Source: Eledone cirrhosa
Taxonomy: Eukaryota
Assembly (NCBI GenBank): GCA_964016885.1
Contig: OZ024740.1
Span: 9,610,001-9,674,000, forward strand
Direction: 5' to 3'
Length of the DNA: 64,000 nucleotides
The position numbers were made by a program, and so were the translations under genes. How positions within the stretch are numbered: position 1 is the stretch's first letter; every line of letters begins with the position of its first letter. A model generated the notes under the pieces. It was given only the letters and a program-made list of their open reading frames with translations, was not told the origin of the DNA and ran no database searches. Of this stretch, positions 1 to 64,000 are shown in pieces.

Positions 1-326
1 AGTATCCGAAGTCTAACACCTCTGCTATAAAAAGCGGAGTCAGCCAAATCTATCATAGAATAGGGGAGGGGTGGGGGTGCTGAAGCTACAAGGGACCGAT
101 GGGCTACCTCGGGTGGGCGAGAAAAAGACGACGACAAAGAAAATGAAGGGATGGGGGAAGGAGGAAATATAGAGGAAGCGATAAAAGAATGTAAAAGAAG
201 ATCTTACGTCTCCATTGGCAAGCGGGGGTTACCCATTACAAAATAGGCAAGTGGGGTGTTATAGCCCTAGTCTACCCCCCACCCCGGGTCATTATGGGGT
301 TTGAGGGCGAGGTAAGTCCTACGTAA

Positions 327-943
327 TCAGTGTTTACATGCAGTAACCAGTTCATCTTTCTTTAGGAGTTGGTCCGTCGAAAACAGCATTTGTAATGTTT
401 CCTCCGAGCATAAATTGCACGGACGGCGTCCTCCCGTGTAAGAGTTGGCTCTGGACAGTAATTTCCAAGTGAGATCAGATCATAGTTAGTTGATGTTGTC
501 CTTGAGATCCCATATGTGGACCGAAAGTGTAGTGGCGTGACGCCGGGCCGGGTTTCGGAAGGTATGTCTGTGTTGGTATAGCCGGGTCTTGAAGTCGCAT
601 GCGGTTAATCCTATATAAGATTTATTGGAGGTGTCCGTGCTCACGTTGCACTGGTAGATCACATTACGGTCTCTGCATCTGTTGTCGAGGGGGCAACTGG
701 ATCTATCAGGACAGTTGCACCTCCTGGTCGGCACTCCACTGCTATTTAGGTTGTTTCTTCCATCGGGGTTGAGTTTTTTGTTGTTGGAGGAGACGATGTT
801 TTGTGCGAAGTTAGGTGTAGTGCTGTAAGAGAGTTTGATGGTATTTTTGTTAATTATGTTGTGGTAGCGGTGTTGTGGTGGGAAGTGTTTTTCAATGAGC
901 CTAAAGAAAATTTTCCCGATGGGAGTTGTCACCTCGGCGTTGT
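327..943 (-). pseudogene. PLE linker + GIY-YIG endonuclease, disrupted
   Basis: ORF 486..932 contains CNCPDRSSCPLDNRC, then NVIYQC...SYIGLT..FKTRLYQH..TTLSVHIWDLK. After the premature stops the same frame continues DLTWKLLSRANSYTGGRRPCNLCSEETLQMLFSTDQLLKKDELVTACKH* (TGA at 327-329). Confidence 0.9.
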
Positions 944-1800
944 GGGGGAGGATTGAACCATGTTACATTGCGTGAGTAGCGGTGTCGCCTGCTGGTTCCG
1001 CTAATGGGAGCTGGACAGTAGGATATTTCCTCCCGGAAACCACTCCGCTTGAGGGCCTGGTTGTAGTAAGGCGCATGTTCATCGAATATCTTCTCATTAG
1101 CTGACAAACGGGATATACGGAGGGAGATGTTTTTGACCAGGTTGTTGGTGATGTTCCTAGGATGGTTAGATCGGCGGTGGATGTAGTGCAGGTTGTCATT
1201 GGGTTTCCTGTATGGGTAGTACAGGTCATTATTGAGATCGAGGGTAACGTCCAGGAAATTAACTCGGGTCAGGGACGTTTGTAGGGTTATTTTAAATCCC
1301 CAGTCGCGGAAGAAGCTGATTAATTGTTTACGGACCCGATCTGTACTACTGGGGTTGTACCCTTTAAGGGTAAGGAGCCCATCATCACGGTACAATCCAC
1401 CACCGAAAGCAGGAAACATATCGGTGAATTTGGCTATAAGGAATAATCCTATAAGATCTGTGACCTCCGCCGAATCAGTAGCGCCCATGCTGACGTCGAA
1501 GGGTGAGTCGGGAGCTCTTTTTATCCATTTGGAGTTGTCAAAGAGTAAGACTGTCTTCCTGGCGTGGAGGATGATTTTTCTTTCCTGGTCGGTGATGGGC
1601 ACAAGTGCTTCGGCGAAGTCCAAGGCGGCAGTAAGTAGCGGTAAAGTGATTGAAGCATAGTAGCTCTCTATGTCGAACTGGATAAATTTAGTGTCTCGTT
1701 TATCCTCCAAATTGCTGAACCATGAGATAACTTCCTGGGTGTTGATCCATAGGCTAAGTCGGGCGTGTTGCTTGACTTTTGGTATCACGCGGTCTAGGAT
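944..1800 (-). pseudogene. PLE reverse transcriptase (palm/thumb), N-terminus missing
   Basis: ORF 901..1788 contains motif A (FIQFDIESYYASI), motif B (VSMGATDSAEVTDL), motif C (GLYRDDGL), motif E (VNFLDVTL), thumb (PYRKPNDNLHYIHRRSNHP) and WFNPP. A +1 frameshift lies in the G5 run at 944-948. Confidence 0.92.
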
Positions 1801-2306
1801 TTTTTTTTTTTTAATTTATTTATCTATTCTTTTATTCACTTATTTGTTTATTTATTTATTTATGTATTTCTTTAGCCTAGCAATAGCGAGAGACTTAAGT
1901 CTTAGTAACCAGATTTTGCTTGTTTTTTTTCTCTCTCAGTACATTTTATAGTTTTACTTTTCATTGTTCTACTTACCGTTTCGACTTCCTCCCCCTCCCC
2001 CTCCCCAGTATCCTCTTTGACCTCACACCCAGCTGTAGCTGGCACTACCAACGCATGAATGGGTCTACTCCACCCCCTCTCCCTTTTTCTCCTACCGGCA
2101 GGCTTAGCTACCCCCTCCCCCACCAACTTGCCATCACAGATTTACAACTAACTTGTGATGTGACCAATCCTGGTGATTATCTCTTTGACCATATATGGAA
2201 TTACCCCTTGATAAGTTCGGCTATTTAAATACCAGAATAAATTTTCATTCAGTACAGAATTAGCCGTCGAAACGGCTTGAGCTCAGCCGTCGGGGTCTTA
2301 CTTGTT

Positions 2307-2308
<2 letters not shown>
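1801..2308 (+). mobile_element. Putative PLE pseudo-LTR / 3' terminal segment, opposite orientation to the PLE ORF, ending in (TA)n
   Basis: T-rich then pyrimidine/C-tract-rich sequence, followed by a type I hammerhead, ending 12 nt later at a (TA)n tract. Hammerheads in pseudo-LTRs and inverted pLTRs at truncation points are established PLE traits. Not alignable by eye to the reverse complement of 1-330. Confidence 0.6.
2203..2296 (+). ncRNA. Type I hammerhead ribozyme with U3-A8 core variant
   Basis: Stem I is ACCCC (2203-07) with GGGGT (2292-96). Core is TTGATAA (2208-14). Stem II is G2215-C2268 plus CGGCTA (2218-23) with TAGCCG (2261-66). GAAA lies at 2269-72. Stem III is A-CGGCT (2272-77) with AGCCG-T (2285-90), loop TGAGCTC. 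Cleavage triplet GTC is at 2289-91. Confidence 0.82.

Positions 2309-2347
<39 letters not shown>
2309..2347. repeat. (TA)n microsatellite
   Basis: Pure TA run immediately after the hammerhead-bearing segment. Confidence 0.97.
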
Positions 2348-2353
<6 letters not shown>

Positions 2354-3162
2354 ACCTACATTCTGAGGGCTCCTGAATACATTCTCCATGCCTTGTTTGG
2401 CTCAGTTCAGCCAATCGCTATCAACGTAGGAAAATGTATTTCAATTTCCGCCGAAATGTAAAAATTCCCGCTTCTATTCGAAAATCTCTCTCTTACAGCT
2501 CGTTACCGCCAAGGTAAACATCCCTTGATTTTGCTCAACAAACTTTCCAAAATTACCGCGGCCGTGGCTTCTAATTTAAGCCACCCGTCTACGTATTCCT
2601 TTCACACCATCTTAATTTCTTTTATTTCATTCTTATGACATGTCAACACAGCTAACATCTTTATAAATAAATATATCTCAAAAAACGTCGTGATGCCTTA
2701 TGATGATGATATTTGACACATTCGGTTACTCTATGTGATACAATACACAATACATACAGTATATCAACCATTTACTCCTTCTAAATTGGTAAACTACAAA
2801 ATAACTTCTTCCTCCCGTTCACTGGGAAAACGGTTTTCATTCTTTCTAACACCGGATTCACTAGCGAAAGGTCTGTTTTCTGACTCGCTCATATATTCAC
2901 ACAGCTTATGCTGAAAGAATAACTATGTTGCTTGTGTTTATTTCCATCTTCGGTTAGCTTCCCCCTGTGTTGTTTACTTGTCTCACTCGCTTTACGCGTT
3001 TCTATTGTCCTAATAACTTATTTTAGTTATTATCGCTCCAACGTGAGGTATATGATTTTTAATGCGATGAAATACCCATGATCGTTTGGTAAATCACTGA
3101 TGAGGGACTCATTTTATAACATGTTATCCATGTACAACCAGCAGTTTTCTTTTCACCCATAT

Positions 3163-3166
<4 letters not shown>

Positions 3167-3227
<61 letters not shown>
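3167..3227. repeat. (TA)n microsatellite
   Basis: TA run with one interruption. Confidence 0.97.
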
Positions 3228-3554
3228 GATATTCAAAACAACAAATAGCGAAAGACGCGTTCCGGACTTGTCCGACAGACAACCTTTTCCCCCACCCCGG
3301 AAAAAAAACCCAGTTGATGGATGTGAATCCGAAAGATATAGGGACTATTAAATCTCTCTGAACGTAACTCTCTCTTGTGTTGTTATTTTTATTTTTATCC
3401 TTTATACTCTTCCCTTCATTCTACACATCTCACACGTCTTATATACACCACGCATCTCAACGTACATCCACTTACATCTCTCTCTCCACCACCGGACCTT
3501 GTTACCCGGAGATTTACCCATTTGCATTGTCGAGGCTTCCAAACGACTTAAAGA

Positions 3555-3558
<4 letters not shown>
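3228..3558 (+). mobile_element. Possible decayed PLE pseudo-LTR fragment between two (TA)n tracts
   Basis: Bounded by (TA)n on both sides. Contains a hammerhead-like motif at 3309-3343 followed by a pyrimidine-rich tract. Confidence 0.35.
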
Positions 3559-3620
<62 letters not shown>

Positions 3621-3635
3621 CATTCACACACACAC

Positions 3636-3716
<81 letters not shown>

Positions 3717-3720
3717 CATA
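3559..3720. repeat. Compound (TA)n/(CA)n microsatellite
   Basis: Two long TA runs separated by a short CA-rich stretch. Confidence 0.96.
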
Positions 3721-3891
3721 CACGACCACATACATACAAATGTCAACATGGAAGCTTTATGTGGTTGTACGACTTGTTAGTAATAGTAACCAAATTTCCT
3801 TTGGTCACATAAAGCTGTCATTGAAATAAAACTAGATACTGTTGTGTGTGATATATAAACAGACGGGATGGTCATGTCTGACCTGGGGCCC

Positions 3892-3938
3892 AACACCACC
3901 ACCAACAACAACAACACACACACACATACACACACACA
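3892..3938 (+). repeat. (CAC)/(CAA)/(CA) compound microsatellite
   Basis: acaccaccaccaacaacaacaacacacacacacatacacacacaca. Confidence 0.85.
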
Positions 3939-4028
3939 AAGGAAGAGTGAGTATGTCGGGTGACAGGTGGGTAAGTAAAACAGCAGGTGACGGTAATTAA
4001 ATCGTTGGCAGGATTATTGAGTAACAGA

Positions 4029-7000
4029 AGGGCGGGGGATTGGCAGTATAGGTAGAGGGTCTGACACCATGCTAGGGTGGTGGATTGGTAGTATTGGTAG
4101 AGGGTCTGACACCATGGTAGGGTGGTGGATTGGTAGTATTGGTAGAGGGTCTGACACCATGGTAGGGTGGTGGATTGGTAGTATTGGTAGAGGGTCTGAC
4201 ACCATGCTAGGGCGGTGGATTGGTAGTATTGGTAGAATGTCAGACACCATGCTAGGGTGGTGGATTGGTAGTATTGGTAGAGGGTCAGACACCATGCTAG
4301 GGCGGTGGATTGGTAGTATTGGTAGAGGGTCAGACACCATGCTAGGGTGGTGGATTGGTAGTATTGGTAGAGGGTCTGACACCATGCTAGGGTGGTGGAT
4401 TGGTAGTATTGGTAGAGGGTCTGACACCATGCTAGGGTGGTGGATTGGTAGTATTGGTAGAATGTCAGACACCATGCTAGGGTGGTGGATTGGTAGTATT
4501 GGTAGAGGGTCAGACACCATGCTAGGGCGGTGGATTGGTAGTATTGGTAGAGGGTCAGACACCATGCTAGGACGGTGGATTGGTAGTATTGGTAGAGGGT
4601 CAGACACCATGCTAGGGCGGTGGATTGGTAGTATTGGTAGAGGGTCAGACACCATGCTAGGACGGTGGATTGGCAGTATTGGTAGATGGTCAGACACCAT
4701 GCTAGGGTGGTGGATTGGCAGTATTGGTAGAGGGTCTGACACCATGGTAGGGTGGTGGATTGGTAGTATTGGTAGAGGGTCTGACACCATGGTAGGGTGG
4801 TGGATTGGTAGTATTGGTAGAGGGTCTGACACCATGCTAGGGCGGTGGATTGGTAGTATTGGTAGAGGGTCTGACACCATGGTAGGGTGGTGGATTGGTA
4901 GTATTGGTAGAGGGTCTGACACCATGCTAGGGCGGTGGATTGGTAGTATTGGTAGAGGGTCAGACAGCATGCTAGGGCGGTGGATTGGTAGTATTGGTAG
5001 AGGGTCTGACACCATGGTAGGGTGGTGGATTGGTAGTATTGGTAGAGGGTCTGACACCATGCTAGGGCGGTGGATTGGTAGTATTGGTAGAGGGTCAGAC
5101 AGCATGCTAGGGCGGTGGATTGGTAGAGGGTCTGACACCATGGTAGGGTGGTGGATTGGTAGTATAGGTAGAGGGTCTGACACCATGGTAGGGTGGTGGA
5201 TTGGTAGTATTGGTAGAGGGTCAGACAGCATGCTAGGGTGGTGGATTGGTAGTATTGGTAGAGGGTCTTACACCATGCTAGGGTGGTGGATTGGTAGTAT
5301 AGGTAGAGGGTCTGACACCATGGTAGGGTGGTGGATTGGTAGTATTGGTAGAGGGTCTGACACCATGGTAGGGTGGTGGATTGGTAGTATAGGTAGAGCG
5401 TCTGATACCATGCTAGGGTGGTGGATTGGTAGTATTGGTAGAGGGTCTGACACCATGCTAGGGTGGTGGATTGGTAGTATTGGTAGAGGGTCTTACACCA
5501 TGCTAGGGTGGTGGATTGGTAGTATAGGTAGAGCGTCTGATACCATGCTAGGGTGGTGGATTGGTAGTATTGGTAGAGGGTCTGACACCATGCTAGGGTG
5601 GTGGATTGGTAGTATTGGTAGAGGGTCTGACACCATGGTAGGGTGGTGGATTGGTAGTATAGGTAGAGCGTCTGATACCATGCTAGGGCGGTGGATTGGT
5701 AGTATTGGTAGAGGGTCTGACACCATGCTAGGGCGGTGGATTGGTAGTATTGGTAGAGGGTCTGACACCATGCTAGGGTGGTGGATTGGTAGTATAGGTA
5801 GAGGGTCTGACACCATGGTAGGGTGGTGGATTGGTAGTATTGGTAGAGGGTCTGACACCATGCTAGGATGGTGGATTGGTAGTATTGGTAGAGGGTCTGA
5901 CACCATGGTAGGGTGGTGGATTGGTAGTATAGGTAGAGCGTCTGATACCATGCTAGGACGGTGGATTGGTAGTATTGGTAGAGGGTCAGACACCATGCTA
6001 GGGCGGTGGATTGGTAGTATTGGTAGAGGGTCTGACACCATGGTAGGGTGGTGGATTGGCAGTATTGGTAGAGGGTCAGACACCATGCTAGGGCGGTGGA
6101 TTGGTAGTATTGGTAGAGGGTCAGACACCATGCTAGGGTGGTGGATTGGTAGTATTGGTAGATGGTCTGACACCATGGTAGGGTGGTGGATTGGTAGTAT
6201 AGGTAGAGGGTCAGACACCATGCTAGGGCGGTGGATTGGTAGTATTGGTAGAGGGTCAGACACCATGCTAGGGCGGTGGATTGGTAGAGGGTCTGACACC
6301 ATGGTAGGGTGGTGGATTGGTAGTATTGGTAGAGGGTCTGACACCATGCTAGGGTGGTGGATTGGTAGTATTGGTAGAGGGTCTGACACCATGCTAGGGC
6401 GGTGGATTGGTAGTATTGGTAGAGGGTCAGACACCATGCTAGGGCGGTGGATTGGTAGAGGGTCTGACACCATGGTAGGGTGGTGGATTGGTAGTATTGG
6501 TAGAGGGTCTGACACCATGGTAGGGTGGTGGATTGGTAGTATAGGTAGAGCGTCTGATACCATGCTAGGGCGGTGGATTGGTAGTATTGGTAGAGGGTCT
6601 GACACCATGGTAGGGTGGTGGATTTGTAGTATAGGTAGAGGGTCTGACACCATGGTAGGGTGGTGGATTGGTAGTATTGGTAGAGGGTCTGACACCATGC
6701 TAGGGTGGTGGATTGGTAGTATTGGTAGAGGGTCTGACACCATGCTAAGGTGGTGGATTGGTAGTATAGGTAGAGGGTCTGACACTATGGTAGGGTGGTG
6801 GATTGGCAGTATCGGTAGAGGGTCTGACACCATGGTAGGGTGGTGGATTGGTAGTATAGGTAGAGGGTCTGACACCATGGTAGGGTGGTGGTTGGTAGTA
6901 TTGGTAGAGGGTCTGACACCATGGTAGGGTGGTGGATTGGCAGTATAGGTAGAGGGTCTGACACCATGGTAGGGTGGTGGATTGGTAGTATAGGTAGAGG

Positions 7001-7623
7001 GTCTGACACCATGGTAGGTGGTGGATTGGTAGTATTGGTAGAGGGTCTGACACTATGGTAGGTGGTGGATTGGTAGTATTGGTAGAGGGTCTGACACCAT
7101 GCTAGGGTGGTGGATTGGTAGTATAGGTAGAGGGTCTGACACCATGTTAGGTGGTAATTGGTAGTATTGGTAGAGGGTCTGACGCCATGCTAGGGTGGTG
7201 GATTGGTATTATTGGTAGAGGGTCTGACACCATGGTAGGTGGTGGATTGGTAGTATTGGTAGAGGGTCTGACACCATGCTAGGGTGGGGGATTGGTAGTA
7301 TTGGTAGAGGGTCTGACACCATGCTAGGGCGGTGGATTGATAGTATTGGTAGAGGGTCTGACACCATGCTAGGGTGGGGGATTGGTAGTATTGGTAGAGG
7401 GTCTGACACCATGCTAGGGTGGGGGATTGGCAGTATTGGGAGAGGGTCTGACACCATGGTAGGGTGGTGGATTGGTAGAGGGTCTGACACCATGCTAGGG
7501 TGGGGGATTGGCAGTATTGGTAGAGGGTCTGACACCATGCTAGGCTGGTGGATTGGCAGTATTGGTAGAGGGTCTGACACCATGGTAGGGTGGTGGATTG
7601 GCAGTATCGGTAGAGGGTCTGAC
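4029..7623 (+). repeat. 45-bp minisatellite, ~80 copies (GGGTGGTGGATTGGTAGTATTGGTAGAGGGTCTGACACCATGCTA)
   Basis: Direct tandem periodicity, seen as a 15-aa period in the ORF track. Occasional 36-bp units, with small indels near 6890-7250. Confidence 0.98.
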
Positions 7624-7663
7624 GTCATACTTTGCAGCAAAGAGTTACGGCCGTTTATGATCT

Positions 7664-7676
7664 GAGTTCAAATTCC
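7664..7676 (+). promoter_or_regulatory. Pol III B box of the SINE (GAGTTCAAATTCC); cognate A box TGGCAGTATCGG at 7599-7610
   Basis: Matches GTTCRANNC, about 55 nt downstream of a TGGCNNNANNGG-type A box. Confidence 0.75.
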
Positions 7677-7811
7677 GCAAAGGTTAACTTTGCCTTTCAT
7701 CCTTACGGGATCGATAAAATAAAGCACCAGTAATGCACTGGGGTCGATTTAATCTATATTTGCCTCCCCCAAATTTGTAGGCCTTGTGCCTATATGAGAA
7801 AACATTATTGA

Positions 7812-10800
7812 GTAACAGAGAAGTTGGTAAGTAACCAGCGAGGTAGGTGTTATACCACACCTACTTAACATTTAACAGAAGTTAATTAACCAGCAATGAA
7901 GGTGCTATACCACACCTAGTTAACATTTAACAGAAGTTAATTAACCAGCAAGGTAGGGGCTATACCACACCTAGTTAACATATAACAGAAGTTAATTAAC
8001 CAGCAAGGTAGATATTATACCACACCTAGTTAATATATAACAGGGAAGTTAATTAACCAGAAAGGTAGGTGTTATACAACACCTAGTTAACATATAACAC
8101 GGAAGTTAATTAACCAGCAAGGTAGGTGTTATACCACACCTAGTTAACATATAACAGGGAAGTTAATTAACCAGGAATGTAGGTGTTATACCACACCTGG
8201 TTAACATATAACAGGGAACTTAATTAACCAGCAAGATAGGTATTATACCACACCTAGTTAACATATAACACGGAAGTTAATTAACCAGCAAGATAGGTAT
8301 TATACCACACCTAATTAACATATAACAGGGAAGTTAATTAACCGACAAGGTAGGTGTTATACCACATCTAGTTAGCATATAAAGGGAAGTTAATTAACCG
8401 GCAAGGTAGGTGTTATACCACATCTAGTTAACATATAACAGGGAAGTTAATTAACCGGCAAGGTAGGTGTTATATCACACCTGGTTAACATATAACAGGG
8501 AAGTTAATTAACCAGCAAGGTAGGTGTTATACCACACCTAGTTAACGTGTAACAAATAAGTTAATTAACCAGCAAGGAAGGTGTTATACCACACCTAGTT
8601 AACGTGTAACAAATAAGTTAATTAACCGGCAAGGTAGGTGTTATACCACACATAGTTAACATGTAACAGGGAACTTAATTAACCAGCAAAGTAGGTGTTA
8701 TACCACACCTAGTTAACATATAACTGGGAAGTTAATTAACCAGCAAGGTAGGTGTTATCCCACACCTAGTTAACATATAACAGGGAAGTTAATTAACCGG
8801 CAATGTAGGTGTTATACCACACCTAGTTAACATATAACAGGGAAGATAATTAACCAGCAAGGTAGGTGTTTTACCACACCTAGTTAACATGTAAAAGAGA
8901 AGTTAATTAACCAGGAAGATAGGTATTATACCACAACTAGTTAACGTATAACAGAGAAGTTAATTAACCAGGAAGGTAGGTGTTATATCACATCTAGTTA
9001 GCATATAACAATGAAGTTAATTAACCAGCAAGTTAGATATTATACCCCACCTACTTAACATATAAAAGAGCAGTTAATTAACCAGCAAGGTAGGTGTTAT
9101 ACCTCACCTAGTTAACATGTAACAAATAAGTTAATTAACCAGCGAGGTAGGTGTTATACCACACCTCGTTAACATATAACAGAGAAGTTAATTAACAAGC
9201 AAGGTAGGTGTTATACCACACCTAGTTAACATATAACAGGGAACTTAATTGACCAGCAAGGTAGGTATTATACCACACCTAGTTAACATATAAAGGGAAG
9301 TTAATTAACCGGCAAGGTAGGTGTTATACCACTCCTAGTTAACATAACAGGGAAGTTAATTAACCAGCAAGGTAGGTGTTATACCACACCTAGTTAACAT
9401 GTAACAGAGAAGTTGATTAACCAGGAAGGTAGGTGTTATGCCAAAATTAATTAACATATAACAGAGAATTTATTTAACCAGGAATGTAGGTGTTATACCA
9501 CACCTAGTTAACATATAACAGGGACGTTAATTAACCAGGAAGGTAGGTATTATAAAATACCTAGTTAACATATAACAGGGAAGTTAATTAACCCTTAGGT
9601 AGGTATTATACCACACCTAGTTAACATTTAACAGAGAAGTTAATTAACCAGCAAGTTAGGTATTATACCAAACTTAGCTAACATTTAACAGGTAAGTTAA
9701 TTAACCAGCAAGGTAGGTGTTATACCACACCTAGTTAACATATAACAGAGAAGTTAATTAACCAGCAAGGTAGGTGTTATACCACACATAGTTAACATGT
9801 AACAGCGAAGTTAATTAACAAGGATGGTAGGTGTTATACCACACCTAGTTAACATATAACAGGGAAGTTAATTAAGCAGCAAGGTAGGTGTTTTACCACA
9901 ACTAGTTAACATGTAACAGAGAAGTCAATTAACCAGCAAGGTAGGTGTTATAGCACACCTAGTTAACATATAACAGGGAACTTAATTAACCAGCAAGGTA
10001 GGTGTTATACCACACCTAGTTAACATATAACAGGGAACTTAATTAACCAGCAAGGTAGGTGTTATACCACACCTAGTTAACATATAACAGAGAAGTTAAT
10101 TAACCAGCAAGGTAGGTGTTATACCACACCTAGTTAACATTTAACAGAAAGGTTAATTAACAAGGAAGGTAGGTATTATACCACACCTAGTTAACATATA
10201 ACAGAGAAGTTAATTAACCAGCAAGATAGGTGTTATACCACACCTAGTTAACATATAACTGAGAAGTTAATTAACCAGGAAGGTAGGTATTATAAAGTAC
10301 CTAGTTAACATATCACAGGGAAGTTAATTAACCAAGAAGGTAGGTATTATACCACAGCTAGTTAACATATAACAGTGAAGTTAATTAACCAGGAAGGTAG
10401 GTGTTATGCCACACCTAGTTAACATATAAAAGAGATGTTAATTAACCAGGAAGGTAAGCATTATACCACAACTAGTTAACATGTGAAAGTGAATTTAACT
10501 AACCAGCAAGGTAGGTGTTATACCACACCTAGTTATCATGTAATGGGGAAGTTAATTAACCAGCAAGGTAGGTGTTATACCACACCTAGTTAACGTATAA
10601 CAGGGAAGTTTATTAACCGGCAAGATAGGTGTTATACCACATCTAGTTAACATTTAACAGAGAAGTTAATTAACCAGAAAGTTAGGTGTTATACCACACC
10701 TAGTTAACATATAACAGGGAATATAATTTACCGGCAACGTAGGTGTTATACCACACCTACTTAACATATAAAATAGAAGTTAATTAACCAGCAAGGTAGG

Positions 10801-13800
10801 TGTTATACCACACCTAGTTAACATGTAGCAGAGAAGTCAATTAACCAGCAAGGTAGGTGTTATACAACACATAGTTAACATATAACAGGGAACTTAATTA
10901 ACCAGCAAGGTAGGTATTATACCACACCTAGTTGACATATAAAGAGAAGTTAATTAACCGGCAAGGTAGGTGTTATACCACTCCTAGTTAACATAACATG
11001 GAAGTAAATTAACCAGCAAGTTAGGTGTTATACCACACCTAGTTGACATGTAACAGGAAAGTTGATTAACCAGGAAGGTAGGTGTTATACCACAATTAAT
11101 TAACATATAACAGGGAATTTATTTCACCAGGAAAGTAGGTGTCCTACCACACCTTGTTAACATATAACAGAGACCTTAATTAACCATCAAGGTAGTATTT
11201 ATACCACACCTAGTTAACATATAACAGAAAGGTTAATTAACGAGGAAGGTAGGTATTATACCACACCTAGTTAACATTTAACAGAGAAGTTAATTAACCA
11301 GCAAGGTAAGGTGTTATACCACACCTAGTTAACATATAACAGAAGTAAATTAACCAGCAAGGGAGGTGTTATACCACACCTAGTTAACATATAACAGGGA
11401 AATTAAATAACCCTTAGGTAGGTATTATACCACACCTAGTTAACATTTAACAGAGAAGTTAATTAACCAGGAAGGTAGGTGTTATACCACACCTAGTTAA
11501 CATATAACAGAAAGGTTAATTAACCAGCAAGATAGGTGTTATACCACACCTAGTTAACATTTAACAGAGAAGTTAATTAACCCTTAGGTAGGTATTATAC
11601 CACACCTAGTTAACATTTAACAGAGAAGTTAATTAACCAGGAAGATAGGTATTATACCACACCTAGTTAACGTATAACAGAGAAGTGAATTAACCAGGAA
11701 GGTAGGTGTTATACCACACCTAGTTAACATATAACAGAAACGTTAATTAACCAGCAAGGTAGGTGTTATACCACCCCTAGTTAACATATAACAGGGAACT
11801 TAATTAACCAGCAAGGTAGGTGTTATACCACACCTAGTTAACGTATAACAAGGAAGTTTATTAACCGGCAAGATAGGTATTATACCACAATTAGTTAACA
11901 TTTAACAGAGAAGTAAATTAACCAGCAAGGTAGGTGTTATACCACACCTAGTTAAAATATAACAGGAAAGTTAATTAACCAGTATGGTATGTGTTATACG
12001 ACACCTAGTTAACATATTAAGGGAAGCTACTTTACCTGCAAGGTAGCTGTTTTACCACATCTACTTAACATATAACAGGGAAGTTAATTAACCAGGAAGA
12101 TAGGTGTTATACCACAACTAGTTAATATGTAACAGAGAAGTTACTTAACCATCAGTGTATGTATTATACCACAGCTAGTTAACATATAACAGAGAAGTTA
12201 ATTAACAAGGAAAGTAGGTGTTACATCACACCTAGTTAACATATAACAATGAAGTTAATTAACCAGCAAGTTAGGTGTTATACCAAAATTAGTTAACATA
12301 TAACAGGTAAGTAAATTAACCAGCAAGGTAGGGGTTATACCACACCTGGTTAACATATAACAGGGAAGTTAATTAACCAGCAAGGTAGGTGTTATACCAC
12401 ACCTAGTTAACATATAACAGGGAAGTTAATTAACCAGCAACGTAGGTGTTATGCCACACCTAGTTAACATGTAACACAGAAGTTAATTAACCAGAGAGGT
12501 AGGTGTTATACCACGCCTAGTTAACGTGTAACAGAGAAGTTAATTAACCAGAAAGATAGGTATTATACCACACCTAGTTAATATGTAACAGAGAGTTTAA
12601 TTAACCAGCAAGGTAGGTGTTATGCCACAGCTAGTTGACATGTAACAGGCAAGTTAATTAACCAGCAAGGTAGGTGTTATACCACACCTAGTTAACATAT
12701 AACAGAAGTAAATTAACCAGCAAGGGAGGTGTTATACCACAACTAGTTAACATATAACAGGGAAATTAAATAACCCTTAGGTAGGTATTATACCACACCT
12801 AGTTAACATTTAACAGAGAAGTTAATTAACCAGGAAGGTAGGTATTATACCACACCTAGTTAACATTCAACAGAGAAGTTAATTAACCAGGAAGATAGGT
12901 ATTATACCACACCTAGTTAACGTATAACAGAGAAGTGAATTAACCAGGAAGGTAGGTGTTATACCACACCTAGTTAACATATAACAGAAACGTTAATTAA
13001 CCAGCAAGGTAGGTGTTATACCACCCCTAGTTAACATATAACAGGGAACTTAATTAACCAGCAAGGTAGGTGTTATACCACACCTAGTTAACGTATAACA
13101 GGGAAGTTTATTAACCGGCAAGATAGGTATTATACCACAATTAGTTAACATTTAACAGAGAAGTAAATTAACCAGCAAGGTAGGTGTTATACCACACCTA
13201 GTTAAAATATAACAGGAAAGTTAATTAACCAGTATGGTATGTGTTATACGACACCTAGTTAACATATTAAGGGAAGCTACTTTACCTGCAAGGTAGCTGT
13301 TTTACCACATCTAGTTAACATATAACAGGGAAGTTAATTAACCAGGAAGATAGGTGTTATACCACAACTAGTTAATATGTAACAGAGAAGTTACTTAACC
13401 ATCAGTGTATGTATTATACCACAGCTAGTTAACATATAACAGAGAAGTTAATCAACAAGGAAAGTAGGTGTTACATCACACCTAGTTAACATATAACAAT
13501 GAAGTTAATTAACCAGCAAGTTAGGTGTTATACCAAAATTAGTTAACATATAACAGGTAAGTAAATTAACCAGCAAGGTAGGGGTTATACCACACCTGGT
13601 TAACATATAACAGGGAAGTTAATTAACCAGCAAGGTAGGTGTTATACCACACCTAGTTAACATATAACAGGGAAGTTAATTAACCAGCAACGTAGGTGTT
13701 ATGCCACACCTAGTTAACATGTAACACAGAAGTTAATTAACCAGAGAGGTAGGTGTTATACCACGCCTAGTTAACGTGTAACAGAGAAGTTAATTAACCA

Positions 13801-16800
13801 GAAAGATAGGTATTATACCACACCTAGTTAATATGTAACAGAGAGTTCAATTAACCAGCAAGGTAGGTGTTATGCCACAGCTAGTTGACATGTAACAGGC
13901 AAGTTAATTAACCAGCAAGGTAGGTGTTATACCACACCTAGTTAACATGTAACAGAGAAGTTAATTAACCAGCAAGGTAGGTGTTATACCAAAATTAGTT
14001 AACATATAACAGGTAAGTAAATTAACCAGCAAGGTAGGTGTTATACCACACCTAGTTAACATATAACAGGAAATTTAATTAACCAACAAGGTAGGTATTA
14101 TACCACACCTAGTTAACATGTAACAAAGAAGATAATTAACCAGCAAAGTAGCTGTTATACCACACCTAGTTGACATGTAACAGGGAAGTCAATGAACCAG
14201 GAAGGTAGATGTTACACCACAACTAGTTAACATATGACAGCGAAGTTAATTAACCAGCAAGTTAATTGTTATATCACAACTAGCTAACATATAACAGAGA
14301 GGTTAATTAACCAGGAACGTAGGTGTTATACCACACCTAGTTAACATATAACAGAGAAGTTACTTAACCAGCAAGGTAAGTGTTATACCACATATAATTA
14401 ACATGTAACACAGAAGTTAATTAACCAGGGAGGGAGGTGTTATACCACACCTAGTTAACATATAACAGGGAAGTTAATTAACCAGGAAGGTAGGTATTAT
14501 ACCACACCTAGTTAACATATAACAGAGAAGTTAATTAACCAGCAAGGTGGGTGTTATACCACACCTAGTTAACATATAACAGAGAGGTTAATTAACCAGG
14601 AAGGTAGGTGTTATACCACTCCTAATTAATATGTAACAGAGAAGTTAATTAACCTGCAAGGTGGGTGTTATACCACACCTAGTTAACATGTAACAGAGAA
14701 GTTAATTAACCAGCAAGGTGGGTGTTATACCACACCTAGTTAACATGTAACAGAGAAGTTAATTAACCAGCAAGGTGGGTGTTATACCACACCTAGTTAA
14801 CATATAACAGAGAGGTTAATTAACCAGGAAGGTAGGTGTTATACCACTCCTAATTAATATGTAACAGAGAAGTTAATTAACCGGCAAGGTGGGTGTTATA
14901 CCACACCTAATTAATATGTAACAGAGAAGTTAATTAACCAGCAAAGTAGGTGTTATACCACACCTAGTTGACATGTAACAGAGAAGTTAATTAACCAGCA
15001 AGGTGGGTGTTATACCACACCTAGTTAACATGTAACAGAGAAGTTAATTAACCAGCAAGGTGGGTGTTATACCACACCTAGTTAACATGTAACAGAGAAG
15101 TTAATTAACCGGCAAGGTGGGTGTTATACCACAACTAGTTAACATGTAACAGAGAAGTTAATTAACCAGCAAGGTATGTGTTATACCACATATAATTAAC
15201 ATGTAACACAGAAGTTAATTAACCAGGGAGGGAGGTGTTATACCACACCTAGTTAACATGTAAGAGGGAATTTAATTAACCAGCAAGGTAGATATTATAC
15301 CACACCTAGTTAACATATAACAGGGAATTTAATTAACCAACATGGTAGGTGTTATACCACACCTAGTTAACATGTAACAGAGAAGTTAATTAACCATCAA
15401 GGTAGTATTTATCCCACACCTAGTTAACATATAACAGAATGGTTAATTAACAAGCAGGTAGGTGTTATACCACACCTAGTTAACATATAACAGGGACGTT
15501 AATTAACCAGCAAGTTAGGTATTATACCACACCTAGTTAACATTTAACATAGAAGTAAATTAACCAGCAGTGTATGTGTTATACCACACCTAGTTAACAT
15601 TTAACAGAGAAGTTAATTAACCAGCAAGGTAGGTATTATACCACACCTAGTTAACATATAACAGAAGTTAATTAACCAAGAAGGTAGGTATTATACTACA
15701 CCTAGTTAACATATAACAGGGAAGTTAATTAACCAGGAAGTTAGGTGTTATACCACACCTAGTTAACATATAACATGGAAGATAATTAACCGGCAACGTA
15801 GTTGTTATACCACACCTACATAACATATAATATAGAAGTTAATTAACCAGCAAGGTAGGTGTTATACCACATCTAGTTAACATGCAACAAAGAAGTTAAT
15901 TAACCAGCAAGGTAGGTGTTATACCACACCTAGTTAACATGTAACAAAGAAGTTAATTAACCAGCAAGGTAGGTGTTATACCACACATAGTTAACATGTA
16001 GCAGAGAAGTCAATTAACCAGCAAGGTAGGTGTTATACCACACCTAGTTAACATATAACAGGGAAGTTAATTAACCAGCAAGGTAGGAGTTATACCACAC
16101 CTAGTTAACATTATAACAGGGAAGTTAATTAACCAGCAAGGTAGGTGTTATACCACAACTAGTTAACATATAACAGGGAAGTTAATTAACCAGCAAGGTA
16201 GGTGTTATACCACACCTAGTTAACATATAACAGGGAAGTTAATTAACCAGCAAGGTAGGTGTTATACCACACCTAGTTAACATATAACAGTGAACTTAAT
16301 TAACCAGCAAGGTAGGTATTATGCCACACCTAGTTAACATATAAAGGGAAGTTAATTAACAGTCAAGGTAGGTGTAAAAACCACTCCTAGTTAACATACC
16401 AGGGAAGTAAATTAACCAGCAAGTTAGGTGTTATACCACACCTAGTAGACATGTAACAGGGAATTTAATTAACCAGGAAGGTAGGTGTTATACCACACCT
16501 AGTTAACATTTAACAGAGAAGTTAATTAACCAGCAAGGTAGGTGTTATACCACATCTAGTTAACATATAACAATGAAGTTAATTAACCAGCAAGGTAGGA
16601 GTTATACCACACCTAGTTAACATTATAACAGAGACGTTAATTAACCAGCAAGGTAGGTGTTTTACTACACCAAATTAACATGTAACAGAGAAGTTAATTA
16701 ACCAGGGAGGGAGGTGTTATACCACAGCTATTTAACATTTAACAGAGAAGTTAAGTAACCAGGAAGATAGGTATTATACCACACCTAGTTAACATATAAC

Positions 16801-19800
16801 AGAGGAGTTAATTAACCAGCAAGGTAGGTGGTATCCCACACCTAGTTAATATGTAACAGAGAAGTTACTTAACCATCAGGGTAGATATTATACCACGGCT
16901 AGTTAACATATAACAGAGAAGTTAATTAACAAGGAAAGTAGGTATTATATCGCAACTAGTTAACATATAACAATGAAGTTAATTAACCAGCAAGTTAGGT
17001 GTTATACCAAAATTAGTTTACATATAACAGGTAAGTAAATTAACCAGCAAGGTAGGTGTTATACCACATTGAGTCAAAATATAACAGAAGTTAATTAACC
17101 AGCAATGTCGGTGTTATAACACACTTAGTTAACATATAACAGGGAAATTAATTAACCAGGAAGGTAGGTATTATAAAACACCTAGTTAACGTATAACAGG
17201 GAAGTTAATTAACCCGAAGGTATGTGTTATACCACACCTAGTTAACATATAACAGAAGTTAATTAACCAGCAAGGTAGGTGTTATACCACACCTAGTTAA
17301 CATGTAACAGAGAAGTTAATTAACCAGCAAGATAGGTGTTATACCACACCTAGTTAATATGTAACAGCGAAGTTAATTAACCGGCTAGGTAGGTGTTATG
17401 CCACACCTAGTTAGCATTTAACAGAGAAGTTAATTAACCAGCAAGGTAGGTGTTATACCACACTTAGTTAAAATATAACAGAAGTTAATTAACCAGCAAT
17501 AACGTATAACAGGGGAGTTAATTAACAATCAAGGTAGCTGTTATACCACACCTAGTTAACATGTAACAGAGAAGTTAATTAACCAGCAAGATAGTTGATA
17601 TACCACACCTAGTTAATATGTAACAGAGAAGTTAATTAACCAGCAAGAAAGGTGTTATACCACACCTAATTAATATGTAACAGAGAAGTTAATTAACCAG
17701 CAAGGTAGGTGTTATACCGCAACTAGTTAACATATAACAGGGATGTTAATTAACCAGGAAGATAGGTATTATACCACACCTAGTTAACATATAATATGGA
17801 AGTTAATTAACCAGGAAGGTGTGTATTATACCACAACTAGTTAACATGTAACAGATAATTTAATTAACCAGCAAGGCATGTGCTATACCACACCTAGTTA
17901 ACATATTACGGATGTTAATTAACCAGAAAGGTAGTTGTTATACCACACCTAGTTAACATATAACAGGGAAGTTAATTAACCAGCAATGTAGGTGTTATAC
18001 CACACCTAGTTAACATATAATAGGGAAGTTAATTAACAAGCAAGGTAGGTGTTATACCACACCTAGTTAACATGTAACAGAGAAGTAAAATAACAAGGAA
18101 GGTAGGTGTTATACCACACCTACTTAACATATAACAGAAGTTAATTAACCCGGAAGGTAGGTATTATACCACACCTAGTTAACATATAACAGAAGTTAAT
18201 TAACCAGGAAGGAAGGTGTTATGCCACACCTAGTTAACATATAACAGAAGTTAATTAACCAGCAAGGTAGGTATTATACGACACCTAGTTAACATTTAAC
18301 AGAGATGTTAATTAACCAGCAAGGTAAGTGTTATACCACAACTATTTAACATATAACAGAAGTTAATTAACCAGCAAGGTAGGTGTTATACCACACCTAG
18401 TTAACATTTAACAGGAAAGTTAATTAACCAGCAAGGTAGGTGTTACACCACATCTAGTTAACATGTAACAGAGAAGTAAAATAACTACCAAGGTAGGTGT
18501 TATACCACATCTAGTTAACATATAATGGAGACCTTAATTAACCAGCAAGGTAGTATTTATCCCACACCTAGTTGACATATAACAGGGAATTTAATTAACC
18601 AGCAAGGTAGGTGTTATACCACACCTATTTAACATTTAACAGAGAAGTTAATTAACCAGCAAGGTAGGTGTTATACCACAGCTAGTTAACATTTAACAGA
18701 AAGGTTAATTAACAAGGAAGGTAGATGTTATGTGACACCTAGTTAAAGACATAATAGAGATGTTAATTAACCAGCAAGGTATGTATTATACCACAAATAG
18801 TTAACAAATAACAGGGAATTTAATTAACCGGCAAGGTAGATATTATACCACACCTAGTTAACATAGAACAGGGAAGTTAATTAACCAGGAAGGTAGGTGT
18901 TATACCACACATAGTTATCATAACAGGGAAGTTAATTAACCAGCAAGGATGGTGTTATACCACACCTAGTTAACATGTAACAGAGAAGTTAATTAACCAG
19001 CAAGGTAGGTGTTACACCACACCTAGTTAACATAAAAGAGAAGTTAATTGACCAGCAAGGTAGGTGTTATACCACACCTAGTTAACATTTAACAGGGAAG
19101 TTAATTAACCAGGAAGGTAGGTATTACACCACAACTAGTTAACGTATAACAGGGAAGTTAATTAACTAGCAAGTTAAGTGTTATACCACAACTAGTTAAC
19201 ATATAACAGGGAAGTTAATTAACCAGCAAGGTAAGGTGTTATATCACACCTAGTTAATGTATAACAGGGAAGTTAATTAACCAGCAAGGGAGGTGTTATA
19301 CCACACCTAGTTAACATATAACAGAAGTTAATTAAGCCGGAAGGTAGGTGTTATGCCACAACTAGTTAACATATAATAGAGATGTTAATTAACCATCAAG
19401 GTAGGTATTATACCACAATTAGTTAACATATAAAGGGAAGTTAATTTACCGGAAAGGTAGGTGTTATACCACAACTAGTTAACATGTAACAGAGAAGTTA
19501 ATTAACCTGAAAGATAGGTGTTATACCACACCTAGTTAACATATAACAGGGAAGTTAATTAACCAGCAATGTAGGTGTTATACCACACCTAGTTAACATA
19601 TAATAGGGAAGTTAATTAACAAGCAAGGTAGGTGTTATACCACACCTAGTTAACATGTAACAGAGAAGTAAAATAACAAGGAAGGTAGGTGTTATACCAC
19701 ACCTAGTTAACATATAACAGAAGTTAATTAACCCGGAAGGTAGGTATTATACCACACCTAGTTAACATATAACAGAAGTTAATTAACCAGCAAGGAAGGT

Positions 19801-22800
19801 GTTATGCCACACCTAGTTAACATATAACAGAAGTTAATTTACCTGCAAGGTGGGTGTTTTACCACACCTAGTTAACATTTAACAGAAGTTAATTAACCAG
19901 CAAGGTAGGTATTATACGACACCTAGTTAACATTTAACAGAGATGTTAATTAACCAGCAAGGTAAGTGTTATACCACAACTATTTAACATATAACAGAAG
20001 TTAATTAACCAGCAAGGTAGGTGTTATACCACACCTAGTTAACATTTAACAGGAAAGTTAATTAACCAGCAAGGTAGGTGTTACACCACATCTAGTTAAC
20101 ATGTAACAGAGAAGTAAAATAACTACCAAGGTAGGTGTTATACCACATCTAGTTAACATATAATGGAGACCTTAATTAACCAGCAAGGTAGTATTTATCC
20201 CACACCTAGTTGACATATAACAGGGAATTTAATTAACCAGCAAGGTAGGAGTTATACCACACCTAGTTAACATATAACAGGGAAGTTAATTAACCAGCAA
20301 GGTAGGAGTTATACCACACCTAGTTAACATTATAACAGGGAAGTTAATTAACCAGCAAGGTAGGTGTTATACCACAACTAGTTAACATATAACAGGGAAG
20401 TTAATTAACCAGCAAGGTAGGTGTTATACCACACCTAGTTAACATATAACAGGGAAGTTAATTAACCAGCAAGGTAGGTGTTATACCACACCTAGTTAAC
20501 ATATAACAGTGAACTTAATTAACCAGCAAGGTAGGTATTATGCCACACCTAGTTAACATATAAAGGGAAGTTAATTAACAGTCAAGGTAGGTGTAAAAAC
20601 CACTCCTAGTTAACATACCAGGGAAGTAAATTAACCAGCAAGTTAGGTGTTATACCACACCTAGTAGACATGTAACAGGGAATTTAATTAACCAGGAAGG
20701 TAGGTGTTATACCACACCTAGTTAACATTTAACAGAGAAGTTAATTAACCAGCAAGGTAGGTGTTATACCACATCTAGTTAACATATAACAATGAAGTTA
20801 ATTAACCAGCAAGGTAGGAGTTATACCACACCTAGTTAACATTATAACAGAGACGTTAATTAACCAGCAAGGTAGGTGTTTTACTACACCAAATTAACAT
20901 GTAACAGAGAAGTTAATTAACCAGGGAGGGAGGTGTTATACCACAGCTATTTAACATTTAACAGAGAAGTTAAGTAACCAGGAAGATAGGTATTATACCA
21001 CACCTAGTTAACATATAACAGAGGAGTTAATTAACCAGCAAGGTAGGTGGTATCCCACACCTAGTTAATATGTAACAGAGAAGTTACTTAACCATCAGGG
21101 TAGATATTATACCACGGCTAGTTAACCTATAACAGAGAAGTTAATTAACAAGGAAAGTAGGTATTATATCGCAACTGGTTAACATATAACAATGAAGTTA
21201 ATTAACCAGCAAGTTAGGTGTTATACCAAAATTAGTTTACATATAACAGGTAAGTAAATTAACCAGCAAGGTAGGTGTTATACCACATTGAGTCAAAATA
21301 TAACAGAAGTTAATTAACCAGCAATGTCGGTGTTATAACACACTTAGTTAACATATAACAGGGAAATTAATTAACCAGGAAGGTAGGTATTTTAAAACAC
21401 CTAGTTAACGTATAACAGGGAAGTTAATTAACCCGAAGGTATGTGTTATACCACACCTAGTTAACATATAACAGAAGTTAATTAACCAGCAAGGTAGGTG
21501 TTATACCACACCTAGTTAACATGTAACAGAGAAGTTAATTAACCAGCAAGATAGGTGTTATACCACACCTAGTTAATATGTAACAGCGAAGTTAATTAAC
21601 CGGCTAGGTAGGTGTTATACCACACCTAGTTAGCATTTAACAGAGAAGTTAATTAACCAGCAAGGTAGGTGTTATACCACACTTAGTTAAAATATAACAG
21701 AAGTTAATTAACCAGCAATAACGTATAACAGGGGAGTTAATTAACAATCAAGGTAGCTGTTATACCACACCTAGTTAACATGTAACAGAGAAGTTAATTA
21801 ACCAGCAAGATAGTTGATATACCACACCTAGTTAATATGTAACAGAGAAGTTAATTAACCAGCAAGAAAGGTGTTATACCACACCTAATTAATATGTAAC
21901 AGAGAAGTTAATTAACCAGCAAGGTAGGTGTTATACCGCAACTAGTTAACATATAACAGGGATGTTAATTAACCAGGAAGATAGGTATTATACCACACCT
22001 AGTTAACATATAATATGGAAGTTAATTAACCAGGAAGGTGTGTATTATACCACAACTAGTTAACATGTAACAGATAATTTAATTAACCAGCAAGGCATGT
22101 GCTATACCACACCTAGTTAACATATTACGGATGTTAATTAACCAGAAAGGTAGTTGTTATACCACACCTAGTTAACATATAACAGGGAAGTTAATTAACC
22201 AGCAATGTAGGTGTTATACCACACCTAGTTAACATATAATAGGGAAGTTAATTAACAAGCAAGGTAGGTGTTATACCACACCTAGTTAACATGTAACAGA
22301 GAAGTAAAATAACAAGGAAGGTAGGTGTTATACCACACCTACTTAACATATAACAGAAGTTAATTAACCCGGAAGGTAGGTATTATACCACACCTAGTTA
22401 ACATATAACAGAAGTTAATTAACCAGGAAGGAAGGTGTTATGCCACACCTAGTTAACATATAACAGAAGTTAATTAACCAGCAAGGTAGGTATTATACGA
22501 CACCTAGTTAACATTTAACAGAGATGTTAATTAACCAGCAAGGTAAGTGTTATACCACAACTATTTAACATATAACAGAAGTTAATTAACCAGCAAGGTA
22601 GGTGTTATACCACACCTAGTTAACATTTAACAGGAAAGTTAATTAACCAGCAAGGTAGGTGTTACACCACATCTAGTTAACATGTAACAGAGAAGTAAAA
22701 TAACTACCAAGGTAGGTGTTATACCACATCTAGTTAACATATAATGGAGACCTTAATTAACCGGCAAGGTAGTATTTATCCCACACCTAGTTGACATATA

Positions 22801-25800
22801 ACAGGGAATTTAATTAACCAGCAATGTAGGTGTTATACCACACCTATTTAACATTTAACAGAGAAGTTAATTAACCAGCAAGGTAGGTGTTATACCACAG
22901 CTAGTTAACATTTAACAGAAAGGTTAATTAACAAGGAAGGTAGTTGTTATGTGACACCTAGTTAAACACATAATAGAGATGTTAATTAACCAGCAAGGTA
23001 TGTATTATACCACAAATAGTTAACAAATAACAGGGAATTTAATTAACCGGCAAGGTAGATATTATACCACACCTAGTTAACATAGAACAGGGAAGTTAAT
23101 TAACCAGGAAGGTAGGTGTTATACCACACATAGTTATCATAACAGGGAAGTTAAATAACCAGCAAGGATGGTGTTATACCACACCTAGTTAACATGTAAC
23201 AGAGAAGTTAATTAACCAGCAAGGTAGGTGTTACACCACACCTAGTTAACATAAAAGAGAAGTTAATTGACCAGCAAGGTAGGTGTTATACCACACCTAG
23301 TTAACATTTAACAGGGAAGTTAATTAACCAGGAAGGTAGGTATTACACCACAACTAGTTAACGTATAACAGGGAAGTTAATTAACTAGCAAGTTAAGTGT
23401 TATACCACAACTAGTTAACATATAACAGGGAAGTTAATTGACCAGCAAGGTAAGGTGTTATATCACACCTAGTTAATGTATAACAGGGAAGTTAATTAAC
23501 CAGCAAGGGAGGTGTTATACCACACCTAGTTAACATATAACAGAAGTTAATTAAGCCGGAAGGTAGGTGTTATGCCACAACTAGTTAACATATAATAGAG
23601 ATGTTAATTAACCATCAAGGTAGGTATTATACCACAATTAGTTAACATATAAAGGGAAGTTAATTTACCGGAAAGGTAGGTGTTATACCACAACTAGTTA
23701 ACATGTAACAGAGAAGTTAATTAACCTGAAAGATAGGTGTTATACCACAGCTAGTTAATGTATAACAGAGAAGTTAATTAACCAGGAAGGTAGGTATTAT
23801 TCCACACCTTATTAACATATAACAGAGAAGTTAATTAACCAACAAGGAAGGTGTTATACCACACCTAGTTTACATATAACAGGGAAGTTAATTAACCAGG
23901 AAGGTCGGTGTTATACCACACCTAGTTAACATATAACAGGGAAGTTACTTAACCAGGGAGGGAGGTGTTATACCACAGCTATTTAACATTTAACAGAGAA
24001 GTTGAGTAACCAGGTAGATAGGTATTATATTACACCTAGTTAACGAATATCAGAGAAGTTAATTAACCAGCAAGGTAGGTGTTATACCACAGTTACTTAA
24101 CATATAACATAGAAGTTAATTAACAAGAAAAGTAGGTGTTATATAACACCTAGTTAACATATTTCAATGAAGTTAATTAACCAGCAAGGTAGGTGTTATA
24201 CCAAACTCAGTTAACATGTAACAGGGAAGTTAATTAACCAGCAATGTCAGTGTTATACAACACCTAGTTGACATATAACAGGAAATTTAATTAACCGGCA
24301 AGGTAGTTATTATACCACACGTAGTTAACATGTAACAGGGAAGTTAATTAACCAGCAAGGTAGGTATTATACCACAAATAGTTAACATATAACAGGGAAT
24401 TTAATTAACCGGCAAGGTAGGTATTATACCACACCCAGTTAACATGTAACAGTGATGATAATTAACCAGCAAGGTAGGTGTTATTCCACACCTAGTTAAC
24501 ATATAACAGGGAAGTTAATTAACCAGGAAGGTATCTGTTATACCACACCTAGTTAACATATAACAGGGAAGTTAATTAACCAGCAAGGTAGGGGTTATAC
24601 CACACTTAGTTAACATATAACAGGGAAAATAATTAACCAGCAAGGTAGGTGTTATACCATACCTAGTTAACATCTAACAGGGAAGGTAATTAACCAGCAG
24701 GGTAGGTGTTATACCATACCTAGTTAACATCTAACAGGGAAGGTAATTAACCAGCAAGGTAGGTGTTATACCATACCTAGTTAACATATAACAGGGGAGT
24801 TAATTAACCAGCAAGGTAGGTGTTATACCACACCTAGTTAACATATAATAGGGAAGGTAATAAAACAGCAAGGTAGGTGTTATACCACACCTAGTTAACA
24901 TTGAACAGAAAGGTTAATTAAGAAGGAAGGTAGGTATTATTCCACACATAGTTAACATTTAACAGAGATGTTAATTAACCAGCAAGGTAGGTCTTATACT
25001 AGACCTAGTTAACATATAACAGGGAAGTTAATTAACCTGGAAGATAGGTGTTATACCACAGCTAGTTAATGTATAACAGAGTAGTTAATTAACAAGGAAA
25101 GTAGGTGTTATATCACACCTAGTTAACATATAACAATGAAGTTAATTAACCAGCAATTTAGGTATTATACCAAACTTAGTTAACATATAACAGGTAAGTT
25201 AATTAACCAGCAAGGTAGGTGTTATACCACACATAGTTAACATATAACAGGGAGGTTAATTTACCATGAAGGTAGGTGTTATAACCACACCTATTTAATA
25301 TGTAACAGAGAAGTTAATTAACCAGCAAGAAAGGTGTTATACCACAACTAATTAACATGTAACAGGGAAGTTAATTAACCAGCAATGTAGGTGTTATACC
25401 GCACCTAGTTAACGTATAACAGAAGTTAATTAACCAGCAAGGTAGGTGTTATACCGCAACTAGTTAACATATAACAGGGATGTTAATTAACCAGGAAGAT
25501 AGGTATTATACCACACCTAGTTAACATATAATATGGAAGTTAATTAACCGGGAAGGTGTGTATTATACCACAACTAGTTAACATGTAACAGATAATTTAA
25601 ATAACCAGCAAGGTATGTGCTATACCACACCTAGTTAACATATTACGGATGTTAATTAACCAGAAAGGTAGTTGTTATACCACACCTAGTTAACATATAA
25701 CAGGAAAGTTAATTAACCAGCAATGTAGGTGTTATACCACACCTAGTTAACATATAATAGGGAAGTTAATTAACAAGCAAGGTAGGTGTTATACCACACC

Positions 25801-28800
25801 TAGTTAACATATGACAGGGAATTTAATTAACCAGCAAGGTAGGTGTTATACCACACCTAGTTAACATGTAACAGAGAAGTAAAATAACAAGGAACGTAGG
25901 TGTTATACCACACCTAGTTAACATATAACAGAAGTTAATTAACCCGGAAGGTAGGTATTATACCACACCTAGTTAACATATTACAGAAGTTAATTAACCA
26001 GGAAGGAAGGTGTTATGCCACACCTAGTTAACATATAACAGAAGTTAATTTACCTGCATGGTAGGTGTTTTACCACACATAGTTAACATTTAACAGAAGT
26101 TAATTAACCAGCAAGGTAGGTATTATACGACACCTAGTTAACATTTAACAGAGATGTTAATTAACCAGCAAGGTAAGTGTTATACCACAACTATTTAACA
26201 TATAACAGAAGTTGATTAACCAGCAAGGTAGGTGTTATACCACACCTAGTTAACATTTAACAGGAAAGTTAATTAACCAGCAAGGTAGGTGTTACACCAC
26301 ATCTAGTTAACATGTATCAGAGAAGTAAAATAACTAGCAAGGTAGGTGTTATACCACATCTAGTTAACATATAATGGAGACCATAATTAACCAGCAAGGT
26401 AGGTGTTTTACCACACCTAGTTAACATTTAACAGAGAAGTTAATTAACCAGCAAGGTAGGTGTTATACCATAGCTAGTTAACAGTTAACAGAAAGGTTAA
26501 TTAACAAGGAAGGTAGTTGTTATGCAACACCTAGTTAAACATATAATAGAGATGTTAATTAACCAGCAAGGTATGTATTATACCACAAATAGTTAACATA
26601 TAACAGGGAATTTAATTAACCGGCAAGGTAGATATTATACCACACCTAGTTAACATGTACCAGAGATGATAATTAACCTGCAAGGTAGGTGTTATACCAC
26701 ACCTAGTTAACATAGAACAGGGAAGTTAATTAACCAGGAAGGTAGGTGTTATACCACACCTAGTTATCATAACAGGGAAGTTAAATAACCAGCAAGGATG
26801 GTGTTATGCCACACCTAGTTAACATGTAACAGAGAAGTTAATTAACCAGCAAGGTAGGTGTTACACCACACCTAGTTAACATAAAAGAGAAGTTAATTGA
26901 CCAACAATGTATGTGTTATACCACACCTAGTTAACATTTAACAGGGAAGTTAATTAACCAGGAAGGTGGGTATTACACCACAACTAGCTAACTTATAACA
27001 GGGTATTTAATTAACCAGCAAGTTAAGTGTTATACCACACCTAGTTAACATATAACATGGAAGTTAATTAACCAGCAAGGGAGGTGTTATACCACACATA
27101 GTTAACGTATAACAGGGAAGTTAATTAACCAGCAAGGGTATGTGTTATATCACACCTAGTTAACGTATAACAGGGAAGTTAATTAACCACAAAGGTACGT
27201 GTTATACCACAACTAGTTAACATATAACAGAAGTTAATTGAGCCGGAAGGTAGGTGTTTTGCCACAACTAGTTAACATATAATAGAGATGTTAATTAACC
27301 ATCAAGGTAGGTATTATACGACAACTAGTTAACATATAACAGGGAATTTAATTAACCAGCAAGGTAGGTATTATACCACAATTAGTTAACATATAAAGGG
27401 AAGTTAATTTACCGGAAAGGTAGGTATTATACCACAACTAGTTAACATGTAACAGAGAAGTTAATTAACCAGGAAGGTAGGTATTATTCCACACCTTATT
27501 AACATATAACAGAGAAGTTAATTAACCAGCAAGGAAGGTGTTATACCACACCTAGTTTACATATAACAGGGAAGTTAATTAACCAGGAAGGTCGGTGTTA
27601 TACCACGCCTAGTTAACATATAACAGGGAAGTTACTTAACCAGGGAGGGAGGTGTTATACCACAGCTATTTAACATTTAACAGAGAAGTTGAGTAACCAG
27701 GTAGATAGGTATTATATTACACCTAGTTAACGTATAACAGAGAAGTTAATTAACCAGCAAGGTAGGTGTTATACCACAGTTACTTAACATATAACAGAGA
27801 AGATAATTAACAATGAAAGTAGGTGTTATATAACACCTAGTTAACATATATCAATGAAGTTAATTAACCAGCAAGGTAGGTGTTATACCAAACTTAGTTA
27901 ACATATAACAGGGAAGTTATTTAACCAGCAATGTCGGTGTTATACAACACCTAGTTGACATATAACAGGAAATCTAATTAACCGGCAAGGTAGTTATTAT
28001 ACCACACGTAGTTAACATGTAACGGAAGTTAATTAACCAGCAAGGTAGGTAATATACCACAAATAGTTAACATATAACAGGGAATTTAATTAACCGGCAA
28101 GGTAGGTATTATACCACACCCAGTTAACATGTAACAGTGATGATAATTAACCAGCAAGATAGGTGTTATACGACACCTAGTTAACATATAAAAGGGAAGT
28201 TAATTAACCAGGAAGGTCTGTGTTATACCACACATAGTTAACATGTAACAGAGAAGTTATTTAACCAGGGAGGGAGGTGTTATACCACAGCTATTTAACA
28301 TTTAACAGAGAAGAAAAGTAACCAGGAAGATAGGTATTATATTACACCTAGTTAACGTATAACAGGGAAGTTAATTAACCTGCAATGTAGGTGTTATACC
28401 ACACCTAGTTAACATGTAACAGAGAAGTAAAATAACCAGCAAGGTAGGTGTTATACCACACCTAGTTAACATATTAAAGAAGTTAATTAACCACAAAGGT
28501 ACGTGTTATACCACACCTAGTTAACATATAACAGGGAAGTTAATTAACCAGGAATGTCGGTATTATACCACACCTAGTTAATATGCAACAGAGAAGCTAA
28601 TTAACCAGCAAGGTAAGTGTTATACCACTGCTAGTTTACATATAACAGAGAAGTTAATTAACAAGGAAACTAGGTGTTATATCACACCTAGTTAACATAT
28701 TACAGATGTTAATTAACTAGAAACCTATTATACCACACCTAGTTAACATATAACAGGGAAGTTAATTAACAGCAAGGTAAGGTGTTATACCACACCTAGT

Positions 28801-31800
28801 TAACGTATAACAGGAGTTAATTAACCAGCAAGGTAGGTGTTATACCACACTTAGTTAGCATATAACAGAAGTTAATTAACCAGGAAGATAGGTGTTATAC
28901 CACACCTAGTTAACATGTAACAGAGAAGTTAATTAACCAGGAAGTTAGGTATTATACCACACCTAGTTAACCTATAAGAAAGAAGTTAATTAACCAGCAA
29001 GGTAGGTGTTATACCACAACTAGTTAACATATAACAGGTAATTTAATTAACCAGCAAGGTAGGGATTATACCACACCTAGTTAACATATAAAGGGCAGTT
29101 AATTTACCGGCAAGATAGGTGTTGTACCACACCTAGTTAACATATAACAGAGAAGTTAATTAACCAGGAAGGTAGGTGTTATACCACACCTACTTAACAT
29201 ATAAGAGAGAAGTTAATTAACCAGCAAGGTAGGTGTTATACCACACCTAGTTAACATATAACAGAGAAGTTAATTAACCAGGAAGGTAGCTGTTATACCA
29301 CACCTATGTAACATATGACAGGGAAGTTAATTAACTGGCTATGTAGGTGTTATACCACTCCTAGTTAACATAACAGGGAAGTTAATTAACCATCAAGGTA
29401 GTATTTATCCCACACCTAGTTAACATATAACAGGGAATTTAATTAACCAGCAAGGGATGTGTTATACCACACCTAGTTAACATATAACAGGGAAGTTAAT
29501 TAACCAGCAAGGGATGTGTTATACCACACCTAGTTAACATATAACAGAAGTTAATTAACCGGCAAGGTAGGTGTTATACCACATCTAGTTAGCATATAAA
29601 GGGAAGTTAATTAACCAGGAAGGTAGGTGTCACACCACAACTAGTTAACATATAACAGGAGAGTTAATTAACCAGCAAGTTAAGTGTTATACCACAACTA
29701 GTTAACATATAACAGAGAATTTATTTAACCAGGAAGGTAGGTATTATACACCACCTAGTTAACATTTAACAGAAAGGTTAATTAACAAGCAAGGTAGGTA
29801 TTATACCACAACTAGTTAACATATAACAGGGAATTTAATTAACCAGCAAGGTAGATATTATAACACACCTACTTAACATGTAACAGTGATGATAATTAAC
29901 CAGCAAGATAGGTATTATACCACACCTAGTTAACATATAACAGGGAAGTTAATTAACCAGAAAGGTAAGGTGTTATACGAGACCTAGTTAACATATAACA
30001 GGGAATTTAATTAAGCAGCAAGGTAGGTCTTATACCACACCTAGTTAACATATAACAGACGTTTATTAACCAGCAAGATAGGTGTTATACCGCAACTAGT
30101 TAACATATATCAGTGAAATTAATTAACAAGGAAAGTAGGTTTTATACCACACATAGTTAACATGTAACAGAGAAGTTAATTAACCAGCAAGGTAGGTGTT
30201 ATACCACAACTAGTTGAGATGTAAAAGGGAAGTTAATTAACCAAGAAGGTAGGTGTTACATCACAACTAGTTAACATATAACTGGAGAGATAATTAACCA
30301 GCAAGTTAAGTGTTATACCACAACTAGTTAACATATAACAGAGAATTTATTTAAGCAGGAAGATAGGTGTTATACCACACCTAGTTAACATATAACAGAG
30401 ACATTAATTCACCAGCAAGGTAGTATTTATCCCACACATTGTTAACATATAACAGGGAATTTAATTAACCAGCAAAGTAGGTGTTATACCACATCTAATT
30501 AACATATAACAGGAGTTAATTAACCAGCAAGGTAGGTGTTATACCAGACTTAGTTAGCATATAACAGAAGTTAATTAACCAGGAAGATAGGTGTTATACC
30601 ACACCTAGTTAACATGTAACAGAGAAATTAATTAACCAGGAAGTTAGGTATTATACCACACCTAGTTAACATATAAGAAAGAAGTTAATTAACCAGCAAG
30701 GTAGGTGTTATACCACAACTAGTTAACATGTAACAGAGAAGTTAATTAACCAGGAAGGTAGGTATTATACCACACCTAGTTAATATGTAACAGAGAAGCT
30801 AATTATCCAGCAAGGTTGGTCTTATACCACAGCTAGTTAACATATAACAGAGAAGTTAATTAACCAGGAAAGTAGGTGTTATATCACACCAAGTTAACAT
30901 ATAACAATGAAGTTAATTAACCAGCAAGTTAGGTATTATACCAAAATTAGTTAACATATAACAGGTAAGTTAATTAACCAGGAAGGTAGGTGTTATACCA
31001 CACCTAGTTAACATGAACAGAGAAGTTAATAAACCAGCAAGGTAGGTGTTATACCACACCTAGTTAACATATAACAGGGAAGTTAATTAACCAGCAAGGT
31101 AGGTGTTTTACCACACCTAGTTAACATGTAATAGAGAAGTTAATTAACCAGCGAAATAGGTGTTATACCACACCTAGTTAACATATAACAGATAATTTAA
31201 TTAACCACCAATGTAGGTGTTATACCACACCTAGTTATCATGTAACAGAAGTTAATTAACCAGCAAGGTAGGTGTTATACCACAGCTAGTTAACATTTAA
31301 CAGAAAGGTTAATTAACAAGGAAGGTAGGTATTATACCACACCAAGTTAACATTTAACAGAGAAGTTAATTAACCAGCAAGGTAGGTGTTATACCACAAC
31401 TTGTGAACATATAACAGGGAAGTTAATTAACCGGCTATGTAGGTGTTATACCACACCTAGTTAACATATAAAATAGAAGTTAATTAACCAGCAAGGTAGG
31501 TGTTATACCACTCCTAGTTAACATAACAGGGAAGTTAATTAACCAGCAAGAGATGTGTTATACCACACCTATTTAACATATAACAGAAGTTAATTAACCT
31601 GGAAGGAAGGTATTATACCACATCTAGTTAACATATAACAGAAGTTAATTAACCAGGAAGGTAGGTGTTATGCCACAACTAGTTAACATATGACAGGGAA
31701 GTTAATTATCCAGCAAAGTAGGTGTTATAGCATACCTAGTTAACATATAACAGGGAACTTAATTAACCAGCAAGGTAGGTGTTATACCACATCTAGTTAG

Positions 31801-34523
31801 CATATAAAGGGAAGTTAATTAACCAGGAAGGTAGGTGTTACACCACAACTAGTTAACATATAACAGAGAATTTATTTAACCAGGAAGGTAGGTATTATAC
31901 CACACCTAGTTAACATTTAACATAAAGGTTAATTAACAAGCAAGGTAGGTATTATACCACAACTAGTTAAGATATAACAGGGAATTTGATTAACCACCAA
32001 GGTAGGTATTATAACACACCTACTTAACATGTAACAGTGATGATAATTAACCAGCAAGATAGGTATTATACCACACCTAGTTAACATATAACAGGGAAGT
32101 TAATTAACCAGAAAGGTAAGGTGTTATACGACACCTAGTTAACATTTAACAGGGAATTTAATTAACCAGCAAGGTAGGTGTTATACCACACCTAGTTAAC
32201 ATGTAACAGAAGTTAATTAACCAGCAAGGTAGGTGTTATACCGCAACTAGTTAACATATATCAAAGAAATTAATTAACAAGGAAAGTAGGTGTTATACCA
32301 CACATAGTTAACATGTAACCGAGAAGTTAATTAACCAGCAAGGTAGGAGTTATACCACACCTAGTTAACATGTAACAGAGAAGTTAATTAACCAGCAAGG
32401 TAGGTGTTATACTACACCTAGTTAACATGTAACAGAGAAGTTAATTAACCAGCAAGGTAGGTGTTACACCACACTTAGTTAACAAATAACAGAGACCTTA
32501 ATTAACCAGCAAGGTAGCATTTATCCCACACATAGTTAACATATAACAGAGAATTTAATTAACCAGCAAAGTAGGTGTTATACCACATCTAATTAACATA
32601 TAACTGAAGTTAATTAACCGGCAAGGTAGGTGTTATACCACACTTAGTTAACAAATAACAGAAGTTAATTAACCAGGAAGGTAGGTGTTATGCCACACCT
32701 AGTTAACATGTAACAGAGAAGTTAATTAACCAGCAAGGTAGCTATTATACCACAACTAGTTAGCATATAGCAGAAGTTAATTAACCAGGAAGGTAGGTGT
32801 TATACTACACCTAGTTAACATGTAACAGAGAAGTTAATTAACCAGGAAGGTAGATATTATACCACACCTAGTTAATGTGTAACAGAGAAGCTAATTATCC
32901 AGCAAGGTTGGTGTTATACCTACAGCTAGTTAACATATAACAGAGAAGTTAATTAACCAGGAAGGTAGGTGTTATACCACACCTAGTTAATATGTAACAG
33001 AGAAGTTAACTAACCAGCAGCTTAGATATTATACCACAGCTAGTTAACATATAAAGGGAAGTTAATTAACCGTCAAGGTAGGTGTTATACCACTCCTAGT
33101 TAACATACCAGGGAAGTAAATTAACCAGCAAGTTAGGTGTTATACCACACCTAGTAGACATGTAACAGGGAATTTAATTAACCATCAAGGTAGTATTTAT
33201 CCCACACCTAGTTAACATATAACAGAAAGGTTAATTAACAAGGAAGGTAGGTATTATACCACACCTAGTTAACATATAACTGGGAAATTAATTAACCCTT
33301 ATGTAGGTATTATACCACACCTAGTTAACATTTAACAGAGAAGTTAATAAACCAGCTAGGTAAGTATTATACCAAACTTAGTTAACATTTAACAGGTAAG
33401 TTAATTAACCAGCAATGTAGGTGTTATACCACATCTAGTTAACATATAACAATGAAGTTAATTAATCAGCAAGGTAGGTGTTATACCACACCTAGTTAAC
33501 ATATAACAGGGAAGTTAATTAGCCAGCAAGTTAGGTGTTATACCACACCTAGTTAACATATAACAGGGAAGTTAATTAACCAGCAAAGTAGGTGTTATAC
33601 CACACCTAGTTAACATATAACTGGGAAGTTAATTAACCAGCAAGGTAGGTGTTATCCCACACCTAGTTAACATATAACAGGGAAGTTAATTAACCAGCAA
33701 GGTAGGTGTTATACCACATCTAGTTAACATATAACAATGAAGTTAATTAATCAGCAAGGTAGGTGTTATACCACACCTAGTTAACATATAACAGGGAAGT
33801 TAATTAGCCAGCAAGTTAGGTGTTATACCACACCTAGTTAACATATAACAGGGAAGTTAATTAACCAGCAAGGTAGGTGTTATACCACACCTAGTTAACA
33901 TATAACAGGGAAGTTAATTAACCAGCAAAGTAGGTGTTATACCACACCTAGTTAACATATAACTGGGAAGTTAATTAACCAGCAAGGTAGGTGTTATCCC
34001 ACACCTAGTTAACATATAACAGGGAAGTTAATTAACCAGCAAGGTAGGTGTTATACCACACCTAGTTAACATATAACAGGGAAGTTAGTTAACCAGCAAG
34101 GTAGGTGTTATACCACACCTAGTTAACATATAACAGGGAAGTTAATTAACCAGCAAGGTAGGTGTTATACCACACCTAGTTAACATATAACAGGGAAGTT
34201 AATTAACCAGCAAAGTAGGTGTTATACCACACCTAGTTAACATATAACAGGGAATTTAATTAACCAGCAAGGTAGGTGTTATCCCACACCTAGTTAACAT
34301 ATAACAGGGAAGTTAATTAACCAGCAAGGTAGGTGTTATACCACACCTAGTTAACATATAACAGGGAAGTTAATTAACCAGCAAGGTAGGTGTTATACTA
34401 GAACTAGTTAACATATAACAGGGAAGTTAATTAACCAGCAAGGTAGGTGTTATACCACACCTAGTTAACATATAACAGGGAAGTTAATTAACCAGCAAAG
34501 TAGATATTATACCACACCTAGTT
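7812..34523. repeat. 57-bp satellite, ~470 copies (TAACAGGGAAGTTAATTAACCAGCAAGGTAGGTGTTATACCACACCTAGTTAACATA)
   Basis: Continuous tandem array with a 57-bp period (3-nt shift per 60-nt line in the homogeneous end). Frequent 55-bp variants. Stops in all frames, and no ORFs in the track. Confidence 0.98.
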
Positions 34524-37500
34524 GATGTGACCACTGGTCATCTGTTTTAGGTTTTTCACCAGACTGAGAGTGGGGTGCTGGTGGTAGTCTTGTGGTTGAT
34601 GTGACCACTGGTCATCTGGTTTAGGCTTGTCACCAGACTGAGAGAGGGGTGCTGGTGGTAGTCTTGTGGCTGATGTGACCACTGATCATCTGGTTTAGGC
34701 TTGTCACCAGACTGAGAGAGAGGTGCTGGTGGTTGTCTTGTGGTTGATGTGACCACTGGTCATCTGGTTTAGGTTTTTCACCAGACTGAGAGTGGGGTGC
34801 TGGTGATAGTCTTGTGGTTGATGTGACCACTGGTCATCTGGTTTAGGCTTGTCACCAGACTGAGAGAGGGGTGATGGTGGTAGTCTTGTGGTTGATGTGA
34901 CCACTGGTCATCTGGTTTAGGCTTGTCACCAGACTGAGAGAGAGGTGCTGGTGGTAGTCTTGTGGTTGATGTGACCACTGGTCATCTGGTTTATGTTTGT
35001 CACCAGACTGAGAGAGGGGTGCTGGTGGTAGTCGTGTGGTTGATGTGACCACTGGTCATCTGGTTTAGGTTTGTCACCAGACTGAGAGAGGGGTGCTGGT
35101 GGTAGTCTTGTGGTTGATGTGACCACTGGTCATCTGGTTTAGGTTTGTCACCAGACTGAGAAAGGGGTGCTGGTGGTAGTCTTGTGGTTGATGTGACCAC
35201 TGGTCATCTGGTTTAGGCTTGTCACCAGACTGAGAGAGGTGTGCTGGTGGTAGTCTTGTGGTTGATGTGACCACTGGTCATCTGGTTTAGGCTTGTCACC
35301 AGACTGAGAGAGAGGTGCTGGTGGTAGTCTTGTGGTTGATGTGACCACTGGTCATCTGGTTTAGGTTTGTCACCAGACTGAGAGAGGGGTGCTGGTGGTA
35401 GTCTTGTGGTTGATGTGACCTCTGGTCATCTGGTTTAGGTTTGTCACCAGACTGAGAGAGGGGTGCTGGTGATAGTCTTGTGGTTGATGTGACCACTGGT
35501 CATCTGGTTTAGGTTTGTCACCAGACTGAGAAAGGGGTGCTGGTGGTAGTCTTGTGGTTGATGTGACCACTGGTCATCTGGTTTAGGCTTGTCACCATAC
35601 TGAGAGAGGTGTGCTGGTGGTAGTCTTGTGGTTGATGTGACCACTGGTCATCTGGTTTAGGTTTGTCACCAGACTGAGAGAGGTGTGCTGGTGGTAGTCT
35701 TGTGGTTGATGTGACCACTGGTCATCTGGTTTAGGCTTGTCACCATACTGAGAGAGGGGTGCTGGTGATAGTCTTGTGGTTGATGTGACCACTGGTCATC
35801 TGGTTTAGGTTTGTCACCAGACTGAGAGAGGTGTGCTGGTGGTAGTCTTGTGGTTGATGTGACCACTGGTCATCTGGTTTAGGCTTGTCACCAGACTGAG
35901 AGAGGTGTGCTGGTGGTAGTCTTGTGGTTGATGTGACCACTGGTCATCTGGTTTAGGCTTGTCACCATACTGAGAGAGGGGTGCTGGTGATAGTCTTGTG
36001 GTTGATGTGACCACTGGTCATCTGGTTTAGGTTTGTCACCAGACTGAGAGAGGGGTGCTGGTGATAGTCTTGTGGTTGATGTGACCACTGGTCATCTGGT
36101 TTAGGCTTGTCACCATACTGAGAGAGGGGTGCTGGTGGGTGTCTTGTGGTTGATGTGACCACTGGTCATCTGGTTTAGGTTTGTCACCAGACTTAGAGAG
36201 GGGTGGTGGTGGTGGTCTTGTGGTTGATGTGACCACTGGTCATCTGGTTTAGGTTTTTCACCAGACTGAGAGTAGGGTGCTGGTGGTAGTCTTGTGGTTG
36301 ATGTGACCACTGGTCATCTGGTCTAGGTTTGTCACCAGACTGAGAGAGAGGTGCTGGTGGTAGTCTTGTGGTTGATGTGACCACTTGTCATCTGGTTTAG
36401 GCTTGTCACCAGACTGAGAGAGGGGTGCTGGTGGTAGTCTTGTGGTCGATGTGATCACTGGTCATCTGGTCTAGGTTTGTCACCAGACTGAGAGAGAGGT
36501 GTTGGTGGTAGTCTTGTGGTTGATGTGACCACTGGTCATCTGGTTTAGGTTTTTCACCAGGCTGAGAAAGGGGTGCTGGTCGTAGTCTTGTGGTTGATGT
36601 GACCTCTGGTCATCTGGTTTAGGCTTGTCACAAGACTGAGTGAGATGTGCTGGTGGTAGTCTTGTGGTTGATGTAAACACTGGTCATCTGGTTTAGGTTT
36701 TTCACCAGACTGAGAGTGGGGTGCTGGTGATAGTTTTGTTGTGGATGTGACCACTGGTCATCTGGTTTAGGCTTGTCACCAGACTGAGAGAGGGGTGCTG
36801 GTGGTTGATGTGACCACTGGTCATCTGGTTTAGGCTTGTCACCAGACTGAGAGAGAGGTGCTGGTGGTTGTCTTGTGGTTGATGTGACCACTGGTCATCT
36901 GGTTTAGGTTTTTCACCAGACTGAGAGTGGGGTGCTGGTGATAGTCTTGTGGTTGATGTGACCACTGGTCATCTGGTTTAGGCTTGTCACCAGACTGAGA
37001 GAGGGGTGCTGGTGTTAGTCTTGTGGCTGATGTGACCACTGGTCATCTGGTTTATGCTTGTCACCAGACTGAGAGAGAGGTGCTGGTGGTTGTCTTGTGG
37101 TTGATGTGACCACTGGTCATCAGGTTTAGGTTTTTCACCAGACTGAGAGTGGGGTGCTGGTGATAGTCATGTGGTTGATGTGACCACTGGTCATCTGGTT
37201 TAGGCTTGTCACCAGACTGAGAGAGGGGTGCTGGTGGTAGTCTTGTGGTTGATGTGACCACTGGTCATCTGGTTTAGGCTTGTCACCAGACTGAGAGAGG
37301 GGTGCTGGTGGTAGTATTGTGGTTGATGTGACCACTGGTCATCTGGTTTAGGCTTGTCACCAGACTTAGAGAGGGTGCTGGTGGTTGTCTTGTGGTTGAT
37401 GTGACCACTGGTCATCTGGTTTAGGTTTGTCACCAGACTGAGAGAGGGGTGCTGGTGGTAGTCTTGTGGTTGATGTGACCACTGGTCATCTGGTTTTAGT

Positions 37501-40500
37501 TTTGTCACCAGACTGAGAGAGGGGTGCTGGTGGTAGTCTTGTGGTTGATGTGACCACTGGTCATCTGGTTTAGGTTTGTCACCAGACTGAGAGAGGGGTG
37601 GTTGTGGTAGTATTGTGGTTGATGTGACCACTGGTCATCTGGTTTAGGTTTGTCACCAGACTGAGAAAGGGGTGCTGGTGGTAGTATTGTGGTTGATGGT
37701 ACCACTGGTCATCTGGTTTAGGCTCGTCACGAGACTGAGAGAGGGGTGCTGGTGGTAGTATTGTGGTTGATGGTACCACTGGTCATCTGGTTTAGGCTCG
37801 TCACGAGACTGAGAGAGGGGTGCTGGTGGTAGTATTGTGGTTGATGTGACCACTGGTCATCTGGTTTAGGCTTGTCACCAGACTTAGAGAGGGGTGCTGG
37901 TGGTAGTCTTGTGGTTGATGTGACCACTGGTCATCTGGTTTTAGTTTTGTCACCAGACTGAGAGAGGGGTGCTGGTGGTAGTCTTGTGTTTGATGTGACC
38001 ACTGGTCATCTGGTTTAGGTTTGTCACCAGACTGAGAGAGGGGTGCTTGTGGTAGTATTGTGGTTCATGTGACCACTGGTCATCTGGTTTAGGCTTGTCA
38101 CCAGACTGAGAGAGGGGTGCTGGTGGTAGTCTTCTGGTTGATGTGACCACTGGTCATCTGGTTTAGGCTTGTCACCAGACTGAGAGAGGTGTGCTGGTGG
38201 TAGTCTTGTGGTTGATGTGACCACTGGTCATCTGGTTTAGGCTTGTCACCAGACTGAGAGAGGGGTGCTGGTGGTAGTCTTGTGGTTGATGTGACCACTG
38301 GTCATCTGGTTTAGGCTTGTCACCAGACTGAGAGAGAGGTGCTGGTGGTAGTCTTGTGGTTGATGTGACCACTGGTTATCTGGTTTAGGCTTGTCACCAG
38401 ACTTAGAGAGGGGTGCTGGTGGTTGTCTTGTGGTTGATGTGACCACTGGTCATCTGGTTTAGGTTTGTCACCAGACTGAGAGAGGGGTGCTGGTGGTAGT
38501 CTTGTGGTTGATGTGACCACTGGTCATCTGGTTTAGGTTTGTCACCAGACTGAGAGAGGGGTGCTGGTGGTAGTCTTGTGGTTGATGTGACCACTGGTCA
38601 TCTGGTTTAGGTTTGTCACCAGACTGAGAGAGGGGTGCTTGTGGTAGTCTTGTGGTTGATGTGACCACTGGTCATCTGGTTTAGGCTTGTCACCAGACTG
38701 AGAGAGGGGTGCTGGTGGTAGTCTTGTGGTTGATGTGACCACTGGTCATCTGGTTTAGGTTTGTCACCAGACTGAGAAAGGGGTGCTGGTGGTAGTCTTG
38801 TGGTTGATGTGACCACTGGTCATCTGGTTTAGGCTTGTCACCAGACTGAGAGAGGTGTGCTGGTGGTAGTCTTGTGGTTGATGTGACCACTGGTCATCTG
38901 GTTTAGGATTGTCACCAGACTGAGAGAGGTGTGCTGGCGGTAGTCTTATGGTTGATGTGACCACTGGTCATCTGGTTTAGGTTTTTCACCAGACTGAGAA
39001 AGGGGTGCTTGTCGTAGTCTTGTGGTCGATGTGACCACTGGTCATCTGGTCTAGGTTTGTCACCAGACTGAGAGAGAGGTGTTGGTGGTAGTCTTGTGGT
39101 TGATGTAAACACTGGTCATCTGGTTTAGGTTTTTCACCAGACTGAGAGTGGGGTGCTGGTGATAGTCTTGTTGTGGATGTGACCACTGGTCATCTGGTTT
39201 AGGCTTGTCACCAGACTGAGAGAGGGGTGCTGGTGGTTGATGTGACCACTGGTCATCTGGTTTAGGCTTGCCACCAGACTGAGAGAGAGGTGCTGGTGGT
39301 TGTCTTGTGGTTGATGTGACCACTGGTCATCTGGTTTAGGTTTTTGACCAGACTGAGAGTGGGGTGCTGGTGATAGTCTTGTGGTTGATGTGACCACTGG
39401 TCATCTGGTTTAGGCTTGTCACCAGACTGAGAGAGGGGTGCTGGTGTTAGTCTTGTGGCTGATGTGACCACTGGTCATCTGGTTTATGCTTGTCACCAGA
39501 CTGAGAGAGAGGTGCTGGTGGTTGTCTTGTGGTTGATGTGACCACTGGTCATCAGGTTTAGGTTTTTCACCAGACTGAGAAAGGGGTGCTGGTGATAGTC
39601 ATGTGGTTGATGTGACCACTGGTCATCTGGTTTAGGCTTGTCACCAGACTGAGAGAGGGGTGCTGGTGGTAGTCTTGTGGTTGATGTGACCACTGTTCAT
39701 CTGGTTTAGGTTTGTCACCAGACTGAGAGAGGGGTGCTTGTGGTAGTATTGTGGTTGATGTGACCACTGGTCATCTGGTTTAGGCTTGTCACCAGACTGA
39801 GAGAGGGGTGCTGGTGGTAGTCTTGTGGTTGATGTGACCACTGGTCATCTGGTTTAGGTTTGTCACCAGACTGAGAAAGGGGTGCTGGTGGTAGTCTTGT
39901 GGTTGATGTGACTACTGGACATCTGGTTTAGGCTTGTCACCAGACAGAGAGGGGTGCTTGTAGTAGTATTGTGGTTCATGTGACCACTGGTCATCTGGTT
40001 TAGGCTCGTCACGAGACTGAGAGAGGGGTGCTGGTGGTAGTATTGTGGTTGATGTGACCACTGGTCATCTGGTTTAGGCTTGTCACCAGACTTAGAGAGG
40101 GGTGCTGGTGGTAGTCTTGTGGTTGATGTGACCACTGGTCATCTGGTTTTAGTTTTGTCACCAGACTGAGAGAGGGGTGCTGGTGGTAGTCTTGTGGTTG
40201 ATGTGACCACTGGTCATCTGGTTTTAGTTTTGTCACCAGACTGAGAGAGGGGTGCTGGTGGTAGTCTTGTGGTTGATGTGACCACTGGTCATCTGGTTTA
40301 GGTTTGACACCAGACTGAGAGAGGGGTGCTTGTAGTAGTATTGTGGTTCATGTGACCACTGGTCATCTGGTTTAGGCTTGTCACCAGACTGAGAGAGGGG
40401 TGCTGGTGGTAGTCTTGTGGTTGATGTAACCACTGGTCATCTGGTTTAGGTTAGTCACCAGACTGAGAGAGGGGTGCTGGTGGTAGTCTTGTGGTTGATG

Positions 40501-43500
40501 TGACCACTGGTCATCTGGTTTAGGCTTGTCACCATACTGAGAGAGGGGTGCTGGTGGGTGTCTTGTGGTTGATGTGACCACTGGTCATCTGGTTTAGGCT
40601 TGTCACCATACTGAGAGAGAGGTGCTGGTGGGTGTCTTGTGGTTGATGTGACCACTGGTCATCTGGTTTAGGCTTGTCACCAGACCGAGAGAGGTGTGCT
40701 GGTGGTAGTCTTGTGGTTGATGTGACCACTGGTCATCTGGTTTAGGCTTGTCACCAGACTGAGAGAGGGGTGCTGGTGGTAGTCTTGTGGTTGATGTGAC
40801 CACTGGTCATCTGGTTTAGGCTTGTCACCATACTGAGAGAGGGGTGCTGGTGGGTGTCTTGTGGTTGATGTGACCACTGGTCATCTGGTTTAGGTTTTTC
40901 ACCAGACTGAGAGTAGGGTGCTGGTGGTAGTCTTGTGGTTGATGTGACCACTGGTCATCTAGTCTAGGTTTGTCACCAGACTGAGAGAGAGGTGCTGGTG
41001 GTAGTCTTTTGGTTGATGTGACCACTGGTCATCTGGTTTAGGCTTGTCACCAAACTGAGAGAGGGGTGCTGGTGGTAGTCTTGTGGTCGATGTGACCACT
41101 GGTCATCTGGTCTAGGTTTGTCACCAGACTGAGAGAGAAGTGCTGGTGGTAGTCTTGTGGTTGATGTGACCACTGGTCATCTGGTTTAGGTTTTTCACCA
41201 GACTGAGAAAGGGGTGCTGGTGGTAGTCTTGTGGTTGATGTGACCACTGGTCATCTGGTTTAGGTTTTTCACCGGACTGAGAGAGGTGTGCTGGTGGTAG
41301 CCTTGTGGTTGATTTGACCACTGGTCATCTGGTTTAGGCTTGTCACCAGACTGAGAGAGAGGTGCTGATGGTAGTCGTCTAGTTGATGTGACCACTGGTC
41401 ATCTGGTTAAGGTTTGTCACCATACTGAGAGAGGGGTGCTGGCAGTAGTCTTGGGGTTGATGTGACCATTGGTCATCTGGTTTAGGTTTGTCACCAGACT
41501 GAGAAAGGGGTTCTGGTGGTAGTCTTGTGGTTGATCTGACCTCAGGTCATCTGGCTTAGGTTTGTCACCAGACTGAGAAAGGGGTGCTGGCGGTAGTCTT
41601 GTGGTTGATGTGACCACTGGTCATCTGGTTTAGGTTTGTCACCAGACTGAGAGAGGGGTGCTGGTGGTAGTCTTGTGGTTGATGTGACCACTGGTCATCT
41701 GGTTTAGGTTTGTCACCAGACTGAGAAAGGGGTGCTGGTGGTAGTCTTGTGGTTGATGTGACCTCTGGTCATCTGGTTTAGGTTTGTCACCAGACTGAGA
41801 AAGGGGTGCTGGTGGTAGTCTTGTGGTTGATGTGACCACTGGTCATCTGGTTTAGGTTTGTCACCAGACTGAGAAAGGGGTGCTGGTGGTAGTCTTGTGG
41901 TTGATGTGACCACTGGTCATCTGGTTTAGGTTTGTCACCAGACTGAGATAGGGGTGCTGGTGGTAGTCTTGTGGTTGATGTGACCTCTGGTCATCTGGTT
42001 TAGGTTTGTCACCAGAATGAGAAAGCGGTGCTGGTGGTAGTCTTGTGGTTGATGTGACCACTGGTCATCTGGTTTAGGTTTGTCACCAGACAGAGAAAGG
42101 GGTGCTGGTGGTAATCTTGTGGTTGATGTGACCACTGGTCATCTGGTTTAGGTTTGTCACCAGACAGAGAAAGGGGTGCTGGTGGTAGTCTTGTGGTTGA
42201 TGTGACCACTGGTCATCTGGTTTAGGTTTGTCACCAGACAGAGAAAGGGGTGCTGGTGGTAGTCTTGTGGTTGATGTGACCACTGGTCATCTGGTTTAGG
42301 TTTGTCACCAGACAGTGAAAGGGGTGCTGGTGGTAGTATTGTGGTTGATGTGACCACTGGTCATCTGGTTTAGGTTTGTCACCAGACTGAGAAAGGGGTG
42401 CTGGTGGTAGTCTTGTGTTTGATGTGACGACTGTTCATCTGGTTTAGGTTTGTCACCAGACAGAGAAAGGGGTGCTGGTGATAGTCTTGTGGTTGATGTG
42501 ACCACTGGTCATCTGGTTTAGGCTTGTCACCAGACTGAGAGAGAGGTGCTAGTGGTAGTCTTGTGGTTGATGTGACCACTGGTCATCTAGTCTAGCCTTG
42601 TCACCAGACTGAGAAAGGGGTGCTGGTGGTAGTCTTGCGGTTGATGTGACCTCTGGTCATCTGGTTTAGGTTTGTCACCAGACTGAGAGAGAGGTGCTAG
42701 TGGTAGTCTTGTGGTTGATGTGACCACTGGTCATCTAGTCTAGCCTTATCACCAGACTGAGAAAGGGGTGCTGGTGGTAGTCTTGTGGTTGATGTGACCT
42801 CTGGTCATCTGGTTTAGGTTTGTCACCAGACTGAGAGAGGGGTGCTGGTGGTAGTCTTGTGGTTGATGTGACCACTGGTCATCTGGTTTAGGTTTGTCAC
42901 CACACTGAGAGAGGGCTGCTGGTGGTAGTCTTGTGGTTGATGTGACCACTGGTCATCTGGTTTAGGTTTGTCACCAGACTGAGAAAGGTGTGCTGGTGGT
43001 AGTCTTGTGGTTGATGTGACCTCTGGTCATCTGGTTTAGGTTTGTCACCAGACTGAGAAAGGGGTGCTGGTGGTAGTCTTGTGGTTGATGTGACCACTGG
43101 TCATCTGGTTTAGGTTTGTCACCAGACTGAGAAAGAGGTGCTGGTGGTAGTCTTGTGGTGGATGTAACCTCTGGTCATCTGGTTTAGGTTTGTCACCAGA
43201 CTGAGATAGGGGTGCTGGTGGTAGTCTTGTGGTTGATGTGACCTCTGGTCATCTGGTTTAGGTTTGTCACCAGACTGAGAAAGGGGTGCTGGTCGTAGTC
43301 TTGTGGTTGATGTGACCACTGGTCATCTGGTTTAGGTTTGTCACCAGACAGAGAAAGGGGTGCTGGTGGTAATCTTGTGGTTGATGTGACCACTGGTCAT
43401 CTGGTTTAGGTTTGTCACCAGACAGAGAAAGGGGTGCTGGTGGTAGTCTTGTGGTTGATGTGACCACTGGTCATCTGGTTTAGGCTTGTCACCAGACAGA

Positions 43501-46500
43501 GAAAGGGGTGCTGGTGGTAGTCTTGTGGTTGATTTGACCACTGGTCATCTGGTTTAGGTTTGTCACCAGACAGTGAAAGGGGTGCTGGTGGTAGTATTGT
43601 GGTTGATGTGACCACTGGTCATCTGGTTTAGGTTTGTCACCAGACTGAGAAAGGGGTGCTGGTGGTAGTCTTGTGTTTGATGTGACCACTGTTCATCTGG
43701 TTTAGGTTTGTCACCAGACAGAGAAAGGGGTGCTGGTGATAGTCTTGTGGTTGATGTGACCACTAGTCATCTGGTTTAGGCTTGTCACCAGACTGAGAGA
43801 GAGGTGCTAGTGGTAGTCTTGTGGTTGATGTGACCACTGGTCATCTAGTCTAGCCTTGTCACCAGACTGAGAAAGGGGTGCTGGTGGGAGTCTTGTGGTT
43901 GATGTGACCTCTGGTCATCTGGTTTAGGCTTGTCACAAGACTGAGTGAGATGTGCTGGTGGTAGTCTTGTGGTTGATGTGACCACTGGTCATCTGGTTTA
44001 GGTTTTTCACCAGACTGAGAGTGGGGTGCTGGTGATAGTCTTGTTGTGGATGTGACCACTGGTCATCTGGTTTAGGCTTGTCACCAGAGTGAGAGAGGGG
44101 TGCTGGTGGTTGATGTGACCACTGGCCATCTGGTTTAGGCTTGTCACCAGACTGAGAGAGAGGTGCTAGTGGTTGTCTTGTGGTTGATGTGACCACTGGT
44201 CATCTGGTTTAGTTTTTTCACCAGACTGAGAGTGGGGTGCTGGTGATAGTCTTGTGGTTGATGTGACCACTGGTCATCTGGTTTAGGCTTGTCACCATAC
44301 TGAGAGAGGGGTGCTGGTGGTAGTCTTGTGGCTGATGTGACCACTGGTCATCAGGTTTAGGTTTTTCACCAGACTGAGAGTGGGGTGCTGGTGATAGTCT
44401 TGTGGTTGATGTGACCACTGGTCATCTGGTTTAGGCTTGTCACCAGACATAGAGAGGGGTGCTGGTGGTAGTCTTGTGGTTGATGTGACCACTGGTCATC
44501 TGGTTTAGGCTCGTCACGAGACTGAGAGAGGGGTGCTGGTGGTAGTATTGTGGTTGATGTGACCACTGGTCATCTGGTTTTAGTTTTGTCACCAGAGTGA
44601 GAGAGGGGTGCTGGTGGTAGTCTTGTGGTTGATGTGACCACTGGTCATCTGGTTTAGGCTTGTCACCAGACTGAGAGAGGGGTGCTGGTGGTAGTCTTGT
44701 GGTTGATGTGACCACTGGTCATCTGGTTTAGGTTTGTCACCAGACTGAGAAAGGGGTGCTGGTGGTAGTCTTGTGGTCGATGTGACCACTGGTCATCTGG
44801 TTTAGGTTTTTCACCGGACTGAGAGTGGGGTGCTGGTGTTAGTCTTGTGGTTGATGTGACCACTGGTCATCTGGTTTAGGCTTGTCACCAGACTGAGAGA
44901 GGGGTGCTGGTGGTAGTCTTGTGGTTGATGTGACCACTGGTCATCTGGTTTTAGTTTTGTCACCAGACTGAGAGAGGGGTGCTGGTGGTAGTCTTGTGGT
45001 TGATGTGACCACTGGTCATCTGGTTTAGGTTTGTCACCAGACTGAGAGAGGGGTGCTTGTGGTAGTATTGTGGTTGATGTGACCACTGGTCATCTGGTTT
45101 AGGCTTGTCACCAGACTGAGAGAGGGGTGCTGGTGGTAGTCTTGTGGTTGATGTGACCACTGGTCATCTGGTTTAGGCTTGTCACCAGACTGAGAGAGGT
45201 GTGCTGGTGGTAGTCTTGTGGTTGATGTGACCACTGGTCATCTGGTTTAGGCTTGTCACCAGACTGAGAGAGGGGTGCTGGTGGTAGTCTTGTGGTTGAT
45301 GTGACCACTGGTCATCTGGTTTAGGCTTGTCACCATACTGAGAGAGGGGTGCTGGTGGGTGTCTTGTGGTTGATGTGACCACTGGTCATCTGGTTTAGGT
45401 TTTTCACCAGACTGAGAGTAGGGTGCTGGTGGTAGTCTTGTGGTTGATGTGACCACTGGTCATCTAGTCTAGGTTTGTCACCAGAGTGAGAGAGAGGTGC
45501 TGGTGGTAGTCTTGTGGTTGATGTGACCACTGGTCATCAGGTTTAGGCTTGTCACCATACTGAGAGTGGGGTGCTGGTGGGTGTCTTGTGGTTGATGTGA
45601 CCACTGGTCATCTGGTTTAGGTTTTTCACCAGACTGAGAGTAGGGTGCTGGTGGTAGTCTTGTGGTTGATGTGACCACTGGTCATCTAGTCTAGGTTTGT
45701 CACCAGAGTGAGAGAGAGGTGCTGGTGGTAGTCTTGTGGATGATCTGACCACTGGTCATCTGGTTTAGGCTTGCAACCAGACTGAGAGAGGGGTGCTGGT
45801 GGTAGTCTTGTGGTCGATGTGACCACTGGTCATCTGGTCTAGGTTTGTCACCAGACTGAGAGAGAGGTGCTAGTGGTAGTCTTGTGGTTGATGTGACCTC
45901 TGGTCATCTGGTTTAGGTTTGTCACCAGACTGAGAAAGGGGTGCTGGTGGTAGTCTTGTGGTTGATGTGACCACTGGTCATCTGGTTTAGGTTTGTCACC
46001 AGACTGAGAAAGAGGTGCTGGTGGTAGTCTTGTGGTGGATGTGACCTCTGGTCATCTGGTTTAGGTTTGTCACCAGACTGAGATAGGGGTGCTGGTGGTA
46101 GTCTTGTGGTTGATGTGACCTCTGGTCATCTGGTTTAGGTTTGTCACCAGACTGAGAAAGGGGTGCTGGTGGTAGTCTTGTGGTTGATGTGACCACTGGT
46201 CATCTGGTTTTGGTTTGTCACTAGACAGAGAAAGGGGTGCTGGTGGTAATCTTGTGGTTGATGTGACCACTGGTCATCTGGTTTAGGTTTGTCACCAGAC
46301 AGAGAAAGGGGTGCTGGTGGTAGTCTTGTGGTTGATGTGACCACTGGTCATCTGGTTTAGGTTTGTCACCAGACAGAGAAAGGGGTGCAGGTGGTAGTAT
46401 TGTGGTTGATGTGGCCACTGGTCATCTGGTTTAGGTTTGTCACCAGACAGTGAAAGGGGTGCTGGTGGTAGTATTGTGGTTGATGTGACCACTGGTCATC

Positions 46501-49500
46501 TAGTTTAGGTTTGTCACCAGACTGAGAAAGGGGTGCTGGTGGTATTCTTGTGTTTGATGTGACCACTGTTCATCTGGTTTAGGTTTGTCACCAGACAGAG
46601 AAAGGGGTGCTGGTGATAGTCTTGTGGTTGATGTGACCACTGGTCATCTGGTTTAGGCTTGTCACCAGACTGAGAGAGAGGTGCTAGTGGTAGTCTTGTG
46701 GTTGATGTGACCACTGGTCATCTAATCTAGCCTTGTCACCAGACTGAGAAAGGGGTGCTGGTGGTAGTCTTGCGGTTGATGTGACCTCTGGTCATCTGGT
46801 TTAGGTTTGTCACCAGACTGAGAGAGAGGTGCTAGTGGTAGTCTTGTGGTTGATGTGACCACTGGTCATCTAGTCTAGCCTTATCACCAGACTGAGGAAG
46901 GGGTGCTGGTGGTAGTCATGTGGTTGATGTGACCTCTGGTCATCTGGTTTAGGTTTGTCACCAGACTGAGAGAGAGGTGCTAGTGGTAGTCTTGTGGTTG
47001 ATGTGACCACTGGTCATCTGGTTTAGGTTTGTCACCAGACAGAGAAAGGGGTGCTGGTGGTAGTCTTGTGGTTGATGTGACCACTGGTCATCTGGTTTAG
47101 GTTTGTCACCAGACAGAGAAAGGGGTGCTGGTGGTAATCTTGTGGTTGATGTGACCACTGGTCATCTGGTTTAGGTTTGTCACCAGACAGAGAAAGGGGT
47201 GCTGGTGGTAGTCTTGTGGTTGATGTGACCACTGGTCATCTGGTTTAGGTTTGTCACCAGACAGAGAAAGGGGTGCAGGTGGTAGTCTTGTGGTTGATGT
47301 GGCCACTGGTCATCTGGTTTAGGTTTGTCACCAGACAGTGAAAGGGGTGCTGGTGGTAGTATTGTGGTTGATGTGACCACTGGTCATCTGGTTTAGGTTT
47401 GTCACCAGACTGAGAGAGGGGTGCTGGTGGTAGTCTTGTGGTTGATGTGACCACTGGCCATCTGGTTTAGGTTTGTCACCAGACTGAGAAAGGGGTGCTG
47501 GTGGTAGTCTTGTGGTTGATGTGACCTCTGGTCATCTGGTTTAGGTTTGTCACCACACTGAGAAAGGGGTGCTGGTGGTAGTCTTGTGGTTGATGTGACC
47601 ACTGGTCATCTGGTTTAGGTTTGTCACCAGACTGAGAAAGAGGTGCTGGTGGTAGTCTTGTGGTGGATGTGACCTCTGGTCATCTGGTTTAGGTTTGTCA
47701 CCAGACTGAGATAGGGGTGCTGGTGGTAGTCTTGTGGTTGATGTGACCTCTGGTCATCTGGTTTAGGTTTGTCACCAGACTGAGAAAGGGGTGCTGGTGG
47801 TAGTCTTGTGGTTGATGTGACCACTGGTCATCTGGTTTAGGTTTGTCACCAGACAGAGAAAGGGGTGCTGGTGGTAATCTTGTGGTTGATGTGACCACTG
47901 GTCATCTGGTTTAGGTTTGTCACCAGACAGAGAAAGGGGTGCTGGTGGTAGTCTTGTGGTTGATGTGACCACTGGTCATCTGGTTTAGGTTTGTCACCAG
48001 ACAGAGAAAGGGGTGCTGGTGGTAGTCTTGTGGTTGATGTGACCACTGGTCATCTGGTTTAGGTTTGTCATCAGACAGTGAAAGGGGTGCTGGTGGTAGT
48101 ATTGTGGTTGATGTGACCACTGGTCATCTGGTTTAGGTTTGTCACCAGAATGAGAAAGGGGTGCTGGTGGTAGTCTTGTGTTTGATGTGACCACTGTTCA
48201 TCTGGTTTAGGTTTGTCACCAGACAGAGAAAGGGGTGCTGGTGATAGTCTTGTGGTTGATGTGACCACTGGTCATCTGGTTTAGGCTTGTCACCAGACTG
48301 AGAGAGAGGTGCTAGTGGTAGTCTTGGGGCTGATGTGACCACTGGTCATCTAATCTAGCCATGTCACCAGACTGAGAAAGGGGTGCTGGTGGTAGTCTTG
48401 CGGTTGATGTGACCTCTGGTCATCTGGTTTAGGTTTGTCACCAGACTGAGAGAGAGGTGCTAGTGGTAGTCTTGTGGTTGATGTGACCACTGGTCATCTG
48501 GTTTAGGTTTGTCACCAGACTGAGAGAGGGCTGCTGGTGGTAGTCTTGTGGTTGATGTGACCACTGGTCATCTGGTTTAGGTTTGTCACCAGACTGAGAA
48601 ATGGGTGCTGGTGGTAGTCTTGTGGTTGATGTGACCTCTGGTCATCTGGTTTAGGTTTGTCACCAGACTGAGAAAGGGGTGCTGGTGGTAGTCTTGTGGT
48701 TGATGTGACCACTGGTCATCTGGTTTAGGTTTGTCACCAGACTGAGAAAGAGGTGCTGGTGGTAGTCTTGTGGTGGATGTGACCTCTGGTCATCTGGTTT
48801 AGGTTTGTCACCAGACTGAGATAGGGGTGCTGGTGGTAGTCTTGTGGTTGATGTGACCACTGGTCATCTGGTTTAGGTTTGTCACCAGACAGAGAAAGGG
48901 GTGCTGGTGGTAGTCTTGTGGTTGATGTGACCACTGTTCATCTGGTTTAGGTTTGTCACCAGACTGAGAAAGGGGTGCTGGTGATAGTCTTGTGGTTGAT
49001 GTGACCACTGGTCATCTGGTTTAGGCTTGTCACCAGACTGAGAGAGAGGTGCTAGTGGTAGTCTTGTGGTTGATGTGACCACTGGTCATCTAATCTAGCC
49101 TTGTCACCAGACTGAGAAAGGGGTGCTGGTGGTAGTCTTGCGGTTGATGTGACCTCTGGTCATCTGGTTTAGGTTTGTCACCAGACTGAGAGAGAGGTGC
49201 TAGTGGTAGTCTTGTGGTTGATGTGACCACTGGTCATCTGGTTTAGGTTTTTCACCAGACTGAGAGTAGGGTGCTGGTGGTAGTCTTGTGGTTGATGTGA
49301 CCACTGGTCATCTAGTCTAGGTTTGTCACCAGAGTGAGAGAGAGGTGCTGGTGGTAGTCTTGTGGTTGATGTGACCACTGGTCATCAGGTTTAGGCTTGT
49401 CACCATACTGAGAGTGGGGTGCTGGTGGGTGTCTTGTGGTTGATGTGACCACTGGTCATCTGGTTTAGGTTTTTCACCAGACTGAGAGTAGGGTGCTGGT

Positions 49501-52500
49501 GGTAGTCTTGTGGTTGATGTGACCACTGGTCATCTAGTCTAGGTTTGTCACCAGAGTGAGAGAGAGGTGCTGGTGGTAGTCTTGTGGTTGATCTGACCAC
49601 TGGTCATCTGGTTTAGGCTTGCAACCAGACTGAGAGAGGGGTGCTGGTGGTAGTCTTGTGGTCGATGTGACCACTGGTCATCTGGTCTAGGTTTGTCACC
49701 AGACTGAGAGAGAGGTGCTAGTGGTAGTCTTGTGGTTGATGTGACCTCTGGTCATCTGGTTTAGGTTTGTCACCAGACTGAGAAAGGGGTGCTGGTGGTA
49801 GTCTTGTGGTTGATGTGACCACTGGTCATCTGGTTTAGGTTTGTCACCAGACTGAGAAAGAGGTGCTGGTGGTAGTCTTGTGGTGGATGTGACCTCTGGT
49901 CATCTGGTTTAGGTTTGTCACCAGACTGAGATAGGGGTGCTGGTGGTAGTCTTGTGGTTGATGTGACCTCTGGTCATCTGGTTTAGGTTTGTCACCAGAC
50001 TGAGAAAGGGGTGCTGGTGGTAGTCTTGTGGTTGATGTGACCACTGGTCATCTGGTTTTGGTTTGTCACTAGACAGAGAAAGGGGTGCTGGTGGTAATCT
50101 TGTGGTTGATGTGACCACTGGTCATCTGGTTTAGGTTTGTCACCAGACAGAGAAAGGGGTGCTGGTGGTAGTCTTGTGGTTGATGTGACCACTGGTCATC
50201 TGGTTTAGGTTTGTCACCAGACAGAGAAAGGGGTGCAGGTGGTAGTATTGTGGTTGATGTGGCCACTGGTCATCTGGTTTAGGTTTGTCACCAGACAGTG
50301 AAAGGGGTGCTGGTGGTAGTATTGTGGTTGATGTGACCACTGGTCATCTAGTTTAGGTTTGTCACCAGACTGAGAAAGGGGTGCTGGTGGTATTCTTGTG
50401 TTTGATGTGACCACTGTTCATCTGGTTTAGGTTTGTCACCAGACAGAGAAAGGGGTGCTGGTGATAGTCTTGTGGTTGATGTGACCACTGGTCATCTGGT
50501 TTAGGCTTGTCACCAGACTGAGAGAGAGGTGCTAGTGGTAGTCTTGTGGTTGATGTGACCACTGGTCATCTAATCTAGCCTTGTCACCAGACTGAGAAAG
50601 GGGTGCTGGTGGTAGTCTTGCGGTTGATGTGACCTCTGGTCATCTGGTTTAGGTTTGTCACCAGACTGAGAGAGAGGTGCTAGTGGTAGTCTTGTGGTTG
50701 ATGTGACCACTGGTCATCTAGTCTAGCCTTATCACCAGACTGAGGAAGGGGTGCTGGTGGTAGTCATGTGGTTGATGTGACCTCTGGTCATCTGGTTTAG
50801 GTTTGTCACCAGACTGAGAGAGAGGTGCTAGTGGTAGTCTTGTGGTTGATGTGACCACTGGTCATCTGGTTTAGGTTTGTCACCAGACAGAGAAAGGGGT
50901 GCTGGTGGTAGTCTTGTGGTTGATGTGACCACTGGTCATCTGGTTTAGGTTTGTCACCAGACAGAGAAAGGGGTGCTGGTGGTAATCTTGTGGTTGATGT
51001 GACCACTGGTCATCTGGTTTAGGTTTGTCACCAGACAGAGAAAGGGGTGCTGGTGGTAGTCTTGTGGTTGATGTGACCACTGGTCATCTGGTTTAGGTTT
51101 GTCACCAGACAGAGAAAGGGGTGCAGGTGGTAGTCTTGTGGTTGATGTGGCCACTGGTCATCTGGTTTAGGTTTGTCACCAGACAGTGAAAGGGGTGCTG
51201 GTGGTAGTATTGTGGTTGATGTGACCACTGGTCATCTGGTTTAGGTTTGTCACCAGACTGAGAGAGGGGTGCTGGTGGTAGTCTTGTGGTTGATGTGACC
51301 ACTGGCCATCTGGTTTAGGTTTGTCACCAGACTGAGAAAGGGGTGCTGGTGGTAGTCTTGTGGTTGATGTGACCTCTGGTCATCTGGTTTAGGTTTGTCA
51401 CCACACTGAGAAAGGGGTGCTGGTGGTAGTCTTGTGGTTGATGTGACCACTGGTCATCTGGTTTAGGTTTGTCACCAGACTGAGAAAGAGGTGCTGGTGG
51501 TAGTCTTGTGGTGGATGTGACCTCTGGTCATCTGGTTTAGGTTTGTCACCAGACTGAGATAGGGGTGCTGGTGGTAGTCTTGTGGTTGATGTGACCTCTG
51601 GTCATCTGGTTTAGGTTTGTCACCAGACTGAGAAAGGGGTGCTGGTGGTAGTCTTGTGGTTGATGTGACCACTGGTCATCTGGTTTAGGTTTGTCACCAG
51701 ACAGAGAAAGGGGTGCTGGTGGTAATCTTGTGGTTGATGTGACCACTGGTCATCTGGTTTAGGTTTGTCACCAGACAGAGAAAGGGGTGCTGGTGGTAGT
51801 CTTGTGGTTGATGTGACCACTGGTCATCTGGTTTAGGTTTGTCACCAGACAGAGAAAGGGGTGCTGGTGGTAGTCTTGTGGTTGATGTGACCACTGGTCA
51901 TCTGGTTTAGGTTTGTCATCAGACAGTGAAAGGGGTGCTGGTGGTAGTATTGTGGTTGATGTGACCACTGGTCATCTGGTTTAGGTTTGTCACCAGAATG
52001 AGAAAGGGGTGCTGGTGGTAGTCTTGTGTTTGATGTGACCACTGTTCATCTGGTTTAGGTTTGTCACCAGACAGAGAAAGGGGTGCTGGTGATAGTCTTG
52101 TGGTTGATGTGACCACTGGTCATCTGGTTTAGGCTTGTCACCAGACTGAGAGAGAGGTGCTAGTGGTAGTCTTGGGGCTGATGTGACCACTGGTCATCTA
52201 ATCTAGCCTTGTCACCAGACTGAGAAAGGGGTGCTGGTGGTAGTCTTGCGGTTGATGTGACCTCTGGTCATCTGGTTTAGGTTTGTCACCAGACTGAGAG
52301 AGAGGTGCTAGTGGTAGTCTTGTGGTTGATGTGACCACTGGTCATCTGGTTTAGGTTTGTCACCAGACTGAGAGAGGGCTGCTGGTGGTAGTCTTGTGGT
52401 TGATGTGACCACTGGTCATCTGGTTTAGGTTTGTCACCAGACTGAGAAATGGGTGCTGGTGGTAGTCTTGTGGTTGATGTGACCTCTGGTCATCTGGTTT

Positions 52501-55500
52501 AGGTTTGTCACCAGACTGAGAAAGGGGTGCTGGTGGTAGTCTTGTGGTTGATGTGACCACTGGTCATCTGGTTTAGGTTTGTCACCAGACTGAGAAAGAG
52601 GTGCTGGTGGTAGTCTTGTGGTGGATGTGACCTCTGGTCATCTGGTTTAGGTTTGTCACCAGACTGAGATAGGGGTGCTGGTGGTAGTCTTGTGGTTGAT
52701 GTGACCACTGGTCATCTGGTTTAGGTTTGTCACCAGACAGAGAAAGGGGTGCTGGTGGTAGTCTTGTGGTTGATGTGACCACTGTTCATCTGGTTTAGGT
52801 TTGTCACCAGACTGAGAAAGGGGTGCTGGTGATAGTCTTGTGGTTGATGTGACCACTGGTCATCTGGTTTAGGCTTGTCACCAGACTGAGAGAGAGGTGC
52901 TAGTGGTAGTCTTGTGGTTGATGTGACCACTGGTCATCTAATCTAGCCTTGTCACCAGACTGAGAAAGGGGTGCTGGTGGTAGTCTTGCGGTTGATGTGA
53001 CCTCTGGTCATCTGGTTTAGGTTTGTCACCAGACTGAGAGAGAGGTGCTAGTGGTAGTCTTGTGGTTGATGTGACCACTGGTCATCTAGTCTAGCCTTAT
53101 CACCAGACTGAGAAAGGGGTGCTGGTGGTAGTCATGTGGTTGATGTGACCTCTGGTCATCTGGTTTAGGTTTGTCACCAGACTGAGAGAGAGGTGCTAGT
53201 GGTAGTCTTGTGGTTGATGTGACCACTGGTCATCTGGTTTAGGTTTGTCACCAGACAGAGAAAGGGGTGCTGGTGGTAGTCTTGTGGTTGATGTGACCAC
53301 TGGTCATCTGGTTTAGGTTTGTCACCAGACAGAGAAAGGGGTGCTGGTGGTAATCTTGTGGTTGATGTGACCACTGGTCATCTGGTTTAGGTTTGTCACC
53401 AGACAGAGAAAGGGGTGCTGGTGGTAGTCTTGTGGTTGATGTGACCACTGGTCATCTGGTTTAGGTTTGTCACCAGACAGAGAAAGGGGTGCAGGTGGTA
53501 GTCTTGTGGTTGATGTGGCCACTGGTCATCTGGTTTAGGTTTGTCACCAGACAGTGAAAGGGGTGCTGGTGGTAGTATTGTGGTTGATGTGACCACTGGT
53601 CATCTGGTTTAGGTTTGTCACCAGACTGAGAGAGGGGTGCTGGTGGTAGTCTTGTGGTTGATGTGACCACTGGCCATCTGGTTTAGGTTTGTCACCAGAC
53701 TGAGAAAGGGGTGCTGGTGGTAGTCTTGTGGTTGATGTGACCTCTGGTCATCTGGTTTAGGTTTGTCACCACACTGAGAAAGGGGTGCTGGTGGTAGTCT
53801 TGTGGTTGATGTGACCACTGGTCATCTGGTTTAGGTTTGTCACCAGACTGAGAAAGAGGTGCTGGTGGTAGTCTTGTGGTGGATGTGACCTCTGGTCATC
53901 TGGTTTAGGTTTGTCACCAGACTGAGATAGGGGTGCTGGTGGTAGTCTTGTGGTTGATGTGACCTCTGGTCATCTGGTTTAGGTTTGTCACCAGACTGAG
54001 AAAGGGGTGCTGGTGGTAGTCTTGTGGTTGATGTGACCACTGGTCATCTGGTTTAGGTTTGTCACCAGACAGAGAAAGGGGTGCTGGTGGTAATCTTGTG
54101 GTTGATGTGACCACTGGTCATCTGGTTTAGGTTTGTCACCAGACAGAGAAAGGGGTGCTGGTGGTAGTCTTGTGGTTGATGTGACCACTGGTCATCTGGT
54201 TTAGGTTTGTCACCAGACAGAGAAAGGGGTGCTGGTGGTAGTCTTGTGGTTGATGTGACCACTGGTCATCTGGTTTAGGTTTGTCACCAGACAGTGAAAG
54301 GGGTGCTGGTGGTAGTATTGTGGTTGATGTGACCACTGGTCATCTGGTTTAGGTTTGTCACCAGAATGAGAAAGGGGTGCTGGTGGTAGTCTTGTGTTTG
54401 ATGTGACCACTGTTCATCTGGTTTAGGTTTGTCACCAGACAGAGAAAGGGGTGCTGGTGATAGTCTTGTGGTTGATGTGACCACTGGTCATCTGGTTTAG
54501 GCTTGTCACCAGACTGAGAGAGAGGTGCTAGTGGTAGTCTTGGGGTTCATGTGACCACTGGTCATCTAATCTAGCCTTGTCACCAGACTGAGAAAGGGGT
54601 GCTGGTGGTAGTCTTGCGGTTGATGTGACCTCTGGTCATCTGGTTTAGGTTTGTCACCAGACTGAGAGAGAGGTGCTAGTGGTAGTCTTGTGGTTGATGT
54701 GACCACTGGTCATCTGGTTTAGGTTTGTCACCAGACTGAGAGAGGGCTGCTGGTGGTAGTCTTGTGGTTGATGTGACCACTGGTCATCTGGTTTAGGTTT
54801 GTCACCAGACTGAGAAATGGGTGCTGGTGGTAGTCTTGTGGTTGATGTGACCACTGGTCATCTGGTTTAGGTTTGTCACCAGACTGAGAAAGGGGTGCTG
54901 GTGGTAATCTTGTGGTTGATGTGACCACTGGTCATCTGGTTTAGGTTTGTCACCAGACAGAGAAAGGGGTGCTGGTGGTAGTCTTGTGGTTGATGTGACC
55001 ACTGGTCATCTGGTTTAGGTTTGTCACCAGACTGAGAAAGGGGTGCTGGTGGTAATCTTGTGGTTGATGTGACCACTGGTCATCTGGTTTAGGTTTGTCA
55101 CCAGACAGAGAAAGGGGTGCTGGTGGTAGTCTTGTGGTTGATGTGACCACTGGTCATCTGGTTTAGGTTTGTCACCAGACAGAGAAAGGGGTGCTGGTGG
55201 TAGTCTTGTGGTTGATGTGACCACTGGTCATCTGGTTTAGGTTTGTCACCAGACTGAGAAAGGGGTGCTGGTGGTAATCTTGTGGTTGATGTGACCACTG
55301 GTCATCTGGTTTAGGTTTGTCACCAGACAGAGAAAGGGGTGCTGGTGGTAGTCTTGTGGTTGATGTGACCACTGGTCATCTGGTTTAGGTTTGTCACCAG
55401 ACAGTGAAAGGGGTGCTGGTGGTAGTATTGTGGTTGATGTGACCACTGGTCATCTGGTTTAGGTTTGTCACCAGACAGAGAAAGGGGTGCTGGTGGTAGT

Positions 55501-58500
55501 CTTGTGGTTGATGTGACCACTGGTCATCTGGTTTAGGTTTGTCACCAGACAGTGAAAGGGGTGCTGGTGGTAGTATTGTGGTTGATGTGACCACTGGTCA
55601 TCTGGTTTAGGTTTGTCACCAGACTGAGAAAGGGGTGCTGGTGGTAGTCTTGTGTTTGATGTGACCACTGTTCATCTGGTTTAGGTTTGTCACCAGACAG
55701 AGAAAGGGGTGCTGGTGATAGTCTTGTGGTTGATGTGACCACTAGTCATCTGGTTTAGGCTTGTCACCAGACTGAGAGAGAGGTGCTAGTGGTAGTCTTG
55801 TGGTTGATGTGACCACTGGTCATCTAGTCTAGCCTTGTCACCAGACTGAGAAAGGGGTGCTGGTGGTAGTCTTGTGGTTGATGTGACCTCTGGTCATCTG
55901 GTTTAGGCTTGTCACAAGACTGAGTGAGATGTGCTGGTGGTAGTCTTGTGGTTGATGTGACCACTGGTCATCTGGTTTAGGTTTTTCACCAGACAGAGAG
56001 TGGGGTGCTGGTGATAGTCTTGTTGTGGATGTGACCACTGGTCATCTGGTTTAGGCTTGTCACCAGACTGAGAGAGGGGTGCTTGTGGTTGATGTGACCA
56101 CTGGCCATCTGGTTTAGGCTTGTCACCAGACTGAGAGAGAGGTGCTGGTGGTTGTCTTGTGGTTGATGTGACCACTGGTCATCTGGTTTAGTTTTTTCAC
56201 CAGACTGAGAGTGGGGTGCTGGTGATAGTCTTGTGGTTGATGTGACCACTGGTCATCTGGTTTAGGCTTGTCACCATACTGAGAGAGGGGTGCTGGTTGT
56301 AGTCTTGTGGCTGATGTGACCACTGGTCATCTGGTTTATGCTTGTCACCAGACTGAGAGAGGTGCTGGTGGTTGTCTTGTGGTTGATGTGACCACTGGTC
56401 ATCTGGTTTAGGCTCGTCACGAGACTGAGAGAGGGTTGCTGGTGGTAGTATTGTGGTTGATGTGCCCACTGGTCATCTGGTTTAGGCTTGTCACCAGACT
56501 TAGAGAGGGTGCTGGTGGTTGTCTTGTGGTTGATGTGACCACTGGTCATCTGGTTTAGGTTTGTCACCAGACTGAGAGAGGGGTGCTGGTGGTAGTCTTG
56601 TGGTTGATGTGACCACTGGTCATCTGGTTTTAGTTTTGTCACCAGAGTGACAGAGAGGTGCTGGTGGTAGTCTTGTGGTTGATGTGACCACTGGTCATCT
56701 GGTTTAGGTTTGTCACCAGACTGAGAGAGGGGTGCTTGTGGTAGTATTGTGGTTGATGTGACCACTGGTCATCTGGTTTAGGCTTGTCACCAGACTGAGA
56801 GAGGGGTGCTGGTGGTAGTCTTGTGGTTGATGTGACCACTGGTCATCTGGTTTAGGTTTGTCACCAGACTGAGAAAGGGGTGCTGGTGGTAGTCTTGTGG
56901 TTGATGGTACCACTGGTCATCTGGTTTAGGCTTGTCGCCAGACTGAGAGAGGGGTGCTGATGGTAGTCTTGTGGTTGATGTGACCACTGGTCATCTGGTT
57001 TAGGTTTGTCACCAGACTGAGAAAGGGGTGCTGGTGGTAGTCTTGTGGTCGATGTGACCACTGGTCATCTGGTCTAGGTTTGTCACCAGACTGAGAGAGG
57101 GGTGCTGGTGGTAGTTTTGTGGTTGATGTGACCACTGGTCATCTGGTTTAGGTTTTTCACCGGACTGAGAGTGGGGTGCTGGTGATAGTCTTGTGGTTGA
57201 TGTGACCACTGGTCATCTGGTTTAGGCTTGTCACCAGACTGAGAGAGGGGTGCTTGTGGTAGTATTGTGGTTGATGTGACCACTGGTCATCTGGTTTAGG
57301 CTTGTCACCAGACTGAGAGAGGGGTGCTGGTGGTAGTCTTGTGGTTGATGTGACCACTGGTCATCTGGTTTAGGCTTGTCACCAGACTGAGAGAGGTGTG
57401 CTGGTGGTAGTCTTGTGGTTGATGTGACCACTGGTCATCTGGTTTTAGTTTTGTCACCAGACTGAGAAAGGGGTGCTGGTGGTAGTCTTGTGGTTGATGT
57501 GACCACTGGTCATCTGGTTTAGGTTTGTCACCAGACTGAGAGAGGGGTGCTTGTGGTAGTATTGTGGTTGATGTGACCACTGGTCATCTGGTTTAGGCTT
57601 GTCACCAGACTGAGAGAGGGGTGCTGGTGGTAGTCTTGTGGTTGATGTGACCACTGGTCATCTGGTTTAGGCTTGTCACCAGACTGAGAGAGGTGTGCTG
57701 GTGGTAGTCTTGTGGTTGATGTGACCACTGGTCATCTGGTTTAGGCTTGTCACCAGACTGAGAGAGGGGTGCTGGTGGTAGTCTTGTGGTTGATGTGACC
57801 ACTGGTCATCTGGTTTAGGCTTGTCACCATACTGAGAGAGGGGTGCTGGTGGGTGTCTTGTGGTTGATGTGACCACTGGTCATCTGGTTTAGGTTTTTCA
57901 CCAGACTGAGAGTAGGGTGCTGGTGGTAGTCTTGTGGTTGATGTGACCACTGGTCATCTAGTCTAGCCTTGTCACCAGACTGAGAAAGGGGTGCTGGTGG
58001 TAGTCTTGTGGTTGATGTGACCTCTGGTCATCTGGTTTAGGCTTGTCACAAGACTGAGTGAGATGTGCTGGTGGTAGTCTTGTGGTTGATGTGACCACTG
58101 GTCATCTGGTTTAGGTTTTTCACCAGACTGAGAGTGGGGTGCTGGTGATAGTCTTGTTGTGGATGTGACCACTGGTCATCTGTTTTAGGCTTGTCACCAG
58201 ACTGAGAGAGGGGTGCTGGTGGTTGATGTGACCACTGGCCATCTGGTTTAGGCTTGTCACCAGACTGAGAGAGAGGTGCTGGTGGTTGTCTTGTGGTTGA
58301 TGTGACCACTGGTCATCTGGTTTAGTTTTTTCACCAGACTGAGAGTGGGGTGCTGGTGATAGTCTTGTGGTTGATGTGACCACTGGTCATCTGGTTTAGG
58401 CTTGTCACCATACTGAGAGAGGGGTGCTGGTGGTAGTCTTGTGGCTGATGTGACCACTGGTCATCTGGTTTATGCTTGTCACCAGACTGAGAGAGAGGTG

Positions 58501-61500
58501 CTGGTGGTTGTCTTGTGGTTGATGTGACCACTGGTCATCAGGTTTAGGTTTTTCACCAGACTGAGAGAGGGGTGCTGGTGGTAGTCTTGTGGTTGATGTG
58601 ACCACTGGTCATCAGGTTTAGGTTTTTCACCAGACTGAGAGAGGGGTGCTGGTGGTAGTCTTGTGGTTGATGTGACCACTGGTCATCTGGTTTAGGCTCG
58701 TCACGAGACTGAGAGAGTGGTGCTGGTGGTAGTATTGTGGTTGATGTGACCACTGGTCATCTGGTTTAGGCTTGTCACCAGACTTAGAGAGGGGTGCTGG
58801 TGGTTGTCTTGTGGTTGATGTGATCACTGGTCATCTGGTTTAGGTTTGTCACCAGACTGAGAGAGGGGTGCTGGTGGTAGTCTTGTGGTTGATGTGACCA
58901 CTGGTCATCTGGTTTTAGTTTTGTCACCAGAGTGAGAGAGGGGTGCTGGTGGTAGTCTTGTGGTTGATGTGACCACTGGTCATCTGGTTTAGGTTTGTCA
59001 CCAGACAGAGAGAGGGGTGCTTGTGGTAGTATTATGGTTGATGTGACCACTGGTCATCTGGTTTAGGCTTGTCACCAGACTGAGAGGGGTGCTGGTGGTA
59101 GTCTTGTGGTTGATGTGACCACTGGTCATCTGGTTTAGGTTTGTCACCAGACTGAGAAAGGGGTGCTGGTGGTAGTCTTGTGGTTGATGGTACCACTGGT
59201 CATCTGGTTTAGGCTTGTCACCAGACTGAGAGAGGTGTGCTGGTGGTAGTCTTGTGGTTGATGTGACCACTGGTCATCTGGTTTAGGTTTGTCACCAGAC
59301 TGAGAAAGGGGTGCTGGTGGTAGTCTTGTGGTCGATGTGACCACTGGTCATCTGGTCTAGGTTTGTCACCAGACTGAGAGAGGGGTGCTGGTGGTAGTCT
59401 TGTGGTTGATGTGACCACTGGTCATCTGGTTTAGGTTTGTCACCAGACTGAGAAAGGGGTGCTGGTGGTAGTCTTGTGGTCGATGTGACCACTGGTCATC
59501 TGGTCTAGGTTTGTCACCAGACTGAGAGAGGGGTGCTGGTGGTAGTCTTGTGGTTGATGTCACCACTGGTCATCTGGTTTAGGCTTGTCACCAGACTGAG
59601 AGAGGGGTGCTGGTGGTAGTCTTGTGGTTGGTGTGACCACTGGTCATCTGGTTTTAGTTTTGTCACCAGACTGAGAAAGGCGTGCTGGTGGTAGTCTTGT
59701 GGTTGATGTGACCACTGGTCATCTGGTTTTAGTTTTGTCACCAGACTGAGAAAGGCGTGCTGGTGGTAGTCTTGTGGTTGATGTGACCACTGGTCATCTG
59801 GTTTAGGTTTGTCACCAGACTGAGAGAGGGGTGCTTGTGGTAGTATTGTGGTTGATGTGACCACTGGTCATCTGGTTTAGGCTTGTCACCAGACTGAGAG
59901 AGGGGTGCTGGTGGTAGTCTTGTGGTTGATGTGACCACTGGTCATCTGGTTTAGGCTTGTCACCAGACTGAGAGAGGTGTGCTGGTGGTAGTCTTGTGGT
60001 TGATGTGACCACTGGTCATCTGGTTTAGGCTTGTCACCAGACTGAGAGAGAGGTGGTGGTGGTAGTCTTGTGGTTGATGTGACCACTGGTCATCTGGTTT
60101 AGGCTTGTCACCATACTGAGAGAGAGGTGCTGGTGGGTGTCTTGTGGTTGATGTGACCACTGGTCATCTGGTTTAGGTTTTTCACCAGACTGAGAGTAAG
60201 GTGCTGGTGGTAGTCTTGTGGTTGATGTGACCACTGGTCATCTAGTCTAGCCTTGTCACCAGACTGAGAGAGAGGTGCTGGTGGTTGTCTTGTGGTTGAT
60301 GTGACCACTGGTCATCAGGTTTAGGTTTTTCACCAGACTGAGAGTGGGGTGCTGGTGATAGTCTTGTGGTTGATGTGACCACTGGTCATCTGGTTTAGGC
60401 TTGTCACCAGACTGAGAGAGGGGTGCTGGTGGTAGTCTTGTGGTTGATGTGACCACTGGTCATCTGGTTTTAGTTTTGTCACCAGAGTGAGAGAGGGGTG
60501 CTGGTGGTAGTCTTGTGGTTGATGTGACCACTGGTCATCTGGTTTAGGTTTGTCACCAGACTGAGAGAGGGGTGCTTGTGGTAGTATTGTGGTTGATGTG
60601 ACCACTGGTCATCTGGTTTAGGCTTGTCACCAGACTGAGAGAGGGGTGCTGGTGGTAGTCTTGTGGTTGATGTGACCACTGGTCATCTGGTTTAGGTTTG
60701 TCACCAGACTGAGAAAGGGGTGCTGGTGGTAGTCTTGTGGTCGATGTGACCACTGGTCATCTGGTCTAGGTTTGTCACCAGACTGAGAGAGGGGTGCTGG
60801 TGGTAGTCTTGTGGTTGATGTGACCACTGGTCATCTGGTTTAGGTTTTTCACCGGACTGAGAGTGGGGTGCTGGTGGTAGTCTTGTGGTTGATGTGACCA
60901 CTGGTCATCTGGTTTTAGTTTTGTCACCAGACTGAGAGAGGGGTGCTGGTGGTAGTCTTGTGGTTGATGTGACCACTGGTCATCTGGTTTTAGTTTGTCA
61001 CCAGACTGAGATAGGGGTGCTGGTAGTAGTCTTGTGGTTGATGTGACCACTGGTCATCTGGTTTAGGCTTGTCACCAGACTGAGAGAGGGGTGCTGGTGG
61101 TAGTCTTGTGGTTGATGTGACCACTGGTCATCTAGTCTAGCCTTGTCACCAGACTGAGAAAGGGGTGCTGGTGGTAGTCTTGTGGTTGATGTGACCTCTG
61201 GTCATCTGGTTTAGGCTTGTCACAAGACTGAGTGAGATGTGCTGGTGGTTGTCTTGTGGTTGATGTGACCACTGGTCATCTGGTTTAGGTTTTTCACCAA
61301 ACTGAGAAGTGGGGTGCTGGTGATAGTCTTGTTGTGGATGTGACCACTGGTCATCAGGTTTAGCTTTTTCACCAGGCTGAGAGTGGGGTGATGGTGATAG
61401 TCTTGTGGTTGATGTGACCACTGGTCATCTGGTTTAGGCTTGTCACCAGACTGAGAGAGGGGTGCTGGTGGTAGTCTTGTGGTTGATGTGACCACTGGTC

Positions 61501-64000
61501 ATCTGGTTTAGGCTTGTCACCAGACTGAGAGATGGGTGCTGGTGGTTGTCTTGTGGTTGATGTGACCACTGGTCATCAGGTTTAGGTTTGTCACCAGGCT
61601 GAGAGAGAGGTGCTGGTGGTAGTCTTGTGGTTGATGTGACCACTGGTCATCTGGTTTAGGTTTTTCACCAGACTGAGAAAGGGGTGCTGGTGATAGTCTT
61701 GTGGTTGATGTGACCACTGGTCATCAGGTTTAGGTTTTTCACCAGACTGAGAGAGGGGTGCTGGTGGTAGTCTTGTGGTTGATGTGACCACTGGTCATCT
61801 GGTTTAGGCTCGTCACGAGACTGAGAGAGTGGTGCTGGTGGTAGTATTGTGGTTGATGTGACCACTGGTCATCTGGTTTAGGCTTGTCACCAGACTTAGA
61901 GAGGGGTGCTGGTGGTTGTCTTGTGGTTGATGTGATCACTGGTCATCTGGTTTAGGTTTGTCACCAGACTGAGAGAGGGGTGCTGGTGGTAGTCTTGTGG
62001 TTGATGTGACCACTGGTCATCTGGTTTTAGTTTTGTCACCAGAGTGAGAGAGGGGTGCTGGTGGTAGTCTTGTGGTTGATGTGACCACTGGTCATCTGGT
62101 TTAGGTTTGTCACCAGACAGAGAGAGGGGTGCTTGTGGTAGTATTATGGTTGATGTGACCACTGGTCATCTGGTTTAGGCTTGTCACCAGACTGAGAGGG
62201 GTGCTGGTGGTAGTCTTGTGGTTGATGTGACCACTGGTCATCTGGTTTAGGTTTGTCACCAGACTGAGAAAGGGGTGCTGGTGGTAGTCTTGTGGTTGAT
62301 GGTACCACTGGTCATCTGGTTTAGGCTTGTCACCAGACTGAGAGAGGTGTGCTGGTGGTAGTCTTGTGGTTGATGTGACCACTGGTCATCTGGTTTAGGT
62401 TTGTCACCAGACTGAGAAAGGGGTGCTGGTGGTAGTCTTGTGGTCGATGTGACCACTGGTCATCTGGTCTAGGTTTGTCACCAGACTGAGAGAGGGGTGC
62501 TGGTGGTAGTCTTGTGGTTGATGTGACCACTGGTCATCTGGTTTAGGTTTGTCACCAGACTGAGAAAGGGGTGCTGGTGGTAGTCTTGTGGTCGATGTGA
62601 CCACTGGTCATCTGGTCTAGGTTTGTCACCAGACTGAGAGAGGGGTGCTGGTGGTAGTCTTGTGGTTGATGTCACCACTGGTCATCTGGTTTAGGCTTGT
62701 CACCAGACTGAGAGAGGGGTGCTGGTGGTAGTCTTGTGGTTGGTGTGACCACTGGTCATCTGGTTTTAGTTTTGTCACCAGACTGAGAAAGGCGTGCTGG
62801 TGGTAGTCTTGTGGTTGATGTGACCACTGGTCATCTGGTTTTAGTTTTGTCACCAGACTGAGAAAGGCGTGCTGGTGGTAGTCTTGTGGTTGATGTGACC
62901 ACTGGTCATCTGGTTTAGGTTTGTCACCAGACTGAGAGAGGGGTGCTTGTGGTAGTATTGTGGTTGATGTGACCACTGGTCATCTGGTTTAGGCTTGTCA
63001 CCAGACTGAGAGAGGGGTGCTGGTGGTAGTCTTGTGGTTGATGTGACCACTGGTCATCTGGTTTAGGCTTGTCACCAGACTGAGAGAGGTGTGCTGGTGG
63101 TAGTCTTGTGGTTGATGTGACCACTGGTCATCTGGTTTAGGCTTGTCACCAGACTGAGAGAGAGGTGGTGGTGGTAGTCTTGTGGTTGATGTGACCACTG
63201 GTCATCTGGTTTAGGCTTGTCACCATACTGAGAGAGAGGTGCTGGTGGGTGTCTTGTGGTTGATGTGACCACTGGTCATCTGGTTTAGGTTTTTCACCAG
63301 ACTGAGAGTAAGGTGCTGGTGGTAGTCTTGTGGTTGATGTGACCACTGGTCATCTAGTCTAGCCTTGTCACCAGACTGAGAGAGAGGTGCTGGTGGTTGT
63401 CTTGTGGTTGATGTGACCACTGGTCATCAGGTTTAGGTTTTTCACCAGACTGAGAGTGGGGTGCTGGTGATAGTCTTGTGGTTGATGTGACCACTGGTCA
63501 TCTGGTTTAGGCTTGTCACCAGACTGAGAGAGGGGTGCTGGTGGTAGTCTTGTGGTTGATGTGACCACTGGTCATCTGGTTTTAGTTTTGTCACCAGAGT
63601 GAGAGAGGGGTGCTGGTGGTAGTCTTGTGGTTGATGTGACCACTGGTCATCTGGTTTAGGTTTGTCACCAGACTGAGAGAGGGGTGCTTGTGGTAGTATT
63701 GTGGTTGATGTGACCACTGGTCATCTGGTTTAGGCTTGTCACCAGACTGAGAGAGGGGTGCTGGTGGTAGTCTTGTGGTTGATGTGACCACTGGTCATCT
63801 GGTTTAGGTTTGTCACCAGACTGAGAAAGGGGTGCTGGTGGTAGTCTTGTGGTCGATGTGACCACTGGTCATCTGGTCTAGGTTTGTCACCAGACTGAGA
63901 GAGGGGTGCTGGTGGTAGTCTTGTGGTTGATGTGACCACTGGTCATCTGGTTTAGGTTTTTCACCGGACTGAGAGTGGGGTGCTGGTGGTAGTCTTGTGG
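34521..64000. repeat. 74-bp satellite, ~400 copies, continues past the window (GTTGATGTGACCACTGGTCATCTGGTTTAGGYTTGTCACCAGACTGAGARAGGGGTGCTGGTGGTAGTCTTGTG)
   Basis: ORF starts recur every 74 bp. Rare 63-, 72- and 75-bp units. Confidence 0.99.

What the first reader, a model, noticed from the sequence alone, without database searches (positions are those of the whole stretch)
4013..7819. Minisatellite born inside one SINE: the Pol III A-box head is amplified ~80-fold between intact TSDs
Seen: a perfect 16-bp direct repeat (ATTATTGAGTAACAGA) brackets the whole 3.8 kb. The first unit starts at the SINE 5' end, and the last unit runs seamlessly into the single B box and SINE body. Each unit carries an A-box-like TGGYAGTATTGG. 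Inference: a ~215-bp SINE grew to 3.8 kb by tandem expansion of its first 45 bp, giving ~80 A boxes feeding one B box. This is a clear snapshot of satellite birth from a SINE, and could alter TFIIIC binding or start-site choice.
Basis: partly seen in the sequence, partly recalled or inferred. Interest (0 to 1): 0.75.

Follow-up and report, generated by a model that had tools for sequence, protein, structure and literature searches.

The report
Minisatellite spreading between SINE heads
The first 45 bases of a small jumping element are repeated about 80 times inside one intact copy; the same repeat sits inside roughly two hundred or more separate copies, mostly near chromosome ends, and was likely copied in from other copies during DNA repair rather than born here, with no function shown.

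Summary
Observation confirmed: an exact 16-bp target-site duplication brackets 81 SINE heads (45-bp unit = SINE bases 1-45) and one SINE body. The reading 'born inside one SINE' is not supported. The same head-to-head junction stands before a SINE body at up to 244 places (about 2% of comparable copies), from dimers to a 34-kb array still between its TSD, on bodies of every subfamily sampled. The junction has no microhomology source here, and none of the window's 80 junctions carries its host's own head-end variant. Among sequence-identical SINE heads on the two largest chromosomes, 7 of 23 near the ends are duplicated, 0 of 64 in the interior. Rarer 40- and 50-bp junctions cluster regionally across unrelated insertions. 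Best model: junction imported by ectopic gene conversion, then local expansion (0.65). The '80 A boxes feeding one B box' idea has no support: only the last A box is within known spacing. It is a variant of the SINE-derived satellites of reptiles. This scan noted the same family twice before on other pieces of this genome.

The parts
4013..4028 (+). Left copy of the 16-bp target-site duplication
   Evidence: exact repeat, only two copies in the window
4029..7586 (+). 80 tandem copies of SINE head positions 1-45, joined at one fixed junction (head position 45 to position 1); derived unit type shared with other arrays
7587..7631 (+). Last head, the host SINE's own; carries a head-end variant (A at head position 43) that none of the 80 junctions has
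7599..7610 (+). A-box-like motif of the last head (12 nt, one mismatch to a 12-nt form of the consensus); the only one within known spacing of the B box
7632..7803 (+). SINE body, long 3' variant
   Evidence: 87-89% identity to dispersed copies; tree
7665..7675 (+). Single B-box-like motif, 2 mismatches to the published consensus
7804..7819 (+). Right copy of the TSD; its last 7 bases belong to the degenerate edge of the neighbouring 57-bp satellite

Best explanation
This is one member of a genome-wide family of SINE-head minisatellites: an ordinary SINE copy sits between its target-site duplication, its head likely received the fixed 45-bp head-to-head junction from another array-bearing copy by ectopic gene conversion during DNA repair, and the array then likely expanded in place. 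Shown: the anatomy, the family, the fixed junction, its presence on unrelated insertions and body subfamilies, its restriction to chromosome ends, and regional clusters of rarer junction types. Inferred: (1) a founder junction arose once or a few times elsewhere; (2) a break in a SINE head is repaired from an array through the 45 bp of homology and re-anneals out of register, which leaves the host's own ends, body and TSD intact; (3) arrays grow, shrink and swap units by slippage and unequal or ectopic exchange, most where recombination is presumably high. The array is most likely without function.
For: Family: 14,949 exact junctions; 244 places with junction + head + body start against 11,369 heads at like stringency; 39 of 40 fetched places had 2-64 heads, all with the same junction. 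Separate insertions: exact TSD of 10 bp or more at 22 of 60 array loci, including a 34,116-bp array with a 14-bp TSD. Not one master: bodies of 60 array loci need 20 label changes on the tree, at least 6 forced by well-supported branches, one change in 0% of 200 bootstrap trees. Not copied from the locus's own end: 20 of 39 loci lack SINE bases 1-4 at their 5' end yet have them at the junction; in the window 0 of 80 junctions carry the host's head-end variant, which two unexpanded copies with the same body start share. Position: 32 of 33 places on C1+C2 lie in the outer 12.5% against 10 of 50 plain copies, p=5e-13; among sequence-identical heads 7 of 23 terminal against 0 of 64 interior, p=4e-5, and 20 of 20 unlisted ones checked were single. 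Control class: the 27-bp junction that an internal 4-nt microhomology explains is dispersed (1 of 6 terminal on C1+C2, p=6e-5 against the 45-bp class). Regional spread: all 100 listed of 124 matches to a longer junction are one 50-bp type in C2:18.4-22.0 Mb, on different bodies and mixed with 45-bp units; a 40-bp type has 4 of its 9 places on distal C3, one mixed with 45-bp units. Local growth: trimers share private changes in units 1 and 2.
Against: No conversion event was seen directly; there is no population, pedigree or orthologous-site data. Overall unit similarity does not fall with distance along a chromosome (cosine 0.35 within 10 Mb, 0.36 farther, 0.26 between chromosomes), and the window's closest array is on C5; most of those arrays were picked by likeness to the window. 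Array status is clustered on the body tree (20 changes against 40.3 shuffled), which partial spread by retroposition would also give, though the plain sample was biased by its search pattern. 45 bp is short homology for ectopic repair (own knowledge). High recombination at chromosome ends is assumed, not measured. 38 of 60 array loci lack an exact TSD of 10 bp or more.
Confidence: 0.65

Rival explanations
1. Retroposed seed: head-dimer or short-array masters are transcribed from an upstream A box, or chimeric cDNAs form by template switching, and insert as dimers that later expand at chromosome ends.
For: 17 of 39 sampled loci are dimers or trimers, many with TSDs; 5'-truncated first units with full junctions fit truncated insertion of a dimer RNA; the array has no T4 terminator; array status is clustered on the body tree; the three 27-bp loci displayed also have truncated first units, so junctions made outside the locus do occur in a dispersed class.
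Against: Retroposition should scatter dimers like plain copies, but 0 of 64 interior identical heads are duplicated against 7 of 23 terminal, and the dimers and trimers on C1-C4 are themselves distal; several masters would be needed; regional clusters of 40- and 50-bp junctions on different bodies.
Confidence: 0.2
2. Independent birth at this locus by slippage or unequal exchange within the SINE's own head.
For: Intact TSD; several unit variants are private to this array among the loci held; the head is the most G-skewed part of the SINE (G4Hunter 0.92 for the first 25 nt).
Against: The left flank bears no likeness to the unit end, so no microhomology yields this junction; 0 of 80 junctions carry the host's head-end variant; the junction is identical at some two hundred places; non-CpG unit variants found in 0-2 of 61 plain heads are major in 18 of 29 array stretches, most of them chosen by likeness to the window.
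Confidence: 0.05
3. Recurrent de novo junctions at reverse transcription: the enzyme jumps from the RNA 5' end onto short transcripts that stop in the T run at head positions 45-47.
For: The junction joins the SINE's exact 5' end to the start of a T run; a C-to-T variant at position 44, which would lengthen that run, is common at junctions.
Against: No junction with one or two more T among the 100 listed of 124 matches; products should be dispersed, and are not.
Confidence: 0.05
4. Functional A-box ladder that recruits TFIIIC or shifts Pol III start sites and is kept by selection.
For: Each unit keeps an A-box-like motif about as close to consensus as the parent's.
Against: Spacing to the single B box is 54 nt for the last unit and 99 nt for the next, against 30-52 nt in the paper's examples; the B box has lost a further consensus base; copy number runs from 2 to over 2,700 without constraint.
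Confidence: 0.05

Closest known systems
SINE-derived satellites sSat1-3 of squamate reptiles, above all snake sSat3SRP (PMC10702118; main text parts 1-4 of 5 read; supplements not seen)
   Same: Tandem arrays of part of a tRNA-related SINE; one fixed unit at hundreds to thousands of loci; continuum from a few to hundreds of units; terminal unit continuing into SINE sequence; subtelomeric preference; homogeneity between loci.
   Different: Unit here is 45 bp (theirs about 70-290) and is the A-box head from base 1 (snake unit: positions 42-108 with box B). Both SINE ends are usually kept here, often with the TSD; the paper calls loci with both termini uncommon (its supplementary Fig. 8B, not seen) and, in the parts read, does not test how one unit reaches many loci.
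Human tandem repeats of a partial Alu at the 5' side of a full Alu (136 loci) and multilocus TE-derived tandem repeats (PMC3389668; passages read)
   Same: 5' part of a SINE duplicated in front of a full copy, mostly few units; origin unexplained by flanking direct repeats.
   Different: No single fixed junction or chromosome-end restriction reported in the passages read; the authors propose nicking at the endonuclease site.
Mouse VNTR family expanded from B1 SINEs (Bois et al. 1998; seen only as a table row and reference in PMC9659126)
   Same: Multilocus G-rich tandem repeats grown inside separate SINE copies.
   Different: Unit is a 6-mer from a pre-existing dimer in the SINE, so each locus can expand on its own; here the junction is absent from the SINE consensus.

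Membership tests
SINE-derived satellite (sSat) | Repeat unit is a part of a SINE, shorter than the SINE | tested here: met
   unit = head positions 1-45, 5 of 45 differences from a plain head
SINE-derived satellite (sSat) | At least four middle units, terminal unit running on into SINE sequence | tested here: met
   80 units then body; 22 of 24 array stretches with the 3' end in view run into a SINE body
SINE-derived satellite (sSat) | Same unit at many loci | tested here: met
SINE-derived satellite (sSat) | Subtelomeric preference against randomly placed parent SINEs | tested here: met
   32 of 33 against 10 of 50 on C1+C2; telomeres themselves not located
SINE-derived satellite (sSat) | Unit of about 70-290 nt as in the described cases | tested here: not met
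   45 bp; a range of observed cases rather than a definition
tRNA-derived SINE (host element) | Short, non-coding, dispersed in high copy number with TSDs | tested here: met
   at least 49,261 exact head/body matches; TSDs at 19 of 36
tRNA-derived SINE (host element) | A and B boxes in a tRNA-related head | tested here: inconclusive
   A-like motif at position 13 and B-like at 79, one mismatch each in a plain copy; no Rfam match at E 5 or less; ARAGORN finds no tRNA in the window
tRNA-derived SINE (host element) | Pol III transcription and a partner LINE | not testable with these tools
   no RNA run was listed; partner LINE not sought
Direct-repeat-seeded minisatellite (Haber and Louis model, as described in PMC3389668) | 5-10 bp direct repeat flanking the unit at the locus | tested here: not met
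   window flank unlike the unit end; at most 4 of 7 matches at 39 loci; one other locus has an 8-nt match but no TSD
Dimeric SINE that retroposes as a dimer | Dimers dispersed like monomers and tied to one subfamily | tested here: not met
   0 of 64 interior identical heads duplicated; bodies polyphyletic

The most novel reading that the evidence does not exclude
A non-coding tandem junction behaves as a parasite of SINE heads: it spreads from copy to copy by gene conversion, without transposing, has taken over about three in ten sequence-identical young heads near chromosome ends and none in the interior, and turns each converted SINE into a satellite seed that can grow from 90 bp to more than 100 kb between the original TSD. 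Competing junction types (40, 45, 50 bp) spread regionally like alleles.
Probability: 0.4. Interest if true: 0.75.

Novelty: new variant of a known kind. Interest (0 to 1): 0.5.

Why it matters
How one satellite unit comes to occupy many separate loci is an open step in satellite evolution; the reptile paper describes the pattern without testing the route in the parts read, and the human survey could explain the start of only 6% of TE-derived tandem repeats. Here each array sits in a SINE whose TSD, body subfamily and own head variants label the host, and tens of thousands of unconverted copies serve as controls, so spread by DNA conversion, by retroposition and by independent birth make different, testable predictions. 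The single locus is ordinary within its family, and no function is shown.

Tried and rejected
Premature Pol III stop plus template jump as a recurrent source: no junctions with extra T among 100 listed of 124. G-quadruplex as main driver: head is the most G-skewed part, but only 2% of 25-nt windows of the array reach 1.2; left as a possible modifier. Distance decay of unit similarity: not seen within chromosomes. Higher-order block duplication in the window's array: 1 repeated run of three units against 0.26 in shuffles, 221 of 1000 as high. Candidate founder at G000:C1:10.32-10.42 Mb, whose flank ends in an 8-nt match to the unit end: no TSD, so founder or later deletion cannot be told apart. 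One search was uninformative because its gap range included the standard junction; one search replaced it. Subfamily enrichment of arrays could not be judged, as the plain sample's pattern excluded some body starts. Sequencing runs: no RNA holder listed; three RAD-seq runs did not cover the locus, so no empty or unexpanded allele could be sought. Rfam and ARAGORN gave nothing. The association test for the head-end variant counted the window twice and is not used. Literature searches listed no paper on this family or on conversion of SINE heads by a tandem junction; subscription papers are not searched.
Full report
Observation. The window is G000:C1:9610001-9674000 of a 3.0-Gb animal genome, about 9.6 Mb from the end of a 443-Mb contig. 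The 16-bp direct repeat is exact at 4013-4028 and 7804-7819 and unique in the window. It encloses 80 repeat units and a last head at 7587 that continues into a SINE body to 7803. The head plus body matches dispersed copies at 87-89%, and their 5' ends coincide with the unit start. The majority unit differs from a plain head at positions 5, 16, 22, 34 and 38. A head/body pattern has 49,261 exact matches in the genome. TSDs of this family begin with ATTAT; exact TSDs of 10 bp or more were found at 19 of 36 plain copies (1 dropped, no tail found) against 19 of 600 mismatched pairs.

The locus is one of many. The array found 1,278 candidates, 40 scored. Of 27 array stretches fetched around these and around pattern hits, 24 had the 3' end in view and 22 of those, the window included, ran into a SINE body; sizes ran from 445 bp to over 122 kb, and a 34,116-bp array still lies between a 14-bp TSD. 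The junction has 14,949 exact matches. A once-per-array pattern (junction, head, body start; up to 3 mismatches) gave 244 places on most chromosomes against 11,369 for the same pattern without the junction, about 2%; a few of the 244 are inner 50-bp units or chance hits. Of 40 places fetched from the 100 listed, 39 were real: 9 dimers, 8 trimers, 3 with four heads, 6 with 7-8 and 13 with 12-64. Exact TSDs of 10 bp or more were found at 22 of 60 array loci (3 dropped, no tail found).

The junction was not made at these loci. It joins head position 45 to position 1, and the SINE has no internal microhomology at that spacing (sequence). In 20 of 39 loci the first unit lacks bases 1-4, yet the junction has them; flanks match the unit end at no more than 4 of 7 bases. 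In the window the host's head ends in a variant (A at position 43) that two unexpanded copies with the same body start share (both picked by likeness to the window), and 0 of 80 junctions carry it. Non-CpG variants at positions 16, 22 and 34 occur in 2, 0 and 2 of 61 plain heads, whereas the position-34 variant is in at least half the units of 18 of 29 array stretches of the first set (mostly chosen by likeness to the window) and 2 of 39 of the second. A tree of 60 array-bearing and 60 plain bodies needs 20 label changes, at least 6 forced by well-supported branches, and never one in 200 bootstrap trees; the label is clustered (shuffled mean 40.3), but the plain sample was biased by its search patterns.

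Import by DNA conversion or by retroposition? Position decides most. On C1 and C2, 32 of 33 head-duplicated places lie in the outer 12.5% of the chromosome against 10 of 50 plain copies (p=5e-13; tight clusters counted once; the exception is the false positive). Among 87 copies on C1+C2 with an identical 50-bp head and body start (433 in the genome), 7 of 23 terminal and 0 of 64 interior ones are duplicated (p=4e-5); 20 of the other 80 were fetched and all were single. A 27-bp junction, which an internal 4-nt microhomology explains, has 62 matches at 16 places and is dispersed (1 of 6 terminal on C1+C2; p=6e-5 against the 45-bp class). Rarer junctions cluster: all 100 listed of 124 matches to longer junctions are one 50-bp type in C2:18.4-22.0 Mb, on different bodies and mixed with 45-bp units; of 66 matches to shorter junctions a 40-bp type stands at 9 places, 4 on distal C3, with shared private variants and one mixed array. 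These searches fixed re-entry at head position 1, so other junctions were not counted. Against a strictly local process, unit similarity does not fall with distance within a chromosome and the window's closest array is on C5, so exchange would also run between chromosome ends.

Mechanism. Shown: anatomy, family, fixed junction, polyphyletic hosts, terminal bias, regional clusters. Inferred: a founder junction arose elsewhere (one locus with an 8-nt flank match is a candidate but lacks a TSD); a broken SINE head is repaired from an array and re-anneals out of register, gaining units while keeping its own ends, body and TSD; arrays then grow and shrink in place, as trimers with shared private changes and variants private to the window suggest. 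I give this 0.65, retroposed dimer seeds 0.2, and independent birth, recurrent template jumps and a selected function 0.05 each. No event was observed directly, recombination rates were not measured, and the public runs held no RNA and did not cover the locus in other individuals.

The promoter idea. Against the consensus boxes given in PMC10137851 (passages), no unit matches box A exactly, although the units are as close as the parent; the window's B box has 2 mismatches against 1 in a plain copy; the spacer is 54 nt for the last A box and 99 nt for the next, against 30-52 nt in the paper's examples. At most the last unit or two could use the B box.

Comparison. This is the kind described as SINE-derived satellites in reptiles (PMC10702118, parts 1-4 of 5): many loci, one unit, subtelomeric. 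It differs in the shorter A-box unit from base 1 and in keeping both SINE ends, often with the TSD, which makes the route of spread testable; that paper's supplements, not seen, may hold similar loci. Human 5'-partial-Alu repeats are a looser parallel (PMC3389668, passages), the mouse B1 VNTR family another (table row in PMC9659126). PMC4758252 (passages) did not identify the SINE. Searches listed no description of this family. Two earlier notes of this scan on other pieces of the same genome reach a like reading; I had reached mine before that call, and they are not independent evidence. One of them prompted the count of 27-bp junctions and a third pointed to the Alu passage.

Verdict. Real, well-formed, and one of a family of some two hundred or more; not a birth snapshot and not a shown promoter ladder. 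New variant of a known kind; interest 0.5, for the family and its testable mode of spread rather than for this locus.

Noticed in passing
window 7820-34523: A 57-bp AT-rich satellite of about 27 kb starts right at the TSD; the SINE inserted at its degenerate left edge, and a proto-repeat lies left of the SINE (about 3971-3991).
   Followed up: partly
window 34521-64000: A 74-bp G-skewed array (399 copies to the window end, 93% matches) abuts the 57-bp satellite; origin not examined.
   Followed up: no
window about 250-1800, minus strand: Looks by eye like a decayed retroelement coding fragment (reverse-transcriptase-like; recalled impression, not tested).
   Followed up: no
G000:C1:10316706-10417334 (L130, L121, L122): Head array that appears to span about 100 kb (ends fetched, middle not), whose duplicated upstream flank ends in an 8-nt match to the unit end; candidate founder of the 45-bp junction or a later microhomology deletion.
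   Followed up: partly
G000:C1:6535001-6657581 (L129, L128, L072-L082): Head array of more than 122 kb, 5' end not reached, no SINE body at its 3' end.
   Followed up: partly
G000:C2:18.4-22.0 Mb (L215-L226) and G000:C3:358.9-377.2 Mb (L255-L259): Regional clusters of 50-bp and 40-bp junction types on separate SINE insertions, in part mixed with 45-bp units.
   Followed up: yes
L249-L254, L265-L270: A 27-bp head duplication explained by an internal 4-nt microhomology: 62 matches at 16 places, dispersed; the three loci displayed have truncated first units, suggesting formation during reverse transcription.
   Followed up: partly
L212 (G000:C26:11.44 Mb), L242 (C3:71.59 Mb), L246 (C3:241.0 Mb): Other SINE-derived arrays: a 33-bp array from the body, a 33-bp head array and an interior 42-bp head array, each seen at one locus.
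   Followed up: no
L003, L011, L020, L023, L028: SINE copies often sit next to each other, in head-to-tail and inverted pairs, and most TSDs begin with ATTAT, which is also the element's tail.
   Followed up: no
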